From positions 12,688-76,687 of the forward strand of contig JBBSML010000009.1 in assembly GCA_038233215.1 (NCBI GenBank): a stretch of DNA of 64,000 nucleotides. Reading direction: 5' to 3'. The notes beneath the pieces were generated by a model. That model ran no database searches, was not told the DNA's origin, and saw only the letters and a list, made by a program, of their open reading frames with translations. Below, one piece after another: positions 1 to 64,000 of this stretch (position 1 is its first letter; each line of letters begins with the position of its first letter). The position numbers and the translations under genes were made by a program. Source of the stretch: Candidatus Limnocylindria bacterium. Lineage in GTDB: Bacteria > Chloroflexota > Limnocylindria > QHBO01.

Positions 1-243
1 GGCCCGCCGCTGGTGCAGCCGTGGACGAAGTGGGTCATCGGCCCGGGCGAAAAGGGCGAGCCGGATGGCACAACCTCGATCGGCTGGGGGCCGCTGTTTC
101 CGGATGCCACGCTCACGATCGAGCTCGATGTCACCCGCGAAGCGGCGGGCCCGGTCGAATTCGACCTCCAGATCCTCGCCGGCAACGACCTGCTCACGCT
201 CGATGGCGACGAGCCCGCCGAGCTGCGCGTCGAGGTGCCCTGA
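1..243 (+). CDS. 3' end of a hypothetical protein (runs off the left edge)
   Basis: Frame open from base 1 (GPPLVQPWTKW...LRVEVP*). Its TGA overlaps the next gene's likely start. Confidence 0.55.
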   Translation, partial: GPPLVQPWTKWVIGPGEKGEPDGTTSIGWGPLFPDATLTIELDVTREAAGPVEFDLQILAGNDLLTLDGDEPAELRVEVP

Positions 244-944
244 TTCGCCCGATCCTGCCGGACTGGACGGACGCCGATCCCGCGCTGCATGCCAGGCTGG
301 GCGCTGCAATCGACCCGGATCGCAAGGTGCTGGCCGCGATTGAACGTATCGTCCCGCTCAGCGGCAAGCGCATTGCGGATGTCGGGACCGGCATCGGTCA
401 CTATCCGATGCTGCTGGCGCGACGCACGGGTCGCACCTACGGCATCGAGTCCGACCCCGCGCTGCTGGCCGAGGCCCGCCGCCGCGCCGGGAATGCTCAC
501 CAGCCCAATATCCGCATCGTCGAAGGGTCGGTGACACGCCTCCCGCTCCGAGATGGAACCGTCGACGTGGTGCTCACCAGCCTCATCGATCCCGACGACG
601 CGTCGCTTCCCGCGGTCGCGGAGGCCCGGCGCGTCCTGCGTCCCGGCGGTCGGTTGATCGCCATCGGTCACTACGGACGCGACGATGTCGCGACACTGCT
701 GGAACCGGAGGTCGTGGAACACGTGATGGAGGCCACCCAGCGCCGCACCGGCTGGTGGCTGCGAAACGGGTTCAAGATCAAGGTCGTCCACGCGCGCCTC
801 GACCTGGGCGACGAGGCGACGGCGCACGAGCTGCTGCCGCGCCTCTACGGCGACCGCGGCCGCGCATACCTCATGGGCGCGCGCCGATCTTCGCTGCAGC
901 TGAACCTGGGTCTGTTTCACCTGGGCACCGCACCAGCAGCCTGA
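240..944 (+). CDS. Class I SAM-dependent methyltransferase
   Basis: Motif I IADVGTGIG and LPLRDGTVDVV...EARRVLRPGG. Start uncertain (CTG 240 or ATT 243); the upstream part of ORF 21..944 looks like shadow sequence. Confidence 0.85.
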   Translation: MIRPILPDWTDADPALHARLGAAIDPDRKVLAAIERIVPLSGKRIADVGTGIGHYPMLLARRTGRTYGIESDPALLAEARRRAGNAHQPNIRIVEGSVTRLPLRDGTVDVVLTSLIDPDDASLPAVAEARRVLRPGGRLIAIGHYGRDDVATLLEPEVVEHVMEATQRRTGWWLRNGFKIKVVHARLDLGDEATAHELLPRLYGDRGRAYLMGARRSSLQLNLGLFHLGTAPAA

Positions 945-980
945 CGCCACAACTCCAGGTTCTTCCGTGCGCTGAAATGC

Positions 981-1009
981 TTGCGGCCACCAAACGCGGC
1001 AGATATCAT
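981..1009 (+). promoter_or_regulatory. Sigma70-type promoter (-35 TTGCGG, 17 nt, -10 TATCAT)
   Basis: TTGCGG at 981-986 and TATCAT at 1004-1009 with canonical spacing; predicted TSS ~1014-1017. Confidence 0.55.
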
Positions 1010-1013
1010 GCGC

Positions 1014-1189
1014 GGGTCCGAAGGTCAGGCTCTTCTCCCCCCGGAGCCTGGCCTTCGGCGTTTTCGTGCCCATCGGCGACCGATGAGCCTGACGACCGCG
1101 CGGGACGGGTCCCGTAACCGCCATGCACCGAGATATCGGTCAACGCCAGCGCTGGGCAATACAGCTCCTCGGACCTGATTGTTCGGAGC
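1014..1189 (+). ncRNA. Candidate ~175-nt rod-shaped ncRNA (6S-like) or structured leader
   Basis: Nested pairings 1017-1029/1174-1187, 1043-1050/1162-1168, 1067-1072/1153-1158, 1075-1084/1135-1147, with an apical hairpin at 1101-1114. Has its own promoter. Confidence 0.45.
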
Positions 1190-1203
1190 AGACACCGAAG
1201 CGG

Positions 1204-1212
1204 TGCGATAAT
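1204..1212 (+). promoter_or_regulatory. Extended -10 (TG-C-GATAAT) for the aldehyde dehydrogenase
   Basis: TGn-GATAAT about 40 nt upstream of ATG 1253. Confidence 0.4.
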
Positions 1213-1252
1213 CAACAACACCCCATGAACCCAGGTTGAGGCACACGACCGG

Positions 1253-2848
1253 ATGAGCACCGCCACGCCGCGTATGAAAATCACCTACGCCACGCTGTCC
1301 GCCGACAACGAGGAGCTCCAGTCGTCCTTCGACGCGGCCGTCGATCGGGCGCGTGCTGACCTCGGCCGGACCTATCCCATGCTGATCGGCGGCGAGGAGC
1401 GCACGGTCGACGATACGTTCGATGATCGATCGCCGATCGACACCGATCTCGTCGTCGCCCGCTTCCCGGTCGGCGGCCGCCAGGACGTCCGCGACGCCAT
1501 CGACGCCGCCCGGGCCGCCTTCCCGGCGTGGCGCGATACGCCGTGGCAGGAACGGCTTGCCATCATGCGCAAGGCCGCCGACCTGATCAGCGAGCGACAG
1601 TTCGATTACGCGGCGCTCATGACGCTCGAGGTCGGCAAGAACCGGCTCGAGGCTCTCGGTGACGTGGAGGAGACGGCGGACCTGCTGCGCTACTACGGCG
1701 ACGAGTTCGAAAAGGCCGATGGATTCGTGAAGCCGCTCGGGTCACTCTCCCCGATCGAGCGGACACGGTCCGTGCTGCGCCCGTACGGCGTGTTCGGCGT
1801 CATCAGCCCGTTCAACTTCCCGATGGCGCTGGCCGGCGGCCCGGCCGGCGGCGCCATGATTGCCGGCAATACGGTCGTCCTCAAGCCATCCTCCGACGCG
1901 CCGCTGTCCGGCTGGAAGTTCGGAGAAGCGCTGCGCGACGCCGGCCTGCCGGATGGTGTGTTCAACCTCGTCACCGGACCGGGAGAGACGGTCGGCGCCG
2001 AGCTTCAGGAGAATTCCGGCATCGACGGCATGGTCTTCACCGGCTCATACGAGGTCGGCATGAAGCTCTATCGCAGCTTCACCAAGGACTTCCCGCGCCC
2101 GATCATCACCGAGATGGGCGGCAAGAACCCGGCGATCGTGACCCGCAGCGCGGATCTCGACGAGGCCGCGGAAGGCGTCATGCGCTCGGCCTTCGGTTTC
2201 GACGGGCAGAAGTGCAGCGCCAACTCGCGCGTGTATGTCGATAAGGAGGTTGCGCGCGAGTTCGTCGACAAGCTGGTGGAGAAGACGCGCGGCATCACGG
2301 TCGGCGATCCCACGAAACGCGAGACGTGGATGGGGCCCGTCATCAACCAGCGTGCGCTCGACACCTTCGCGAGGGCCGCCAGCGATGCGGAAGCCGACGG
2401 TGGCACCATCGAGATCGGCGGCGAGATCCTGCGTGACGCCGACACCGAGCGAGGCTTCTACCCGACGCCAACCGTCGTCACCGGGCTGCCGCTCGCGCAT
2501 CGGCTGTTCCGGGACGAGCTGTTCGTGCCGTTCCTCGTCATCGGCGAGGTTGACTCGCTCGACCAGGCACTCGAAGAGTCCAATGCCAGCGCCTATGGAC
2601 TGACCGCGGGCATCTTCAGCCGGGACGATGCAGAGGTGAAGCGCTTCCTCGACACGATCCAGGCCGGCGTGGTCTACGTGAATCGACGTGCAGGTGCCAC
2701 GACGGGTGCCTGGCCGGGCATCCAGAGCTTCGGTGGCTGGAAGGGTTCGGGCTCGTCCGGCAAGAGCGGGCTGGGACCGTATTACGTGCAGCAGTTCCTG
2801 CGCGAGCAGTCGCAGACCGTCATCGGTGAAGCGTCACCGACACTGTGA
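1253..2848 (+). CDS. Aldehyde dehydrogenase, 1-pyrroline-5-carboxylate dehydrogenase-like
   Basis: SPFNFP, FTGS, EMGGKN, catalytic GQKCSA, YGLTAG, FGGWKGSG. Confidence 0.9.
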   Translation: MSTATPRMKITYATLSADNEELQSSFDAAVDRARADLGRTYPMLIGGEERTVDDTFDDRSPIDTDLVVARFPVGGRQDVRDAIDAARAAFPAWRDTPWQERLAIMRKAADLISERQFDYAALMTLEVGKNRLEALGDVEETADLLRYYGDEFEKADGFVKPLGSLSPIERTRSVLRPYGVFGVISPFNFPMALAGGPAGGAMIAGNTVVLKPSSDAPLSGWKFGEALRDAGLPDGVFNLVTGPGETVGAELQENSGIDGMVFTGSYEVGMKLYRSFTKDFPRPIITEMGGKNPAIVTRSADLDEAAEGVMRSAFGFDGQKCSANSRVYVDKEVAREFVDKLVEKTRGITVGDPTKRETWMGPVINQRALDTFARAASDAEADGGTIEIGGEILRDADTERGFYPTPTVVTGLPLAHRLFRDELFVPFLVIGEVDSLDQALEESNASAYGLTAGIFSRDDAEVKRFLDTIQAGVVYVNRRAGATTGAWPGIQSFGGWKGSGSSGKSGLGPYYVQQFLREQSQTVIGEASPTL

Positions 2849-3240
2849 CCTCCGACGCCACGATCGTGGAGCCCTCCGGCTGGTTTGCCGTCCAGCTCCG
2901 CTACGCCTACCTCTCGGGTGATCCCGAGATGGCGACGCTGGTCGAGGATCGCGTGATCCTGGTGGACGGCTCCGATGAAGAGGCGGCGCTCGGTCGGGCG
3001 GTCGAGATGGCCCCCCAATACGAGGACGACTTCGAGACCGATGACGGCGAGGCCGGGTCCATCCGCTTCGAGGGCATCGTTGCCATCAAGGAGCTCGATG
3101 ACCCGCCGACCGCCGGTGCCGAGGTCTGGCACGAGTACATGTCGCCCGATCCGGCGCGCCCATCACGCGATGACGCGGGCGAACTGCTCCCGCCGGTCTA
3201 CCCGGAGGAGATGGCCTTCCCCCGCGCCCGGGACGACTGA
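2845..3240 (+). CDS. DUF4288-like acidic protein
   Basis: GTG start overlaps the upstream stop (GTGA); WFAV...EDRVILV...EEAA pattern; GAEVW. Confidence 0.65.
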   Translation: MTSDATIVEPSGWFAVQLRYAYLSGDPEMATLVEDRVILVDGSDEEAALGRAVEMAPQYEDDFETDDGEAGSIRFEGIVAIKELDDPPTAGAEVWHEYMSPDPARPSRDDAGELLPPVYPEEMAFPRARDD

Positions 3241-3246
3241 GCGGCG

Positions 3247-4275
3247 GTGAGCGCCTGGCGCATCGCCGCCTACCGGCCCATTCGGCCGCTCCTCTTCCGC
3301 ATCGATCCCGAGCGCATCCACCACGCATCGCTCGCTGCCCTCCGCCTGTCCGGCGGCTCGAGCCTCGGTCGATCGCTGTGCGCGATTGCCTCAGGCGTCT
3401 CATCAGCCGATGCTGTGCGCGCCCCGTTGGACCTGATGGGTCTGCGCTTCCGCAACCGGATCGGCCTGGGCGCCGGCTTCGACAAGGACGGCATCGCCAT
3501 CCGTGGCTGGGCGGCGCTGGGCTTCGGGAGCATCGAGCTCGGTACCGTCACCCCAAGGCCACAGGCTGGAAACCACCGCCCGCGTCTCTTCCGCCTGTCC
3601 CGGGACGAGGCCCTCATCAATCGGATGGGCTTCAATAACCTCGGGGCCGATGCGCTCGCGCGCCGGATCGTGGATGCTCGGCCGTCACTGCCCGCAGGAT
3701 TCGTCATCGGCGTCAATATCGGGCGCAATCGCGATGGTGACGCTTCCGACTATCCCGCAGCGGCCCGCATGGTCGCCGATGTCGCCGACTACCTCGCCAT
3801 CAACGTCAGCAGCCCCAACACTCCCGGTCTGCGCGACCTGCAGGATCCCGATCGCCTGCTCGATCTCCTTGACACCGTGCGCGCCGCGGCACCGCGACCG
3901 CTCATCTTCGTGAAGCTCGCACCGGACCTTGACGCCGGCCGGCTGGAGGATCTCATCGGCGCCCTCGTCGCCTCGCCGGCGGCGGGCGTGATCCTGTCGA
4001 ACACCACGACGAACCACAACGGCCTCACGTCGTGTTTCGCGTCCCAGCCGGGCGGCCTATCGGGCCGTCCCCTCCTGAAACGCACACTCGATGCAGTCGG
4101 TCGGGCTCGGTTCCTGGCTCGTCCCCCCTTCGCGATCATCGCCTCGGGCGGCATCGGATCTGGCGCTGACGCGGCCGCTGCCATGGAGACCGGTGCCGAC
4201 GTGGTCCAGTTGTGGACCGGCCTGATCTACCAAGGACCTGGGCTCATCGGTGATGGTATGATGGCGCCATCATGA
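3247..4275 (+). CDS. pyrD: Dihydroorotate dehydrogenase (quinone)
   Basis: GLGAGFDKDG, GTVTPRPQAGN, INRMGFNN, NVSSPNTPGLR, GGLSG, VQLWTGLIYQGP. Confidence 0.95.
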   Translation: MSAWRIAAYRPIRPLLFRIDPERIHHASLAALRLSGGSSLGRSLCAIASGVSSADAVRAPLDLMGLRFRNRIGLGAGFDKDGIAIRGWAALGFGSIELGTVTPRPQAGNHRPRLFRLSRDEALINRMGFNNLGADALARRIVDARPSLPAGFVIGVNIGRNRDGDASDYPAAARMVADVADYLAINVSSPNTPGLRDLQDPDRLLDLLDTVRAAAPRPLIFVKLAPDLDAGRLEDLIGALVASPAAGVILSNTTTNHNGLTSCFASQPGGLSGRPLLKRTLDAVGRARFLARPPFAIIASGGIGSGADAAAAMETGADVVQLWTGLIYQGPGLIGDGMMAPS

Positions 4276-4520
4276 CACAGCGCACCCAGATTACCCTGGA
4301 TTCGGCTGATCATTGGAGGGCCCGCCGCAGGGCAGCCGACCTCGGCGTCTCACTGGCCGAATACCTTCGTCGGCTCGTCCGCGCAGACCTCGGAGGTGAG
4401 CAGAGCCGGGGGGATGTGTCGACGCTCTTCGCGCTGGGCGACTCTGGCGGCTCCGACATCGCACGCCACAAGGACGCGTACATCGGCGATGCGGTCGAAG
4501 CCGAGCATCCGAGGCGTTGA
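4272..4520 (+). CDS. Antitoxin, CopG/RHH-like (VapB)
   Basis: 82 aa; RTQITLD...RRAADLGVSLAEYLRRLV; SGGSDIARHKD tail; overlaps the PIN gene. Confidence 0.8.
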   Translation: MTQRTQITLDSADHWRARRRAADLGVSLAEYLRRLVRADLGGEQSRGDVSTLFALGDSGGSDIARHKDAYIGDAVEAEHPRR

Positions 4521-4930
4521 CCCTGTTCGTCGACACCTCGGCGTTTTATGCGGCCGCTGATCTCGGGGACAGCAGTCATGCGCGCGCCATCGACATCTTG
4601 GGAGCGGGCGAACCTCTCCTGACCACGGATCACGTCATCGTCGAGTGCTGGCTCTTGCTCCAGCGCCGGCTGGGTCGAGACGCGGCTGAACGCTTCTGGG
4701 CTGCCATCCGGTCCACCGCGACGTCGGTGGAACCGGCCGGTCCGGCGGATTTCGAGGCCGCCTGGAGCATCGGCCTGGCATTCGTCGACCAGGGCTTCTC
4801 CATCGTCGATCGAACGAGCTTCGCCGTCATGCAGCGACTGGGCATCGTGCGCGCCGCCTCGTTCGACGATGACTTCGCCATCTACCGCTTCGGGAGGCGT
4901 CGAGAGCGCGCCTTCGAGGTCGTGCGATGA
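4517..4930 (+). CDS. vapC: PIN-domain toxin (VapC)
   Basis: LFVDTSAFYA, TTDHVIVE, SIVDRTSF, SFDDDF acidic residues. Confidence 0.9.
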   Translation: MTLFVDTSAFYAAADLGDSSHARAIDILGAGEPLLTTDHVIVECWLLLQRRLGRDAAERFWAAIRSTATSVEPAGPADFEAAWSIGLAFVDQGFSIVDRTSFAVMQRLGIVRAASFDDDFAIYRFGRRRERAFEVVR

Positions 4931-4940
4931 TCGGCCTCGC

Positions 4941-5207
4941 ATGATCCCCACCGCCATCCTCTTCAGCCCTCTCGCGATCGCGGGCTTCGTCACGGGCGTC
5001 GTCGTCGCGTATCTCGCGGGACGCGTGCGAGGCGATCCCGGGCAGGTCATCGTCATGTCGGCCATCGGCAGCGGCATCGCGCTCGCTGGCCTGGCGTGGG
5101 CGAATGCGTTCGGTGGGGGGCCGCTCTTTGCCGCCGCAGCCGTCGGGCTGGGCGCCAGCCTGTGGGCCATCGGCACCGAACGCGCACGCCGTCCCACCAT
5201 CCGCTGA
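4941..5207 (+). CDS. Small membrane protein (about 3 TM helices)
   Basis: 88 aa hydrophobic ORF starting MIPTAILFSP. Confidence 0.6.
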   Translation: MIPTAILFSPLAIAGFVTGVVVAYLAGRVRGDPGQVIVMSAIGSGIALAGLAWANAFGGGPLFAAAAVGLGASLWAIGTERARRPTIR

Positions 5208-5305
5208 CCGGGGGGTTAGCAGGCCCGAAGACGCCTGCTAGGATGCAGCGGACTAGCCAAGGTGCGCGGGCAGGACGCGCCGCTCCGAATCCGGAGTGCT
5301 ACCCA

Positions 5306-6676
5306 ATGACCACCCTCGAAGCAAGCCCCTCGCCTGCGGCTGCCCAAGAGCATGCCGCCCCACATATCGTCACCGAGCTGCCCGGCCCGAAGGCCCGCGC
5401 GCTCATCGCGCGCGACGAGGCTGTCGCCTCACCATCCCTCACTCGCGTCTACCCGCTCGTGGCGGAGTCCGGCTCCGGCATGGTCGTGACCGATGTCGAC
5501 GGCAACCGCTTCCTCGACTTCGCCGCCGGCATCGCGGTCTGCTCGACCGGCCATTCGCATCCGAAGGTCGTGGCAGCCATCAAGGAGCAGGCGGATCGGC
5601 TCATCCACATCGCCGCCACCGACTTCTACGAGCCGCGCTACACCGAGTTCATGGAACGCCTGGCAGCCATCGCTCCCTTCAAGGAACAGGCACGCGTCTT
5701 CCTCACAAACTCCGGGACCGAGGCGGTCGAGGGCGCGATCAAGCTGGCCCGATACCACACGCATCGGTCCGGGATCATCGCCTTCGAGGGCGGCTTCCAC
5801 GGTCGCACCATGGGGGCGCTCTCGCTGACGAACTCGAAGGTCAAGCAGCGCGCCGGGTTCGGGCCTTTGATCCCGATGGTGCATCACGCGCCGTTCCCGC
5901 GCATCCGCGCCTGGCGCGAGAATTCCGGCGGTGACGGCTCGGCCGAGTTGGCGCACCTGCGTGGGACGATTTTCGGGCGGCAGATCTCGCCGTCGGATGT
6001 GGCGGCCATCGTCGTCGAGCCGATCCAGGGCGAGGGCGGCTACTTTCCCGCCCCGACCTCCTTCCTGGAGGGTCTGCGCGAAATCTGCGACGAGCACGGC
6101 ATCCTTCTCATCGCGGATGAGATCCAGTCCGGCATGGGCCGCACCGGCTCGTGGTGGGCGATCGATCACACCGGCGTCGAGCCGGACATCCTGACCACGG
6201 CCAAGGGTATTGCTTCGGGCATGCCGATCGGCGCGTTCATCGCGCGCGATTCGGTCTGGACCTGGCCGCCCGGCGCCCACGGCTCGACGTTCGCCGGCAA
6301 CCCGATCTGCGCTGCCGCCGGGCTGGCAACGCTCGACATCATCGAGTCGGACGGGATGTCAAACGCCGCCGCCATGGGCGCGCGCCTGCGCTCGGGGCTC
6401 GAGCGGGTGGCCGCTGACGTGGATTCCGTGCGCGACATCCGCGGCGTCGGGCTCATGCTCGGCGTCGAATTCGACTCACATCAGACGGCCGGGGCTATCC
6501 AGGAAGCGGCCTTCCGGCTCGGGCTCCTGACCCTCGAGTGCGGCGAATCATCGCTCCGATTCTCGCCACCGCTGATCGTCGACGCCGCATCAGTGGATGC
6601 CGCCGTCCGGATCTTCGGCGAGGCTATCGCCGCCTCAGCTTCTCCGAGGGAGGGGCGGGCAGAGACCGGCGGCTGA
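5306..6676 (+). CDS. Class III PLP aminotransferase (4-aminobutyrate/ornithine type)
   Basis: FLDFAAGIAV, FHGRT, EPIQGEGG, DEIQSGMGRTG, AKG, HGSTF. Start taken at ATG 5306. Confidence 0.92.
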   Translation: MTTLEASPSPAAAQEHAAPHIVTELPGPKARALIARDEAVASPSLTRVYPLVAESGSGMVVTDVDGNRFLDFAAGIAVCSTGHSHPKVVAAIKEQADRLIHIAATDFYEPRYTEFMERLAAIAPFKEQARVFLTNSGTEAVEGAIKLARYHTHRSGIIAFEGGFHGRTMGALSLTNSKVKQRAGFGPLIPMVHHAPFPRIRAWRENSGGDGSAELAHLRGTIFGRQISPSDVAAIVVEPIQGEGGYFPAPTSFLEGLREICDEHGILLIADEIQSGMGRTGSWWAIDHTGVEPDILTTAKGIASGMPIGAFIARDSVWTWPPGAHGSTFAGNPICAAAGLATLDIIESDGMSNAAAMGARLRSGLERVAADVDSVRDIRGVGLMLGVEFDSHQTAGAIQEAAFRLGLLTLECGESSLRFSPPLIVDAASVDAAVRIFGEAIAASASPREGRAETGG

Positions 6677-6897
6677 GCGGGACATGGACCGCTTGCGGCG
6701 GAAGGCCGGCCGCCATTCAGGTTGGCGTTACGACCGACCAGCGGACCGATCCGCTCGGTCTCGGTCGCTATGCCGAGCCAGGTAGCCATACGACCGAGGA
6801 ACAGTCACCCATCGGTACAAGGCCAACTTGGTTGGCACTCGCCGCGGTCCTCCGCTCCGATTGACCGGGCGTCGCTCTGGACCCGGCGTTGCTTTCC

Positions 6898-7084
6898 GCT
6901 ATTGACCAGGGAGCGTGCAGCTGACCGAACGCGCGCCGACCGGCGCCCGCGTCGTGACAGATGCCGTATAGGCGGTCATTAGCGGGGAATCGGCGACGCG
7001 ATAGCTGCGATTGAGCGTGGAGCCGCTGCGGAATCGCCTTCCTGCCGGCTAATGACCACGGAGCGTGCAGCTGACCGAACGCGC
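6898..7084. repeat. 37-bp direct repeat pair 150 bp apart with an inverted arm between
   Basis: GCTA(T/A)TGACCA(G/C)GGAGCGTGCAGCTGACCGAACGCGC at 6898-6934 and 7048-7084 (2 mismatches). GGTCATTAG at 6974-6982 is inverted to CTAATGACC at 7049-7057. Confidence 0.85.
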
Positions 7085-7154
7085 GGCCGCGTGCCGGCAG
7101 ATGCACGCAAGGCGATCGCCTGGCCGAACGCGGCGCCGGCGAATCAGCGCGAGA

Positions 7155-8435
7155 TCAGTTCAGCAGGTCCGAGAGGCTGGTGAGCTTGAAGCCGCGGTCG
7201 CGGAGGCCGGGAATGATCAATTCGAGTGAATCGAGGGTTTCGTAGCCACCGAGGTGGAACAGCACGTTGGAGCCGTTCACCGAATTGCTGATTACCTTCG
7301 CCGCGATCTGCTGAGCGGACGGACCGCCGTCGCTGACCGGCTTCCAGTCGATGGTGTCCACGTCCCACATGAACGTCTTCGTGTACCCGACCGATGCCGC
7401 CGCATTGATGACGCCGGAGCTGAGGGAGCCGTAGGGCGGACGCCAGTAGGGCTGCGGGTTCTGGCCGGTTCCACTGCGCAGGATGACCTCGGCATCGACC
7501 AGTTCCTTGCGAACCCGGTCAGCGCTGAATGGTCCGCCGGCGCAGGGTGCTGTCGAAGGTGAGCCGCCGCCGCCGCGCACGAGGTCGCAGTGGTACATCG
7601 TGTGGTTTGCGATTTCGAACAGGTCGGGATGGGCCTTGATGATGGCCATGACCTGCGCCCCTCGAGGTGTCTGGGCCATGATCCCGGTGGCGAAGATCGT
7701 GGCGCACACCCTGCTGGCGACCAGGAAGTTCATGATGTCGACGGCCGGATCCATGCGGCCGCCCATGTCGAACGTCAGGGCGACGCCGGGTCCCGCATTC
7801 GGGATGGTACGGAACGTCTGCGCCGATCCCGCCGCTACGCGGTTGCCCGCGGTGCAGCTCGCGCCACTCGGCGGCGGCGCGGTGGGCTTCGCGGTGGGCT
7901 GCGCGGTGGACTTCGGCGTTGCGGGGGCGGAGGTGGGAACGGGAACCGGCCGCGGCGTGACATTCGCAGCTCCGCTGACCACGAGGACCCATCCGGGCTC
8001 GATCACGTTCGGGTTCCCCGCCAGCGACGGGTAACGCGCTGCATTCCAAGCCTGGAGCTGCTGGCTGGTCGTGCTGTAGGCACGCGCGATGGCCGCCAAC
8101 GAGTCGCCGCGCTGCACCGTGTACGTCGTGCCTGCGACCGGGACCGCGGTCGGATCTGGCGAGTTGGTCGGATCTGGCGAGTTGGTCGGATCTGGCGAGT
8201 TGGTCGATACGGATGACGCGCTTGGCGTGGGCGATGCGCTTGCAGTCGGATCGACCGACGAGGATGGCGAGGGCGAGGGCGAGATGGTCCCACCGGGAAT
8301 GGACGTGGATGCATCGGCCGACGGGATGGTCGACGGGATGGCTGACATGGTCTCTGCAGGCGTGGAGCACGCCGCCAGGACGACGAGCAGTACTAGCAGG
8401 ATCGGAGCGCAGTGGAAGGAACGCATCGGAATCAA
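7155..8435 (-). CDS. Lipoprotein with Pro/Ser/Thr linker, LysM and NodB-type polysaccharide deacetylase domain
   Basis: Lipobox LAAC; LysM YTVQRGDSLAAIA; TFDMG, NHTMYH, RPPYG, DTIDW, LFH. Start is TTG 8435 or ATG 8426. Confidence 0.9.
   Translation of the reverse strand: MIPMRSFHCAPILLVLLVVLAACSTPAETMSAIPSTIPSADASTSIPGGTISPSPSPSSSVDPTASASPTPSASSVSTNSPDPTNSPDPTNSPDPTAVPVAGTTYTVQRGDSLAAIARAYSTTSQQLQAWNAARYPSLAGNPNVIEPGWVLVVSGAANVTPRPVPVPTSAPATPKSTAQPTAKPTAPPPSGASCTAGNRVAAGSAQTFRTIPNAGPGVALTFDMGGRMDPAVDIMNFLVASRVCATIFATGIMAQTPRGAQVMAIIKAHPDLFEIANHTMYHCDLVRGGGGSPSTAPCAGGPFSADRVRKELVDAEVILRSGTGQNPQPYWRPPYGSLSSGVINAAASVGYTKTFMWDVDTIDWKPVSDGGPSAQQIAAKVISNSVNGSNVLFHLGGYETLDSLELIIPGLRDRGFKLTSLSDLLN
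8148..8206. repeat. 18-bp tandem repeat x3 encoding (TNSPDP)3
   Basis: GGTCGGATCTGGCGAGTT three times, exact, plus a partial copy. Confidence 0.95.
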
Positions 8436-20041: not shown

Positions 20042-20605
20042 CTATTCCCGGAGCGCGAGGAAGCCGCCGTCGGCGGCGCGGGCCATGACGAAGAGCAGAT
20101 CAGCGAGGCGATTCAGGTAGGCCACGACGTGCGAATCCGGCAAGCCACCATCTTCCGCCAGGGCAACCGAATGACGCTCCGCACGACGGATTGTCGTGCG
20201 GGCCAGGTCAAGTGCGGCGCCTGTGATGGACTCGCCCGGCAGCACGAACTCCTTCGGCTGCTCGACCATGGCCTCGAGCGCGTCGATCTCAGCCTCGAGA
20301 GCGTCGACCATCGGCTGGGTCACGCGCGAGACACCATCGGTCAGGCGGATGCGACGATCGGTGTGGGTGGCGAGCTCGGCACCCACCACGAAAAGCTCGC
20401 GCTGGAGTCGCACGATGAGCTCGGTAAGGCGAGTGACGGTCGGATCGTTGCCTGCACCGATCGCGGCCCGTGCCAACCCGAGCGCCGACACGGCCTCGTC
20501 CGTGGTGCCGTACGCATGCGTCCGTGGGTCCGATTTACTCACCCGGGCGCCGCCGAAGAGCAGTCCCGTGGTGCCGCTATCGCCCTTGCGCGTGTAGATC
20601 CGCAT
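20042..20605 (-). CDS. Cob(I)yrinic acid a,c-diamide adenosyltransferase (PduO type)
   Basis: MRIYTRKGDSGTT, YGTTDEA, RTTIRRAER, YLNRLADLLF. Confidence 0.93.
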   Translation of the reverse strand: MRIYTRKGDSGTTGLLFGGARVSKSDPRTHAYGTTDEAVSALGLARAAIGAGNDPTVTRLTELIVRLQRELFVVGAELATHTDRRIRLTDGVSRVTQPMVDALEAEIDALEAMVEQPKEFVLPGESITGAALDLARTTIRRAERHSVALAEDGGLPDSHVVAYLNRLADLLFVMARAADGGFLALRE

Positions 20606-20627
20606 GGTCAGAGCCCCCGAGATCGGC

Positions 20628-20918
20628 CTAGAAGAGGCCGGGCGGTGGCTCCCAGCGCTCGGCGAGGAGCGTGACCTTGACGGGCGGTCCAACGACCTCT
20701 TCGGTCTTCGCCTTCACCGTCTGGATCAGCTCGCCCGCCCACGGACAGAACGGCGTGGTGAGAATCATCTTGACCTCGGTCGGGCCACCATCCACCCCGA
20801 GCTCGACGGCCTTGATGAGATCAAGGTCGACAATGCTCATCCCGATCTCCGGATCCTGGATCTCGTACAGCGCGGTCATCACCTCGTCCACCTTGGCGAG
20901 GTTTGCGTCGATCGTCAT
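20628..20918 (-). CDS. Metal-sulfur cluster assembly factor (SufT/DUF59)
   Basis: DPEIGMSIVDLDLI, LTTPFCP, WEPPP. Confidence 0.88.
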   Translation of the reverse strand: MTIDANLAKVDEVMTALYEIQDPEIGMSIVDLDLIKAVELGVDGGPTEVKMILTTPFCPWAGELIQTVKAKTEEVVGPPVKVTLLAERWEPPPGLF

Positions 20919-20975
20919 GGCGACAGTGTACGCCGCGGCGCGGCCAATCACCGGCGGCAGCCCAGCTTCGGGTTG

Positions 20976-21113
20976 CTACTGGTTACAGCTTCCGATCAGG
21001 GAGCACCAGAAGGTCGGCATGGACATCGTCGCCAGGCCAAGCAGCACCACGAGGAGAAGCGCGAACCCGAACAGTGCCCACGCGACCCGGGTCCGAGCCG
21101 ACCGGCGTCTCAC
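20976..21113 (-). CDS. 45-aa single-pass membrane peptide (not in the ORF track)
   Basis: GTG start 2 nt after the upstream stop; MRRRSARTRVAWALFGFALLLVVLLGLATMSMPTFWCSLIGSCNQ*. Confidence 0.6.
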   Translation of the reverse strand: MRRRSARTRVAWALFGFALLLVVLLGLATMSMPTFWCSLIGSCNQ

Positions 21114-21115
21114 GG

Positions 21116-21841
21116 TCAGAGAAGGACGCTGTCGAATTCCGGATGAGGCGCCAGCACGAGCGGGCGGACGCGGTGGTACCCCTCGTAGATCGGTCCGCCC
21201 GAGTCGACGGCGGCCTTCAGGGCAGCGAGCTCATCCCCGATGTCGGCCTGGCTCGCATGGCAGCCAAGCGCCTCGACTTTGCGTCCGGCCACGTGGGTGA
21301 TCTCGATGCGGTGCGTCGCTGATTGCTCCTCCGAAGACAGGTCGTAGCGGTTCCCGCTGGGATCGAAAATGGGGCTGATGACGTACACCGCGTGCGGCGC
21401 GGTGCCGGCATCGGCGAGGCGCTCGACCGCCCATCGGGTGGCGCTGCCGACCAGAATGTGGTCCGGGTGGCCGGTGACGCCATGAGGCCCGAAGGTGATG
21501 ATCGCCGCCGGTCGGCGATCGGCGAGCCAGGCGGTGATCTCGTCCACGAGCCTGTCGAACGGCTGATCGGCAATGCCACCATCGGCGTACCCGTCCAGCA
21601 GCGAGACCTCATCGAGACCGATGGTGCGGGCGGCGCAGATGAGCTCTGCCTCGCGGCGGTCGCCCAGAACCGGGTCGGATGTTCCGTCCGCCGAACCCGC
21701 CTCGCCCCGGGTGACGACGAGCAGCCGCGTCGTGACGCCGGCGTCATGAGCTACGGCGAGCGCGCCCGCGCAGCCGAAACTCTCATCATCAGGATGGGCA
21801 AGGACGGCCGCCAAGCCGCCCGGGGCGATCGAGTAGCTCAC
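21116..21841 (-). CDS. PIG-L/LmbE family deacetylase
   Basis: LAHPDDESFG, TRGEAG, GHPDH, HASQ. Confidence 0.9.
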   Translation of the reverse strand: MSYSIAPGGLAAVLAHPDDESFGCAGALAVAHDAGVTTRLLVVTRGEAGSADGTSDPVLGDRREAELICAARTIGLDEVSLLDGYADGGIADQPFDRLVDEITAWLADRRPAAIITFGPHGVTGHPDHILVGSATRWAVERLADAGTAPHAVYVISPIFDPSGNRYDLSSEEQSATHRIEITHVAGRKVEALGCHASQADIGDELAALKAAVDSGGPIYEGYHRVRPLVLAPHPEFDSVLL

Positions 21842-22212
21842 CGGTTCTCCTCGGTCGGGTGGTTTTCCTCGTCATCATCCGAGAGCAGGGTCCACCCCTG
21901 CCGCTCGACGCTCGTCCGCATCGTACGCAGGACGGCGAGCTTACCGCTGGCGACCTCCGCAATAAAGCTGCGTGTGCCCGCGTCATCGAACGAAGAACCG
22001 GGCGGCGCGCTTCCCCGCCCGACGTTGAGCCACGCGAGGTGGTAGCGGTCCATCCGACCCCAGACACGCTCGAGGAGCGCATCGGAGTCGATGAGCCAGA
22101 CACGGAAGCGATCCCAGGCCGGCTCGGCGACCAGCGCGTCCCCGATCTCGATGAGCGCATCGGTTGCAGCAAGGAATGCTGCGCGGGACATGACGGCGGG
22201 ACGGGCGTTCAC
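21838..22212 (-). CDS. Hypothetical protein
   Basis: Coupled to the PIG-L gene by a 4-bp overlap; plausible composition. Alternative start ATG ~22191. Confidence 0.6.
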   Translation of the reverse strand: MNARPAVMSRAAFLAATDALIEIGDALVAEPAWDRFRVWLIDSDALLERVWGRMDRYHLAWLNVGRGSAPPGSSFDDAGTRSFIAEVASGKLAVLRTMRTSVERQGWTLLSDDDEENHPTEENR

Positions 22213-22292
22213 GGGCGCCGAGTATAGGAGGCTCCCGATCCGCGGTCGTTTGTACCATTGCCGCGGTCACATCGGTCTCTGACACTCGCCGT

Positions 22293-23921
22293 ATGGAACC
22301 GCGCCCAAGCCGCTCCGGGATTCGCGGGGTGCTCGCCTTGCTGGCGATCGCGTCACTGCTGACGCCCGTCCTCGTGCTGCGAGCGCTCCCGCCCGCGGAC
22401 CTCGCCTCGAACGGCCTCGGGTGGGTGACGCTGGTGCTCGCAGCCGTCGGGGCGGCGACCGCCACGATTGCAGCGCTGGCGTCCCTCGTCCATGGGCTGC
22501 GCCATGGCTCGCTGGCCTCGCTGTTCCTGGCCGCAGGATCGGCCGCAATCATCGGCGGCTCGATCTCGCTGGTCAGCGGTACGGGGAGTGTCGCGCTCTC
22601 GATTGCGGCAGCCGCGCTGCTCTTCCTCGGCGCGTCGATCGGCCAGCGCGTCGGAGCCTTCGTGGCTGGCCCGCGGCGACGAGTCGTGACCGCCGGCCTG
22701 CTCCTCGGATTGGCCGAAGCGGTCCTCCTGGCCGGGCTCATCCCACCGCTGGCGGACGCACTCCGCCCCCACGGACCGGCGATCCTGCTGGCCAGCGGTG
22801 TGCTGAGCGGGATCGCCGCGATCATCGTCACCACCAGCGACCTTGCCCCGGCGGCAGGGACGCTGTCGGTCGCCGCCTTCGCCCGTGCGCTTGCTCGCGG
22901 AGACGGCGCGGAGATCTCCTTCGGCCTCGCTGCACTCACCGGAGCCGGGCTGCTGACCACCCGCTCGATCACGGACACCAGGGTCATTGAGACGGTCGAG
23001 GTCACCAGCGAGCCATTGCCGCCGCTCGCGACCCAGCTCTCGCAGGGCGTTCTCCGCTTCGACGGCCAGCTCCGACTGCAGTCCTGGAACCCGGCCGCGG
23101 CCACGCTCCTCGGACTGGACGTGGCCTCCGGTGGTGAGCGCCTCGAGGATCTTCTCGGCATGTCGCTGGCGCAGCTGCCAGCGGGTTCCGAGACCGTCCT
23201 GCACCGAACGCGGATCGGTGGTCTCGACCTCTCCGTCCACCGCGACGAGAGGGGCATCACGGTTGTGATCCACGACCCGGGGGGCTCGATCGACTCGCAA
23301 GGGCTGGGGCGCGAGCTGCGTGCCACCATCGAAGAGCTGCTGGGAGCGCGGCGCACAATCGAGCTGCAGCGTGTGGAGATCGAACGTGCCATGACCACCG
23401 ATGCACTCACCGGTGTTGCGAGCCGTGGCGCGGTCCTCGAGCGGCTGCGCATCGAAGTGGCGCAGGCGCGCAGGTACGAGCATCCGATCGCGGTGGCAGT
23501 CATCGACGTCGACCGCTTCGGTGAGATCAACCTCGCGCATGGGATCGAGGGCGGCGACGCCGTCCTCCGTGAGATCGCGCTTCGTGTCCGCCTGCGCGTA
23601 CGGGCCGCGGATGCGCTCGGCCGGTCGGACAGCGACGGGCTCCTCGCGATCCTGCCCCACACCGACGGTGACCGAGCGGCAATCTTTGCCGATGCCCTGC
23701 GTCAGCGGGTCGCTTTGCGACCGGTGACCATCGGCGATGCGGAGGTCATCGTGACCCTCAGCATCGGGGTGGCCACCATCCGGCCGGGCGAGGATCTCGA
23801 CTTCGATGGGTTGCTGGTCCGCGCTGATGCGGCGCTGGTGAGCGCGCGAGGGGCGGGCGGCAACCGCACGATGCTCGACCCGTCGCAGTCGGACGAGCCG
23901 GCGGTCGACAAGGGGGCATGA
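22293..23921 (+). CDS. Multi-TM sensor with PAS-like region, coiled coil and degenerate GGDEF domain
   Basis: About 7 TM helices; TDALTGVASR, DVDRFGEINLAHGIEGGDAVL; the GG(D/E)EF site reads DSDGL. Confidence 0.85.
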   Translation: MEPRPSRSGIRGVLALLAIASLLTPVLVLRALPPADLASNGLGWVTLVLAAVGAATATIAALASLVHGLRHGSLASLFLAAGSAAIIGGSISLVSGTGSVALSIAAAALLFLGASIGQRVGAFVAGPRRRVVTAGLLLGLAEAVLLAGLIPPLADALRPHGPAILLASGVLSGIAAIIVTTSDLAPAAGTLSVAAFARALARGDGAEISFGLAALTGAGLLTTRSITDTRVIETVEVTSEPLPPLATQLSQGVLRFDGQLRLQSWNPAAATLLGLDVASGGERLEDLLGMSLAQLPAGSETVLHRTRIGGLDLSVHRDERGITVVIHDPGGSIDSQGLGRELRATIEELLGARRTIELQRVEIERAMTTDALTGVASRGAVLERLRIEVAQARRYEHPIAVAVIDVDRFGEINLAHGIEGGDAVLREIALRVRLRVRAADALGRSDSDGLLAILPHTDGDRAAIFADALRQRVALRPVTIGDAEVIVTLSIGVATIRPGEDLDFDGLLVRADAALVSARGAGGNRTMLDPSQSDEPAVDKGA

Positions 23922-24009
23922 CCCCGACCGTGGAGGCAGCGCCGGCGTTCCGGTGTATGACGATGCGCTGGCCACCCTGTCCGGCGCGCGAACGGCGCAG
24001 CGGCCACTG

Positions 24010-24053
24010 TTATCCACCGATGTCATACAATCTGTGGGTATTATTGTTGATAA
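24010..24053. promoter_or_regulatory. AT-rich thyX upstream region with DnaA-box-like 9-mers
   Basis: TTATCCACC at 24010-24018 and inverted TGTTGATAA at 24045-24053, each 8/9 to TTATCCACA. Confidence 0.35.
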
Positions 24054-24099
24054 CCCCCTTCCCATGCGGGCGCCAGGCTGGGAACGTTGAGGCTGCCAC

Positions 24100-25041
24100 A
24101 TGCCATCCACCTCCACCGATCTGTCCGCCACGCTGATCTTCCCCACTCGGGAGATCGTGGAGGAGTACTACCTGCCGATCATCTACACCGCGTGCCGGAC
24201 GTGCTATTCGGAACAGATGCCCGACAGGATCTGGGACAAGGCGGTCAGCCGCGAAACGGCCGACGAAAAGCAGCAGAACCTGGTGCGCAAGGTGATGGAA
24301 TCGGGACACGGCTCAACCATCGAGCATGTCAATTTCACGTTCGCCATCAGCGGTGTCACCCGCACGCTGAGCCATCAGCTCGTTCGGCATCGAGCCGGCA
24401 CCGCATTCGACCAGCAGTCTCAGCGCTACGTCAGCTTCAAGCAGCGCGGCAACTACACGGTCCCCGACTCGATCACCAAGGGTGATCTGCCCGACGACCT
24501 CGCGGGCCGATTCGAGCGCGCGATCGACGACAACATGGATCTCTACGGACAGCTCCTCCAGGCCGAGGTGCCCGCCGAGGACGCGCGGTTCATCTTCCCC
24601 AACGCCATGCAGACCAACATGATCATGACGGTCAACCTGCGTCAGCTGATTCACATGTCGGGGCTGCGGCTGTGCACCATGGCCCAGTGGGAGATCCGCC
24701 AGCTCTTCAAGCAGATTCGTCACGAGGTCTTTCGCGTCAGCCCGTTCTTCGGAAGCTTTCTCGTGCCGAAGTGCGTTCCGCTCGGCTACTGCGACGAGAT
24801 GGGTAACCGAGACGAGCACTGCCGCATCAAGCCGCATCGGGACACGGTCATGGCCGTGTGGGAAGCGTATCGCGGCGGCACGCTGGCCGAGACCGATGGA
24901 CCGGTCGTTCCCGATACCAGCCCCTTCCGTCCAAAGCCGCGTCGCGTGCCGCTGCCGGTGGCGGATGACAACGTGCGCCCCGCCCACACCGAGGCATTGG
25001 GAGCCGTGCTTGGGCAGGCCGGAGGCTCCGACAGGGTCTGA
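24100..25041 (+). CDS. thyX: FAD-dependent thymidylate synthase
   Basis: GHGSTIEH, SHQLVRHR...SQRY, EDARFIFP, AQWEIR. Confidence 0.93.
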   Translation: MPSTSTDLSATLIFPTREIVEEYYLPIIYTACRTCYSEQMPDRIWDKAVSRETADEKQQNLVRKVMESGHGSTIEHVNFTFAISGVTRTLSHQLVRHRAGTAFDQQSQRYVSFKQRGNYTVPDSITKGDLPDDLAGRFERAIDDNMDLYGQLLQAEVPAEDARFIFPNAMQTNMIMTVNLRQLIHMSGLRLCTMAQWEIRQLFKQIRHEVFRVSPFFGSFLVPKCVPLGYCDEMGNRDEHCRIKPHRDTVMAVWEAYRGGTLAETDGPVVPDTSPFRPKPRRVPLPVADDNVRPAHTEALGAVLGQAGGSDRV

Positions 25042-25086
25042 CGCGCGCTACGCTGCTGACGTGGCTTCGCGCACTGACATCCCGGC

Positions 25087-26520
25087 ATGAACGTTCGGGG
25101 ACAGCTCCCAGGAAACCGGCGCGTTCGCGTGGAGCGTACGCAACCACAGGCGTTCACCGTGCGTGCGCCGAAACGAATTCGAGTGGCGCCAACGCCGGCC
25201 GCCTCACTCCTCCTGCTGTTCGCATTCCTCGTCACGGTCGGCACCGGCCTGCTCATGCTGCCGATCGCGGCGAACGATGGGAGCGCCACTCGATTCCTCG
25301 ATGCACTCTTTACCGCCACCAGCGCGGCGTGCGTCACCGGCCTGGTGGTGCTCGATACGGCGACGCACTGGAGCCCGTTCGGCCAGGTCGTGATCCTCGT
25401 GCTCGTCCAGGTCGGCGGCTTCGGGATCATGGCCGGCTCCACGCTGCTGCTCTTCCTGTTCATCGGACGCCGCACGACGTTGCGTGACCGAGTGCTGGTC
25501 CAGGAGTCGCTCGGCGGCCTCAACCTCGGATCGGTCACATCGCTCATCAAGCGAATCGCCATCTTCACGATCGTGTGCGAGACGATCGGCGCCATCATTC
25601 TCGGCATCGCCTTCACCTCGGGTCCCGAAGCGGGTCCGCCAGGTGATCCGCTCGGGATCTGGTGGGGCATCTTTCACTCGGTGTCGGCGTTCAACAACTC
25701 CGGCTTCGACCTGACCGGTGGCTTCCGAAGCCTCGGCCCGTTCGTCGACGACTGGGTCGTGCTCATAACGATCGCAATCCTGCTGACGGCCGGCGGCCTG
25801 GGATTTGCCATCGTGGGCGACGCGCTCGTCAAGCGACGCTGGTCACGCATGGCACTCGAGACCAAGCTGGTTCTGATGACCAGTGCCGTCCTGCTCGTCG
25901 GCGGTGCCGCCACAATCGGCTTCACCGAATGGACCAACCCGGCGACGCTCGGCGCACTGCCGGCCGAGCAGCGCCTCCTCAACGCGCTCTTCGAATCGGC
26001 GACGCTGCGCACCGCCGGCTTCACCGCGCTCGACACCGGCGCCTTCGCGGAATCAAGCCTGTTCGCGGTGATGGCGCTCATGTTCATCGGCGGCGCATCG
26101 GGGTCGACCGCCGGCGGAATCAAGGTCAACACCTTCAGCGTGCTTCTCATCGCGATCACCTCGACGGTGCGGGGGCCGCCATCGGCGCAGGCATTCGGCA
26201 GGCGGATCCAACACGCCATCGTCTACCGTGCGCTGGCGGTCGCGTTGCTGTCGATAGCCTTCGTCTTCGTCATCGGCCTCGGGTTGACGCTGACGACGGA
26301 TGCGACGTTCGTGCAGACGCTATTTGAGGCGGTATCGGCCTTCGGCACCGTCGGTGCGAGCACCGGAATCACGCCTGACCTGACCGATCCGGCGCGCCTG
26401 ATCACCACGTTCGCCATGTTCGTCGGCCGATTGGGTCCGTTGACGCTCGTCCTGGCCCTTGCGGCCCGCGCGCGGCCGATTCCGTATCGGCCGGCGATCG
26501 AGACCGTGCGCATCGGCTAG
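25087..26520 (+). CDS. ktrB: Ktr/Trk K+ uptake membrane subunit
   Basis: Four pore-loop Gly motifs (CVTGL, NNSGF, RTAGF, GTVG); GSTAGGIK; MFVGRLG. Confidence 0.92.
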   Translation: MNVRGQLPGNRRVRVERTQPQAFTVRAPKRIRVAPTPAASLLLLFAFLVTVGTGLLMLPIAANDGSATRFLDALFTATSAACVTGLVVLDTATHWSPFGQVVILVLVQVGGFGIMAGSTLLLFLFIGRRTTLRDRVLVQESLGGLNLGSVTSLIKRIAIFTIVCETIGAIILGIAFTSGPEAGPPGDPLGIWWGIFHSVSAFNNSGFDLTGGFRSLGPFVDDWVVLITIAILLTAGGLGFAIVGDALVKRRWSRMALETKLVLMTSAVLLVGGAATIGFTEWTNPATLGALPAEQRLLNALFESATLRTAGFTALDTGAFAESSLFAVMALMFIGGASGSTAGGIKVNTFSVLLIAITSTVRGPPSAQAFGRRIQHAIVYRALAVALLSIAFVFVIGLGLTLTTDATFVQTLFEAVSAFGTVGASTGITPDLTDPARLITTFAMFVGRLGPLTLVLALAARARPIPYRPAIETVRIG

Positions 26521-26552
26521 GCTCAACACCTATCCGGCGCAGGAGGGACACC

Positions 26553-27203
26553 ATGGCGGGAGAGCAGGTGGTCGTGATCGGCCTTGGCCGATTCGGCTCG
26601 TCGGTCGCGCGCGAGCTCGAGCGGCTCGGTCACCAGGTGCTGGCCATCGACCGCAGCGAGCAACCGGTCAACGACATCGCGTCCGACGTCACGCACGCAC
26701 TTCAGCTGGATGCGGCCGATGAAGACGCCCTGCGGTCTGCTGGCGCGGCCGATTTCCATAGCGCCATCGTGGCGATCAGCTCGGATGCGGAACCATCCAT
26801 CTTCGCCACCATGGTTCTCAAGCGGCTCGGCGTGCGCAACGTCATCGCCAAGGCGGGCAGCATCCTGCACGGCGAGATCCTGGCGCGTGTCGGGGCCGAC
26901 CGCGTCGTCTTCCCCGAACACGAGACCGGCCTGCGGCTTGCCCATTCGTTCAACGTGCCGAACGTGATCGACTACCTCGACGTGGCACCCAATTTCGGCA
27001 TCGAGAAGATCCGTCCGCCGAAGGCGTTCGTCGGCAAGTCGTTGGGCGAGCTGGACCTGAAGGGACGCATGAACCTCACGCCGATCGCGCTGCGGCGCGG
27101 CAAGCAGGTTCTCGTGAATCCCGCGCGAGACGAACGCATCGCGGAGGGTGATGAGTTGATCCTGATCGGCCAGGACCAGAATCTCGAACAGCTGCGGGGC
27201 TAG
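26553..27203 (+). CDS. ktrA: Ktr/Trk regulatory RCK subunit
   Basis: VIGLGRFG, GADRVVFPE, C-terminal RCK_C. Confidence 0.93.
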   Translation: MAGEQVVVIGLGRFGSSVARELERLGHQVLAIDRSEQPVNDIASDVTHALQLDAADEDALRSAGAADFHSAIVAISSDAEPSIFATMVLKRLGVRNVIAKAGSILHGEILARVGADRVVFPEHETGLRLAHSFNVPNVIDYLDVAPNFGIEKIRPPKAFVGKSLGELDLKGRMNLTPIALRRGKQVLVNPARDERIAEGDELILIGQDQNLEQLRG

Positions 27204-27646
27204 TTGTCGGCCGAGACTCCGTCACCCAGCGTGAAGCGGCGAAGCTCGTCCGCACCCGCGTCTGTCAGGCGGCGCGCCTCGTTGACGAGGAAGGTCGTCA
27301 TCTTCGTGGAGTCCACGATCAGGAGCGTATGTCCGCGCTCATTGCGATCGAGCACGATCCGGTCATCACCATGAAAGCTGATCCCCCAGTTCGCCTGGAG
27401 CTGCACAAGCTCGGCGAGCACGACCTTCTCACTGAAGTACCAGTCCAGGAACTCGGCGTTGAGCGCGGTGACGACGTCGCGCAGCTGGAGCGTGTCGTTG
27501 CGGCGCAGGCGAGAGACAAAGTGGACAATGCGGAGCGATGCGAATGGGTCGCCGCTCCGTGCCAGCTGGGGTGGCGCGAGCTGCGGGTCCGGCATCCCAT
27601 CCGGGGCCGGACCTACAAGCGCACTCGCGGCCATGCCGTCCGTCAA
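27200..27646 (-). CDS. Hypothetical cytoplasmic protein
   Basis: Start overlaps the sulfurtransferase stop; ordered core DPFASLRIVHFVSRL...NEARRL. Confidence 0.7.
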   Translation of the reverse strand: MTDGMAASALVGPAPDGMPDPQLAPPQLARSGDPFASLRIVHFVSRLRRNDTLQLRDVVTALNAEFLDWYFSEKVVLAELVQLQANWGISFHGDDRIVLDRNERGHTLLIVDSTKMTTFLVNEARRLTDAGADELRRFTLGDGVSADN

Positions 27647-28506
27647 TTCGCGGACGCCTCACCTGTCTCGATGGGCACGCCCACCAGCGAGCCATACTCC
27701 GTCCAGGAACCGTCGTAGTTGCGCACATTGCGGTAGCCGAGCAGCTCATGCAGCACGAACCAGGTGTGGCTTGATCGCTCGCCGATCCGGCAATAGGCAA
27801 CGACCTCGTCATCGCCGCTGACCCCCTTCGCCGCATACAGCTCGCGGAGCTGCTCGATCGGCTTGAACGTTCCGTCCTCCGCCACCGCCGTCGACCAGGG
27901 CACGTTGACCGCGCCCGGAATGTGACCACGCCGCTGCGCGGCCTCCTGGGGCAGGTGCGCCGGTGCCGAGAGCTCGCCGCGAAACTCCTCGGGCGAGCGG
28001 ACATCGATGAGATCGCGATCGTGTGAGCCGATGCCGTCGATGACCTCCTGGCGGTAGGCTCGCAGCTCCTCGCGCGTTTCGTTCGGCAGGGTGATGCTGC
28101 CGGGCGCGTGGTCCGGGGCGTCGGTGGTCAGCGGGAGGCCATCCGCCTCGACCTTGGCTCGGCCACCATCCAGCAGTTGCACGTTGTCGAGGCCCTGATA
28201 TCTGAGCTGCCAGTACGCCCAAGCGGCAAACCAGTTGTGGTTGTCACCGTAGAGAACGATCGTGGTGTCGTCATCGATCCCGGCCGCGCGCAGGAGCGTC
28301 TGGAGATCCTCGCGCGTCGCGAGATCGCGCATGACCCGGTCGGTCAGCTGGCGCCTCCAGTTGATGCCGGCGGCGCCGGGGAGGTGCCCGGTCTCGTATG
28401 CATCGGTATCGACGTCTACCTCGAGGAAGCGGACCTTCGGATCATCGAGGTGCTCCCGGGTCCAGTCGGTGCTGACCAGGGCGGTGGAGCTGTGTGCAAC
28501 GGACAT
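27643..28506 (-). CDS. Thiosulfate/3-mercaptopyruvate sulfurtransferase (tandem rhodanese)
   Basis: GHLPGA, LLDGG, DVRSPEEF, YCRIGERS, NYDGSWTEY; GAAGGAG RBS. Confidence 0.95.
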   Translation of the reverse strand: MSVAHSSTALVSTDWTREHLDDPKVRFLEVDVDTDAYETGHLPGAAGINWRRQLTDRVMRDLATREDLQTLLRAAGIDDDTTIVLYGDNHNWFAAWAYWQLRYQGLDNVQLLDGGRAKVEADGLPLTTDAPDHAPGSITLPNETREELRAYRQEVIDGIGSHDRDLIDVRSPEEFRGELSAPAHLPQEAAQRRGHIPGAVNVPWSTAVAEDGTFKPIEQLRELYAAKGVSGDDEVVAYCRIGERSSHTWFVLHELLGYRNVRNYDGSWTEYGSLVGVPIETGEASAN

Positions 28507-28629
28507 GAGGTGATCGGTGGCTCCTTCGAGCCTGTTCGACGGGCGCGCGGACTCTTGCCGCGCGGGCGGTAGGCATGGCCGGCAACTCCGACCGAACTGG
28601 TCGGAGTATCGCGCCTGCAATCGATCTGA

Positions 28630-28974
28630 TCAACCGACGCGCAGGCCCTCGTCACATCCCGGCACGGGCTGGAGCAGATGGACCTGTCCGTCCGACCCCA
28701 TGGCGCCAAGGACAAGAACCTCGCTCTCGAACCCGGCGATGCGGCGCGGCGGGAAATTGACGACGGCCACGACCTGCCGCCCGACGAGAGTCGAGGGGTC
28801 GGGGTACGTGACGGTGAGCTGCGCCGAGCAGACCCGCTCTCCGATCTCGGCGCCAAAATCGATCCGAAGCTGGTAGGACGGCTTGCGTGCAGCCGGAAAC
28901 GCACGCGCGTCAACGATCCGGCCGACCCGCATGTCGATGCGCATGAAGTCTTCGAATTCGATCATCGGCTGCAC
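28630..28974 (-). CDS. csaA: tRNA-binding / CsaA chaperone protein
   Basis: IDMRVGRI, SAQLT, VVNFPPRRIAGFESEVLVLG. Confidence 0.9.
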   Translation of the reverse strand: MQPMIEFEDFMRIDMRVGRIVDARAFPAARKPSYQLRIDFGAEIGERVCSAQLTVTYPDPSTLVGRQVVAVVNFPPRRIAGFESEVLVLGAMGSDGQVHLLQPVPGCDEGLRVG

Positions 28975-29091
28975 GATAGCGATTGGGGTGTCCGTCGGCA
29001 GGACTTTCGACCCGTTGGTGACGGGCCGTCGGACGCGTATCGTGCGATCACGGCCCCGCTACTGGCCGGTCCGATCGGATCAGGAGAAATC

Positions 29092-29667
29092 GTGACGTTC
29101 TGGAATTGGCGCCGCAGCCCGGGCAGCCCGGCGACGCAGGGCAGCGCGGCCCTTGCCCTCGCCCCCGACCTGGCGGCGATCGAGATCTACACGACGGATT
29201 CCAGGATCGTCGGGTGGATCGCGCCACAGGGCCAGCGAATCACGGATCTGTTGACCACCCAGGACGAGCTGCGACTCTGGCGCCCCAGCCCCGGGCCCCT
29301 CGACGACACCACCATGCCTCCGAGTAGCGGCGCCAAGCTCCGGACCAACGGTGAATGGCAGTCATTGCCAACGTCGCGGGTCGTGCTGGCTATGCCGCCG
29401 GAATGGCGCGCAAGCCGTCAGCTGCGCCTGCACCGTCGGTTGCGTCGGGCGGCTGCGATTGCCGGTCCGTTCAGCGTGACCGGTAACGTTCATCTCCACC
29501 CGGGCGTCGAAGTCGGGCTGCACCTCGTTCGCAACCAGCCGTTCATCCCGCTCACCGACGCATACATCCTCCACAGCGGCGAACCGCCGTTCGAGCACGT
29601 CGTAAGCGTCGTGATCGTCAACAGCGCCCACGTCGCCCAGATCGTTCCCCTCGTCAGCCTCGCCTGA
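29092..29667 (+). CDS. Hypothetical protein with two similar beta-rich repeats (DUF6812-like)
   Basis: GTG start after AGGAG; IEIYTTDSRIVGWI and FSVTGNVHL...FIPLTDA...VVIVN. Confidence 0.65.
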   Translation: MTFWNWRRSPGSPATQGSAALALAPDLAAIEIYTTDSRIVGWIAPQGQRITDLLTTQDELRLWRPSPGPLDDTTMPPSSGAKLRTNGEWQSLPTSRVVLAMPPEWRASRQLRLHRRLRRAAAIAGPFSVTGNVHLHPGVEVGLHLVRNQPFIPLTDAYILHSGEPPFEHVVSVVIVNSAHVAQIVPLVSLA

Positions 29668-29678
29668 TCGTCGTCAAC

Positions 29679-29702
29679 GCGGCGCTATTCGCCGCCCGTT
29701 TT
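29679..29702 (+). terminator. Weak intrinsic terminator
   Basis: GCGGCG-CTATT-CGCCGC followed by CCGTTTT. Confidence 0.35.
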
Positions 29703-29841
29703 CAGGGGAGTGGCATCGCATGGCTCGCGGCCCACTGATCCCCTGGTACCGATGCCGGAGCAGCCGGCGTTGTTGGGTCAGCGTGCGAGGCGACCGTCTC
29801 TTCCGGCACGAGGACTCTCACCGCGACCATAATCGACCGAG

Positions 29842-31440
29842 ATGGCCGTGCTCCGCACCTCAACCGATCCCAATGCTCCAGCCACGCAGGTCAATGCCGA
29901 TGCCATGCGCGCGCTGGTGGACGACCTGCGCACGCGAACCGATGCCCTCACGCGCAACGGCGCCGGAGGCGACAGTCGATCCATCGACAGGCATCGTGAG
30001 CGCGGAAAGCTGCCCGTGCGCGAACGGATCGATCGGCTCATCGATCCCGGCAGCGCGTTCCTCGAGTTGAGCGCGCACGCTGCGAACGGCCTGTATGACG
30101 ACGAAGCACCGGGCGCGGGCATCGTGACCGGCATCGGGCAGGTGGAGGGCATCGAATGCGTGCTCGTTGCCAACGACGCGACGGTCAAGGGCGGCACGTA
30201 CTACCCGATGACCGTGAAGAAGCACCTGCGGGCGCAGGAGATCGCGCTCGAGAACCGGCTGCCCTGCCTGTACCTGGTGGACTCGGGTGGGGCTTTCCTG
30301 CCGCTTCAGGACGAGGTCTTCCCGGACCGCGACCATTTCGGACGCATCTTCTACAACCAGGCCCACCTGTCGGCCCAGCGCATCCCGCAGGTCGCCCTGG
30401 TCATGGGCTCCTGCACGGCGGGTGGGGCATACGTCCCGGCGATGTCCGACGAGACGGTCATCGTGAAAGGCACCGGCACCATCTTCCTGGGCGGTCCTCC
30501 GCTGGTACAGGCCGCGACGGGCGAAGTCGTGACCGCCGAGGAGCTCGGCGGCGCCGAGGTTCACACCACGCAATCCGGCGTGGCAGACCACTACGCCCTC
30601 AATGACGAACATGCCCTCGCCGTCGGTCGCCAGATCGTGCGAAATCTCGCGTGGCGCAAGCCGGAACCACCTTGGGAGATTGGCGAGCCGCGCGAGCCAT
30701 CAGTCAACCCTGAAGAGCTGTACGGCGTCATTCCAGCAGACGCTCGGCAGAGCTACGACGTGCGAGAGGTGATCGCTCGCCTGGTCGATGGGTCTGACTT
30801 CCACGAATTCAAGGAGCGCTATGGCACCACCCTCGTCACCGGATTCGCCAGGATCCACGGCTATCCGGTGGGGATCATCGCCAACAACGGCATCCTATTC
30901 AGCGAATCCGCGCTCAAGGGCGCGCACTTCGTCGAGCTCGCCAGCCAGCGACGCGTCCCGCTCATCTTCCTCCAGAACATCACGGGCTTCATGGTCGGTC
31001 GGGAGTACGAGGCCGGCGGAATCGCCCGGGACGGCGCCAAGCTGGTGACCGCGGTGTCGACCACCAACGTGCCGAAGTTCACGGTCATCATCGGCGGCTC
31101 ATTCGGCGCGGGGAATTACGGCATGGCCGGGCGCGCGTATTCCCCCCGCCAGCTGTGGATGTGGCCAAATGGCAGGATCTCGGTCATGGGTGGCACCCAG
31201 GCCGCTCGGGTGCTGTCGACCGTCCGGGGAACCTTCCAGACCGATGCGGACCGCGACGCCTTCGAGGCGCCGATCCTGGGAAAGTATGAGCTCGAAGGCT
31301 CCCCGTATCACTCCACCGCCCGGCTCTGGGATGACGGGGTGATCGATCCAATCGACACGCGACGAGTGCTGGCGATGGGCATCAGCGCCGCATTGAATGC
31401 GCCGATCCCGGAACCTGGATTCAGCCTGTATCGCATGTAG
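29842..31440 (+). CDS. mccB: 3-methylcrotonyl-CoA carboxylase beta (carboxyltransferase) subunit
   Basis: [58 protein letters not shown]. Confidence 0.93.
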
Positions 31441-31523
31441 CGGATCGATGCGGAGATCCACAAGCGGCCATCCCGATTGGGCCCGCGGCCGCAACCATAG
31501 GGCAGACGCCCGGGAGGCCTGGC

Positions 31524-32162
31524 ATGCACATCTGGAGCGAGCGTCCCGGATCGCGGGCTCGGGAGATCGGCGCCGATGTCGTTACGCTGCTGTGGCTGAC
31601 GATCTGGCTCACCCTCGGCATCCGGCTCTACGCCTTTCTGGCCAATCTGGCTGGCGCCGGGCGCCTGGTGCGAGAAGGAGGTGCCGGCATCACGAGCGCC
31701 GGCGAGACGATTGGGTCCGCGCTCGAGGGGTTGCCGCTGGTCGGCGAGGGGGCGGCTTCCGGTGTGCGCGGTGCCCTGGCTGGAGCCGGAGATCCACTGA
31801 TCACCTTCGGAACCGATCTCGAACGGCTCCTGCTGGTCATCTCCGCCCTGCTTGGTCTGCTGCTGGTCGCGACCGCGGTGGTGCCATGGCTCAACCGCTA
31901 CCTGCCATGGCGCCTGGCGAAGTGGCGCCGCCTCAACGCTGCCGCCACGGCGATCCACGGTTCGCGGCTGAAGAGCCGGCAGCTCATCCCCGCGCCGGAG
32001 ATGGAGACGCTCCTCGCATCTCGCGCCCTTCACCGACTCGAATACGACGAGCTTCTGGAGTTCACGCCGGATCCCTTCGGCGACTGGCTCGCCGGGCGCC
32101 ACGAGCGCCTTGCCGAGGCGGAGCTGGACCGGGTCGGCCTGCGCGCCACGAGCGCGCGTTAG
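31524..32162 (+). CDS. Conserved membrane protein
   Basis: Two TM segments around a Gly-rich helical region; AELDRVGLR tail. Confidence 0.7.
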   Translation: MHIWSERPGSRAREIGADVVTLLWLTIWLTLGIRLYAFLANLAGAGRLVREGGAGITSAGETIGSALEGLPLVGEGAASGVRGALAGAGDPLITFGTDLERLLLVISALLGLLLVATAVVPWLNRYLPWRLAKWRRLNAAATAIHGSRLKSRQLIPAPEMETLLASRALHRLEYDELLEFTPDPFGDWLAGRHERLAEAELDRVGLRATSAR

Positions 32163-32950
32163 CCGTCCACGGACGCGGCCGAGACCGGCAGCTCGGCACG
32201 CTCGATGTTGAACCGCAGGCCGAGCAGTTCCATGGTGCGCGCCGAATCCACCTCCGCGGCCAGGGTGACGACCGCCGGCACTGCCATCTCGCGCCGCGGC
32301 ACCAGCCGGATGACATGCAGCCCAATGTCGGCGACGGCGAGGTCCGCGACCGCCCAGAAATCGATCTCGAGTCGCTCGTGGATGGTGGCCGCGACCGATG
32401 GCGGATCACCGGTTGCCAAGTCGAGCCGGGTCAGGATGACGGGAGAGCCGAGCGGATGGCGAAAGCTCGCGCGATCGGCCATCGCCGCATGGCCCCATTC
32501 CGCGCCGACGTAGGCGTGCTGGATCAGAAAGGGTACTGCGTCCGGTGCGAGCGGAGCATCGGGAAAGGCGGCCCACCACTCGACGCGCTCGCCGTCGGCC
32601 CGCACCCGGCTGCCGTGGGTGACCGGTCCGAACGAGCCTTCGGGTAGGCTGCCGACCGTCCGCTCGATCTCGTCGTCGCAGAGCGCGTAGGTCGCGAGGC
32701 CTCCACCGTTGGCGTCAAGGACGGCAACCGCGGCCGCGCCGACCGGCTGCTGAAGTGCCGCCTCGCGATCGTCGACCCCTATCAGCTCGAGGTAGCTGCC
32801 GTCGGCCAACCACACGATGCGATTGAAGGTTCCCAAACCATCGTGCCTGCCGCCACCACCGACTGCCAGGCCGAGGGCAGACTCGAGCTCGGTTGCCGCC
32901 GCAGCGGGATCGGCACATGCGACGACGAGGTGATCGATGCCTCGGATCAT
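32159..32950 (-). CDS. VOC / glyoxalase-like (Glyoxalase_3) protein
   Basis: IDHLVV, GGRHDGLGTFNRIV, YLELIG, PFLIQ. Confidence 0.85.
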   Translation of the reverse strand: MIRGIDHLVVACADPAAAATELESALGLAVGGGGRHDGLGTFNRIVWLADGSYLELIGVDDREAALQQPVGAAAVAVLDANGGGLATYALCDDEIERTVGSLPEGSFGPVTHGSRVRADGERVEWWAAFPDAPLAPDAVPFLIQHAYVGAEWGHAAMADRASFRHPLGSPVILTRLDLATGDPPSVAATIHERLEIDFWAVADLAVADIGLHVIRLVPRREMAVPAVVTLAAEVDSARTMELLGLRFNIERAELPVSAASVDG

Positions 32951-32988
32951 GCCAACGATGCTACCAGCATCCGTTAGGCTCACCGGAC

Positions 32989-33801
32989 ATGAACCAGATC
33001 GATCGACCCGCGCTCAATTCGCACGATCGGAGCACCCCGTCCGGGTCGCTGGAAACGAGCGCGGCGAACCTGTTTGAAGCGATGCTCGCCGCCCGCGAGG
33101 CCGAGGAACGAGGTGCGGACGCCCGAGTGCTCGATGCGTTCTACCGCACGCTCATGAGCGGGACGCTGCTGTTGCCGGTTCCACCGGAGCATGGGGCTGA
33201 GGCGAGAGAGGCGCTTGCAGCGGCGGTCAATGACGACGAGCAGGTCGAGATCAGCGTCATGCTGGCGCGCGAGGGAGATGGAACACCGGTCGGCGTCGTC
33301 TTTGGCTCGATAGGCGCTTTGGCCGCCTGGGCCCCGGCGCACACCGGCAACCTTCCACTGCCGGCGCGCATCGCCATAGCCAATCTTGCGTCGGCCGGCA
33401 TGCCGGCCATCATGGATCCGGCCGGCCCGGTGCCCTACCGCTTTGACACCGATGAATTGGCGTCCCTTGCCAAGGGCCATCTGCCCGGCGACCGTGGGCC
33501 ACTCTTCGAGCCCACGGCACGCTCCTCGATCCGCATCCGACTGCCCGGTCACGACACCCGCGACATCGAGGGCACGCTCGTCGCAGCACTGCGCGACACC
33601 GCCGTCGAGGCGGCCTACCTCGTCGAGACCGATGGCCCGGACCAACGGCCGCGGCTCATGCTGGGCCTGGTCGGTGCACAGGGCGCGCAGGCAACCGTCG
33701 ATGTCCCGGACGGCACCGAGGTCGTCTGGCTCGAGGAGCCGCTGCTCACCCAGGTGAGCGTCATCGCCGAGCCGTTCCACCGACGGGGCCGTGGCCGATG
33801 A
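32989..33801 (+). CDS. SseB family protein (N and C domains)
   Basis: L...TLLLPV, VFGSIGALAAW, MDPAGP, VEAAYL. Confidence 0.75.
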   Translation: MNQIDRPALNSHDRSTPSGSLETSAANLFEAMLAAREAEERGADARVLDAFYRTLMSGTLLLPVPPEHGAEAREALAAAVNDDEQVEISVMLAREGDGTPVGVVFGSIGALAAWAPAHTGNLPLPARIAIANLASAGMPAIMDPAGPVPYRFDTDELASLAKGHLPGDRGPLFEPTARSSIRIRLPGHDTRDIEGTLVAALRDTAVEAAYLVETDGPDQRPRLMLGLVGAQGAQATVDVPDGTEVVWLEEPLLTQVSVIAEPFHRRGRGR

Positions 33802-34595
33802 ACGAGCTCCTGCGCATCGAGCGGGACGGGCCATTCGCTCACGTGACCCTCACCCGCCCGCAGGTGCGCAACGCGTTCAACGCCGCGCTGATCGACGAAC
33901 TCCGTCAAGCCTTCGAGCTGCTCTCGACGGAAGCTCCCGATACCCTGCGCGGCGTGGTGCTGGCCGGGGACGGACCGACGTTCTGTGCCGGTGCCGATGT
34001 GGAATGGATGCGAAGCGCCATCGGTCTGTCGCTCGAGGAGAACGAGCGTGGCGCCGCCGCCATGCAGGCCATGTTCACCGCATTGAACGCCTGTCCGGTG
34101 CCGGTGATTGCGCGCGTGCAGGGCGCTGCCCTCGGGGGAGGGATGGGTCTCTGCGCCGTGAGCGATATCGTCGTGGCCGCTGACGATGCCACCTTCGGAT
34201 TCACGGAAACGAAACTCGGGATCATCCCCGCGGTGATCAGCATGTTCGTGATTCCGAAGATCGGCGAGTCCCATGCTCGCGCGCTGTTCGCGACCGGTCA
34301 ACGCTTCGGAGCCGAGCATGCCATGCGCATCGGCCTTGTGCACGAGGTGGTTCATGAAGCGGCGCTCGATGCACGGGTGGACGAGCTCATCACGGAGCTC
34401 CGTTCAGCGGGTCCGACGGCAGCCCGCGCCGCCAAGGCGCTCGTCCGGGAGCTGCCCACGCTGGGCGTCAGCGATGCGATGCGTGTCACGGTGCGCCGCA
34501 TCGCCGAGCAGCGAACATCAGCAGAGGGCCAGGAAGGACTTACCGCTTTTCTCGAGAAGCGGTCGCCGATGTGGCGCTCGGACGAGCACGGATAG
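33798..34595 (+). CDS. liuC: Enoyl-CoA hydratase, methylglutaconyl-CoA hydratase type
   Basis: LTRPQVRNAFN, FCAGAD, ALGGGMGL, ETKLGIIPAVI, EGQEGLTAFLEKR; leucine-pathway context. Confidence 0.85.
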   Translation: MNELLRIERDGPFAHVTLTRPQVRNAFNAALIDELRQAFELLSTEAPDTLRGVVLAGDGPTFCAGADVEWMRSAIGLSLEENERGAAAMQAMFTALNACPVPVIARVQGAALGGGMGLCAVSDIVVAADDATFGFTETKLGIIPAVISMFVIPKIGESHARALFATGQRFGAEHAMRIGLVHEVVHEAALDARVDELITELRSAGPTAARAAKALVRELPTLGVSDAMRVTVRRIAEQRTSAEGQEGLTAFLEKRSPMWRSDEHG

Positions 34596-36605
34596 ATGAG
34601 CACCGATCTGACGCCTCGAGAGGTCGCTTCAGAACTGGGCGTAACGGTGCGGACCGTACAGCGCTGGATTACCGATGGGCGTCTGAAGGCGACACGAGTC
34701 GGATCCCGACTTCGGGTGTCGCGTTCGTCGCTGCGCGCCGTGACTGACATGGAGACGACGCGCCGGCATCCGATTCACTCGCTCCTGATTGCCAATCGAG
34801 GCGAGATCGCGGCGCGCATCGCCCGTTCGGCGCGCCGCATGAGGATCCGGGTCATCGGCGTCCACGAGGCCGATGAGCGCGCTCCCGACGGTGTGGACGA
34901 GAGCCACGAGATCGGCTCCTACCTGGACGGAGGGGAGTTGCTGGCCGTCGCAGTTCGGGCTGGAGCCGACGCCGTCCATCCGGGCTACGGGTTCCTCGCC
35001 GAGAACCCGGCGTTCGCGCGTGCCGTCACCACGGCCGGATTGATCTGGGTCGGACCGCCCGCCGAGGCCATTGCGGCCATGGGCGACAAGGCGGCGGCGC
35101 GGCGCCAGGCGGTGGCACAGGACATCGCGATCGTGCCCGGCTACGACGGCGAGGCGCAGGACGATGCCACGCTGATCGCGGAGGCAACCCGGGTCGGGTA
35201 CCCGCTGCTCGTCAAGCCAAGCGCCGGCGGCGGCGGGAAGGGCATGCACGTCGTGCGGGCGGCAACCGCGTTGCCCGAGGCGCTCGAGGCGGCGCGCCGC
35301 GAGGCGCATCGGTCCTTCGGAGACGATCGGCTCATCCTGGAGCGCTATTTGGAAGGTCCGCGCCACGTCGAGATCCAGGTCCTGTTCGACGACCACGGCA
35401 ACGGCGTCCACCTGGGAGAGCGTGACTGCAGCGCGCAGCGACGGAACCAGAAAGTCGTCGAGGAAGCGCCCGCACCATCCGTCACGCCGGAGCTCCGTGC
35501 GCGCATGGGGGAATCGGCGCTGAAGGTGGCCGGAGCGGTGGGCTATGTCAGCGCCGGAACGGTCGAGATGCTGCTGACCGATGCGGGGGAGTTCTTCTTC
35601 CTCGAGATGAATACGCGCCTCCAGGTTGAGCACCCTGTGACCGAGAAGGTCACCGGTCGCGATCTGGTCGAGGATCAATTGCGCATTGCGGCCGGAGCGT
35701 CCCTGGCGGAGCTGGGCATCGAGGAACCGCCCCGGATCAGCGGTCACGCGATCGAGGCGCGCATCTATGCCGAAGATCCCGAAGCTGGCTTTCTGCCGGC
35801 GACCGGTCGGCTGGTGAAGGTTGCGTGGCCCGCAGGCGTGCGCATCGACACGGGCGTTCGAGAAGGCGACGTCGTCATCGACCGATACGACCCCATGCTC
35901 GCCAAGCTGATCGTCCACGCCCGGACGCGCCGGCAGGCGCTCGACCGGCTCCGGGTGGCACTCGACGCCACCGCCATCCTCGGGGTGCGGACCAACGTCC
36001 GGTTCCTGCGATGGCTCGTCCGGCAGGAGCCGATGCGCACGGGCGAGGTGCGAACCGACACGATCGAATCCCTGGGCCCTCCCGCCCTTCGCGAGCTCGC
36101 CGACGAGGATTGGGCCGGGGCGGCGGCCGAGCTCACCTCTGGGGATGCCGGAACCTGGGGCGGCGGATGGCGCATGAATGGCAACTCCGTCGTTCGGCTC
36201 GCCAGCGAAGGCACCCAGCGCGCGACCATCGTCAGCCCGCAACCGATCGTGTGGGCCGTCGTCGATGGCGAGAAGGCTTATGTGGACGTTGACGGTCAGT
36301 CAGTCGAGTTCGAGCTCGCGCCAGCACCCAGCATCGAGGATGCGGTCCGCAGTGCCGTCGCCGGCGGTGCCGACGCCACATCGGTCCTGGCGGCGCCCAT
36401 GCCCGGTCGGGTGATTGCCGTGCGTGCCACCGATGGCGCATCGGTGAAGGCTGGTCAGCCGGTGGTCATCATCGAGGCCATGAAGATGGAGCACGCCGTT
36501 CTCGCGCCGACTGATGGAACCTTGAAGGTCAGGGTCACGGAGGGACAGCAGGTCCGGCGTGGCGACATGCTGGCCGAGATCCTCCCGCCAGAGTCCGAAG
36601 CGTGA
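34596..36605 (+). CDS. mccA: Methylcrotonyl-CoA carboxylase alpha (biotin carboxylase + BCCP) with N-terminal excisionase/MerR-type HTH
   Basis: HTH LTPREVASELGVTVRTVQRWITDGRLKATRVG; LIANRGEIA, HPGYGFLAEN, EMNTRLQVEH; biotinylation site EAMKMEH. Confidence 0.92.
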   Translation: MSTDLTPREVASELGVTVRTVQRWITDGRLKATRVGSRLRVSRSSLRAVTDMETTRRHPIHSLLIANRGEIAARIARSARRMRIRVIGVHEADERAPDGVDESHEIGSYLDGGELLAVAVRAGADAVHPGYGFLAENPAFARAVTTAGLIWVGPPAEAIAAMGDKAAARRQAVAQDIAIVPGYDGEAQDDATLIAEATRVGYPLLVKPSAGGGGKGMHVVRAATALPEALEAARREAHRSFGDDRLILERYLEGPRHVEIQVLFDDHGNGVHLGERDCSAQRRNQKVVEEAPAPSVTPELRARMGESALKVAGAVGYVSAGTVEMLLTDAGEFFFLEMNTRLQVEHPVTEKVTGRDLVEDQLRIAAGASLAELGIEEPPRISGHAIEARIYAEDPEAGFLPATGRLVKVAWPAGVRIDTGVREGDVVIDRYDPMLAKLIVHARTRRQALDRLRVALDATAILGVRTNVRFLRWLVRQEPMRTGEVRTDTIESLGPPALRELADEDWAGAAAELTSGDAGTWGGGWRMNGNSVVRLASEGTQRATIVSPQPIVWAVVDGEKAYVDVDGQSVEFELAPAPSIEDAVRSAVAGGADATSVLAAPMPGRVIAVRATDGASVKAGQPVVIIEAMKMEHAVLAPTDGTLKVRVTEGQQVRRGDMLAEILPPESEA

Positions 36606-36712
36606 TCACCGCGGTCGATTCGAGCGTGCTGTTGGACGTGCTGAGCCGCGGCTTCTATCGGCGCTGCTTCGGTGTACGCGAAGTCGTGGATCAAGCCACA
36701 CCTGTCTCATGA
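36602..36712 (+). pseudogene. Internally deleted PIN/VapC relic (36 aa), coupled on both sides
   Basis: MITAVDSSVLLDVLSRGFYRRCFGVREVVDQATPVS*; GTGA overlap with mccA and ATGA overlap with the lyase. Confidence 0.6.
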
Positions 36713-37614
36713 GCGATCGCGACGTTCGCATCTACGAGGTGGGCCCGCGCGACGGGCTCCAGAACGAGACGGCTCCGATCCCGACCGAGGCCAAGCTGCG
36801 CTTCATCGAGCTGCTCGCCGATGCCGGCTTGCGTGAAATCGAGGCCACCAGCTTCGTCTCACCCAAAGCGATCCCGCAGCTGGCCGACGCCGGTGAGCTC
36901 ATGTCACGCCTGGAACGCCGGCCCGGGATGCGATATCCCGTCCTGGTCCCCAACTCACGGGGGCTGGAGCGCGCCGAGGCCGCAGGCGCCGAGGCCGTCT
37001 GCGTGTTCACTGCCGCATCCGAGCCGTTCACGCGGGCGAACATCAACATGACGATCGTCGAATCGATCGATGCCTTCAAACCGGTCCTGGCGCGTGCCCG
37101 AGAGCGAGGCTGGTGGACGCGTGGGTACGTGAGCACCGCCTTCGGTTGCCCGTACCAGGGTGATGTGGGCGAGGCCGCGGTCGTGGGCGTCGCACTTCAG
37201 CTGCTGGAGCTGGGCGTCGAGGAGCTGAGTATCGGCGACACCATCGGCGTGGCCGGACCGGCCGATGTGCGACGCGTCGTCGGCGCGCTGCTCGGAGCAG
37301 GTATCGACGCTGAGCGGCTCGCCATGCACTTCCACGATACGCGCGGCACGGCGCTCGCCAACGTCAGCGCGGCGATTGATCTCGGCATCCGCTGCTTCGA
37401 CGCCTCGACCGGCGGCACCGGTGGCTGTCCGTACGCGCCGGGTGCGGCCGGCAATCTCGCCACCGAGGACCTCGTGTACATGCTCGACCGTGAAGGCCTC
37501 TCGCACGGGGTGGATCTCGACCGGCTGATTGTCGCGGCCCGGTACATCAGCGGGGCCCTTGGCCGCCCCCTGGGGACGAACGTCGGCCAGGCGGGCGGCT
37601 GGCGCGTACCATAG
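36709..37614 (+). CDS. liuE: Hydroxymethylglutaryl-CoA lyase
   Basis: EVGPRDGLQNE, SFVSPKAIPQL, AFGCPY, DTIG, HFHDTRG, GGCPYAPGAAGN. Confidence 0.95.
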   Translation: MSDRDVRIYEVGPRDGLQNETAPIPTEAKLRFIELLADAGLREIEATSFVSPKAIPQLADAGELMSRLERRPGMRYPVLVPNSRGLERAEAAGAEAVCVFTAASEPFTRANINMTIVESIDAFKPVLARARERGWWTRGYVSTAFGCPYQGDVGEAAVVGVALQLLELGVEELSIGDTIGVAGPADVRRVVGALLGAGIDAERLAMHFHDTRGTALANVSAAIDLGIRCFDASTGGTGGCPYAPGAAGNLATEDLVYMLDREGLSHGVDLDRLIVAARYISGALGRPLGTNVGQAGGWRVP

Positions 37615-37621
37615 GCGGCCG

Positions 37622-38608
37622 ATGAACGCCGCCGCACCGCCCAAGCAGGAGCCGCGCCCCCTGATCCTGGACGTGGACACCGGGATCGACGACATGATCG
37701 CCCTGCTCATTGCCGCCACCAGCCCGGAGATCAACCTGCGCGGCGTGACGTGCGTGGCCGGCAACGTCGAGATCCATCACGTGGCGCGCAATACCGGCAA
37801 GATCCTGCGCATGGTCGGGCGTGGCGACGTCCCTGTCAGCATCGGGGCCGCGCGACCGCTCCAGCGTCGCCTGCGGACGGCACCCGACACGCATGGACCC
37901 ACAGGCACCGGGTACGTCGAGCTGCGCGGCGAGGACCGTCAGCTTGGTACCACCGAGTACACCGCCATCCCGGCCAGCCGCTATCTCGGCGCTCACGTCA
38001 GCCGCCATCCCGGAGAGATGACGGTGGTTGCCCTGGGGCCGTTGACGAACCTGGCGTCCGCCACCCAGCAGGGCATCGATCTCGCTGGTGGGGCACGCGA
38101 GGTGATCTGGATGGGCGGCACGCTCGAGGAGCGCGGCAACACCACCGAGACGGGCGAGTGGAATGCCTGCGTCGATCCCGAGGCAGTCGAGGCGTGCCTG
38201 CGCGCCGGAGCGATTCATCGCATCTTTCCGCTCGACGCGACCCAGGACATCATCTTCACCATGGAAGACCTTCGGGACCTGCCCGAGACGCACCTCGCCG
38301 GAATCGTCCGCGACGCGATCCGCTTCTACGTGGGCTTCCACAAGCAGGCGGATGGCATCGACGGCGCGTACCTCCACGACCCGGTCGTGCTGATCGGTTC
38401 GCTCCTCCGCCCCGACCTCGTGACCGAAACCGTCGAGGAGCGTCTTGCCTGCGATACAAGCTCGGATGCGGCCATGGCCGGGAGTCTGTATCGCTCGGAG
38501 GCGGATGACCGGCCGCCGGTGTCGGTCGCAACGGCCCTCGACGCCGCCGGCATGAAGGCGGAACTGATCACGCGTCTCGGGCGCGCCGTCGGCGCCCCGC
38601 AGGACTGA
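37622..38608 (+). CDS. Nucleoside hydrolase (IU-NH family)
   Basis: DVDTGIDD, GPLTNLA, MGG, EWNACVDPEA, HDPV. Confidence 0.92.
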   Translation: MNAAAPPKQEPRPLILDVDTGIDDMIALLIAATSPEINLRGVTCVAGNVEIHHVARNTGKILRMVGRGDVPVSIGAARPLQRRLRTAPDTHGPTGTGYVELRGEDRQLGTTEYTAIPASRYLGAHVSRHPGEMTVVALGPLTNLASATQQGIDLAGGAREVIWMGGTLEERGNTTETGEWNACVDPEAVEACLRAGAIHRIFPLDATQDIIFTMEDLRDLPETHLAGIVRDAIRFYVGFHKQADGIDGAYLHDPVVLIGSLLRPDLVTETVEERLACDTSSDAAMAGSLYRSEADDRPPVSVATALDAAGMKAELITRLGRAVGAPQD

Positions 38609-38639
38609 GCCACACACCAAACGGAGGAGGGACCAGAAC

Positions 38640-39734
38640 ATGATCGCGCGTTGGATCGCCGCCCTCGCGGCCTTCGTCATCGTGATCCTGCTCGGCATGA
38701 TCACCATCGGCAACTTCGCGACCGGCGTCGACACCGGCAACTTCTTTGACACCGAAGGAGCCAACTCGTTCGCCTTCATCGGCGCCATCGCGCTCGTCGG
38801 CGCATTCCTCGTTTACGCGGCAGTCGAGTATGCCCAGACCGGCGGCTTCAGTTCGATCGCCTCCCAGTTCGACACTCGCACGATCGTGTTGATGCCCATC
38901 GCCGTCGCGATCAACATCATCCTGGGCGCAACGGTGGCGAACGCCCTCAAGCTCCCGATTTATCTCGACAGCATCGGCACCATTTTGGTCGGCGCCCTGG
39001 CGGGACCGGTTGCCGGCGCCTTGACCGGATTCCTGTCCAACATCCTGTGGACGTACGTCGTGCCGCCGCCGTTCCAGAACGGCCCGGCCGCGGCGTTCGG
39101 CATCGTGGCGGTCGTGATCGGGGTGTTCGCCGGGCTTGCCGGACGCGCCGGCTGGTTGCGACCGCGCCCGAACCGGCCAATGGGTGAGCTGGCGATCGGG
39201 GGGCTCGTCGCCCTCGCGGTCGTGATCGGCCTCGGCATCTACGCCTACGTGCGGTTCTACGCCGCGGGCTTCGAGTTCTTCAATCCGGATAGCACCGACC
39301 CGATCTTTGCCGTCGTTGGCTGGCTGATCGGCGGGCTGTTCGTGGCCTTCGTCGTCGGCTTCCTGGGGCTCCTCTTCGTTCGCCGTGACCTGACCGTCGC
39401 CTACGTGACGGTGCTGGGCGTCGTCACCGGCCTGGTCGCTGCGCTGGTCAGCGCTCCGATCAGTGCCAACGTCTTCGGCGGGGTCACCGGCGGAGGGACC
39501 GATTTCCTGGTGGCCGCATTCCGGCAGGGCGGGGCGGATCTGCAGACAGCGACCTTCCAGCAGGGCCTGCTCTCCGATCCGGTCGACAAGCTTGTCACGT
39601 TCTTCGTGGTCTACCTGGTGCTGGCCGCGATGGCGCGTCGGACGAAGGCGCGATTCCCCCAGGGTGAGCGACTGATCGAGCAACGCAATGCGGAGGACCT
39701 GGAGGAGGGCGGATGGCGGGGAGCGGCCGCCTGA
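38640..39734 (+). CDS. ECF transporter substrate-binding (S) component, enlarged
   Basis: LKLPIYLDSIGT, AGPVAG, SAPI, GGVTG, SDPVDK; extra TM helices at the N-terminus and internally. Confidence 0.8.
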   Translation: MIARWIAALAAFVIVILLGMITIGNFATGVDTGNFFDTEGANSFAFIGAIALVGAFLVYAAVEYAQTGGFSSIASQFDTRTIVLMPIAVAINIILGATVANALKLPIYLDSIGTILVGALAGPVAGALTGFLSNILWTYVVPPPFQNGPAAAFGIVAVVIGVFAGLAGRAGWLRPRPNRPMGELAIGGLVALAVVIGLGIYAYVRFYAAGFEFFNPDSTDPIFAVVGWLIGGLFVAFVVGFLGLLFVRRDLTVAYVTVLGVVTGLVAALVSAPISANVFGGVTGGGTDFLVAAFRQGGADLQTATFQQGLLSDPVDKLVTFFVVYLVLAAMARRTKARFPQGERLIEQRNAEDLEEGGWRGAAA

Positions 39735-40540
39735 GCGGCAGGCAACCCGTCGGCGGGAGCGTACCGAATTTCCTCGGCCGCCCCGGCCCAACTGCCTACC
39801 ACCGTCTGAATCCGCTCACCAAGGCAACCCTGGCGACGGTGACGGCCATCGCGGCGGTCGTGCTCGGTGGCCTCCCCGGGCCGATGCTCTTGACAGCCGG
39901 CGCCGTAATCGTGCCGGCGTTGTCAGCTCGAGTCCTCGGCCGGCTCTTCCGGACCGCGCTTCTGCTGGCCCTCCCCATCGCCATCTCAGCCTTCCTCGTC
40001 AACCTCTTCTTCTTCCCCGGCGGTTCGCAGGTACTGCTGCGCATCGGCCCGATCACGGCGACCGCCGAGGGACTCGGCTTCGCGCTCGAGATCCTCGTGC
40101 GCATCCTTGCCATCAGCGGCGCGGTCACCCTCTTCTATCTGACCACCCGACCTGGCGATCTCACCGTGGACCTCGAACGGCGTGGCATCAATCCCCGCGC
40201 GGCATTCGTCGCCAACGCATCCGTGCAGACGGTACCGGCCATGGTCGAGCGGGCGGCACAGATCACCGCGGCGCAGCGCGCGCGTGGCCTCGACACCGAG
40301 GGCAGCATCTGGCGGCGCGTCCGCGGTATCGTCCCGATCGTCGGGCCGGTGATTCTCGGCTCGATCGCCGAAGTGGAGGAGCGCACGATGGCGCTCGAGG
40401 CCCGCGGCTTCACACGGCCGGGTCGTCGCACGCTGCTCTGGACGCCCGCCGATTCCACGCGACAGTCGTTCGCTCGCTGGCTGCTGCTCATCGCGCTGCT
40501 GGGGCTCATCGTGGTGCGCATCAGCGCCGGGCTCACGTGA
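39713..40540 (+). CDS. ecfT: ECF transmembrane component T
   Basis: LNPLTK, AQRARG, ALEARGF. Confidence 0.9.
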   Translation: MAGSGRLSGRQPVGGSVPNFLGRPGPTAYHRLNPLTKATLATVTAIAAVVLGGLPGPMLLTAGAVIVPALSARVLGRLFRTALLLALPIAISAFLVNLFFFPGGSQVLLRIGPITATAEGLGFALEILVRILAISGAVTLFYLTTRPGDLTVDLERRGINPRAAFVANASVQTVPAMVERAAQITAAQRARGLDTEGSIWRRVRGIVPIVGPVILGSIAEVEERTMALEARGFTRPGRRTLLWTPADSTRQSFARWLLLIALLGLIVVRISAGLT

Positions 40541-41352
40541 CGATCACGCTGGCCGGCATCGGATACCGCTACGCTGACACCTCGAAGCCGGCATTGATCG
40601 ACGTCGACCTGGAGCTGGGCGAGGGCGAGGTCGTTGGCCTGGCAGGCCCATCCGAGGCCGGCAAGACGACCCTCTGCCTCGTGCTCAGTGGCCTCGCGCC
40701 ACGCACCGTCGGCGGCCAGATCCGCGGCAGCCTCACCCTCGACGGTGAAGACGTCGATTCGTGGCCGATGCATCGGCTCAGCCAACGCATCGGCATCGCG
40801 TTCCAGAACCCGTCGACACAGCTTTCGCAGGTGACCGACACCGTGTTCGAGGAGGTCGCCTTCGGGCCGATGAACCTGGGATTGCCGCGCGACGAAGTCA
40901 TCTCGCGCACCTGGGCTGCGCTGAGCGCCCTGCGCATCGATGCGCTGGTCGAGCGCGACCCACGCCGACTGTCGGGTGGCCAGCAACAGCTCGTCGCGCT
41001 GGCGGGCCTGTTGGCGATGCGCCCGGCGCACCTGGTCCTCGACGAGCCGACCGCCCAGCTGGACCCGGCGGGGACGCAATTGATCGGTGATGCCATCGAA
41101 CGCCTTGCTGCCGGCGGGGCGAGCATCCTGATCGCGGAACAGAAGACGGATCTGCTCGCCTCGATCTGCTCACGGCTCGTCGTGCTCAATGGGGGGCGCG
41201 TGGTGCTCAGCGGTCCCGCCGCGGAGGTCCTCGCCGATCCGAGCTTGGACGGGCTCGGCGTGGCGGCGCCATCACCGGTGAGGCTGCGGAGAGCCGCAGA
41301 AGCGGCTGGTGCGAATGACGCCCGCCTGGCTGAGGCGCTCACCGGTGACTGA
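40537..41352 (+). CDS. ECF ATPase A1
   Basis: GPSEAGKTT, FQNP, LSGGQQQ, LVLDEP. Confidence 0.92.
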   Translation: MTITLAGIGYRYADTSKPALIDVDLELGEGEVVGLAGPSEAGKTTLCLVLSGLAPRTVGGQIRGSLTLDGEDVDSWPMHRLSQRIGIAFQNPSTQLSQVTDTVFEEVAFGPMNLGLPRDEVISRTWAALSALRIDALVERDPRRLSGGQQQLVALAGLLAMRPAHLVLDEPTAQLDPAGTQLIGDAIERLAAGGASILIAEQKTDLLASICSRLVVLNGGRVVLSGPAAEVLADPSLDGLGVAAPSPVRLRRAAEAAGANDARLAEALTGD

Positions 41353-42172
41353 GCTACGGACCGATGCGCTGACGCATCGCTACGTCGATGGAGACATCAG
41401 CGCGCTTGACGGCGTGGACCTCGAGATCACGGCGGGCGAGCGACTCGCGATCATCGGCCAGAACGGCAGCGGCAAGACGACCCTGGTGCGACACCTCAAC
41501 GGGCTACTGCGGCCAACTGAAGGACGGGTCATCATCGACGGGACCGATGCGTCTCGTCTGACGGTCGCACAGCTCGCGTCGCGCGTGGGGCTCGCCTTCC
41601 AGGACCCCGATCGCCAGATATTCGCCGGATCCGTCCGATCCGAGGTCGAATTCGGACCGCGCAACCTCGGCCGCTCCGGGACTGACCTCGAGGATGCCGT
41701 GGATGCGGCCCTCGAGGCGAGCGGGCTCGGCGGGGAGGATGAGACGAACCCATACGACCTGGGCCAGTCGCGCCGCAAGCTGCTTGCCCTGGCCTCGGTG
41801 CTGTCGATGCGCACCCCGGTCCTCGTCCTCGACGAGCCGACGACCGGACAGGACGCGCGAGGCGTGGAGCGAGTCCGAGATGTGATCGAGGCCGTGGCCG
41901 CCGAGGGCAGAACGGTGATCGCCATCAGCCACGACATGCGGTTCGTGGCAGAGACGTTCGAGCGCGTGATCGTCCTGCGCGGAGGACGAGTCATCCTCGA
42001 CGGCTCGACATCACAGATCTTCGCTCCCGAAGCGTGGGACGCGTTGACCTCGACTCATCTTGAGCCGCCGCTCGCGGCAGTCATCGGTCAGCGACTCGAA
42101 CTCGGCTCAACGCCGACCGATGCTTCCCTGATCCGTGCGCTGGGTCACGAAGGTTTCCCTCGTGTCGGCTGA
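41345..42172 (+). CDS. ECF ATPase A2
   Basis: GQNGSGKTT, FQDPD, LVLDEPTTG, SHDM. Confidence 0.92.
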   Translation: MTELRTDALTHRYVDGDISALDGVDLEITAGERLAIIGQNGSGKTTLVRHLNGLLRPTEGRVIIDGTDASRLTVAQLASRVGLAFQDPDRQIFAGSVRSEVEFGPRNLGRSGTDLEDAVDAALEASGLGGEDETNPYDLGQSRRKLLALASVLSMRTPVLVLDEPTTGQDARGVERVRDVIEAVAAEGRTVIAISHDMRFVAETFERVIVLRGGRVILDGSTSQIFAPEAWDALTSTHLEPPLAAVIGQRLELGSTPTDASLIRALGHEGFPRVG

Positions 42173-42206
42173 AGACCGATAGTTCGGCGGGATCCTGCCG
42201 GAGGCC

Positions 42207-42650
42207 CTAGTAGAAGCCGGGCGGCGGCGGGAGAGGGTTGCCCGCAGCGTCGAGGCGGTCATCCGACGGCAGGTCATCGCGGTGCTCGCGCGCACCGGCC
42301 GGACCGGGAATGGGCAGGGCCATCACGGAGGAGGGGACCTCGTCCAGTCGGTCCGTGATGCCGCGCATGCCCAATCGCCGCAGGGCAGGCGCGAATCGAT
42401 CGGCGAAATCCGCGCTGCGCAGCAGGCCGAAGGTCAATGACGCATGGGCTCGGTTCAGCAGCTCGATGCCGCGGGAGGCTTCGGCGGCATTGACCTGGTT
42501 CAGGCCGAGCTGGCCATCGAGAATGTCGACCGCACGATTGGCCTCCCGGCGTGTCTGCCGGCTCAGATGCGGGGTACGGTTGACGAGTACGCGCGTGCGG
42601 TAGAGCGCGTCGCGAACGCGGCTGTCACGATCGAGGTGTCCCTGGGTCAT
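42207..42650 (-). CDS. Hypothetical helical protein
   Basis: 147 aa from ATG 42650 (MTQGHLDRDSRVRDAL...). Confidence 0.65.
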   Translation of the reverse strand: MTQGHLDRDSRVRDALYRTRVLVNRTPHLSRQTRREANRAVDILDGQLGLNQVNAAEASRGIELLNRAHASLTFGLLRSADFADRFAPALRRLGMRGITDRLDEVPSSVMALPIPGPAGAREHRDDLPSDDRLDAAGNPLPPPPGFY

Positions 42651-43335
42651 GGACCGAATACTACGCGCTGCGGCGGGCTGGGAGGATGTGCTCGCCGATC
42701 TGCTGCATCGGGCCGTCCGACCGATCCCGCTCGATGAGCGCCTTCTGCCGCGAAACGCCCAGGGCGAGACAAGCCGGGGCCGATACGACCGCGCGACCTT
42801 CCCGGCGGCCCGTCCGGCCGCCACGCTCCTGGCGATCTACCCTGATGCCGACGGCAAGCTGGTGATCCCCCTCACCGTTCGCCATGCCGACATGCGCGCC
42901 CACGCTGGTGAGGTATCGCTGCCGGGTGGCGCGGTCGATCCCGCGGACGTCAGTCCCGAAGCCGCCGCCCTGCGCGAGGCCTGGGAGGAGATCGGCCTCG
43001 AGCCGGAGTTCGTTCGCGTCATCGGCGTGCTCGACGACGTCTGGATTCCGGTCAGCAATTTCGAGCTGCGCCCGTTCGTGGGGACCGTCGCCAGCCGGCC
43101 GGCACTCATACCGCACGATGCCGAGGTGGCCGCGATCATCGAGCTGCCTCTCGCGGCACTCTTCGATGAGTCCTCCATCGGAATCGAGGAGTTCAGCGTT
43201 CGCGGCCTGACCGTCCGGGCAGGGGCGTATCGGTACGGTGGCGTTCGTGTCTGGGGCGCCACCGCCCTGACCCTGGGCATGCTGGCCCATGTGCTCGACC
43301 GTGCGGTCAGCGACGGGTCTGGAGCTTCGTCTTGA
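42649..43335 (+). CDS. NUDIX CoA pyrophosphatase (NudL/PCD1 type)
   Basis: HAGEVSLPGG, AALREAWEEIG, NDAEVA-like PHDAEVA, VWGATA. Confidence 0.9.
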   Translation: MDRILRAAAGWEDVLADLLHRAVRPIPLDERLLPRNAQGETSRGRYDRATFPAARPAATLLAIYPDADGKLVIPLTVRHADMRAHAGEVSLPGGAVDPADVSPEAAALREAWEEIGLEPEFVRVIGVLDDVWIPVSNFELRPFVGTVASRPALIPHDAEVAAIIELPLAALFDESSIGIEEFSVRGLTVRAGAYRYGGVRVWGATALTLGMLAHVLDRAVSDGSGASS

Positions 43336-44137
43336 GCGAGCCGAGCAACTCGAGCAGGGGGCCGTGCTGCGCCCGAGGTGCGGCCAGGACACTCGTCCGC
43401 GGGCCGGTCAGCTTCGGATTCCACCAGCCGGCACCGGTGATATCGGTGACGACCGCCCCCGCACGCTCGGCGATGAGTCCCGCCGCAGCGACGTCCCACG
43501 GCGAGAGGCCGCCGTTCTGGACGAACGCGTCGAAGCGGCCATTGGCCACGTAGACCAACGCCAGGGCGGCACTCCCCATGCGCCGATGGATCCGGATCAG
43601 CGGGGCGATCTTCCGCTCCCGTGCCAACCCTCCGCGCCCGATGACGGCGAGGCTGACAACATAATCCGACAGCGTCTCCTTGGTCGAGGTCGCGATCGGC
43701 TCACCGTTCAGCCGGGCCGGACCGTCCATGACGGCGCTGTACAGATCGTCGCGGGCGGGATCGAAGACGACGCCGACCGTCGGCACATCGTCGACCACCA
43801 GGCCGATGCTCACGCAGTAGTACGGAATGCCGTTGGCGTAGTTGACGGTTCCATCGAGTGGGTCGATGACCCACGTCCGTCCATTGTGAGAGCCGTCGTC
43901 GCGCAGAACACCGGCGTGGTCGCCCGACTCCTCGGCCAGGATGGCATCGCCGGGGAAGCGATCCTTGATGGCATCGATGACAAGGCGCTCGGAGGCATAG
44001 TCCGCGTTGGTCACGACATCGCGCTTGCTCTTGTAATCGATCCGATCGAGTTTCTCGTAGCTTTCGGTCAGGGTGGTTCCGGCGCTGCGCGCGAGGGTCG
44101 TGGCGAAGGTGAGCTCATCGGCCCAACGGCTGGTCAT
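43307..44137 (-). CDS. Inositol monophosphatase family
   Basis: DVVTNAD, LAEESG, WVIDPLDGTVNYA, WDVAAAG. Confidence 0.92.
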   Translation of the reverse strand: MTSRWADELTFATTLARSAGTTLTESYEKLDRIDYKSKRDVVTNADYASERLVIDAIKDRFPGDAILAEESGDHAGVLRDDGSHNGRTWVIDPLDGTVNYANGIPYYCVSIGLVVDDVPTVGVVFDPARDDLYSAVMDGPARLNGEPIATSTKETLSDYVVSLAVIGRGGLARERKIAPLIRIHRRMGSAALALVYVANGRFDAFVQNGGLSPWDVAAAGLIAERAGAVVTDITGAGWWNPKLTGPRTSVLAAPRAQHGPLLELLGSLKTKLQTRR

Positions 44138-44142
44138 GTACC

Positions 44143-44517
44143 TCAGGGTAGCCTGAAGCCAACGACCTGCACGGTCACCTCGCCCTCCGGCGGCCCGCTG
44201 AAGCCGAACGAGACGTCGACATCGCTTCCCGGGGGCAGGTAATCGATGCTGATCTCGCTCTCCTCTTCGGCTCCGTCGATCGAGGCCGTCGCGCGCAGCG
44301 CGAGCGCCTCGGCCGCCTCGTCACCGTCGTTCGTCACGGTCGCGGGAATGATCCAACCGCCCGCGAACTCATACGCGGCCTGGGCCAACAGCTCCGTCCT
44401 CGGCTCGGGCGGCCGGCCCTCATCGGTGATGCCGTCGAAGATCAGGAAGCCGACGAGGCCGACCACCGCCACGACGCTGACGCCCAGGACCATCCATTCG
44501 AGCCAATTCTGACGCAC
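44143..44517 (-). CDS. TIGR02588-like small membrane-anchored protein
   Basis: NWLEW + one TM + beta domain; adjacent to the TIGR02587-like gene. Confidence 0.7.
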   Translation of the reverse strand: MRQNWLEWMVLGVSVVAVVGLVGFLIFDGITDEGRPPEPRTELLAQAAYEFAGGWIIPATVTNDGDEAAEALALRATASIDGAEEESEISIDYLPPGSDVDVSFGFSGPPEGEVTVQVVGFRLP

Positions 44518-44518
44518 G

Positions 44519-45436
44519 CTACGAGGCCTCCTGCTGCTGCTTTCCCTGGCCGCCGCCCACCAGGAGGCGACCGGCCGCGGCACCGAAGGAGGCCACCAGC
44601 GCCAGCATGAGGGTCTGCCCCACGATCGTTGACACCGATGCCCCATCCGTCCGGCCAAACGCCCACATGAGCAGCAGCGCCACGAGCAGGCTCACCGCGT
44701 AGGCGGCCAGCGTCTCGGTGAACGGATGGTCGAGCGGGCTATCCCCGACCTTGAACTCGCGGCCGCCGCGGAAGTCGGCGTAGAAGACGAGGCCCAGCGT
44801 GATCAGCAGACTGGCGGGAATCGTGAGGATGAGCAGCCACCACTCGGCTTCGATGCCGAGGAGCACCGGTTCCTCGGTCGGCGCGACATTGAGCGCGAAC
44901 AGAAGCGCGGCACCGGCCGCGATGAAGAGCCTGCCAAAGGCCCCCACACCAGCTCCGTCGGCCACGTCGCTGCCCTGGTCCTCGGCATCGTCGGGATCGT
45001 CGTCGGACGAGGCGAGCTGGGCGCCCGCCAGCGACACTCCGAAGGCGACCGGGATCATCTCCAGCGCGATCTTGCCGATCGCGTCGCGCAGCCCGGTCTC
45101 CAGACCGATCCGGCCGAGCAGCAGCAAGGCCAGGGTCGCCACCACTGCGGCGATCCCCATCGTCTCCACCGAGTCGATCAGCAGCTCAGCCCAGGTCCGG
45201 TCGCGCCGGAAGCCGCTCACGGCGCTGTAGCCGACGACCACGATGAAGGCGACACCGATCAGGAGGACGATCTTCCACGACGGGAGGAGAAAGGAATGGG
45301 CCCACATCTCGAGGGTGTAGAACAATGGAAGACCGATCAGCAGCCCGCCGCCGGCGGCCCGCACCAGGTCACGGGCCGTGGTGCTCACGGAGGAATCCGC
45401 TGCCGCCGACCCTCCTGGCTTGCTTGCTTCGCTCAC
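44519..45436 (-). CDS. TIGR02587/DUF2391 family membrane protein
   Basis: GGLLIGLPLFYTLEMW, FALNVAPTEE, SFGAAAGRL. Confidence 0.85.
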   Translation of the reverse strand: MSEASKPGGSAAADSSVSTTARDLVRAAGGGLLIGLPLFYTLEMWAHSFLLPSWKIVLLIGVAFIVVVGYSAVSGFRRDRTWAELLIDSVETMGIAAVVATLALLLLGRIGLETGLRDAIGKIALEMIPVAFGVSLAGAQLASSDDDPDDAEDQGSDVADGAGVGAFGRLFIAAGAALLFALNVAPTEEPVLLGIEAEWWLLILTIPASLLITLGLVFYADFRGGREFKVGDSPLDHPFTETLAAYAVSLLVALLLMWAFGRTDGASVSTIVGQTLMLALVASFGAAAGRLLVGGGQGKQQQEAS

Positions 45437-45480
45437 GATCGCTCCTCTGCACGCGTCGCGCCATTCTGTAGGCTAGACGC

Positions 45481-46206
45481 ATGCCACAGATTCACCTCCG
45501 CGCAGAGGACGGCGATTACGCGCCGCTCGTCCTTCTCCCTGGCGATCCGAACCGCGCGCGCCGCATCTCCGAACGCTTCGATGAAGGCTCCGTCCGACAG
45601 GTGAATGACCATCGAGGGATGTTCGGCTTCACCGGCACCTACGCAGGCACCCCGGTCAGCGTGCAGACGAGCGGAATGGGAACGCCGAGCCTTTCGATCG
45701 TCGTCGAAGAGCTCCTGCGGCTCGGCGCCAGGCGCCTCATCCGCGTGGGCACCTGCGGCGGCATCGCGACCGACCTGAAGACCGGCGACCTTGTCATCGC
45801 CACCGCCGCCTGCCCGGTCGACGGCGCAACAACGACCTATCTGCGTGGCGAGGCGTACGCGCCGGCCGCCGATTTCACGCTGACTCGAGCGCTCGTCGAT
45901 GCGGCCGAAGCCGCAGGCATCGGCGCCAGAACCGGCCTCGTCGCATCGGTGGACGTCTTCTACAACACCGACGACGACTACGCGTCGCGCTGGCGCGACC
46001 GCGGCGTGCTGGCCTTCGAGATGGAAGCCTCGGCACTCTTCTTCCTGGCCGCTCGAGCCGGGGTGCAGGCGGCGTGCGCGCTGACCGTGAGCGACGTACT
46101 CTCGGAGGAGATAGCCAGCGAGGAGAGCTACCTGCCGCTGGAGGAGCTCGATCGAGCCATCGACGGGATGATCGAGGTGGCCCTCAAAGCCGGAACCTCG
46201 GCCTGA
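45481..46206 (+). CDS. deoD: Purine nucleoside phosphorylase (DeoD type)
   Basis: LPGDPNRA, SGMGTPS, RVGTCGG, FEMEASAL. Confidence 0.9.
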   Translation: MPQIHLRAEDGDYAPLVLLPGDPNRARRISERFDEGSVRQVNDHRGMFGFTGTYAGTPVSVQTSGMGTPSLSIVVEELLRLGARRLIRVGTCGGIATDLKTGDLVIATAACPVDGATTTYLRGEAYAPAADFTLTRALVDAAEAAGIGARTGLVASVDVFYNTDDDYASRWRDRGVLAFEMEASALFFLAARAGVQAACALTVSDVLSEEIASEESYLPLEELDRAIDGMIEVALKAGTSA

Positions 46207-46218
46207 TTGCCTCTCCCG

Positions 46219-46280
46219 CGATGTATGAGGCAGTGCGGCACGCGAACACCGATTCCGGAGCCAAGCGGCCTCATCAATCG
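46219..46280. repeat. Palindromic intergenic element, copy 1
   Basis: CGATGTATGAGGC (46219-46231) / GCCTCATCAATCG (46268-46280); homologous to 61966-62027. Confidence 0.65.
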
Positions 46281-46385
46281 GGTCGTCCGGCGCGTGGAAG
46301 GCCGGGCGTGCGCTGTACGGCCCAATGTATCGGGCAATGGTGGGAGTCCTGAGACGGTGTCGGTCGTGCGGTAGACTCGTTCACC

Positions 46386-47552
46386 ATGACCGATACCATC
46401 ACTCGCGGTGCGGCGAACCAGGCCGGCGCGATTCTCAACAAGAACGCGGCTGCCGAGGCTCAGGACTTCCTCCCACTCAAGGGCATCGACCACGTCGAAT
46501 TCTGGGTCGGCAACGCCAAGCAGGCGGCGCATTACTACCGCGCCCTGTGGGGTTTCACGCCGGTGGCGTACGCCGGGCTCGAGACCGGTGTACGGGATCG
46601 GTCCAGCTTCGTGATGGTCCAGAACGACATTCGGTTCGTGTTCACCGCGCCGATCTCACCCAACGGCGAGATCGCCGAACACGTGGCGCGCCGTGGTGAC
46701 GGGGTGCATGACATCGCATTCGCGGTGGACGACGTCGAGAGCGCCTGGCGCGAGACGACCTCGCGCGGGGCGGTCAGCGCGTTGGAGCCGACCGAGCTGG
46801 AGGGCAAGAAGGGGACCCTGCGCCGCTCCGCCATTCACACCTACGGCGAGGTGCTCCACTCGTTCGTGGATCGTTCCGACTATCACGGCACCTTCGCACC
46901 GGGGTACCACAGGATCACGGAACCGGCACCGTCGGCGACGGGTCAGATCCTGCTCGAGGTCGACCATTGCGTCGGCAACGTGGGGCTCGGCGACATGAAT
47001 CGGTTCGTCGACTTTTACAAAAACGTGCTCGGCTTCGCCCAGCTCATCCACTACGACGACAAGGTCATCCACACCGACTATTCGGCGCTGATGAGCAAGG
47101 TCATGACGAACGGGAACGGCCGCATCAAGTTCCCGATCAACGAGCCCGCGGCCGGCAAGAAGAAGAGCCAGATCCAGGAGTTCCTCGACTACTACGGCAC
47201 CGCCGGGACCCAGCACATCGCATTGCGCACCGACGACATCGTCGGCACGGTGCGGACGCTGCGGGAGCGCGGTATCGAATTTCTGGGCATGCCGCACGCC
47301 TACTACGAGTCCCTGCCCGACCGGGTCGGCGACGTTGGTGTGCCGATGAACACGCTCGAGGAGCTCGGCATCGAGGCCGATCGCGACGAGGAGGGCTATC
47401 TCCTCCAGATCTTCACGCGCCCCGTGCAGGATCGGCCGACCTTCTTCTTCGAGATCATCGAGCGCCACGGATCGCGCGGCTTCGGGGTCGGCAACTTCAA
47501 GGCGCTCTTCGAGGCGATCGAGATCGAGCAAGCCCGGCGCGGCAACCTCTAG
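46386..47552 (+). CDS. hppD: 4-hydroxyphenylpyruvate dioxygenase
   Basis: IDHVEFWVGNAKQAA, DHCVGN, PINEP, QHIAL, LLQIFT, GFGVGNFKALFEAIE. Confidence 0.96.
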   Translation: MTDTITRGAANQAGAILNKNAAAEAQDFLPLKGIDHVEFWVGNAKQAAHYYRALWGFTPVAYAGLETGVRDRSSFVMVQNDIRFVFTAPISPNGEIAEHVARRGDGVHDIAFAVDDVESAWRETTSRGAVSALEPTELEGKKGTLRRSAIHTYGEVLHSFVDRSDYHGTFAPGYHRITEPAPSATGQILLEVDHCVGNVGLGDMNRFVDFYKNVLGFAQLIHYDDKVIHTDYSALMSKVMTNGNGRIKFPINEPAAGKKKSQIQEFLDYYGTAGTQHIALRTDDIVGTVRTLRERGIEFLGMPHAYYESLPDRVGDVGVPMNTLEELGIEADRDEEGYLLQIFTRPVQDRPTFFFEIIERHGSRGFGVGNFKALFEAIEIEQARRGNL

Positions 47553-47573
47553 GTCCGCTAGCATCGGTCCTTC

Positions 47574-49010
47574 ATGAGCACGAACAAGCTGCCGTCGCAG
47601 ACCGACGATTTTCCGGCCTGGTACAACGAGGTCGTAAAGCGGGCCGAGCTCGCCGAGCATGGTCCGGCCAAGGGCTCGATGATCATCAAGCCGCACGGCT
47701 ACGCGATCTGGGAGCTGACGCAGCGCGCGCTCGACGACCGCTTCAAAGCGACGGGTCACGAGAACCTCTACTTCCCCCTCCTCATCCCTATGAGCCTCCT
47801 CCAGCAGGAGGCCGATCACGTCGAGGGCTTCGCGCCGCAGGTTGCCGTCGTCACGCATGGAGGCGGCCAGAAGCTCGAGGAACCGCTAGCCGTCCGCCCG
47901 ACCTCGGAGGCGATCATCTGGAGCACGTACAAGCGCTGGATCCAGAGCTATCGCGACCTGCCGCTGCTGTACAACCAGTGGAGCAACATCGTGCGCTGGG
48001 AGATGCGCACGCGCCTCTTCCTGCGCACCTCCGAGTTCCTGTGGCAGGAGGGCCACACCGCCCACGCGACCAGCGCCGAGGCACGGGAGGAGGCGCTACG
48101 CATGCTCGAGGTATACCGCGAGGTCGCGGAAGACGTCCTGGCGATACCGGTCCACAAGGGACGCAAGTCGGCCGGTGAACGATTCCCCGGCGCTGTGGAG
48201 ACATATCCGATCGAGGGCCTCATGCTTGACGGCAAGGCGCTCCAGTGCGGGACCAGCCACTTCCTTGGCCAGAACTTCGGGAAGGCCTACGATGTGACCT
48301 TCATCAACGCCGAGGGCACTTCCGAGCACGCCTGGGGAACCTCCTGGGGCTTCACCACCCGCATGATCGGCGGCACCATCATGGCCCACGGCGACGACGC
48401 CGGCCTGCGCCTGCCACCCGCGGTTGCGCCCATCCAAGTCGCCATCGTGCCGATCCATCGATCCGAAGACGAACGCGCCGCGGTGCTGAGCGTCGCCGAG
48501 AAGCTGCGATCCGACCTTGCCGCGGCGGGCATCCGTGTGCGTCTAGATGATCGCGAGCAACACCGGCCGGGCTACAAGTTTGCCGAGTGGGAGCTCAAGG
48601 GCGTGCCGGTCCGGATCGAGCTCGGACCGCGCGACGTGGCCGCCGACCGCGTGGTGATCGTCAGCCGCCTGGGCGGTGACAAGGAAGAGGTCGCCATTGC
48701 GAAGGTGGCGGGCGGGATGGCCGCGCGCCTCGCATCGGTCCAACAGGCGCTCTTCGCGGATGCACGTGCCTACCGCGACGCGAACACGCACGAGATCAGC
48801 TCATTCGACGCGTTCGCGACGGGCCTCGAGGCGGAGGGCGGCTTCTGGGTCGGCGCATGGTGCGGCGATGGCGCCTGCGAGGCCGAGATCAGCACCAAGA
48901 CGAAGGCGACCATCCGCTTCCTGCCCATCGAGCCGACGGATCCCGGCGCCGTCTGCATGCACTGCGGCAAGCCCGGCGTCGACATCGCGACCTGGGCTCG
49001 AGCGTACTGA
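47574..49010 (+). CDS. proS: Proline--tRNA ligase (archaeal/eukaryal-type form)
   Basis: VRPTSE, QWSNIVRWE, RTSEFLWQEGHT, LQCGTSH, WGTSWG, AYARAY-like C-terminus with Zn Cys pairs. Confidence 0.96.
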   Translation: MSTNKLPSQTDDFPAWYNEVVKRAELAEHGPAKGSMIIKPHGYAIWELTQRALDDRFKATGHENLYFPLLIPMSLLQQEADHVEGFAPQVAVVTHGGGQKLEEPLAVRPTSEAIIWSTYKRWIQSYRDLPLLYNQWSNIVRWEMRTRLFLRTSEFLWQEGHTAHATSAEAREEALRMLEVYREVAEDVLAIPVHKGRKSAGERFPGAVETYPIEGLMLDGKALQCGTSHFLGQNFGKAYDVTFINAEGTSEHAWGTSWGFTTRMIGGTIMAHGDDAGLRLPPAVAPIQVAIVPIHRSEDERAAVLSVAEKLRSDLAAAGIRVRLDDREQHRPGYKFAEWELKGVPVRIELGPRDVAADRVVIVSRLGGDKEEVAIAKVAGGMAARLASVQQALFADARAYRDANTHEISSFDAFATGLEAEGGFWVGAWCGDGACEAEISTKTKATIRFLPIEPTDPGAVCMHCGKPGVDIATWARAY

Positions 49011-49027
49011 TCGATGGAGGAGGAGGC

Positions 49028-49401
49028 ATGACCAACGCGATCACGAAGATGAGCTGGTGGGAGATCCCGGTGCCGGATCTGGATGACGCCAAGCGGTTCT
49101 ACGGCGAGGTTTTCGGGTGGACCTTCGATCCCTTCGGTGAAGATTACTTTGCTGTCATCGGGCCGGATGGCAACATGCTGGGCGGTATCTCCTGGCTGCC
49201 GAAGACAAGCTCGGAAACGGCGTGCGCATCACCTTCGACACCGATGACCTCGAAGGCGCGCTGGATCGGGTGACTGCGGCAGGCGGCACGGTCGTGAGCC
49301 AGCGCACCGAGATCGGCGGCGACATGGGCTGGTGGGCAGCCTTCACCGACCCGGCGGGCCGATGGATCGGATTCGCGACGGATCGACCGCTCGGCGCATG
49401 A
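49028..49401 (+). pseudogene. VOC/bleomycin-resistance family gene with a 1-nt frameshift near 49191
   Basis: WWEIPVPDLDDAKRFYGEVFGW in one frame; GVRITFDTDDLEGALDRVTAAGG...WAAFTDPAG* in another, ending in an ATGA overlap. Confidence 0.85.
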
Positions 49402-50369
49402 ACACCATCCTTGCCCCGCACATCGTCTCCATCGAGGAGATTCGGGAGGCAGCCGACCGCATCCGCGCCGTGGCCACCCGGACTCCGCTGCTGCAATGGG
49501 ACGACACCACCTGGCTCAAGCCGGAGTCGCTCCAGCCGGTCGGCGCGTTCAAGATGCGCGGCGCCTACAACAAGGTCGCTTCATTGACCGATGCGGAACG
49601 CGCGCGGGGCGTGGTGACCTACTCATCCGGCAATCACGCTCAGGCGGTGGCCCGCGCGGCACGCTTGCTGGGCGCGGCGGCCGTCATCTGCATGCCGGAG
49701 AACGCGCCCAAGGTGAAGGTGGATGGCGTCCTGCGCGACGGCGCCGAGATTGTCACGACCGGCAACGACTCGGAGGAGCGCCATCGGCGCGCGCTGCAGC
49801 TCGTCGAGGAACGAGGCCTCGTGATGGTGGAACCGTACGACGACCCCGCCATCATCGCCGGTCAGGGAACCTGCGGACTGGAGATCGTCGAAGATCTGCC
49901 GGAAGTAACGAGCGTGCTCGTGCCGGTGTCCGGCGGCGGATTGTCGTCCGGCGTGGCAACGGCCGCAAAGGCGCTGGTCCCGCGCGCGCGGGTGATCGGC
50001 GTCGAGCCTGAGCTTGCGGCAGATGCAAAGGAGTCGCTCGAGCGCGGCGAGATCGTGCACTGGACCGCGGATCAGACGGTGCGGACCATGGCGGACGGGC
50101 TGCGTACGAATTCCCTCGGACCACTACCGTTCGAACACCTGCGCCGTTTCATGGACGAGATCGTCACCGTCAGCGAAAGCGAGATTGCCGACGCGATGCG
50201 TCAGCTCGCCCGCCGCGCACGCCTGGTGGTGGAGCCGTCGGGCGCGGCCTCCATGGCAGCCCATCTCGCTGATCGTGCGCCACGCGTGAACGGCGACGAC
50301 GCGCGGGTGGTGATCATCTCCGGCGGCAACGTCGACCCGGAGCTCTTCGTGCGCATCCTGGCGGGGTAG
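49398..50369 (+). CDS. PLP-dependent threonine/serine dehydratase (racemase-like)
   Basis: KPESLQPVGAFKMRG, SSGNHAQ, GQGTCG, VSGGGL, SGGN. Confidence 0.92.
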   Translation: MNTILAPHIVSIEEIREAADRIRAVATRTPLLQWDDTTWLKPESLQPVGAFKMRGAYNKVASLTDAERARGVVTYSSGNHAQAVARAARLLGAAAVICMPENAPKVKVDGVLRDGAEIVTTGNDSEERHRRALQLVEERGLVMVEPYDDPAIIAGQGTCGLEIVEDLPEVTSVLVPVSGGGLSSGVATAAKALVPRARVIGVEPELAADAKESLERGEIVHWTADQTVRTMADGLRTNSLGPLPFEHLRRFMDEIVTVSESEIADAMRQLARRARLVVEPSGAASMAAHLADRAPRVNGDDARVVIISGGNVDPELFVRILAG

Positions 50370-50388
50370 TTGCGCGATCCGCTCCGAC

Positions 50389-50559
50389 CGCCGCTCAGCG
50401 GCGCCACCCCGCACGAGGCAGATACCGGGATGGCTGCCGCGTCCCCCGGTCACCAATTGAGCTGCTGAGCGGCGCAATGCCGACCCGGGCAGGCGGATCA
50501 CCAGGCCCGGCAGTCCCGTGCGTGGTCCACTGGCTCAGTCAGCGCCGTTCAGCGGCGCC
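50389..50559. repeat. Intergenic A-A'-A mosaic repeat
   Basis: CGCCG(C/T)TCAGCGGCGCC at 50389 and 50543; inverted GCTGAGCGGCG at 50464-50474. Confidence 0.7.
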
Positions 50560-50584
50560 GACGGGCAATCCCAGGCGCCCGCGA

Positions 50585-51919
50585 TCAGCCGCCGCTGAGC
50601 AGCTCAACGGCCCGGTCAAGCTGCGGATCATCGCCACCCAACGGATCCTCGGGCGAGGCGACGATCACGTCAGGGGCGATCCCGTCGGGCGCCGCGGAAT
50701 TGTGCTCGGGCGTGAACCATCGGTCGGTGGTGATGCGCAGGCCGCCGCCGTTCGGCAGGTCGTTCCAGATCTGGACGGTGTTCTTGCCGAAGGTCGGCTC
50801 CCCAAGGATGGTCGCGCGGCCATTCTCCTGTAACGCCGCCGCGACGATCTCCGACGCGGAAGCGGACCCCTCGTCAACCAGCACGACCACGGAAATCGCA
50901 TCGGTCTGGGCAAGGCCGCCCGGCTCCGATTCCCAGCGCTGCACATCCTCACCGGACTCGACGGTGAAGAGCAGCTCGCCGGGCGCCACGAACTCGCTGG
51001 CGATGCCCTGCGCGGTGACGATGAATCCACCGGGATTGCCGCGCAGATCGAACACGAGCGAGGTGGCGCCCTGCTCGAGCAAGGCCCCGAGCTCCTCACG
51101 GAAGAGGCCCGTGGCACGATCGGTGAATGTCGTCAGCCGGATGTAGCCGATGCCATCTGAGAGGATCTCGGCCTCAACCTCGCGAAGGTCGATCACCGCG
51201 CGCGTGATGGTGATATCGAGCTCCTCGTCGTCGCGGTCGACGGTGAGCGTGACATCGGTCCCGGCTTCGCCACGAACCTCGAAAACCAGTGAGCTGACCG
51301 ACTCACCGACCGTGGAGACGCCGTCGATCTCGAGCACCAGGTCGCCGGCACGCAATCCGGCCTCCTCGGCCGGGGAGCCGGCGAGCGGCGCGACGATGAC
51401 CATGGCGCAGTTCTGCGTCACAACCGTGCACGCGGCGAGGTCATCGGCCTCGATGAGGTTCTCCATGCCGACCTCGGCGCCGATGCCGCTGAACTCGCCG
51501 GTCAGATCGTCCAGTGCAGATCCGTACTGGTCGGGCGGCAGGTAGCCGGAGTACGGATCCTCGAGCCCGAACTCGATCATCCCGCGCACCGCGCCGTCGA
51601 CGAGCTCCTCGTCGCTGATCTCGTCGACGTACTCACCCTTGATCTGGGCGTAGGTCTCGCACAGGACAGCGAACGCCTCGGTCGGCTCGGCGCAGGTCAC
51701 CGTCTCGAGTGTCGGCGTTGCCGCTGGCGCGGATGCCTCGGAGGGCACAGCTCCCGAAGGTGCCTCGGAGGTCGACGGGTCCGCCTGCGCGGCCCCCGGC
51801 CCATCGCTGCCGACGGCGAGGCCGGCGACGAAGGTGAGAGCGCCGAAGAGGAGGAGGACCGCGATCAGCGCGGCGGCGCTGGCTGCCGGCGATCGACGGG
51901 TGCGTGCCTTGACGGTCAT
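50585..51919 (-). CDS. ctpA: C-terminal processing peptidase S41 (PDZ)
   Basis: DPYSGY, FSGIGA, DLRGNPGG, SASASEIVA, TFGK, DPQLDRA. Confidence 0.93.
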   Translation of the reverse strand: MTVKARTRRSPAASAAALIAVLLLFGALTFVAGLAVGSDGPGAAQADPSTSEAPSGAVPSEASAPAATPTLETVTCAEPTEAFAVLCETYAQIKGEYVDEISDEELVDGAVRGMIEFGLEDPYSGYLPPDQYGSALDDLTGEFSGIGAEVGMENLIEADDLAACTVVTQNCAMVIVAPLAGSPAEEAGLRAGDLVLEIDGVSTVGESVSSLVFEVRGEAGTDVTLTVDRDDEELDITITRAVIDLREVEAEILSDGIGYIRLTTFTDRATGLFREELGALLEQGATSLVFDLRGNPGGFIVTAQGIASEFVAPGELLFTVESGEDVQRWESEPGGLAQTDAISVVVLVDEGSASASEIVAAALQENGRATILGEPTFGKNTVQIWNDLPNGGGLRITTDRWFTPEHNSAAPDGIAPDVIVASPEDPLGGDDPQLDRAVELLSGG

Positions 51920-51990
51920 GGAGTCTGTCCTGCGGTACGGGGGACGCGGAGGCGCATTCTCCTGCGAAACGCAGTCGCGCGCTCAGCGCA

Positions 51991-52791
51991 TCACCGGCGG
52001 ACGGCGCGGAGCCCGAGGAAGATCGGGATCTCAGCGTTCGCGCGGGCGTCTCCGCGTGTCGCCTTTCCGGGCCGTCGGTCCGGTGGCAGATCCGGGGTCT
52101 CGAGCATGGCGTCGACGGCGAACCCGGCAACGGCGAAGGCGTTCACGTAGGTGCTGATGGGCCGATGGAATGACCGCGTCGGCAATCCACCGCCCAGCGA
52201 CTTCATCGGCACCGCCATCTCGCCCAGGTAGGCATCGATGCGCCGATACGTCAGCTTCCGACCCTCGTCGAGGCCCCAGCCGGAATGGCGCGGCTGCCGA
52301 AACGCCGGGTGAGTCATCAGGAGCACGACGCGACCACGTGAGCCCAGCGCCCAGTCCACCCCGCGAACCACGTCCTCGAGTGGATCCATGTCCTGGATGC
52401 AGAGCAGGAAGACGGCCGCGTCGTAGCCACCCAGCTCGAGTCCCGCGACCGCCGGCAGCCGCCGTGCGTCGCCCACCAGGAAGCGTGCGTTGGGCAATCC
52501 CGCATGACGGCGCTCGGCCGCGGCGATCAGCCTTGCCGAGGCGTCGACGACGGTGACGGCCGCGCCTGCCTCAGTGAGATACGGAGCCAGCACTCCCTGG
52601 CCACCGCCGATATCCAGGATCTCCTCGCCGTGCTGCGCCTGGAGCAGATCGAGCACGGCCGGGATGGCCAGCTCCCGATGGTAGGTCGAGCCGTGGTCGC
52701 CGACCCAGCCGTCGTACCAGGTCGCGACGCGCTCCCAGCTCGTCTCGCGCGGCACGCCGCTGCCGCCGCCGTCACGAAGTCGGCTCATCAA
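51991..52791 (-). CDS. Class I SAM-dependent methyltransferase
   Basis: LDIGGGQG, VDAS, HPAF, HRPISTY. Confidence 0.87.
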   Translation of the reverse strand: MMSRLRDGGGSGVPRETSWERVATWYDGWVGDHGSTYHRELAIPAVLDLLQAQHGEEILDIGGGQGVLAPYLTEAGAAVTVVDASARLIAAAERRHAGLPNARFLVGDARRLPAVAGLELGGYDAAVFLLCIQDMDPLEDVVRGVDWALGSRGRVVLLMTHPAFRQPRHSGWGLDEGRKLTYRRIDAYLGEMAVPMKSLGGGLPTRSFHRPISTYVNAFAVAGFAVDAMLETPDLPPDRRPGKATRGDARANAEIPIFLGLRAVRR

Positions 52792-52828
52792 TCAAGTATG
52801 GCGAATCGCGAGCGACGTACGTACGGGC

Positions 52829-53602
52829 TCAGGGCGAGCAGATCCCATGTTCAACGCAGAGCGTGGCATCTCGCGGCGGAACCTCCGAACCGTCGAACAG
52901 GGACCGATCGCCGAGTGGCTCCGGAAGCCGGAGCAGATGGGGCGTCTCCGGGTTGCCCGGGCAGTCGTGTCCACCGTCGCGTGGTCGAACGGCGAAGACG
53001 ACGGTGACGGCCGCATCGGTGAGCAGGATCGTTGGATCGGCGATACGCCCACGGGCATTCTCCCCGCTGTTACAGGCCCGCTCGGTGACGAGGACCGGGA
53101 TCTCCGTCAGCAGGGGACCGAGCTCGGTCGCGGGGTCGACGCGGAACGAGGCCAACCCAAGCTGCGGTCCCACATCTGCCTGCAGCCGGCACTGACCCCA
53201 GCCGCCGATTTGCCATCCATCGCCGTCGTGCGTGACGGTCACCTCGGCATACGGCGGATCGGTCCCGGGTTCGGCATCGGCGACGTATGCCACCTCGGTG
53301 TCGGTCCGGACGACCTCCCGCCATCCGGTCTCGGGCAGCCACTCGGTTTCGGGACCGGACTCGGACAGGTGGCGACGGAGGACCTTTGCCGCAGGATCGT
53401 CGGACAGTTCGGCACTGCCCGGCTCGTCGAGGAGGGCTGCGGGAAAACCAGGCCCGCCACATGAGACCTGCGCTGCCGCACGCACAGGGTCGATCTCGGT
53501 GGATGGGTCCTGGGAGGGGACGACTGAAGGCATCGATCTCGGAACAACGTTGCATCCGAGGAGAAGGAGTGCGCTCATGGCGAGCGCGATCATGAACCGC
53601 AT
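52829..53602 (-). CDS. Cys-rich lipoprotein of unknown function
   Basis: Lipobox LLGC from ATG 53602; CGG, CRL, TERACNSG, CPGNP. Confidence 0.75.
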   Translation of the reverse strand: MRFMIALAMSALLLLGCNVVPRSMPSVVPSQDPSTEIDPVRAAAQVSCGGPGFPAALLDEPGSAELSDDPAAKVLRRHLSESGPETEWLPETGWREVVRTDTEVAYVADAEPGTDPPYAEVTVTHDGDGWQIGGWGQCRLQADVGPQLGLASFRVDPATELGPLLTEIPVLVTERACNSGENARGRIADPTILLTDAAVTVVFAVRPRDGGHDCPGNPETPHLLRLPEPLGDRSLFDGSEVPPRDATLCVEHGICSP

Positions 53603-53645
53603 GAAGAGGGAGACGCGCTGGGTGGGCGATTGGTGGCACAACAGC

Positions 53646-54392
53646 TCAATCCCGGACAGCGACGACTGCCGGTCCGCGGCGCACGCCGGCAAGGACAACG
53701 GCGGCGACGACCGCCACGCCGACGCCGATGATGCCGATCACCCCGAACCCCCAGCCGAAGCCTCCGACATCGGCGACGCCGCCCGCGATGAATGGGCCGA
53801 TGCCAAGTCCGGCCGACAGCGAGGTGCCGTAGCCGCCGAGGCCGGTGGCGCGCAGCTCGGGTCGCGCAACCTCGCTGATCGTGACCTGCACCATCATGAG
53901 CGTGAAGGCGAGCAGGACCACGCCGCCGATGAGGACGAGCAGGATGCCCGGCACGCCGCCCTGGAAGCCGAGCAGAGCCATGGCGATCCCGTACCCGCCG
54001 GCAGTCACCGCGGCCGCGATGGGTGGAATGGGGCGGCGGTCGATGAGCCTCCCGAGCGGGACGCGCGAGGCGCCGTTCGCCAGCGACTGCGCTGCGAGCA
54101 GGAGGCCGACCGTCCCGACGGCCAGACCGACGCCCGTGCCGAAGAGCGGGAAGAGGCCAGCCACCGCTCCCCACGGCAGGCCGATCGCGAGGGCCGCCAG
54201 CCACGTTCCGAGGATGGCGCGCTGCCGGGCAACCTCGGCAACCATGCCGGGCAACCGTGCGAAACGGACCCTGGTGCGCATGCTTGATGCGACGAACAGC
54301 GCGCCGACGATGGCCGTCATGCCAAAGAACGAGGATGCCAGGTAGGTCGGCACCGGACCGCCGAACTCCCAGATCAGGCCGCCCAGAAAGGA
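53646..54392 (-). pseudogene. MFS transporter missing its N-terminal ~4 TM helices
   Basis: Begins mid-protein at FLGGLIWEFGG; motif A-like GRLIDRR in the C-half; about 248 aa remain. Confidence 0.75.
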
Positions 54393-55266
54393 CGAGCGGC
54401 GCATCGGGGTAGAATGCGACGATCGCATCAAGACCATCCGTCAGCGCGGCCAGGTAGCCTTCCCCATCGGTTCCGGCGCCGAGGGGTAGGTTCAGGTTCG
54501 TACCCTCGCCGCGACCCTCGCCCCGCTCGCCAGCGTAGCCGGAAAAGTACGGATAGATGCCTCCCGGATCTCCGTGGAGGCTGACGTAGAGGACGTCGTC
54601 GCGTTGCCAGAAGATCTGCTGCGTGCCGTTGCCGTGATGGAAGTCGACGTCCAGGATGGCGACCCGCTGAGCGCCGCGATCGATGATCGATTGCGCCACG
54701 ATCGCGGCATTGTTGAAGAAGCAGTACCCGCCGATCAGGTTGCGTCCTGCGTGGTGTCCGGGTGGCCGGCACAGCCCATAGGCGAGCAGAGCGCCTTCGA
54801 GCACCCGGTCCGCCGCGGTGAGCGCGATGTCGACCGCGGCACGAGCTGCGTTCGCCGTCCCGGCCACGATCGGCGTGGCGGTGTCGAAGCAATAAGCTCC
54901 GAGTCTGAGATGGCGTCCGGCCGGCAGATCGTCAAGGGCCATCAGCCCGATGTAGCTCTGCAGCATGAAGGTGTCCGGCAGGAGGGGCCTGGACGCGTCC
55001 CATCCGTCGGCAACCGCATCGGTCCAGACATGCTCGACAAGGTCGATCAGCTCCACCTCGTGAACCGCGGAGATGGCGTCCGGACCGTGAGCACCTGGGG
55101 GCTCGAGGACATAGTCACCGGTGGAGAGCAGCGCCTCCCTGATGGCCGTCGCTCGGTCGGGGGATTCGTAGCACGGGATCTCGCGACCGGCCGCCAGCTC
55201 GATCAACCCGGCATGGGCGAGATGGTCGTCGGAGGCGATCAGCGGTGTCGGAAGAACGTCGGCCAC
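54385..55266 (-). pseudogene. Histone deacetylase family (acetylpolyamine amidohydrolase type), 3'-truncated
   Basis: RPPGHHA, GGYCFFNN, DVDFHHGNGTQ, SLHGDP present; breaks after DAPLVLS, lacking the GFD and EGGY motifs. Confidence 0.8.
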
Positions 55267-55419
55267 GGCTCATCCATCGGCTGCTGGGAGGCGGATTGGC
55301 GAAACGATACGCGCGGGGATGAGCGTACCGGACATCGATGCCGAAGGCAGAAATGCTTCACGGTGAACGACTCCAGGTCCAAGACCGTATGCTCGGCAGA
55401 CACAGGACTCGGAGAGCTC

Positions 55420-56376
55420 TTGACCGATCCCCATGGCGGCGCGCGACTGTGGCGAAGCTTGCGCGAAGAAGTTGCACGGGCCGTCGTCGGTGCGGAGGGC
55501 TCGCTGCGCCTCCTGACCGTGGCCCTCCTCGCCGAGGGTCACGCGCTGCTCGAGGATGTCCCCGGCGTGGGCAAGACGCTCGTCGCCCGGGCGTTTGCAC
55601 GAGCGCTCGGCCTCGACTTCGGGCGCGTGCAGGGGACGCCCGACCTGCTGCCGTCTGACGTCACCGGCTCCAGCATCCTCGCCGATGGCGCGTTCCGTTT
55701 CATAGCCGGACCGATTTTCACGAACGTCCTGCTGGTCGACGAGATCAACCGGGCGACTCCCCGAACGCAGTCGGCGCTGCTCGAGGCGATGCAGGAGCGC
55801 CAGGTGAGCGTCGACGGCGAGACGCGCCCGATTCCCGCGCCCTTCGTCGTGCTGGCCACACAGAACCCGGTGGAGCTCGAGGGCACCTTCGCCCTCCCCG
55901 AGGCGCAGCTGGATCGGTTCCTGGTCCGCATCGTGCTCGGCTATCCGGACGAGGCCGATGAGCGCGCCATCGCGCGCCGGTACCGAGCGACGGACGAGCC
56001 ACTCGACGCCGTGCGGGCGGTGATTGATCGCGCCGAGCTGGCACTCCTTCGCGATGCGACCCGTCAGATAGCGGTCAGCGACGAGGTCGAGGCGTACCTC
56101 GTGCGCATCGTTCGCGCCACCAGGGAGCATGCCGACCTTCAGCTCGGTGCCAGCCCGCGCGCCAGCGTTGCGCTCTATCGCGCGGCCCAGGCGCTGGCGT
56201 ACATCGACGGCCGCGATTTCGTGCTCCCCGACGACGTGTCGGCCCTGGCCGACGCCGTGCTGACGCATCGGCTGGTCGTGGACATCGATCGCGAGCTGCG
56301 CGGAGCCACCGCGGGCGACGTCATCCGCGAAGTGCTCGCGACGGTGCCGGTCGGAGTCGGCGCGGACGTGAGCTGA
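55420..56376 (+). CDS. moxR: MoxR family AAA+ ATPase
   Basis: EDVPGVGKT, TPDLLPSD, DEINRATPRTQSALL, ATQNPVE, AQLDRF. TTG start. Confidence 0.93.
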   Translation: MTDPHGGARLWRSLREEVARAVVGAEGSLRLLTVALLAEGHALLEDVPGVGKTLVARAFARALGLDFGRVQGTPDLLPSDVTGSSILADGAFRFIAGPIFTNVLLVDEINRATPRTQSALLEAMQERQVSVDGETRPIPAPFVVLATQNPVELEGTFALPEAQLDRFLVRIVLGYPDEADERAIARRYRATDEPLDAVRAVIDRAELALLRDATRQIAVSDEVEAYLVRIVRATREHADLQLGASPRASVALYRAAQALAYIDGRDFVLPDDVSALADAVLTHRLVVDIDRELRGATAGDVIREVLATVPVGVGADVS

Positions 56377-56386
56377 GGCAGCGGCC

Positions 56387-57619
56387 GTGAACGGTTGGAG
56401 CCTGATCGGGCTCGCGATGGTGATCGCCGGTGCCCTGCTCGGCGCGCCCGGGCTCCTGCTGATCGGTGGGCTCACGCTGCTGTCGCGCTGGCTGACGACG
56501 CTCTGGTCGCGCTACGGGCTTCGCTCGATCGGATATGAACGGCGCATCGGCACGGAGCGAGCGGTGTGGGGTGACCAGGTCCCGCTGGACATCGAAGTCT
56601 GGAACCGCAAGCTGCTGCCGGTGCCGCTCCTGACCGCTGACGATCACGTGACCGATACCCTGCGCGTCACCGGGAGGACGCTCGTGGCCAGCGAGCGACC
56701 GGGCCAGAGCGTCCTCCAGAATTCATGGTCACTTCTCTGGTACGAGCGCGTCGTCCGGCACCTGGTCATCGACGCCCGACGCCGTGGCACGTTCACGTTC
56801 GGGCCGATCAGGCTGACGGTCAGCGATCTGTTCGAGCGGGGCACCAACAACGAGGATCGCGAGCTGCCGGCAGAGCTGCTCGTCCGACCGCGCACCGTGC
56901 CGGTCCGTGCACCACACACCGCGCAGGCGCCACTCGGAACAGCGAAAAGCCGTGCCAGCCTGTTCACTGATCCGTCCCGGTTCGCGGGCGTTCGTCGCTA
57001 CGAGCCCGGTGACCCGATGCGTCGCATCCACTGGCGCGCCACCGCCCGTCTCGGCGAGCCGGTGAGCCGTCGCTACGAGCCGGTCCACGAGCGACAGGTC
57101 CTGCTCGCGGTCGATCTCCAGACCGTTCCGGGCCCCTACTGGCTGATGCTCTTCGACGACGACCAGGTCGAAGCCCTGTGCGTCGCGGCGGCCTCGCTCG
57201 CACGGCGCATGCTGCGCACCGATACGGCATGCGGCCTGCTCGTCGGAGCACAGCTCGCCGGAGGCCGCCGTTGGGCCTATTTGCCGCCATCGGCCGCGGC
57301 CAGCCAGTTAGGCCGTATCGAGGACATCCTCGCACGCGTGCAGCCGATCCTGTCGCTTCCGTTCGAGCGGCTGCTGAGCGTGGTTCCGAAGCGGCTCGCG
57401 CCCGGGGGCACCATCGTGAGCATGGGCGCACGAGATCCCGAGCCATATACCGATCGCCTTCGCCGGCTGTCGCGCAGCGGATACGCCGTCACACATCTGA
57501 CCTTCGGACCCGACCGCGAGGTTCATCGGTCGCAGATGGCCGCCCTCGGCGTCCAGGCCCGCGTAGCCGAGCTCGACCCGAACTGGAGGGAGGCGGATGC
57601 GCTCGTCCTGGCGGGCTGA
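56387..57619 (+). CDS. DUF58 domain protein
   Basis: RRG.F.FGP, GVRRYEPGDPMRRIHWRATAR. Confidence 0.9.
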   Translation: MNGWSLIGLAMVIAGALLGAPGLLLIGGLTLLSRWLTTLWSRYGLRSIGYERRIGTERAVWGDQVPLDIEVWNRKLLPVPLLTADDHVTDTLRVTGRTLVASERPGQSVLQNSWSLLWYERVVRHLVIDARRRGTFTFGPIRLTVSDLFERGTNNEDRELPAELLVRPRTVPVRAPHTAQAPLGTAKSRASLFTDPSRFAGVRRYEPGDPMRRIHWRATARLGEPVSRRYEPVHERQVLLAVDLQTVPGPYWLMLFDDDQVEALCVAAASLARRMLRTDTACGLLVGAQLAGGRRWAYLPPSAAASQLGRIEDILARVQPILSLPFERLLSVVPKRLAPGGTIVSMGARDPEPYTDRLRRLSRSGYAVTHLTFGPDREVHRSQMAALGVQARVAELDPNWREADALVLAG

Positions 57620-58940
57620 CCGCACCATCGGCTGGCTCCTGCCCGTGCTGGCGATCCTCGCCGAGGGAGCCTGGCTGACGGTCGTCTATGTCGCCGTCGA
57701 GACCGCCATCGACGGGCGGGTCCCGATTCTGGGGACGTTCGAGCTTGCGGCGGTCGCCGGACTTGCGGCCGTCGCCGTTCGACGCGGGCTGCTGCGCCCG
57801 GACGATAACCCGGTCACCTTTTTCGGCGTGCTGATCGGGATCGGCGCGGTGGGCTGGCTCTGGGATGACGGCGCGCGGTCCCTGGTGCTGGAGGGCGACC
57901 TCCCGGCCGCGATCGGGCTCCATCCCGGCGGCTGGCTGCTGCTGGTGGCCGCCATGCGCGGCGTGGGTCGGGGAATCGAGATCGACGATCGGGCGCTCAC
58001 CCGCCTCGTGCTCCTCGGCGTGCCAGGCCTCGCCGTCCCGTGGATCCTCGGACAACTTGCCGTGGGTGATCTGCGGCCGGTCTTCATCGAGCAGGCCTTC
58101 GTGGCCAGCCTGACGTTCGTCTCAGCCGGGTTCATGGCCGCCGGACTAGCTCGTCTCCAGGAGATCGGACGCGAGACCGGCGTCGACTGGCGCACGAACC
58201 GATCGTGGCTGGGCACCGTGCTGGGCGTGCTGGCCATCGTCCTTGCCATCGGGGTGCCAGCCGCCTCGCTGCTCGGTCTGCCGGTGGACGCCGTGACGCG
58301 CGGGCTCATCGGCCCCGTGCTCAGCCTGGTCGGATACCTCCTGCTGGCGGGCGCGTTCGTGGCGGCCATCCTGTCCGCTGCGCTCTATGAGGCATTGAGC
58401 CGGCTCGGCTTCACGCTCCCCGGGCCGCTGACGCCGCAGGAGATCGGTCAGCTGCCCGAGATCCGCGAATACACGATCGAGCAGCTCCAGGGACCGATCA
58501 TGACCGTCGTCATTCTCTGGGCAGGCATCCTGCTTCTCGCCGTGATCGTGCTCCGAACCTGGGTCCGCAGACGTGCCCACGGAAGGCCACGCGGCGGCGG
58601 TGATGAGCGATCGTTCAGCATTCCGCAGGGCGCCTTCCGAATGGAGATGCCTCGGTTTGGTCGAGCCGCACGGCGCCGTTGGAAGGGGACGCCGACGGAC
58701 GCGGTGAGCGCCTATCTCGCGGCACTGGACCTCCTGGCGCGACATGACCCCGCGCGCACCCGCCGCGAAACCGAGTCGCCGCACGACCATGCCGCCCGGA
58801 TCGGCCTCTCAGACATCGGTGTCCTGCAGGCCGATTACGCGCTTACCCGCTATGGCGGTCGTCGCCTGACCGTTGCCGAGAACCGTCGAGGGATCGCTCG
58901 CTGGCGCCGCCTGCGTGGCCGTCTTCGCCGAGACGCATGA
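57597..58940 (+). CDS. Multi-TM protein with C-terminal DUF4129
   Basis: About 10 TM helices; AY...L...RRETESPHDHA...YALTRYG. Confidence 0.8.
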   Translation: MRSSWRADRTIGWLLPVLAILAEGAWLTVVYVAVETAIDGRVPILGTFELAAVAGLAAVAVRRGLLRPDDNPVTFFGVLIGIGAVGWLWDDGARSLVLEGDLPAAIGLHPGGWLLLVAAMRGVGRGIEIDDRALTRLVLLGVPGLAVPWILGQLAVGDLRPVFIEQAFVASLTFVSAGFMAAGLARLQEIGRETGVDWRTNRSWLGTVLGVLAIVLAIGVPAASLLGLPVDAVTRGLIGPVLSLVGYLLLAGAFVAAILSAALYEALSRLGFTLPGPLTPQEIGQLPEIREYTIEQLQGPIMTVVILWAGILLLAVIVLRTWVRRRAHGRPRGGGDERSFSIPQGAFRMEMPRFGRAARRRWKGTPTDAVSAYLAALDLLARHDPARTRRETESPHDHAARIGLSDIGVLQADYALTRYGGRRLTVAENRRGIARWRRLRGRLRRDA

Positions 58941-59033
58941 ATCTCGCCGCACCGAGGAAATCGCACCCTGCCGCGCGCCTCAAGCGCGAGTCCCTCGATA
59001 AATCGAGACGCGACCACCCCTAGACTGGTATCG

Positions 59034-60026
59034 ATGAAAATTGCCCACGTCCGGGAGCAGGTTGCTCCCGCCGGTGCCCCGTGGCGGCTCGCCGCCGCCC
59101 TGGACCCCGATGGCGCCCGCTGGCTCGACCTCGAGGTGGCCCGCCGCGCCCTCGTCGCGACGGAACCCGCCCGCGCCCACAACAGCACGCTCTTTCGCCA
59201 GCGCATCACGACGCTCGACGCGCACCTGGCGGGCGGTATGCGGGTCGACGCGCTGGCCGACCTGCTGGAGGCAGATGCCCAAGAGGAACTGGACGCATCA
59301 GTCCTGCGATTCGGTCCGCCGATCCTGGCGCCGCCCAGCTTTCGCGACTTCTACGCCTTCGAGCGCCACGTGGGGACGATGTGGAAGCGGCGCGACATGG
59401 AGATTCCCGAGGCGTGGTATCGCCTGCCGATCTTCTACTTCAGCAACATTTCGGAGATTCGTGGACCCGGCGATGCGGTGTACGCGCCCCGCGGTTCGCA
59501 GGAGCTGGACTACGAGCTGGAGGTGGCCGCGCTCATCGACACGCCGGTCCGCGATCTCGACGCGGCACGCGGGGAGGAGGCGATCGGCGGTTACATGATC
59601 CTCAACGACTGGAGCGCGCGCGATCTTCAGCGCGACGAATCGACGGTCAGGCTGGGGCCGGCGAAGGGCAAGGACTTCGCCAGCTCCATCGGTCCATGGC
59701 TGGTCACGCCGGACGAGCTTGCCGATGCGCGCAGGGACAAGGGCTACGACCTTGCGATGACCGCCAGCGTCAACGGCGACGAGCTGTCGCGCGGCAGCTG
59801 GTCCGCTCCGCAATTCTCCTTCGGCGAGATGGTCGAGCGAGCCTCCGCGGATGTCCGCCTGCGACCCGGGGATCTCCTTGGATCGGGGACGGTGGGCACC
59901 GGGTGTCTGCTCGAAATCCGGGACGAAATTCTGAAACGCTACCTGGAGCCCGGTGACACCGTGACGCTCGCAATCGAGCGCCTTGGCAAACTGACGGCAC
60001 CCGTCGTGCAACGGCCAGCTGCATGA
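59034..60026 (+). CDS. fahA: Fumarylacetoacetate hydrolase family protein
   Basis: FRDFYAFERH, PIFYF, LDYELE, NDWSARDLQ, KGKDF, GSGTVGTGC. Confidence 0.88.
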   Translation: MKIAHVREQVAPAGAPWRLAAALDPDGARWLDLEVARRALVATEPARAHNSTLFRQRITTLDAHLAGGMRVDALADLLEADAQEELDASVLRFGPPILAPPSFRDFYAFERHVGTMWKRRDMEIPEAWYRLPIFYFSNISEIRGPGDAVYAPRGSQELDYELEVAALIDTPVRDLDAARGEEAIGGYMILNDWSARDLQRDESTVRLGPAKGKDFASSIGPWLVTPDELADARRDKGYDLAMTASVNGDELSRGSWSAPQFSFGEMVERASADVRLRPGDLLGSGTVGTGCLLEIRDEILKRYLEPGDTVTLAIERLGKLTAPVVQRPAA

Positions 60027-60514
60027 GCGCAGCCGTCGAAGCCCTCCTCGCCCGCCTGGCCGATGCAGAAGGCCGGCTGGTCGAGCATGCCGCCACCCCC
60101 GTCCCCGATCGCCTTACAGAGCCGGATCCCGGCGCAGACGAACGATGGGAGGCCGGACAGGTCTGGGCCCACATCGCCGAGTTCCCGGACTACTGGCTTG
60201 CGCAGGCGCAGCGCGTGGTCGCCCTGCCCACGCATGAGCCGGTGCCGTTCGGTCGGGTGAAGACGGACGTGGGACGCCTCGAGGCAATCGAGCGCGATCG
60301 CCACACCGATCCCGTCGCACTGCTGCAACGAGTCCGAACGTCGCTTGCCGAGGTCAGCGACGCCGCGCGCGCCCTGCCGCCCGAAGCTTGGACGCGGCGC
60401 GGCCAGCACCCGACCATCGGCGAGATGACGGTTGAACGGCTGATCGAGCGCTTCATCGTGGGGCACCTCGAGGAGCACGCCGATCAGCTCGATGCTCTCA
60501 CTCGTCCCAGCTGA
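60023..60514 (+). CDS. DinB/YfiT superfamily protein
   Basis: W...QVWAHI, GQHPTIGEMT, HLEEHADQL. Confidence 0.8.
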   Translation: MSAAVEALLARLADAEGRLVEHAATPVPDRLTEPDPGADERWEAGQVWAHIAEFPDYWLAQAQRVVALPTHEPVPFGRVKTDVGRLEAIERDRHTDPVALLQRVRTSLAEVSDAARALPPEAWTRRGQHPTIGEMTVERLIERFIVGHLEEHADQLDALTRPS

Positions 60515-60664
60515 GACGAGGCTGTTGGCGCTCGCCGCGGCGCCCAGGACCGCATGGTTGAGTCGCGTGATTGGCATGCTCACATCGTGCCACTGCGGCC
60601 GCGCGGAGCGCCGCCGTACCAGTCCGCCCCGCGTGCGGGGATTCCCGGGCGCGATAATGGGCAC

Positions 60665-61888
60665 ATGTTCTACGTCCAGCGCGGCGACGTGCCGCACAAG
60701 CGCCACACCCAATTCCGTAAGCCCGACGGCGGCCTTTACGCCGAGGAGCTGTTCGGTGTCGAGGGCTTCAGCGGCCGCGCCAGCCTCCTCTACCACCACA
60801 CTCCGCCCACCCAGACGCACCAGATCGAAAAAGTGCGCGATGTACTGATCGAGCAAAGCGAGGATGAGGCGTCCGGGCCGCATCGGCATCGGCTGGTCAA
60901 TACGAAGGACCTTCCAGCCAGCGGGAACGGACTGACCGGACGCGTCCCGCTGTTCTACAACCCGGACGTGACCTTTGGCGTGGTCCTCCCCGCAGAGCCG
61001 ATGGAGCGCTTCTACCGCAACGGCGAAGCCGATGAGATGTACTTCGTCCACAGCGGCACCGGCACCCTCGAAACCAATTTCGGGCCGATCGACTACGGGC
61101 CGGGCGATTACCTGGTGATCCCGATCGGCACGACGTTCCGGCTCGCGCCCGGCAGCGACGATCAGCGGATGTTGTGGGTGGAGTCGCCGTCGAGCATCGT
61201 GCCGCCGAAGCGCTATCGCAACGACTTTGGGCAGCTGCTCGAGCACTCCCCGTTCTGCGAGCGCGATATCCGCCCGCCAGCCGAGATAACGCCCTCACTG
61301 GACGAGGGTGATTTCGTCATCGAGGTCAAGACGCGCGGGCGGATCACCGCCTATCACTATCGCCACCACCCGTTCGACCTTGTCGGCTGGGATGGACACC
61401 TGTGGCCATTCGCGTTCAATATCGGCGACTTCGAGCCGATCACGGGGCGTGTCCACCAGCCGCCGCCGGTCCACCTCACCTTCCAGCCGCGCAACTATGT
61501 GATCTGCTCGTTCGTCCCGCGCAAGTTCGACTATCACCCGCTCGCCATTCCCGCCCCGTACAACCACAGCAACATCAACAGCGACGAGGTCATCTACTAC
61601 GTCGCCGGCAACTTCATGTCGCGCCGCGGAGTGGACATTTCGTCCTTCACCATTCACCCGGCGGGCATTCCGCACGGGCCGCACCCGGGCTCCGTCGAAG
61701 CGAGCATCGGCAAGGAGGCGACCGAGGAGCTGGCGGTCATGATCGACACCTTCCACCCGCTCCACCTCACGCGCCAGGCGTCGGAGCTTGAGGACGATCG
61801 GTATCCGTATTCGTGGATGCCGCCGACAGACGGAGCGGAGCACGCGCGCGAGCTGGCCGAACGCGGCCCGGAGGCTTTTCCCGACTGA
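60665..61888 (+). CDS. hmgA: Homogentisate 1,2-dioxygenase
   Basis: PHKRHTQF, DVVGWDG-like DLVGWDG, HQPPPVH, PYNHSNINSDE, HPAGIPHGPHP, AVMIDT. Confidence 0.93.
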   Translation: MFYVQRGDVPHKRHTQFRKPDGGLYAEELFGVEGFSGRASLLYHHTPPTQTHQIEKVRDVLIEQSEDEASGPHRHRLVNTKDLPASGNGLTGRVPLFYNPDVTFGVVLPAEPMERFYRNGEADEMYFVHSGTGTLETNFGPIDYGPGDYLVIPIGTTFRLAPGSDDQRMLWVESPSSIVPPKRYRNDFGQLLEHSPFCERDIRPPAEITPSLDEGDFVIEVKTRGRITAYHYRHHPFDLVGWDGHLWPFAFNIGDFEPITGRVHQPPPVHLTFQPRNYVICSFVPRKFDYHPLAIPAPYNHSNINSDEVIYYVAGNFMSRRGVDISSFTIHPAGIPHGPHPGSVEASIGKEATEELAVMIDTFHPLHLTRQASELEDDRYPYSWMPPTDGAEHARELAERGPEAFPD

Positions 61889-61965
61889 CGGAGACAATGC
61901 TCCACCCCTGTGCCGCCCTATCGGGCAGCGGCACACCCAGAGCCGGTTCCCAGCGCCGTGTTGCT

Positions 61966-62027
61966 CGATTTATGAGGCCGCAACGCACGCGGCCCCGTCA
62001 TGCTGTGCCTCACGGCCTCATTTATCG
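61966..62027. repeat. Palindromic intergenic element, copy 2
   Basis: CGATTTATGAGGCCG (61966-61980) / CGGCCTCATTTATCG (62013-62027). Confidence 0.65.
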
Positions 62028-62128
62028 GCGCAGGACCTGAGCCTCGGGGTGGTGCGCTGCTTGCTGATCATTCATAACGACGATCGGCGCCGATGCCGTT
62101 CGACACTGATCCTGGGAGACTCAACGCC

Positions 62129-62566
62129 ATGACCGATCCGATCGCCGTTCCCATCAACCTGTTCGAGAACGACCGCGAACTGATGGTCGTGGTGCCCATG
62201 CCGGGAGTGGCGCCCGAGGACATCAGCATCGACGTCACCGATGACGGACATCTCACGGTCCGGGCGGCGCAACACGGCGAGGGGCAGGAGCGTATCGCCT
62301 ACCTCCTGCGCGAATGGTCCTACGGACCGTACGAGCGCACCATCCAGCTGCCGCGAGCGGTGGACGCGACGCGCGCGAACCTGACATACGGCAACGGCGT
62401 GCTCTCGATCACGCTACCCAAGGCCGATACGATCAGCGCCGGCCAGGTTCTGGTCCAGCGCACCGGCCATACGCGTGGCATGGCGGCCGGCCATAGCGGT
62501 CGGCGTGGGGGAGCGGATGATGATCCGACCCCCGACGATGGCAGCAGCGCGACGACCGTGGTGTGA
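62129..62566 (+). CDS. Hsp20/alpha-crystallin small heat shock protein
   Basis: PINLFE, MPGVAPEDI, YGPYERTIQLP, NGVLSITLPK. Confidence 0.9.
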   Translation: MTDPIAVPINLFENDRELMVVVPMPGVAPEDISIDVTDDGHLTVRAAQHGEGQERIAYLLREWSYGPYERTIQLPRAVDATRANLTYGNGVLSITLPKADTISAGQVLVQRTGHTRGMAAGHSGRRGGADDDPTPDDGSSATTVV

Positions 62567-63048
62567 TCCTGTATTTCCTCCGCCACGGCAAGGCCGACTC
62601 GCCGCGCGCGATGAATGACGACGCCCGCGAGTTGTCGCGAACGGGAGTCTCCGCGCTTCGTTCCGCCGCGCCGCTCTGGCGTCGGCTCAACCTGCGCCCC
62701 GACGTCGTGATCAGCTCGCCGTTGACGCGTGCCCTCCAGACGGCCTCTCTCTTGTGCGAGGCGGTCGGAGGCAAGCCAACAACCGATGATCACCTGCGAC
62801 CAGGCGCTTCGTGGGGAGGCATGGCGCGTGCGATGGCCACACGTCCGGACGCTCGTCGCGTGATGTTCGTCGGGCACGAGCCGGACCTCTCGTCGGTCAT
62901 CTGCGAGCTCACTGGCGCTGCATCGGTGCGGATGCGCAAGGGTGGCCTGGCGTGCGTCGAGTTCTACGGCGTCCCCGAACCGGGCGGTGGCGAGATCGCC
63001 TGGCTGCTCGACCCCGATCTCTACACCGATGACGACGGAGAAGACTGA
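62563..63048 (+). CDS. sixA: SixA-like phosphohistidine phosphatase
   Basis: LRHGKA, SSPLTRALQTA, VGHEP. Confidence 0.88.
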   Translation: MILYFLRHGKADSPRAMNDDARELSRTGVSALRSAAPLWRRLNLRPDVVISSPLTRALQTASLLCEAVGGKPTTDDHLRPGASWGGMARAMATRPDARRVMFVGHEPDLSSVICELTGAASVRMRKGGLACVEFYGVPEPGGGEIAWLLDPDLYTDDDGED

Positions 63049-63071
63049 CCGGGGTGCTGTAGGCTCACCCC

Positions 63072-63479
63072 ATGGCCGACCTTCAGCTCCACACGCTCCT
63101 GCTGTGCGACTACGCACTGACCGCCCAGGACGGCAAGATCAGCGCGATCGGCGTCTTCAGCCAGATCAACATTGCGCGATTGCCGGCCACGCACGGCCGA
63201 TGCTTCATCGTGGCCATCCTCGAGGCCTCGCCCGGCGCTCACGACCTGACGCTTCAGATGATCAGTCCGACCGGGAAACCGACCCTGCAGCAGGCTCCGC
63301 AGCTCCGGATCGAGGTGCCCGCGAATGCGACCAGCGCGAACATCGTGGCCGATCTCAAGGGCATGCGGATCGCCGAGATCGGGCGACACCGGATCGAGGT
63401 TCGCGCCGGCGACCAACTGCTGGGCAGCAGCCCCTTCCTCGTCAACCTGGTCCTGCGCCAGACGCCGGGCAACGCCTGA
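63072..63479 (+). CDS. DUF6941-like beta-sandwich protein
   Basis: LLCDYA...GKISAIGVFSQI; G.H.IEV pattern. Confidence 0.65.
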   Translation: MADLQLHTLLLCDYALTAQDGKISAIGVFSQINIARLPATHGRCFIVAILEASPGAHDLTLQMISPTGKPTLQQAPQLRIEVPANATSANIVADLKGMRIAEIGRHRIEVRAGDQLLGSSPFLVNLVLRQTPGNA

Positions 63480-63529
63480 GCCCCCGACGTTCAACCTCAC
63501 GAGACGCCGCTGCGCGTCGTTCCACGCCT

Positions 63530-64000
63530 ATGAACGACATGGAACGCGCCTTCTACGCCGCTGATCCTGCATGGGACGGCCGATTCGTGGCCGCGGTGCG
63601 CACGACCGGCATCTTCTGCCGTGCATCGTGCCGTGTTCGCGAGCCGCTGCCGAAAAATGTCGAGTACCTGCCCCATCCCGTTACCGCCCGCGCCGCCGGG
63701 TACCGCGCGTGTCTGCGCAGCCATCCGGAGCGCGCAACGACCGTCATCATTCGGACCATCGACTCGCCGATCGGCCCGCTGCGGGTCGGCGCTACCGACC
63801 ATGCCATCGTGCTGTGCGATTTCGCCGACCGCGCCATGATCGGCGCGCAACTCGCGGCCGTACGACGGCGCATCGGTCCCACGCGGGACGGTACTTCGCC
63901 GCTGCTCGACCGCCTGGAATCGCAGCTGGGCGAGTACTTCGCGGGGACGCGCCTCGAATTCCATCTGCCGCTCGACATCCCCGGGAGCAGCTTTCAGGAA
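63530..64000 (+). CDS. Ada Zn-binding domain fused to O6-methylguanine methyltransferase (runs off the right edge; not in the ORF track)
   Basis: MNDMERAFYAADPAWDGRFVAAVRTTGIFCRASC...GYRACLRSHP, then IDSPIGPL...QLGEYFAG...LPLDIPGSSFQ. Confidence 0.9.
   Translation, partial: MNDMERAFYAADPAWDGRFVAAVRTTGIFCRASCRVREPLPKNVEYLPHPVTARAAGYRACLRSHPERATTVIIRTIDSPIGPLRVGATDHAIVLCDFADRAMIGAQLAAVRRRIGPTRDGTSPLLDRLESQLGEYFAGTRLEFHLPLDIPGSSFQE

What the first reader, a model, noticed from the sequence alone, without database searches (positions are those of the whole stretch)
981..1212. Standalone ~175-nt rod-shaped RNA with its own promoter: 6S-like or a new switch
Seen: a canonical promoter (TTGCGG-17-TATCAT) precedes a region that folds by eye into one long imperfect rod. 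Pairings are 1017-1029/1174-1187, 1043-1050/1162-1168, 1067-1072/1153-1158 and 1075-1084/1135-1147, with an apical hairpin at 1101-1114 and a bubble at ~1051-1066 (…CGUUUUCG). A competing 15-bp hairpin (1018-1032/1044-1058) followed by CGUUUUC looks like a terminator, and GUCAGGCUC has a third partner at 1085-1093. The downstream ALDH has a separate extended -10 at 1204-1212. Established: 6S RNAs are ~180-nt rods with a central bubble. Inference: this is a divergent 6S RNA, or a bistable leader/attenuator of the P5C-dehydrogenase-like gene.
Basis: partly seen in the sequence, partly recalled or inferred. Interest (0 to 1): 0.7.

Follow-up and report, generated by a model that had tools for sequence, protein, structure and literature searches.

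The report
Promoter-coupled C-loop RNA hairpin upstream of ALDH
The proposed 175-nt 6S-like rod is not real, but its first 84 bases are a previously undescribed, very strongly conserved unit in soil Chloroflexota (class Limnocylindria): a promoter that starts transcription directly at a stable RNA hairpin with an invariant C-rich loop, always just upstream of one aldehyde dehydrogenase gene.

Summary
The long rod is not supported. It is 21 kcal/mol worse than the best fold, and its 3' half lies in a fast-evolving spacer of very variable length that aligns in only one relative. No 6S or other Rfam family matches.

What is conserved is window 981-1064. It holds promoter P1 (TTGCGG-17-TATCAT), then 8 nt, then a 41-nt hairpin at 1018-1058 (16 bp, loop UCUCCCCCC, -31 kcal/mol).

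- The hairpin occurs once per locus in 158 related loci.
- ALDH lies downstream on the same strand in 134 of the 135 loci with enough downstream DNA.
- It is absent from the sister clade.
- Six stem pairs show compensatory changes.
- G·U outnumbers A·C mismatches 136 to 7, which points to an RNA on the + strand.
- The loop and upper stem never vary.
- The ALDH gene keeps its own conserved extended -10 promoter, P2 (TGCGATAAT, 1204-1212).
- A U-tract after the hairpin (UUUU in the window) is rare among relatives.
- One metatranscriptome insert starts at the predicted P1 start site and reads through to the ALDH leader.

Best reading (confidence about 0.45): the hairpin is the 5'-terminal element of a P1-driven ALDH transcript, and its C-loop is a recognition site. 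Main rival (about 0.3): a stand-alone RNA of roughly 45-50 nt that resembles 6C.

The parts
961..980 (+). Moderately conserved block just upstream of the P1 -35 element (TCTTCCGTGCGCTGAAATGC; consensus about A-W-T-C-C-G-T-G-C-n-n-A-A-A). It may be an UP element or a regulator site.
   Evidence: Column frequencies are 58-74% for the core positions across 149 distinct upstream sequences anchored on the -35. Its function was not tested.
981..986 (+). P1 -35 hexamer, TTGCGG.
   Evidence: TTGC[GA]N is present in 136 of 149 distinct relatives. The 17-nt spacer between the hexamers varies freely in sequence.
1004..1009 (+). P1 -10 hexamer, TATCAT.
   Evidence: Relatives carry TATCAT (60), TATGAT (52), TATGCT (13) or TAGCAT (10). 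The spacer is 17 nt in 120 and 18 nt in 26. The hexamer ends 7-8 nt before the hairpin in 135 of 149.
1016..1016 (+). Predicted P1 transcription start, a G seven nt after the -10. G1016 can pair with the invariant C1059.
   Evidence: Inferred from promoter geometry and from the fold of 1016-1066. In a relative, one metatranscriptome insert begins 1 nt before the hairpin, 7 nt after TATGAT. It was not mapped in this organism.
1018..1058 (+). Conserved RNA hairpin. The 5' arm is 1018-1033, the loop 1034-1042 and the 3' arm 1043-1058, giving 16 bp.
   Evidence: Cells are 99.4% (A1) and 97.4% (A2) paired, 5-6 pairs show changes on both sides, and the structure beats all slid registers. G·U versus A·C is 136 to 7. 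The covariance model scores 73 bits on + and 31 bits on -. Folding energy is -30.9 kcal/mol, z = -5.35.
1034..1042 (+). Invariant 9-nt loop, UCUCCCCCC. This is the presumed recognition surface.
   Evidence: The loop is invariant in all 39 sequences found through the ALDH gene. The loop was part of the search pattern for the metagenome set, so only the first set tests this.
1059..1066 (+). 3' tail CGUUUUCG. C1059 is invariant. The U4 run is specific to the window's subclade.
   Evidence: C46 is invariant in alignments A1 and A2. A U-run of 3 or more occurs in only 18 of 139 relatives. The terminator scan flags 1041-1058 plus this tail.
1067..1203 (+). Non-conserved spacer of variable length.
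   Evidence: The spacer aligns only with L117, at 88% identity, and there about 175 extra nt follow the hairpin. It does not align in L001, which has 96% ALDH identity. Hairpin-to-P2 distance is 16-237 nt among 32 genome loci with a recognisable P2. Hairpin-to-ALDH distance ranges from 17 to 1489 nt.
1204..1212 (+). P2, the extended -10 promoter of the ALDH gene (TGCGATAAT).
   Evidence: TGnnATAAT is present in 127 of 137 distinct loci, 112 of them exactly TGCGATAAT. It lies a median of 68 nt before the ALDH start. It is retained beside ALDH in L004, where the hairpin is 1.5 kb away.
1253..2848 (+). Linked gene: an aldehyde dehydrogenase closest to L-glutamate gamma-semialdehyde (P5C) dehydrogenase group 2.
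   Evidence: PF00171 scores 460 bits. NCBIfam PRK03137 scores 411 bits and TIGR01237 378 bits, both below their cut-offs of 648 and 660. ALDH lies downstream on the same strand in 134 of 135 hairpin loci.

Best explanation
Shown.
- The selected element is an 84-bp module (981-1064), not a 175-nt rod.
- It consists of a sigma-70-type promoter (P1) placed so that transcription should begin 0-2 nt before a very stable 16-bp hairpin.
- The 9-nt loop UCUCCCCCC and the upper stem never vary. The lower stem covaries and tolerates G·U only on the + strand.
- The module is single-copy.
- It is restricted to one clade of Candidatus Limnocylindria.
- It lies upstream of, and co-oriented with, one P5CDH-like ALDH gene that also has its own conserved extended -10 promoter, P2.

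Inferred.
- The hairpin is the 5'-terminal element of the P1-initiated, long-leader ALDH transcript.
- Its fully paired 5' end shields or marks that mRNA, as 5'-terminal stem-loops do against 5'-end-dependent RNases.
- The exposed C-rich loop is the docking site for a trans-acting partner, either a protein or a G-rich RNA.
- That partner decides whether P1 transcripts continue into ALDH or stop or decay at the hairpin.
- P2 supplies hairpin-free mRNA, so the gene has two differently controlled inputs.
- In the window itself the hairpin is followed by UUUU. Part of the P1 output probably ends there as an RNA of about 48 nt.
For: - Structure and strand: 97-99% of cells paired, 5-6 compensatory pairs; G·U to A·C ratio 136:7; 73 versus 31 bits for + versus -.
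- P1: the hexamers are conserved, the spacer between them is free, and the distance to the hairpin is fixed at 7-8 nt.
- Linkage: of 96 metagenome loci found from the hairpin pattern alone with at least 400 nt downstream, 95 carry ALDH downstream on the same strand. Overall the figure is 134 of 135, at a median of 107 nt.
- By contrast, the upstream neighbour is the methyltransferase in only 77 of 138 loci.
- There is one copy per locus and per 64-kb window.
- No conserved terminator tail exists. The longest U-run is a single U in 77 of 139 loci.
- In a rhizosphere metatranscriptome, one adapter-flanked 141-nt insert starts 1 nt before the hairpin, at the predicted start site. It runs through the hairpin, the spacer and P2 to 22 nt before the ALDH ATG.
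- The leader avoids G-rich partners for the loop. The best duplex averages -9.06 kcal/mol against -10.70 in shuffles, consistent with a loop kept free for a trans partner.
Against: - P2 is as well conserved as P1, so ALDH does not need P1.
- The hairpin-to-ALDH spacer is unconstrained, ranging from 17 to 1489 nt.
- In L004 a convergent 504-aa gene sits between the hairpin and ALDH, yet P1 and the hairpin are intact. This argues for a separable unit.
- The RNA evidence is effectively one molecule. Fragmentation may also break preferentially next to a stable hairpin.
- Other contigs from RNA runs also contain sequence upstream of P1, so DNA carry-over or read-through from upstream cannot be excluded.
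- No binding partner is identified.
- A simple stabiliser hairpin would not need an invariant loop.
Confidence: 0.45

Rival explanations
1. It is a stand-alone minimal small RNA. P1 makes an RNA of about 45-50 nt that is essentially just the hairpin, ended by termination or 3' trimming. It acts in trans by pairing its C-rich loop with G-rich, Shine-Dalgarno-like sequences, as the C-rich loops of actinobacterial 6C/B11 do. Its position next to ALDH would be inherited synteny.
For: - It has its own tightly coupled promoter.
- Nothing between the hairpin and P2 is conserved, and ALDH has its own promoter.
- In L004 the unit is kept intact although a convergent gene separates it from ALDH.
- The invariant loop behaves like a seed region.
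- The weak Rfam resemblance is to 6C (23.5 bits) and to Scr3202 (23 bits), aligned on the CCCCCC loop.
- The 6C loops are shown experimentally to bind G-rich ribosome-binding sites without a chaperone (PMC6486639).
- The window, L001 and L136 carry U4-5 after the stem, and a longer U-run goes weakly with a longer spacer (rho 0.19, p 0.025, not corrected for phylogeny).
Against: - Most relatives have no U-tract.
- One transcript fragment reads through the hairpin.
- Co-orientation with ALDH is near-absolute while the upstream neighbour varies.
- The hairpin shows no depth excess over its flanks in RNA runs, although size selection would remove such an RNA anyway.
- No outstanding target appears among translation-start regions in the 64-kb window. 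ALDH ranks 185 of 346.
- A 9-nt loop on a single hairpin would be unusually minimal for an sRNA.
Confidence: 0.3
2. It is only a terminator or insulator. The hairpin would stop read-through from the upstream gene, or from a convergent gene as in L004, so that P2 is insulated. The RNA itself would have no further function.
For: - The stem is very stable and GC-rich.
- The terminator scan flags the window copy.
- In L004 the stop codon of a convergent gene lies 7 nt after the hairpin.
- In some loci the methyltransferase stop codon lies a few tens of nt upstream.
Against: - A conserved promoter sits between the upstream gene and the hairpin, at a fixed 7-8 nt. That is the wrong order for a terminator of the upstream gene.
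- Terminators do not keep an invariant 9-nt loop and upper stem across a clade whose ALDH protein has diverged to 74% identity.
- The U-tract is mostly absent.
- A·C mismatches are avoided, so the structure is not selected on the - strand.
Confidence: 0.07
3. It is a bistable leader or attenuator. The terminator hairpin 1018-1058 would compete with an alternative pairing, 1024-1035 with 1082-1093, to switch ALDH transcription.
For: In the window the alternative 12-nt pairing exists at 92% complementarity, and the hairpin is followed by UUUU.
Against: - The alternative partner is found only in the window. The mean longest complement to the 5' arm in 160 nt downstream is 5.27 nt, against 4.93 nt in shuffles.
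- The partner lies downstream of the complete hairpin, so it cannot pre-empt the hairpin during transcription.
- The hairpin has pair probabilities of 0.72-1.0.
- The U-tract is not conserved.
Confidence: 0.04
4. It is a divergent 6S RNA, a rod of about 175 nt with a central bubble that sequesters RNA polymerase holoenzyme.
For: The only support is the by-eye complementarity of distal segments and the length of about 175 nt.
Against: - No Rfam 6S match appears even at E<=10.
- The rod is 21 kcal/mol worse than the MFE, and its pairs have probabilities below 1e-4.
- The 3' half is absent or unalignable in relatives with 96-97% ALDH identity. In L117 it is pushed about 175 nt further away.
- Hairpin-to-ALDH spacing varies from 17 to 1489 nt.
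Confidence: 0.01
5. It is a DNA operator. The 15-bp inverted repeat would be a binding site for a dimeric transcription factor that controls P1 and/or P2.
For: - The repeat is a near-perfect palindrome beginning at about +2 of P1, a classic repressor position.
- In compact loci it lies about 30-70 bp upstream of the P2 start.
Against: - Compensatory double changes occur at six pairs.
- The 136:7 excess of G·U over A·C is a signature of RNA pairing on one strand, not of half-site recognition.
- The asymmetric 11-nt centre is invariant.
- The distance to P2 is not fixed, at 16-237 nt where P2 is recognisable. In L004 the hairpin lies about 1.5 kb from ALDH.
Confidence: 0.03

Closest known systems
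6C RNA (Rfam RF01066; B11 in mycobacteria, scr3558 in Streptomyces)
   Same: - Both are GC-rich hairpins with a run of six cytosines in the loop followed by G.
- Both come from high-GC bacteria.
- The best, sub-threshold, Rfam alignment matches 6C's first hairpin.
- The 6C loops are the functional surface that pairs with G-rich ribosome-binding sites without Hfq or ProQ (PMC6486639).
   Different: - This element has one hairpin, while 6C has two or more C-loop hairpins.
- It scores 23.5 bits against a gathering score of 47.
- It occurs in a different phylum, Chloroflexota rather than Actinomycetota.
- The stem is 16 bp and starts at the transcript's first nucleotides.
- It is strictly co-oriented upstream of one ALDH gene.
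- No trans target has been found.
5'-terminal stabiliser stem-loops (for example E. coli ompA 5'-UTR hp1 and the B. subtilis aprE leader; from my own knowledge, not checked here)
   Same: Both are stable stem-loops placed within a few nucleotides of the mRNA 5' end by promoter geometry, upstream of a long leader.
   Different: Known stabilisers depend on position and stability, not on loop sequence. Here the loop and upper stem are invariant. In addition, the gene has a second, hairpin-free promoter.
6S RNA (Rfam RF00013)
   Different: - There is no model match.
- There is no stable or conserved rod.
- There is no conserved central bubble.
- The distal half is not conserved.
Intrinsic terminators and transcription attenuators
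   Same: Both have a strong GC-rich hairpin. In the window and a few relatives, 3-5 U residues follow it.
   Different: - The U-tract is absent in most relatives.
- The hairpin starts at +1 to +3 of its own transcript.
- No conserved anti-terminator exists.
- A read-through fragment was observed.
Cis-acting polymerase-modifying leader RNAs (HK022 put, EAR; from my own knowledge, a lead only)
   Same: Both are sequence-conserved stem-loops right after a promoter. Both act only on the transcript that carries them and are indifferent to the distance from downstream genes.
   Different: put has two stem-loops and is phage-borne. No terminators to be overridden are evident here. Nothing was tested.

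Membership tests
6S RNA (RF00013) | Match to the family covariance model | tested here: not met
   There are no matches at gathering score in the window or in 15 orthologous loci. No 6S hit appears at E<=10 over 900-1300.
6S RNA (RF00013) | A long, largely double-stranded rod of about 180 nt with a central bubble as the dominant fold | tested here: not met
   The rod-constrained fold is -64.4 kcal/mol against an MFE of -85.4. Rod pair probabilities are below 1e-4.
6S RNA (RF00013) | Conservation or covariation of both rod halves in orthologues | tested here: not met
   Only 963-1064 and the last 57 nt before ALDH align in L001. The spacer aligns only in L117, displaced by about 175 nt.
6S RNA (RF00013) | Binding of RNA polymerase holoenzyme and pRNA synthesis | not testable with these tools
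   This needs biochemistry.
6C RNA (RF01066) | Score at or above the Rfam gathering threshold | tested here: not met
   The score is 23.5 bits against 47, with E = 0.51 in a 401-nt search.
6C RNA (RF01066) | Two or more stem-loops, each with a loop of at least six C | tested here: not met
   Only one conserved hairpin exists, and the sequence after it is not conserved.
6C RNA (RF01066) | An unpaired C-rich loop that pairs with G-rich mRNA sites | tested here: inconclusive
   The loop UCUCCCCCC is invariant and predicted to be unpaired. No convincing target was found in the window or in the ALDH leader.
Intrinsic terminator / attenuator | A GC-rich stem followed by a U-tract | tested here: not met
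   The window has UUUU. Only 18 of 139 relatives have a U-run of 3 or more, and in 77 of 139 the longest run is a single U.
Intrinsic terminator / attenuator | A conserved mutually exclusive alternative pairing | tested here: not met
   The third partner is found only in the window, and there is no excess complementarity over shuffles.
Riboswitch | A conserved multi-helix aptamer with invariant junction nucleotides, or a match to a known class | tested here: not met
   The element is a single plain hairpin, and no riboswitch family matches.
5'-terminal stem-loop leader element | A stem-loop within about 0-4 nt of the transcript's 5' end | tested here: inconclusive
   Promoter geometry puts the start 0-2 nt before the stem in 135 of 149 loci. 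One metatranscriptome insert begins 1 nt before the stem. No dedicated 5'-end mapping exists.
5'-terminal stem-loop leader element | Co-transcription with the downstream gene | tested here: inconclusive
   One 141-nt insert spans the hairpin through to 22 nt before the ALDH ATG. L004 has a convergent gene in between.
5'-terminal stem-loop leader element | An effect on mRNA stability or expression | not testable with these tools
   This needs reporter or half-life assays.

The most novel reading that the evidence does not exclude
The P1-hairpin unit is a new family of minimal regulatory RNA in Chloroflexota. It would be a transcript of about 45 nt that is nothing but a blunt, fully paired 5'-triphosphate hairpin presenting an invariant UCUCCCCCC loop. 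It would act in trans on G-rich ribosome-binding sites, as a one-hairpin functional analogue of actinobacterial 6C that evolved independently, or as a decoy for a C-binding protein. A rarer alternative is a put-like hairpin that stays on RNA polymerase and reprograms it in cis.
Probability: 0.3. Interest if true: 0.65.

Novelty: new variant of a known kind. Interest (0 to 1): 0.5.

Why it matters
Limnocylindria are abundant soil and freshwater Chloroflexota with no cultured model. A literature search here found no paper on regulatory RNA in this class.

This element is a clean candidate with strong comparative support. It is about 150 sequence-distinct copies of a promoter-plus-hairpin module with covariation, strand-specific wobble pairs and an invariant C-rich loop, tied to one amino-acid-catabolism-type ALDH gene.

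- If it is a 5' leader element, it would show sequence-specific control at the extreme 5' end of an mRNA alongside a second, bypass promoter.
- If it is a stand-alone RNA, it would be one of the smallest bacterial regulatory RNAs. It would also extend the 'C-rich loop meets G-rich RBS' logic of 6C beyond Actinomycetota.

The work also removes a false 6S lead.

Tried and rejected
- **Rfam:** gathering-score scans of the window and of 15 orthologous loci gave nothing. E-value mode gave only sub-threshold 6C and Scr3202 hits, plus noise from P18, mir-185 and HOTAIRM1.
- **The rod:** it was tested by duplex energies, constrained folding and pair probabilities and rejected. mis-registered one helix, and one search is the corrected value.
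- **Minus-strand RNA:** the whole intergenic region folds at z = -1.19 only. The model scores 31 bits on - against 73 on +, and A·C mismatches are avoided.
- **Repeat or mobile element:** rejected, because there is one copy in the 64-kb window and one per related locus.
- **Sister clade:** loci L042-L080 were searched with the covariance model. No homologue was found. They use a TAGACT -10 instead. Only L042 has a weak hit, at 19.8 bits.
- **Loop to Shine-Dalgarno or G-rich pairing within the leader:** the best duplexes are weaker than in shuffles.
- **Trans targets in the window:** nothing stands out, and ALDH ranks 185 of 346. GGGGGGAGA-like words are depleted, at 9 against 25.6 expected.
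- **Expression evidence:** hairpin words occur in many metatranscriptome runs. However, the contigs mostly include DNA upstream of P1 and show no depth excess. No RNA run holds the window's own variant. A search with another variant returned nothing.
- **Literature:** a search for Limnocylindria regulatory RNAs found nothing relevant.
- **Coding explanation:** the 65-aa ORF 981-1178 was rejected, because its downstream part is not conserved and the hairpin shows no synonymous-type variation.
Full report
**Setting.** The finding lies in the 308-nt intergenic region 945-1252. Upstream is a class-I methyltransferase-like ORF that ends at 944. Downstream is an aldehyde dehydrogenase ORF at 1253-2848. 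The ALDH matches PF00171. It is closest to L-glutamate gamma-semialdehyde (P5C) dehydrogenase group 2 but scores below the curated cut-offs, at 411 bits against 648. The ALDH's relatives place the window in Candidatus Limnocylindria, Chloroflexota.

**The observation.**
- TTGCGG at 981-986, a 17-nt spacer, and TATCAT at 1004-1009;
- the inverted repeat 1018-1032/1044-1058, followed by CGTTTTCG;
- a reverse-complement copy of GTCAGGCTC at 1085-1093;
- TGCGATAAT at 1204-1212;
- complementary distal segments.

The region does not fold into one rod. The MFE of 1012-1195 is a series of local hairpins at -85.4 kcal/mol. Rod pairs have probabilities below 1e-4, while the 5' hairpin pairs have 0.72-1.0. 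The statistical signal comes from the 5' hairpin alone: window 1016-1066 folds at -30.9 kcal/mol with z = -5.35.

**What is conserved.** I fetched 80 loci through the ALDH protein.
- BLAST of the intergenic region shows that only window ~963-1064 is shared. The core, 1019-1059, is 90-98% identical even where the ALDH protein is only 74-80% identical.
- The hairpin is present in all 38 loci that have ALDH identity of at least 74% and hold upstream DNA (L001-L040). It is absent from L042-L080, the Limnocylindrales-type loci with 60-67% ALDH identity, which carry a TAGACT -10 instead.
- It is unalignable in L001, which has 96% ALDH identity.
- Hairpin-to-ALDH distance ranges from 17 to 1489 nt, with a median of 107.

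The rod, the 1101-1114 hairpin and the 'third partner' therefore lie in a fast-evolving spacer.

**The hairpin is an RNA on the + strand.**
- In 39 sequences found through the protein, not through the hairpin, 99.4% of cells pair, 5 of 16 pairs show changes on both sides, and every slid register is far worse.
- An alignment of 34 distinct hairpin variants, including metagenome copies, gives 6 compensatory pairs.
- Across 120 distinct copies the stem has 136 G·U against 7 A·C non-Watson-Crick cells. That asymmetry is expected only if the + strand is the folded molecule.
- The covariance model scores 73 bits on the + strand and 31 on the - strand.
- The 9-nt loop UCUCCCCCC, the upper nine stem pairs and the C just after the stem are invariant.
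- This pattern argues against a plain terminator, a DNA operator or a coding constraint.

**Two promoters.**
- *P1.* Among 149 distinct upstream sequences, the -35 is TTGC[GA]N in 136. The -10 is TATCAT, TATGAT, TATGCT or TAGCAT in 135. The spacer is 17 or 18 nt in 146, and its sequence is free. The -10 ends 7-8 nt before the hairpin in 135. Transcription should therefore begin 0-2 nt before the stem. In the window, G1016 can pair with the invariant C1059.
- *P2.* TGCGATAAT is exact in 112 of 137 distinct loci and lies a median of 68 nt before the ALDH start. Its distance from the hairpin is 16-237 nt among the loci where it is recognisable.

**Linkage.** An exact-pattern scan of metagenome contigs for the hairpin core, which is blind to the ALDH gene, returned 120 loci.
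- Of the 96 with at least 400 nt downstream, 95 carry the ALDH on the same strand.
- Overall the figure is 134 of 135.
- The upstream neighbour is the methyltransferase in only 77 of 138 loci.
- There is one copy per locus and one in the 64-kb window.
- There are two exceptions. L171 has no ALDH within 2.3 kb. In L004 a convergent 504-aa 'choice-of-anchor Q' gene ends 7 nt after the hairpin, while P2 stays beside ALDH.

**Terminator or switch?**
- The window has UUUU after the stem. Among 139 distinct relatives, however, only 18 have a U-run of 3 or more, and in 77 the longest run is a single U. The usual tail is C-N-U-G-C-C.
- The alternative pairing 1024-1035/1082-1093 is unique to the window.
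- Longer U-runs go weakly with longer spacers (rho 0.19, p 0.025, uncorrected for phylogeny). This hints that the window's subclade may terminate more at the hairpin.

**Expression.**
- Hairpin words occur in many soil, rhizosphere and sludge metatranscriptome runs.
- Most contigs from those runs also include sequence upstream of P1 and show no depth excess over the flanks. DNA carry-over or read-through from upstream cannot be excluded.
- The 'FL-cDNA' runs behave like DNA.
- One record is informative. In run X12 a 161-nt contig is a 141-nt insert flanked by adapter on both sides. The insert starts at L019:2839, which is 1 nt before the hairpin and 7 nt after TATGAT. It runs through the hairpin, the spacer and P2 to 22 nt before the ALDH ATG. 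This fits a P1-initiated transcript that reads through the hairpin. It is effectively a single molecule, and RNA fragmentation may favour breaks beside a stable stem.
- No RNA run holds the window's own variant.

**Mechanism.** It is shown that a promoter-coupled, strand-specific RNA hairpin with an invariant loop is genetically tied to the ALDH gene, which has a second promoter.

The inferred best reading (0.45) has two parts. The hairpin is the 5'-terminal element of the P1-derived long-leader ALDH mRNA. Its exposed C-rich loop is a recognition site for a trans factor that sets the fate of P1 transcripts, while P2 supplies hairpin-free mRNA. Four observations support this:
- near-absolute co-orientation with ALDH despite a variable upstream neighbour;
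- the missing U-tract;
- the read-through fragment;
- leaders that avoid G-rich partners for the loop (-9.06 against -10.70 kcal/mol in shuffles).

The main rival (0.3) is a stand-alone hairpin RNA of about 45-50 nt that acts in trans like the C-rich loops of 6C (PMC6486639). It is favoured by the separable architecture in L004, by the conserved P2 and by the unconstrained spacer. No target stood out in the window. The two readings are not mutually exclusive.

**Comparison with known families.**
- 6S: every testable defining feature fails.
- 6C: it shares the CCCCCC-G loop on a GC-rich stem. However, this element has one hairpin rather than two or more, scores 23.5 bits against 47, and occurs in another phylum.
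- It is not a riboswitch or a canonical attenuator.
- No Rfam family matches it in 16 loci.
- A literature search found nothing on Limnocylindria regulatory RNAs.

I therefore file it as a new variant of a known kind: a C-rich-loop regulatory hairpin or 5' leader element. It is not a member of any named family.

**Verdict.** Interest is 0.5.

Noticed in passing
window 60648-60668: This is the only other near-match to the P2 motif in the window: GGCGCGATAATGG. An ATG follows 7 nt after the -10, opening an ORF that begins MFYVQRGDVPHKRHTQF. That looks like a leaderless mRNA. From memory the N-terminus resembles homogentisate 1,2-dioxygenase, which was not tested. It may share a promoter type with the ALDH gene.
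   Followed up: partly
L004 1455-3020: In this one genome a convergent 504-aa gene (choice-of-anchor Q domain, hydrophobic C-terminus) sits between the hairpin and ALDH. Its stop codon is 7 nt after the hairpin. P1 and the hairpin are intact, and a P2 variant (TGCATAAT) stays next to ALDH.
   Followed up: partly
L171 169-2483: This is the only hairpin locus with ample downstream DNA (2.3 kb) and no ALDH. The downstream ORFs look unrelated. It may be a rearrangement or a chimeric contig.
   Followed up: no
L014, L018, L010, L029, L013 (P2 5'-UTRs, about 30 nt before the ALDH ATG): One subclade with very short leaders has a C-run followed by GGAGG or GAGG in the P2-derived 5' UTR, for example GCCGCCCCCCGGAGGTCC. 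This resembles the hairpin's loop plus 3' arm, CCCCCCGGAGCC. It could be a second site for the same partner, or chance.
   Followed up: no
L013, L014, L018, L029, L088, L123, L127, L128, L132 and others, about 132 nt after the hairpin: A 8-9 nt perfect complement to the hairpin's 5' arm base (GGCCTTCGA) recurs inside the ALDH coding region in the compact-leader subclade. It may simply be the conserved codons there.
   Followed up: no
whole window: Words within one mismatch of GGGGGGAGA, the complement of the loop, are strongly depleted: 9 found against 25.6 +/- 4.9 expected. The only exact one is the hairpin's own opposite strand.
   Followed up: no
window 961-980 and equivalents: A moderately conserved block (about AWTCCGTGCnnAAA) lies directly upstream of the P1 -35. 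In several relatives a further palindrome (ATCCGTnnnnnnnnACGGAT) lies upstream of it. These are possible regulator sites for P1.
   Followed up: partly
window 2845-3240: A DUF4288 ORF of 131 aa starts with a GTG that overlaps the ALDH stop codon (GTGA). This suggests translational coupling in an ALDH-DUF4288 operon.
   Followed up: partly
window 4272-4930: This is a toxin-antitoxin-like pair. An 82-aa ORF with no Pfam hit overlaps by 4 nt a 137-aa PIN-domain (VapC-like) ORF.
   Followed up: partly
L042 2898-2962: In one sister-clade locus an inverted repeat with the same stem-base sequence (UCGAGGGCC...GGCCCUCGGC) brackets the TAGACT -10 upstream of ALDH. It scores 19.8 bits with model R1, E = 0.068. 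It could be a remnant or precursor of the hairpin, or chance.
   Followed up: no
all hairpin loci: Longer U-runs after the stem go weakly with longer hairpin-to-ALDH spacers. Median spacer is 107 nt for U-runs of 1-2 and 151-230 nt for U-runs of 4-5 (rho 0.19, p 0.025, not corrected for phylogeny).
   Followed up: partly

What the first reader, a model, noticed from the sequence alone, without database searches (positions are those of the whole stretch)
34596..36605. Leucine-catabolic biotin carboxylase fused to an excisionase/MerR-type DNA-binding HTH: candidate trigger enzyme
Seen: the ORF starts directly after the liuC stop. Its first ~50 aa (LTPREVASELGVTVRTVQRWITDGRLKATRVGSRLRVSRSSL) are a textbook HTH_17/excisionase domain, in frame with a complete BC and BCCP (EAMKM). 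Established: HTH_17 belongs to the MerR-like/Xis/BldC superfamily, the proteobacterial liu regulator LiuR is MerR-type, and enzyme-HTH fusions such as PutA and BirA regulate their own genes. I do not know of an MCC alpha with this fusion. Inference: the carboxylase doubles as a transcriptional regulator, sensing biotinylation state, bicarbonate/ATP or holoenzyme assembly. An internal ATG (…TDMETT) could also yield an HTH-less isoform.
Basis: partly seen in the sequence, partly recalled or inferred. Interest (0 to 1): 0.8.

Follow-up and report, generated by a model that had tools for sequence, protein, structure and literature searches.

The report
Leucine-pathway carboxylase carrying a DNA-binding domain
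A soil Chloroflexota bacterium makes its methylcrotonyl-CoA carboxylase alpha subunit with a conserved excisionase/BldC-type DNA-binding domain on the front, a fusion I found in no paper; relatives carry matching DNA repeats at the gene's own start, so the enzyme may control its own gene.

Summary
ORF 34596-36605 encodes HTH_17 (aa 5-48), a variable roughly 10-residue linker, and then a complete biotin carboxylase, BT region and BCCP with the AMKM biotinylation motif. It sits in a leucine-catabolic (liu) cluster.

The fusion is not an artefact. About 240 homologue clusters and about 90 loci, forming two deep groups of class Limnocylindria that are 54% identical, keep the HTH in frame. Its dN/dS is 0.19, the lowest of any region of the protein. 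The internal Met52 is not conserved (7 of 121 sequences).

The HTH folds like Pukovnik Xis, BldC and RacA, which are all DNA binders.

New here: relatives carry a near-invariant motif, cTGCGACAATCGCGAC, abutting the start codon. It looks like an extended -10 for a leaderless mRNA. An inverted copy lies in codons 41-45 and is held by extreme synonymous-codon constraint. Both have GCGAC repeats 9 bp apart, which is BldC-like geometry.

Best reading, and it is an inference: the enzyme represses its own gene. The window itself lost the upstream site through a 30-nt deletion that joins the liuC stop to the ATG.

I found no shared operator at the 29.7-kb or 32.95-kb promoters. The trigger-enzyme idea is therefore only partly supported. 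No paper on this fusion turned up in three literature searches.

The parts
34596..36605 (+). Complete ORF (669 aa plus stop): HTH_17 fused to methylcrotonyl-CoA carboxylase alpha subunit (BC-BT-BCCP)
   Evidence: ORF and translation; Pfam domains. The best solved relatives are MCC alpha chains: 9yx0_D 488 bits, 3u9s_A 480 bits, human MCCC1 455 bits.
34608..34739 (+). Winged helix-turn-helix domain (aa 5-48), HTH_17/excisionase family. R23 aligns with BldC Arg30 and R29 with BldC Lys36.
   Evidence: Pfam 44.8 bits and TIGR01764. AF2 model: strand, helices 7-14 and 18-26, hairpin 32-42, helix 43-50, pLDDT 73-90. Foldseek TM-scores: 0.78-0.83 to Pukovnik Xis 4j2n, 0.70-0.81 to BldC, 0.76 to RacA. 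Column entropy 0.52 bits and dN/dS 0.19. BldC residue mapping from the alignment and the paper read.
34740..34772 (+). Variable, probably flexible linker (aa 49-59).
   Evidence: Mean identity 25%, column entropy 2.45 bits and variable length. dN/dS 0.64. pLDDT below 50 at residues 51-55. The Met52 column is Met in 7 of 121 sequences.
34773..36068 (+). Biotin carboxylase: N-terminal domain aa 60-159, ATP-grasp aa 164-372, C-terminal domain aa 387-491
   Evidence: Pfam. The glycine-rich loop GGGGKGM and the motif EMNTRLQVEH are invariant in 71 sequences. pLDDT is mostly above 90.
36387..36581 (+). Biotinyl (BCCP) domain. The biotin-accepting Lys630 lies in the AMKM motif (codon 36483-36485).
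   Evidence: Pfam Biotin_lipoyl aa 598-662. E627 to H633 are invariant.
34716..34732 (-). O2: nucleotide-level conserved element inside codons 41-46 (GTGTCGCGTTCGTCGCT). Its reverse complement, GCGACGAACGCGAC, is an imperfect copy of the upstream motif found in relatives, with GCGAC repeated at 9-bp spacing.
   Evidence: This is the only exact GCGACNNNCGCGAC match in the 64-kb window. Codons 41-45 are five of the six strongest synonymous-constraint outliers among 250 codons. CGT is used in 59 of 75 loci although it is 9.6% of Arg codons, and TCG is used in 71-74 of 75. Group 2 encodes a different peptide at this position (VAIDA) yet keeps the similarity, with reverse complement GCGTCAATCGCGAC.
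34593..34598 (+). Junction TAG|ATG. This is where a 30-nt deletion, relative to close relative L084, removed the intergenic spacer and the upstream motif O1 (cTGCGACAATCGCGAC). The gene is now stop-start adjacent to liuC.
   Evidence: Alignment of WIN and L083 against L084, L090 and L086. O1 abuts the start codon in 78 group-1 loci (77 distinct flanks) and lies 5-7 nt from it in 11 of 11 group-2 loci. No O1-like match above chance occurs in the window.
33798..34595 (+). Enoyl-CoA hydratase (methylglutaconyl-CoA hydratase candidate, liuC), immediately upstream
   Evidence: Pfam ECH_1 181.9 bits. Synteny is conserved.
29842..31440 (+). MCC beta subunit (carboxyltransferase, liuB), the partner of the fused alpha subunit. 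It is preceded by a conserved -10-like CATAAT at 29828-29833.
   Evidence: Pfam Carboxyl_trans 505 bits. It scores 774 bits to P. aeruginosa MCC beta 3u9r_B, against 438 to GCC beta and 273 or less to PCC-type chains. The upstream CCATAATC is conserved in 14 loci.
36709..37614 (+). HMG-CoA lyase-like gene (liuE candidate), downstream in the same orientation
   Evidence: Pfam HMGL-like 147 bits. Synteny is conserved in both groups.

Best explanation
**What the gene encodes.** It encodes a working methylcrotonyl-CoA carboxylase alpha subunit. Its N-terminus carries a BldC/Xis-type winged-helix domain on a flexible linker. The fusion is an old, selected feature of class Limnocylindria (phylum Chloroflexota).

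**Proposed function (inferred).** The HTH binds DNA at the gene's own start and represses its transcription, so that alpha-subunit and liuE output is matched to need or to assembly.

In relatives, a near-invariant motif, cTGCGACAATCGCGAC (O1), abuts the start codon. It has the geometry of an extended -10 promoter for a leaderless mRNA. An inverted copy (O2) lies about 135 bp downstream, inside the codons for the HTH wing. Both contain GCGAC repeated at 9-bp spacing, and the unit AATCGCGAC fits BldC's AATTxxxxC consensus. A multimeric enzyme carrying several HTHs could occupy the repeats head-to-tail and might bridge O1 and O2.

**In this window.** O1 was lost in a 30-nt deletion, and the gene is now translationally coupled to liuC. 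Here the circuit is probably weakened or rewired. The HTH and O2 remain intact.

**Shown:** the architecture, its conservation, purifying selection on the HTH, the fold, and the two cis-elements.
**Inferred:** that the HTH binds DNA, that O1 and O2 are its sites, that O1 is a promoter, and that the effect is repression.
For: **The fusion is real and conserved**
- establish it in two groups that are 54% identical.
- The closest relatives of this HTH, at 59% identity or more, that were checked are all biotin carboxylase fusions or fragments of them.
- This HTH is absent from 77 other loci from other taxa.

**The HTH is under selection and looks like a DNA binder**
- HTH dN/dS is 0.19, against 0.22-0.29 for the enzyme domains and 0.64 for the linker.
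- The fold matches DNA-bound wHTH proteins.
- The residues aligned with BldC's base-contacting Arg30 and Lys36 are R23 (invariant) and R29 (at least 90% conserved).

**O1**
- It is a sharply bounded 16-nt block in 78 loci with 77 distinct flanks. There is no conservation upstream of it and synonymous sites downstream are diverged.
- Its core is kept in 11 of 11 group-2 loci, whereas the liuB -10 box drifts between groups, from CATAAT to TATCAT.

**O2**
- It shows extreme local synonymous constraint.
- It resembles the reverse complement of O1 in both groups although the encoded peptides differ, and group 2 has 9-nt tandem units.
- L082 has both O1 and O2 degenerate.

**Precedent**
- E. coli AccB has been proposed to autoregulate the accBC operon (PMC11602165).
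Against: - No binding data exist. The link between the HTH and O1/O2 rests on co-occurrence and on BldC-like geometry.
- The window and L083 lack O1 yet keep an unimpaired HTH, with no deviations at conserved HTH columns. The HTH must therefore have value without O1, or the loss is recent.
- O1's invariance could reflect promoter and transcription-start requirements plus another factor.
- O1 and O2 can also pair as RNA: 12 base pairs are predicted.
- The preferred CGT codon in O2 maximises neither similarity to O1 nor pairing with it.
- The -10 hexamer GACAAT is non-canonical, and the sigma-70 consensus scan finds nothing.
- No further O1-like sites were found in about 600 kb of loci, so any regulon would be a single operon.
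Confidence: 0.42

Rival explanations
1. O1 and O2 are the two arms of a long-range RNA stem. In the polycistronic liuC-liuD transcript the stem would occlude the start codon and control translation. The HTH would then do something unrelated to these elements.
For: RNAalifold pairs O1 with O2 in 12 base pairs, including the A of AUG, across 12 of 12 sequences. Complementarity of 12-13 of 14 positions is kept in both groups, with different mismatches. O1 lies exactly at the start codon, and no Shine-Dalgarno sequence is visible.
Against: - All predicted pairs are invariant, so there is no covariation.
- Four O1 variant types keep the consensus O2, and two of them break a pair without compensation.
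- The CGA codon would restore a pair, yet CGT is strongly preferred.
- The 9-nt direct repeats inside each arm, and their tandem duplication in group 2, have no role in a stem.
- If O1 is the promoter of a leaderless mRNA, it is absent from that RNA.
- No Rfam family matches the region.
Confidence: 0.2
2. The fused carboxylase is a trigger enzyme that regulates the whole liu regulon, including the promoters at about 29.7 kb and 32.95 kb, in response to biotinylation, substrate or assembly state.
For: A conserved, selected DNA-binding domain sits on a pathway enzyme. The liu genes lie in at least two or three transcription units that would benefit from coordination. PutA and BirA are precedents (general knowledge). 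The HTH persists in the window without O1, so it may have other targets.
Against: Upstream of liuB, only CCATAATC is conserved, and between Glyoxalase_3 and SseB only two divergent -10 boxes (TAGCAT and TAGGCT) are conserved. Neither region has a GCGAC-N4-GCGAC element or any motif shared with O1. There is no evidence for any sensing mechanism.
Confidence: 0.15
3. The HTH is not a gene regulator. It would tether the large carboxylase complex to the nucleoid through low-specificity, RacA-like DNA binding, or it would serve as a protein-protein or assembly module.
For: RacA, a chromosome-anchoring protein, is among the best sequence and fold matches. The domain survives the loss of O1. The Arg-rich wing RVGSRVRVSR could bind DNA non-specifically.
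Against: This does not explain the co-conserved, sequence-specific O1 and O2 elements at this gene alone. Recognition-helix residues are invariant, as expected for specific readout. No comparable tethering of a catabolic enzyme is known to me.
Confidence: 0.13
4. The inverted repeats mark a mobile or invertible DNA segment, either an inverton or the relic of the insertion that delivered the HTH. The excisionase-like domain would act as a recombination directionality factor.
For: The HTH belongs to the excisionase family. About 14-bp inverted repeats flank a roughly 135-bp segment. In L100 a gene inserted at this point carries a duplicated O1 plus the first 11 codons.
Against: No integrase or invertase is present in the conserved neighbourhood of either group. 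Every locus has the same orientation. Inversion would destroy the reading frame. Long-term synonymous constraint argues for present function, not a relic.
Confidence: 0.03

Closest known systems
BldC (Streptomyces), the founding member of small MerR-like wHTH regulators
   Same: It has the same winged-helix fold (TM 0.70-0.81, 37% identity). It likewise lacks a coiled-coil or effector domain. The residue aligned with BldC's base-reading Arg30 is invariant. The candidate sites are 9-bp direct repeats, and the unit AATCGCGAC fits BldC's AATTxxxxC consensus.
   Different: BldC is a free-standing 68-aa protein that controls a developmental regulon. Here the domain is fused to a 610-aa enzyme. The NCBIfam HTH_BldC model scores 31 bits against a cut-off of 77. 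DNA binding is untested.
Phage and ICE excisionases (Pukovnik Xis gp37, RdfS), Pfam HTH_17 / TIGR01764
   Same: These are the best sequence and fold matches: 4j2n at E 9e-6, TM 0.78-0.83 and 40% identity. Scores are above the family thresholds.
   Different: No integrase or mobile element is present in the conserved context. The domain is fused to a metabolic enzyme. The automatic names 'excisionase family DNA-binding protein' given to these 670-aa proteins are misleading.
Methylcrotonyl-CoA carboxylase alpha subunits with solved structures (P. aeruginosa 3u9s, human MCCC1 8j4z, 9yx0)
   Same: They share the BC-BT-BCCP architecture and catalytic motifs, a partner MCC beta gene, and a liu gene context.
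   Different: All solved chains align from query residue 56-62 onward. None has the N-terminal HTH.
Enzyme-regulator fusions and trigger enzymes: BirA (wHTH plus biotin protein ligase) and PutA (RHH plus proline catabolic enzymes)
   Same: [quoted passage not shown] BirA is also tied to biotin enzymology (PMC4016012 abstract; PutA from general knowledge).
   Different: The DNA-binding fold and the enzyme class differ. For BirA and PutA, the operators and the switching mechanism are established experimentally. Here nothing has been tested.
Autoregulation of E. coli acetyl-CoA carboxylase subunits: AccB on accBC transcription, and carboxyltransferase on the accA and accD mRNAs
   Same: A subunit of a biotin-dependent carboxylase feeds back on expression of its own genes (as summarised in PMC11602165).
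   Different: AccB has no recognisable DNA-binding motif, and the carboxyltransferase-mRNA model has been challenged. Here a canonical wHTH is present.
LiuR, the MerR-family regulator of liu genes in Proteobacteria
   Same: It controls the same pathway and belongs to the same broad HTH superfamily (named in PMC5343134 and PMC3223726; family assignment from general knowledge).
   Different: LiuR is a separate protein with MerR's coiled-coil dimerisation region. Here Pfam MerR scores 19.4, below its cut-off of 28.2, there is no coiled coil, and the candidate sites are direct repeats and not a palindrome in a promoter spacer.

Membership tests
Methylcrotonyl-CoA carboxylase alpha subunit (biotin-dependent carboxylase) | Biotin carboxylase N-terminal, ATP-grasp and C-terminal domains with intact catalytic motifs | tested here: met
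   Pfam scores are 102.5, 233.1 and 117.4 bits. GGGGKGM and EMNTRLQVEH are invariant in 71 sequences.
Methylcrotonyl-CoA carboxylase alpha subunit (biotin-dependent carboxylase) | C-terminal biotinyl domain with the (A/E)MKM biotinylation motif | tested here: met
   Biotin_lipoyl scores 54.9 bits over aa 598-662. The motif EAMKMEH is invariant.
Methylcrotonyl-CoA carboxylase alpha subunit (biotin-dependent carboxylase) | Pairing with an MCC-type beta subunit, and a leucine-catabolic gene context | tested here: met
   The carboxyltransferase at 29842-31440 scores 774 bits to MCC beta 3u9r_B, against 438 to GCC beta. An enoyl-CoA hydratase and an HMG-CoA lyase flank the gene.
Methylcrotonyl-CoA carboxylase alpha subunit (biotin-dependent carboxylase) | Carboxylation of 3-methylcrotonyl-CoA (enzyme activity and substrate) | not testable with these tools
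   Support is by homology only. The best solved relatives are MCC alpha chains, at 455-488 bits against 412-424 for PCC alpha.
HTH_17 / excisionase-family DNA-binding domain (PF12728, TIGR01764) | Profile score above the curated threshold | tested here: met
   PF12728 scores 44.8 bits against 27. TIGR01764 scores 44.3 or 49.4 bits against 28.8.
HTH_17 / excisionase-family DNA-binding domain (PF12728, TIGR01764) | Winged-helix fold of Xis/MerR type | tested here: met
   The AF2 model has mean pLDDT 82. Foldseek TM-score is 0.78-0.83 to Pukovnik Xis.
Excisionase / recombination directionality factor (function) | Partner integrase and an attachment-site context on a mobile element | tested here: not met
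   No integrase or recombinase appears in the conserved neighbourhoods of either group.
BldC family | Small stand-alone protein consisting only of the wHTH, matching the NCBIfam HTH_BldC model | tested here: not met
   The domain is fused to a 610-aa enzyme. NF033787 scores 31 bits against a cut-off of 77.
BldC family | Head-to-tail binding to 9-bp direct repeats (AATTxxxxC), with Arg30 reading the C-G pair | tested here: inconclusive
   Candidate 9-bp repeats occur at O1 and O2, and the residue aligned with Arg30 is the invariant R23.
MerR family (including LiuR) | MerR-type HTH above threshold, plus a C-terminal coiled-coil dimerisation and effector region | tested here: not met
   PF00376 scores 19.4 bits against 28.2, and PF13411 scores 16.5 against 21.6. 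The HTH is followed by a short helix and a disordered linker.
Trigger enzyme (an active enzyme that also controls gene expression) | An intact enzyme plus a nucleic-acid-binding module in one polypeptide | tested here: met
   Supported, on sequence and fold only.
Trigger enzyme (an active enzyme that also controls gene expression) | Demonstrated regulatory output that depends on the enzyme's metabolic state | not testable with these tools
   Only comparative cis-element evidence is available.

The most novel reading that the evidence does not exclude
The alpha subunit, or the MCC holoenzyme with its several copies of the HTH (subunit number taken from solved homologues, not tested here), is itself a sequence-specific repressor. 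Its BldC-like HTHs polymerise head-to-tail on 9-bp GCGAC repeats at two inverted operators. One operator overlaps the leaderless promoter, and the other is embedded in the HTH's own coding sequence. The complex loops about 135 bp of DNA, so that carboxylase assembly state sets transcription of its own operon. This would be the first biotin-dependent carboxylase with a bona fide DNA-binding regulatory domain, and a case of an operator written into the codons of the domain that reads it.
Probability: 0.3. Interest if true: 0.8.

Novelty: new variant of a known kind. Interest (0 to 1): 0.66.

Why it matters
**Why the architecture is of interest.** Biotin-dependent carboxylases have been studied in great structural and genetic detail. 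Even so, no solved alpha subunit aligns to the HTH, and three literature searches found no paper on such a fusion.

**How common it is.** The fusion is the standard form of MCC alpha in an abundant, uncultured soil and freshwater class. At least about 240 clusters at 90% identity were seen in two searches.

**What it could teach.** If the HTH autoregulates, it would be a compact model of how enzyme assembly or abundance feeds back on transcription. It would also extend BldC-type direct-repeat recognition outside Actinobacteria and outside stand-alone proteins.

**Why it can be tested now.** The short, defined candidate operators O1 and O2 allow a direct test with a 60-aa peptide and 30-bp oligonucleotides.

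**Annotation.** Pipelines name many of these 670-aa carboxylases 'excisionase family DNA-binding protein', which hides a leucine-catabolism gene.

Tried and rejected
1. **Genome-collection scan with the first 135 aa.** Only 3 of 80 loci were fusions, so the taxonomic spread across genomes could not be mapped exhaustively.
2. **HMMER search of 1.84 billion representatives with the HTH alone.** It was dominated by multi-HTH_17 repeat proteins and fragments. It showed only that no close stand-alone paralogue exists.
3. **Relaxed selection on the HTH in lineages that lost O1.** The window and L083 show no deviations at conserved columns, so this was not supported. Two apparent outliers, L081 and L106, were a frame error in my script.
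4. **A shared operator at the liuB and SseB-liuC promoters.** Only -10-like boxes are conserved there. The palindrome GATGCTAcCAGCATC is explained by two divergent -10 boxes and is not kept in more distant loci.
5. **O1 as coding sequence for an N-terminal extension 'CDNRD'.** I rejected this. There is no synonymous variation in O1, no conserved upstream start, and stops lie close upstream.
6. **Consensus sigma-70 scan.** It found nothing, because it requires a -35 box.
7. **Rfam search of the O1-O2 region.** There was no match.
8. **Other copies of this HTH in the window.** There are none.
9. **L074 and other partial N-terminal tblastn extensions.** These were spurious and contain no HTH.
Full report
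**1. Observation**

ORF 34596..36605 (+) encodes 669 aa. Its ATG directly follows the TAG stop of the enoyl-CoA hydratase ORF 33798..34595.

Pfam finds five domains:
- HTH_17, aa 5-48: 44.8 bits against a gathering threshold of 27
- Biotin_carb_N, aa 60-159
- the ATP-grasp domain, aa 164-372
- Biotin_carb_C, aa 387-491
- Biotin_lipoyl, aa 598-662

NCBIfam TIGR01764 ('excisionase family DNA-binding') scores 44-49 bits against a cut-off of 28.8. The models for classical MerR (19.4 against 28.2) and BldC (31 against 77) are not reached.

The gene sits in a leucine-catabolic cluster. An MCC-type carboxyltransferase lies at 29842-31440 and scores 774 bits to P. aeruginosa MCC beta, against 438 bits to geranyl-CoA carboxylase beta. 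The hydratase is immediately upstream and an HMG-CoA lyase-like gene is downstream.

The best solved relatives of the alpha chain are MCC alpha subunits. All of them align only from residue 56-62 onward, so none carries the HTH.

**2. Is the fusion real and selected?**

- **Homologues of the window protein.** The best 120 homologues in a 5.8-billion-protein collection are 97-67% identical. All but one, an N-terminally short entry, carry PF12728 plus the carboxylase domains. Where named, they come from Chloroflexota, 'Candidatus Limnocylindria'.
- **A second group.** It was found through a genome locus (L002) and is 54% identical to the window protein. It shows the same pattern in 119 of its best 120 members.
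- **Metagenome loci.** Eighty loci recovered with an HTH-specific pattern all have the HTH in frame with the carboxylase as far as the contig runs. One locus breaks later, 277 aa after the HTH.
- **Synteny.** The order DUF6812, liuB, (unknown gene), Glyoxalase_3 on the opposite strand, SseB-like, liuC, HTH-liuD, liuE and nucleoside hydrolase is conserved.
- **Conservation within the protein.** The HTH is as conserved as the catalytic core, with column entropy 0.52 bits against 0.57 for the ATP-grasp domain. The 8-16-residue linker is highly variable, at 2.45 bits.
- **Selection.** Pooled Nei-Gojobori estimates over 738 locus pairs give dN/dS 0.19 for the HTH. That is the lowest of all regions. 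The enzyme domains give 0.22-0.29 and the linker 0.64.
- **Specificity of the HTH lineage.** An exhaustive HMMER search with the HTH alone found that the single-stretch hits at 59% identity or more that I checked are carboxylase fusions or fragments of them. No close stand-alone paralogue exists.
- **Absence elsewhere.** Among 80 genome loci encoding biotin carboxylases from many phyla, only the three Chloroflexota loci carry this HTH. One of these, L007, has the HTH out of frame next to a run of G in a long-read assembly. This is probably a sequencing indel.

**3. Structure**

AlphaFold2 models the carboxylase with high confidence. The N-terminal domain is modelled as strand, helix 7-14, helix 18-26, beta-hairpin 32-42 and helix 43-50 (pLDDT 73-90). 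It is joined by a low-confidence linker, with pLDDT below 50 at residues 51-55.

Foldseek ranks these as the closest folds:
- mycobacteriophage Pukovnik Xis: TM 0.78-0.83, 40% identity
- BldC bound to DNA: TM 0.70-0.81
- RacA bound to DNA
- SoxR and other MerR N-terminal domains
- RdfS

The same proteins are the only PDB sequence hits.

In the HMMER alignment to BldC, the window's R23 (invariant) aligns with BldC Arg30 and R29 (at least 90% conserved) aligns with Lys36. The BldC paper identifies these two residues as base or major-groove contacts.

**4. The internal start**

Met52 is Met in only 7 of 121 sequences and lies in the variable linker. It has no visible Shine-Dalgarno sequence. An HTH-less isoform therefore has no comparative support, although it cannot be excluded for this genome.

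**5. Unexpected cis-elements**

*O1.* In 78 group-1 loci (77 distinct flanking sequences), the start codon (ATG or GTG) is directly preceded by cTGCGACAATCGCGAC. The block is sharply bounded. Upstream positions carry no information, and downstream synonymous sites are diverged, with pS about 0.53.

O1 reads as an extended -10 (TGcGACAAT) followed by six bases and then the start codon. That is the geometry of a promoter for a leaderless mRNA. Other genes of the cluster show TAnnnT boxes 6-10 nt before their start codons, which suggests that leaderless expression is usual in these organisms.

O1 is more constrained than those boxes. Its core, TGCGACAATCGCG, persists in 11 of 11 group-2 loci, with at most one mismatch and 5-7 nt further from the ATG. 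The liuB box changes between the groups, from CATAAT to TATCAT.

*O2.* A second element lies inside the HTH coding sequence. Codons 41-45 (V-S-R-S-S) are five of the six strongest outliers for synonymous-codon constraint among 250 codons. The sequence is GTG TCG CGT TCG TCG. CGT is used in 59 of 75 loci although it makes up only 9.6% of Arg codons.

The reverse complement of O2, GCGACGAACGCGAC, matches O1 at 12 of 14 positions. In group 2 the peptide at this position differs (V-A-I-D-A), yet the DNA is GTCGCGATTGACGC. Its reverse complement, GCGTCAATCGCGAC, matches O1 at 13 of 14 positions. It is followed by one or two further 9-nt units, GACGCGnTT.

Both elements therefore contain GCGAC-like pentamers at 9-bp spacing, in mutually inverted orientation, about 135-140 bp apart. 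The unit AATCGCGAC fits the BldC protomer consensus AATTxxxxC.

**6. The window itself**

Aligned with its close relative L084, the window and L083 have a clean 30-nt deletion. The deletion removes the spacer and O1 and places the liuC stop codon against the ATG. The more distant L082 has degenerate versions of both O1 and O2.

The window keeps O2 at 34718-34731. This is the only exact GCGACNNNCGCGAC match in its 64 kb. It has no O1-like site above chance.

The window's HTH shows no sign of decay. In this genome the gene has probably switched from its own leaderless promoter to translational coupling with liuC.

**7. Interpretation**

*Shown:*
- a real, ancient, selected fusion of a DNA-binding-type domain to MCC alpha
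- two nucleotide-level conserved elements at the gene's 5' end in relatives

*Inferred, and my best model (about 0.4):* The HTH recognises O1 and O2 as head-to-tail arrays, as BldC does, and represses the O1 promoter. This would give autogenous control of liuD and liuE.

*Rivals:*
- **RNA stem.** A long-range O1:O2 stem would occlude the start codon in read-through transcripts. RNAalifold predicts it. However, every pair is invariant, O1 variants are not compensated, and the stem does not explain the internal 9-nt repeats.
No shared operator was found at the other liu promoters.
- **Nucleoid tethering or an assembly role.**
- **A mobile or invertible segment.** No recombinase is nearby and only one orientation is seen.

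**8. Comparison with known systems**

The domain works like, and folds like, BldC and Xis. It is not a member of the BldC family as defined, because it is fused and scores below threshold. It is not an excisionase in function, because there is no integrase. It is not a MerR or LiuR protein, because there is no coiled coil and the score is below threshold.

As an enzyme with a DNA-binding domain, it belongs conceptually with BirA and PutA. As a self-controlling carboxylase subunit, it recalls E. coli AccB.

Three full-text searches found no paper describing an HTH-carboxylase fusion, and a review of carboxylase evolution does not mention one. Databases already hold these proteins under automatic names, often the misleading 'excisionase family DNA-binding protein'.

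**9. Verdict**

This is a new variant of a known kind, of solid interest because it can now be tested directly.

Noticed in passing
L084-L162 (for example L090:9986-10003) and L001, L002, L163-L171; absent from the window at 34571-34595: A near-invariant 16-nt motif, cTGCGACAATCGCGAC, abuts the start codon of the HTH-carboxylase gene in relatives. It reads in frame as 'CDNRD', which gene callers sometimes add as a false N-terminal extension (for example P0018, P0027 and P0118). In L167 the gene call starts at an ATG inside the motif.
   Followed up: yes
L100:1121-2212; also L092, L101, L102, L108, L113, L115, L124, L132, L145: In a subset of relatives, a gene of about 1.1 kb is inserted between liuC and the HTH-carboxylase gene. 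By eye it resembles an LD-carboxypeptidase (Peptidase_S66); I did not scan it. In L100 the inserted gene begins with a duplicated copy of the motif plus the first 11 codons (MPDELTPRQVA) of the carboxylase gene, as if the promoter-start module had been copied.
   Followed up: partly
L082:12027-12682: A MazE-antitoxin/PIN toxin-antitoxin pair is inserted between the carboxylase alpha gene and the HMG-CoA lyase gene in one close relative.
   Followed up: no
window 29828-29841, 32958-32991; L081-L166 equivalents: Genes of the liu cluster have conserved TAnnnT-like boxes 6-10 nt before their start codons and no visible Shine-Dalgarno sequence. Examples are CATAAT before liuB, and divergent TAGCAT and TAGGCT between Glyoxalase_3 and the SseB-like gene. 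This suggests that leaderless mRNAs are the rule in this lineage.
   Followed up: partly
P0121, P0122, P0123, P0128 (hits): Some proteins of 350-1312 aa consist of 5-10 tandem HTH_17-like repeats. Many proteins of 100-150 aa carry two repeats. These are the next-best matches to the HTH after the carboxylase fusions. Their origin and function are unknown.
   Followed up: no
L007:8001-8130: In the one locus labelled 'uncultured Chloroflexia', the HTH is out of frame with the carboxylase after a run of G in a long-read assembly. This is probably a homopolymer indel and not a pseudogene.
   Followed up: partly
window 32986-33801 and 32159-32983 (-): An SseB-like (PF07179) gene is translationally coupled to liuC through an ATGA overlap. 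A divergent Glyoxalase_3 gene is conserved inside the liu cluster. Neither has an obvious role in leucine catabolism.
   Followed up: no
L163-L171 (group 2), downstream of the carboxylase gene: Group-2 loci carry a small conserved ORF of 62-122 aa with no Pfam hit between the carboxylase alpha gene and the HMG-CoA lyase gene. An HNH endonuclease-domain gene and a CCA-adding/poly(A) polymerase-family gene follow.
   Followed up: no
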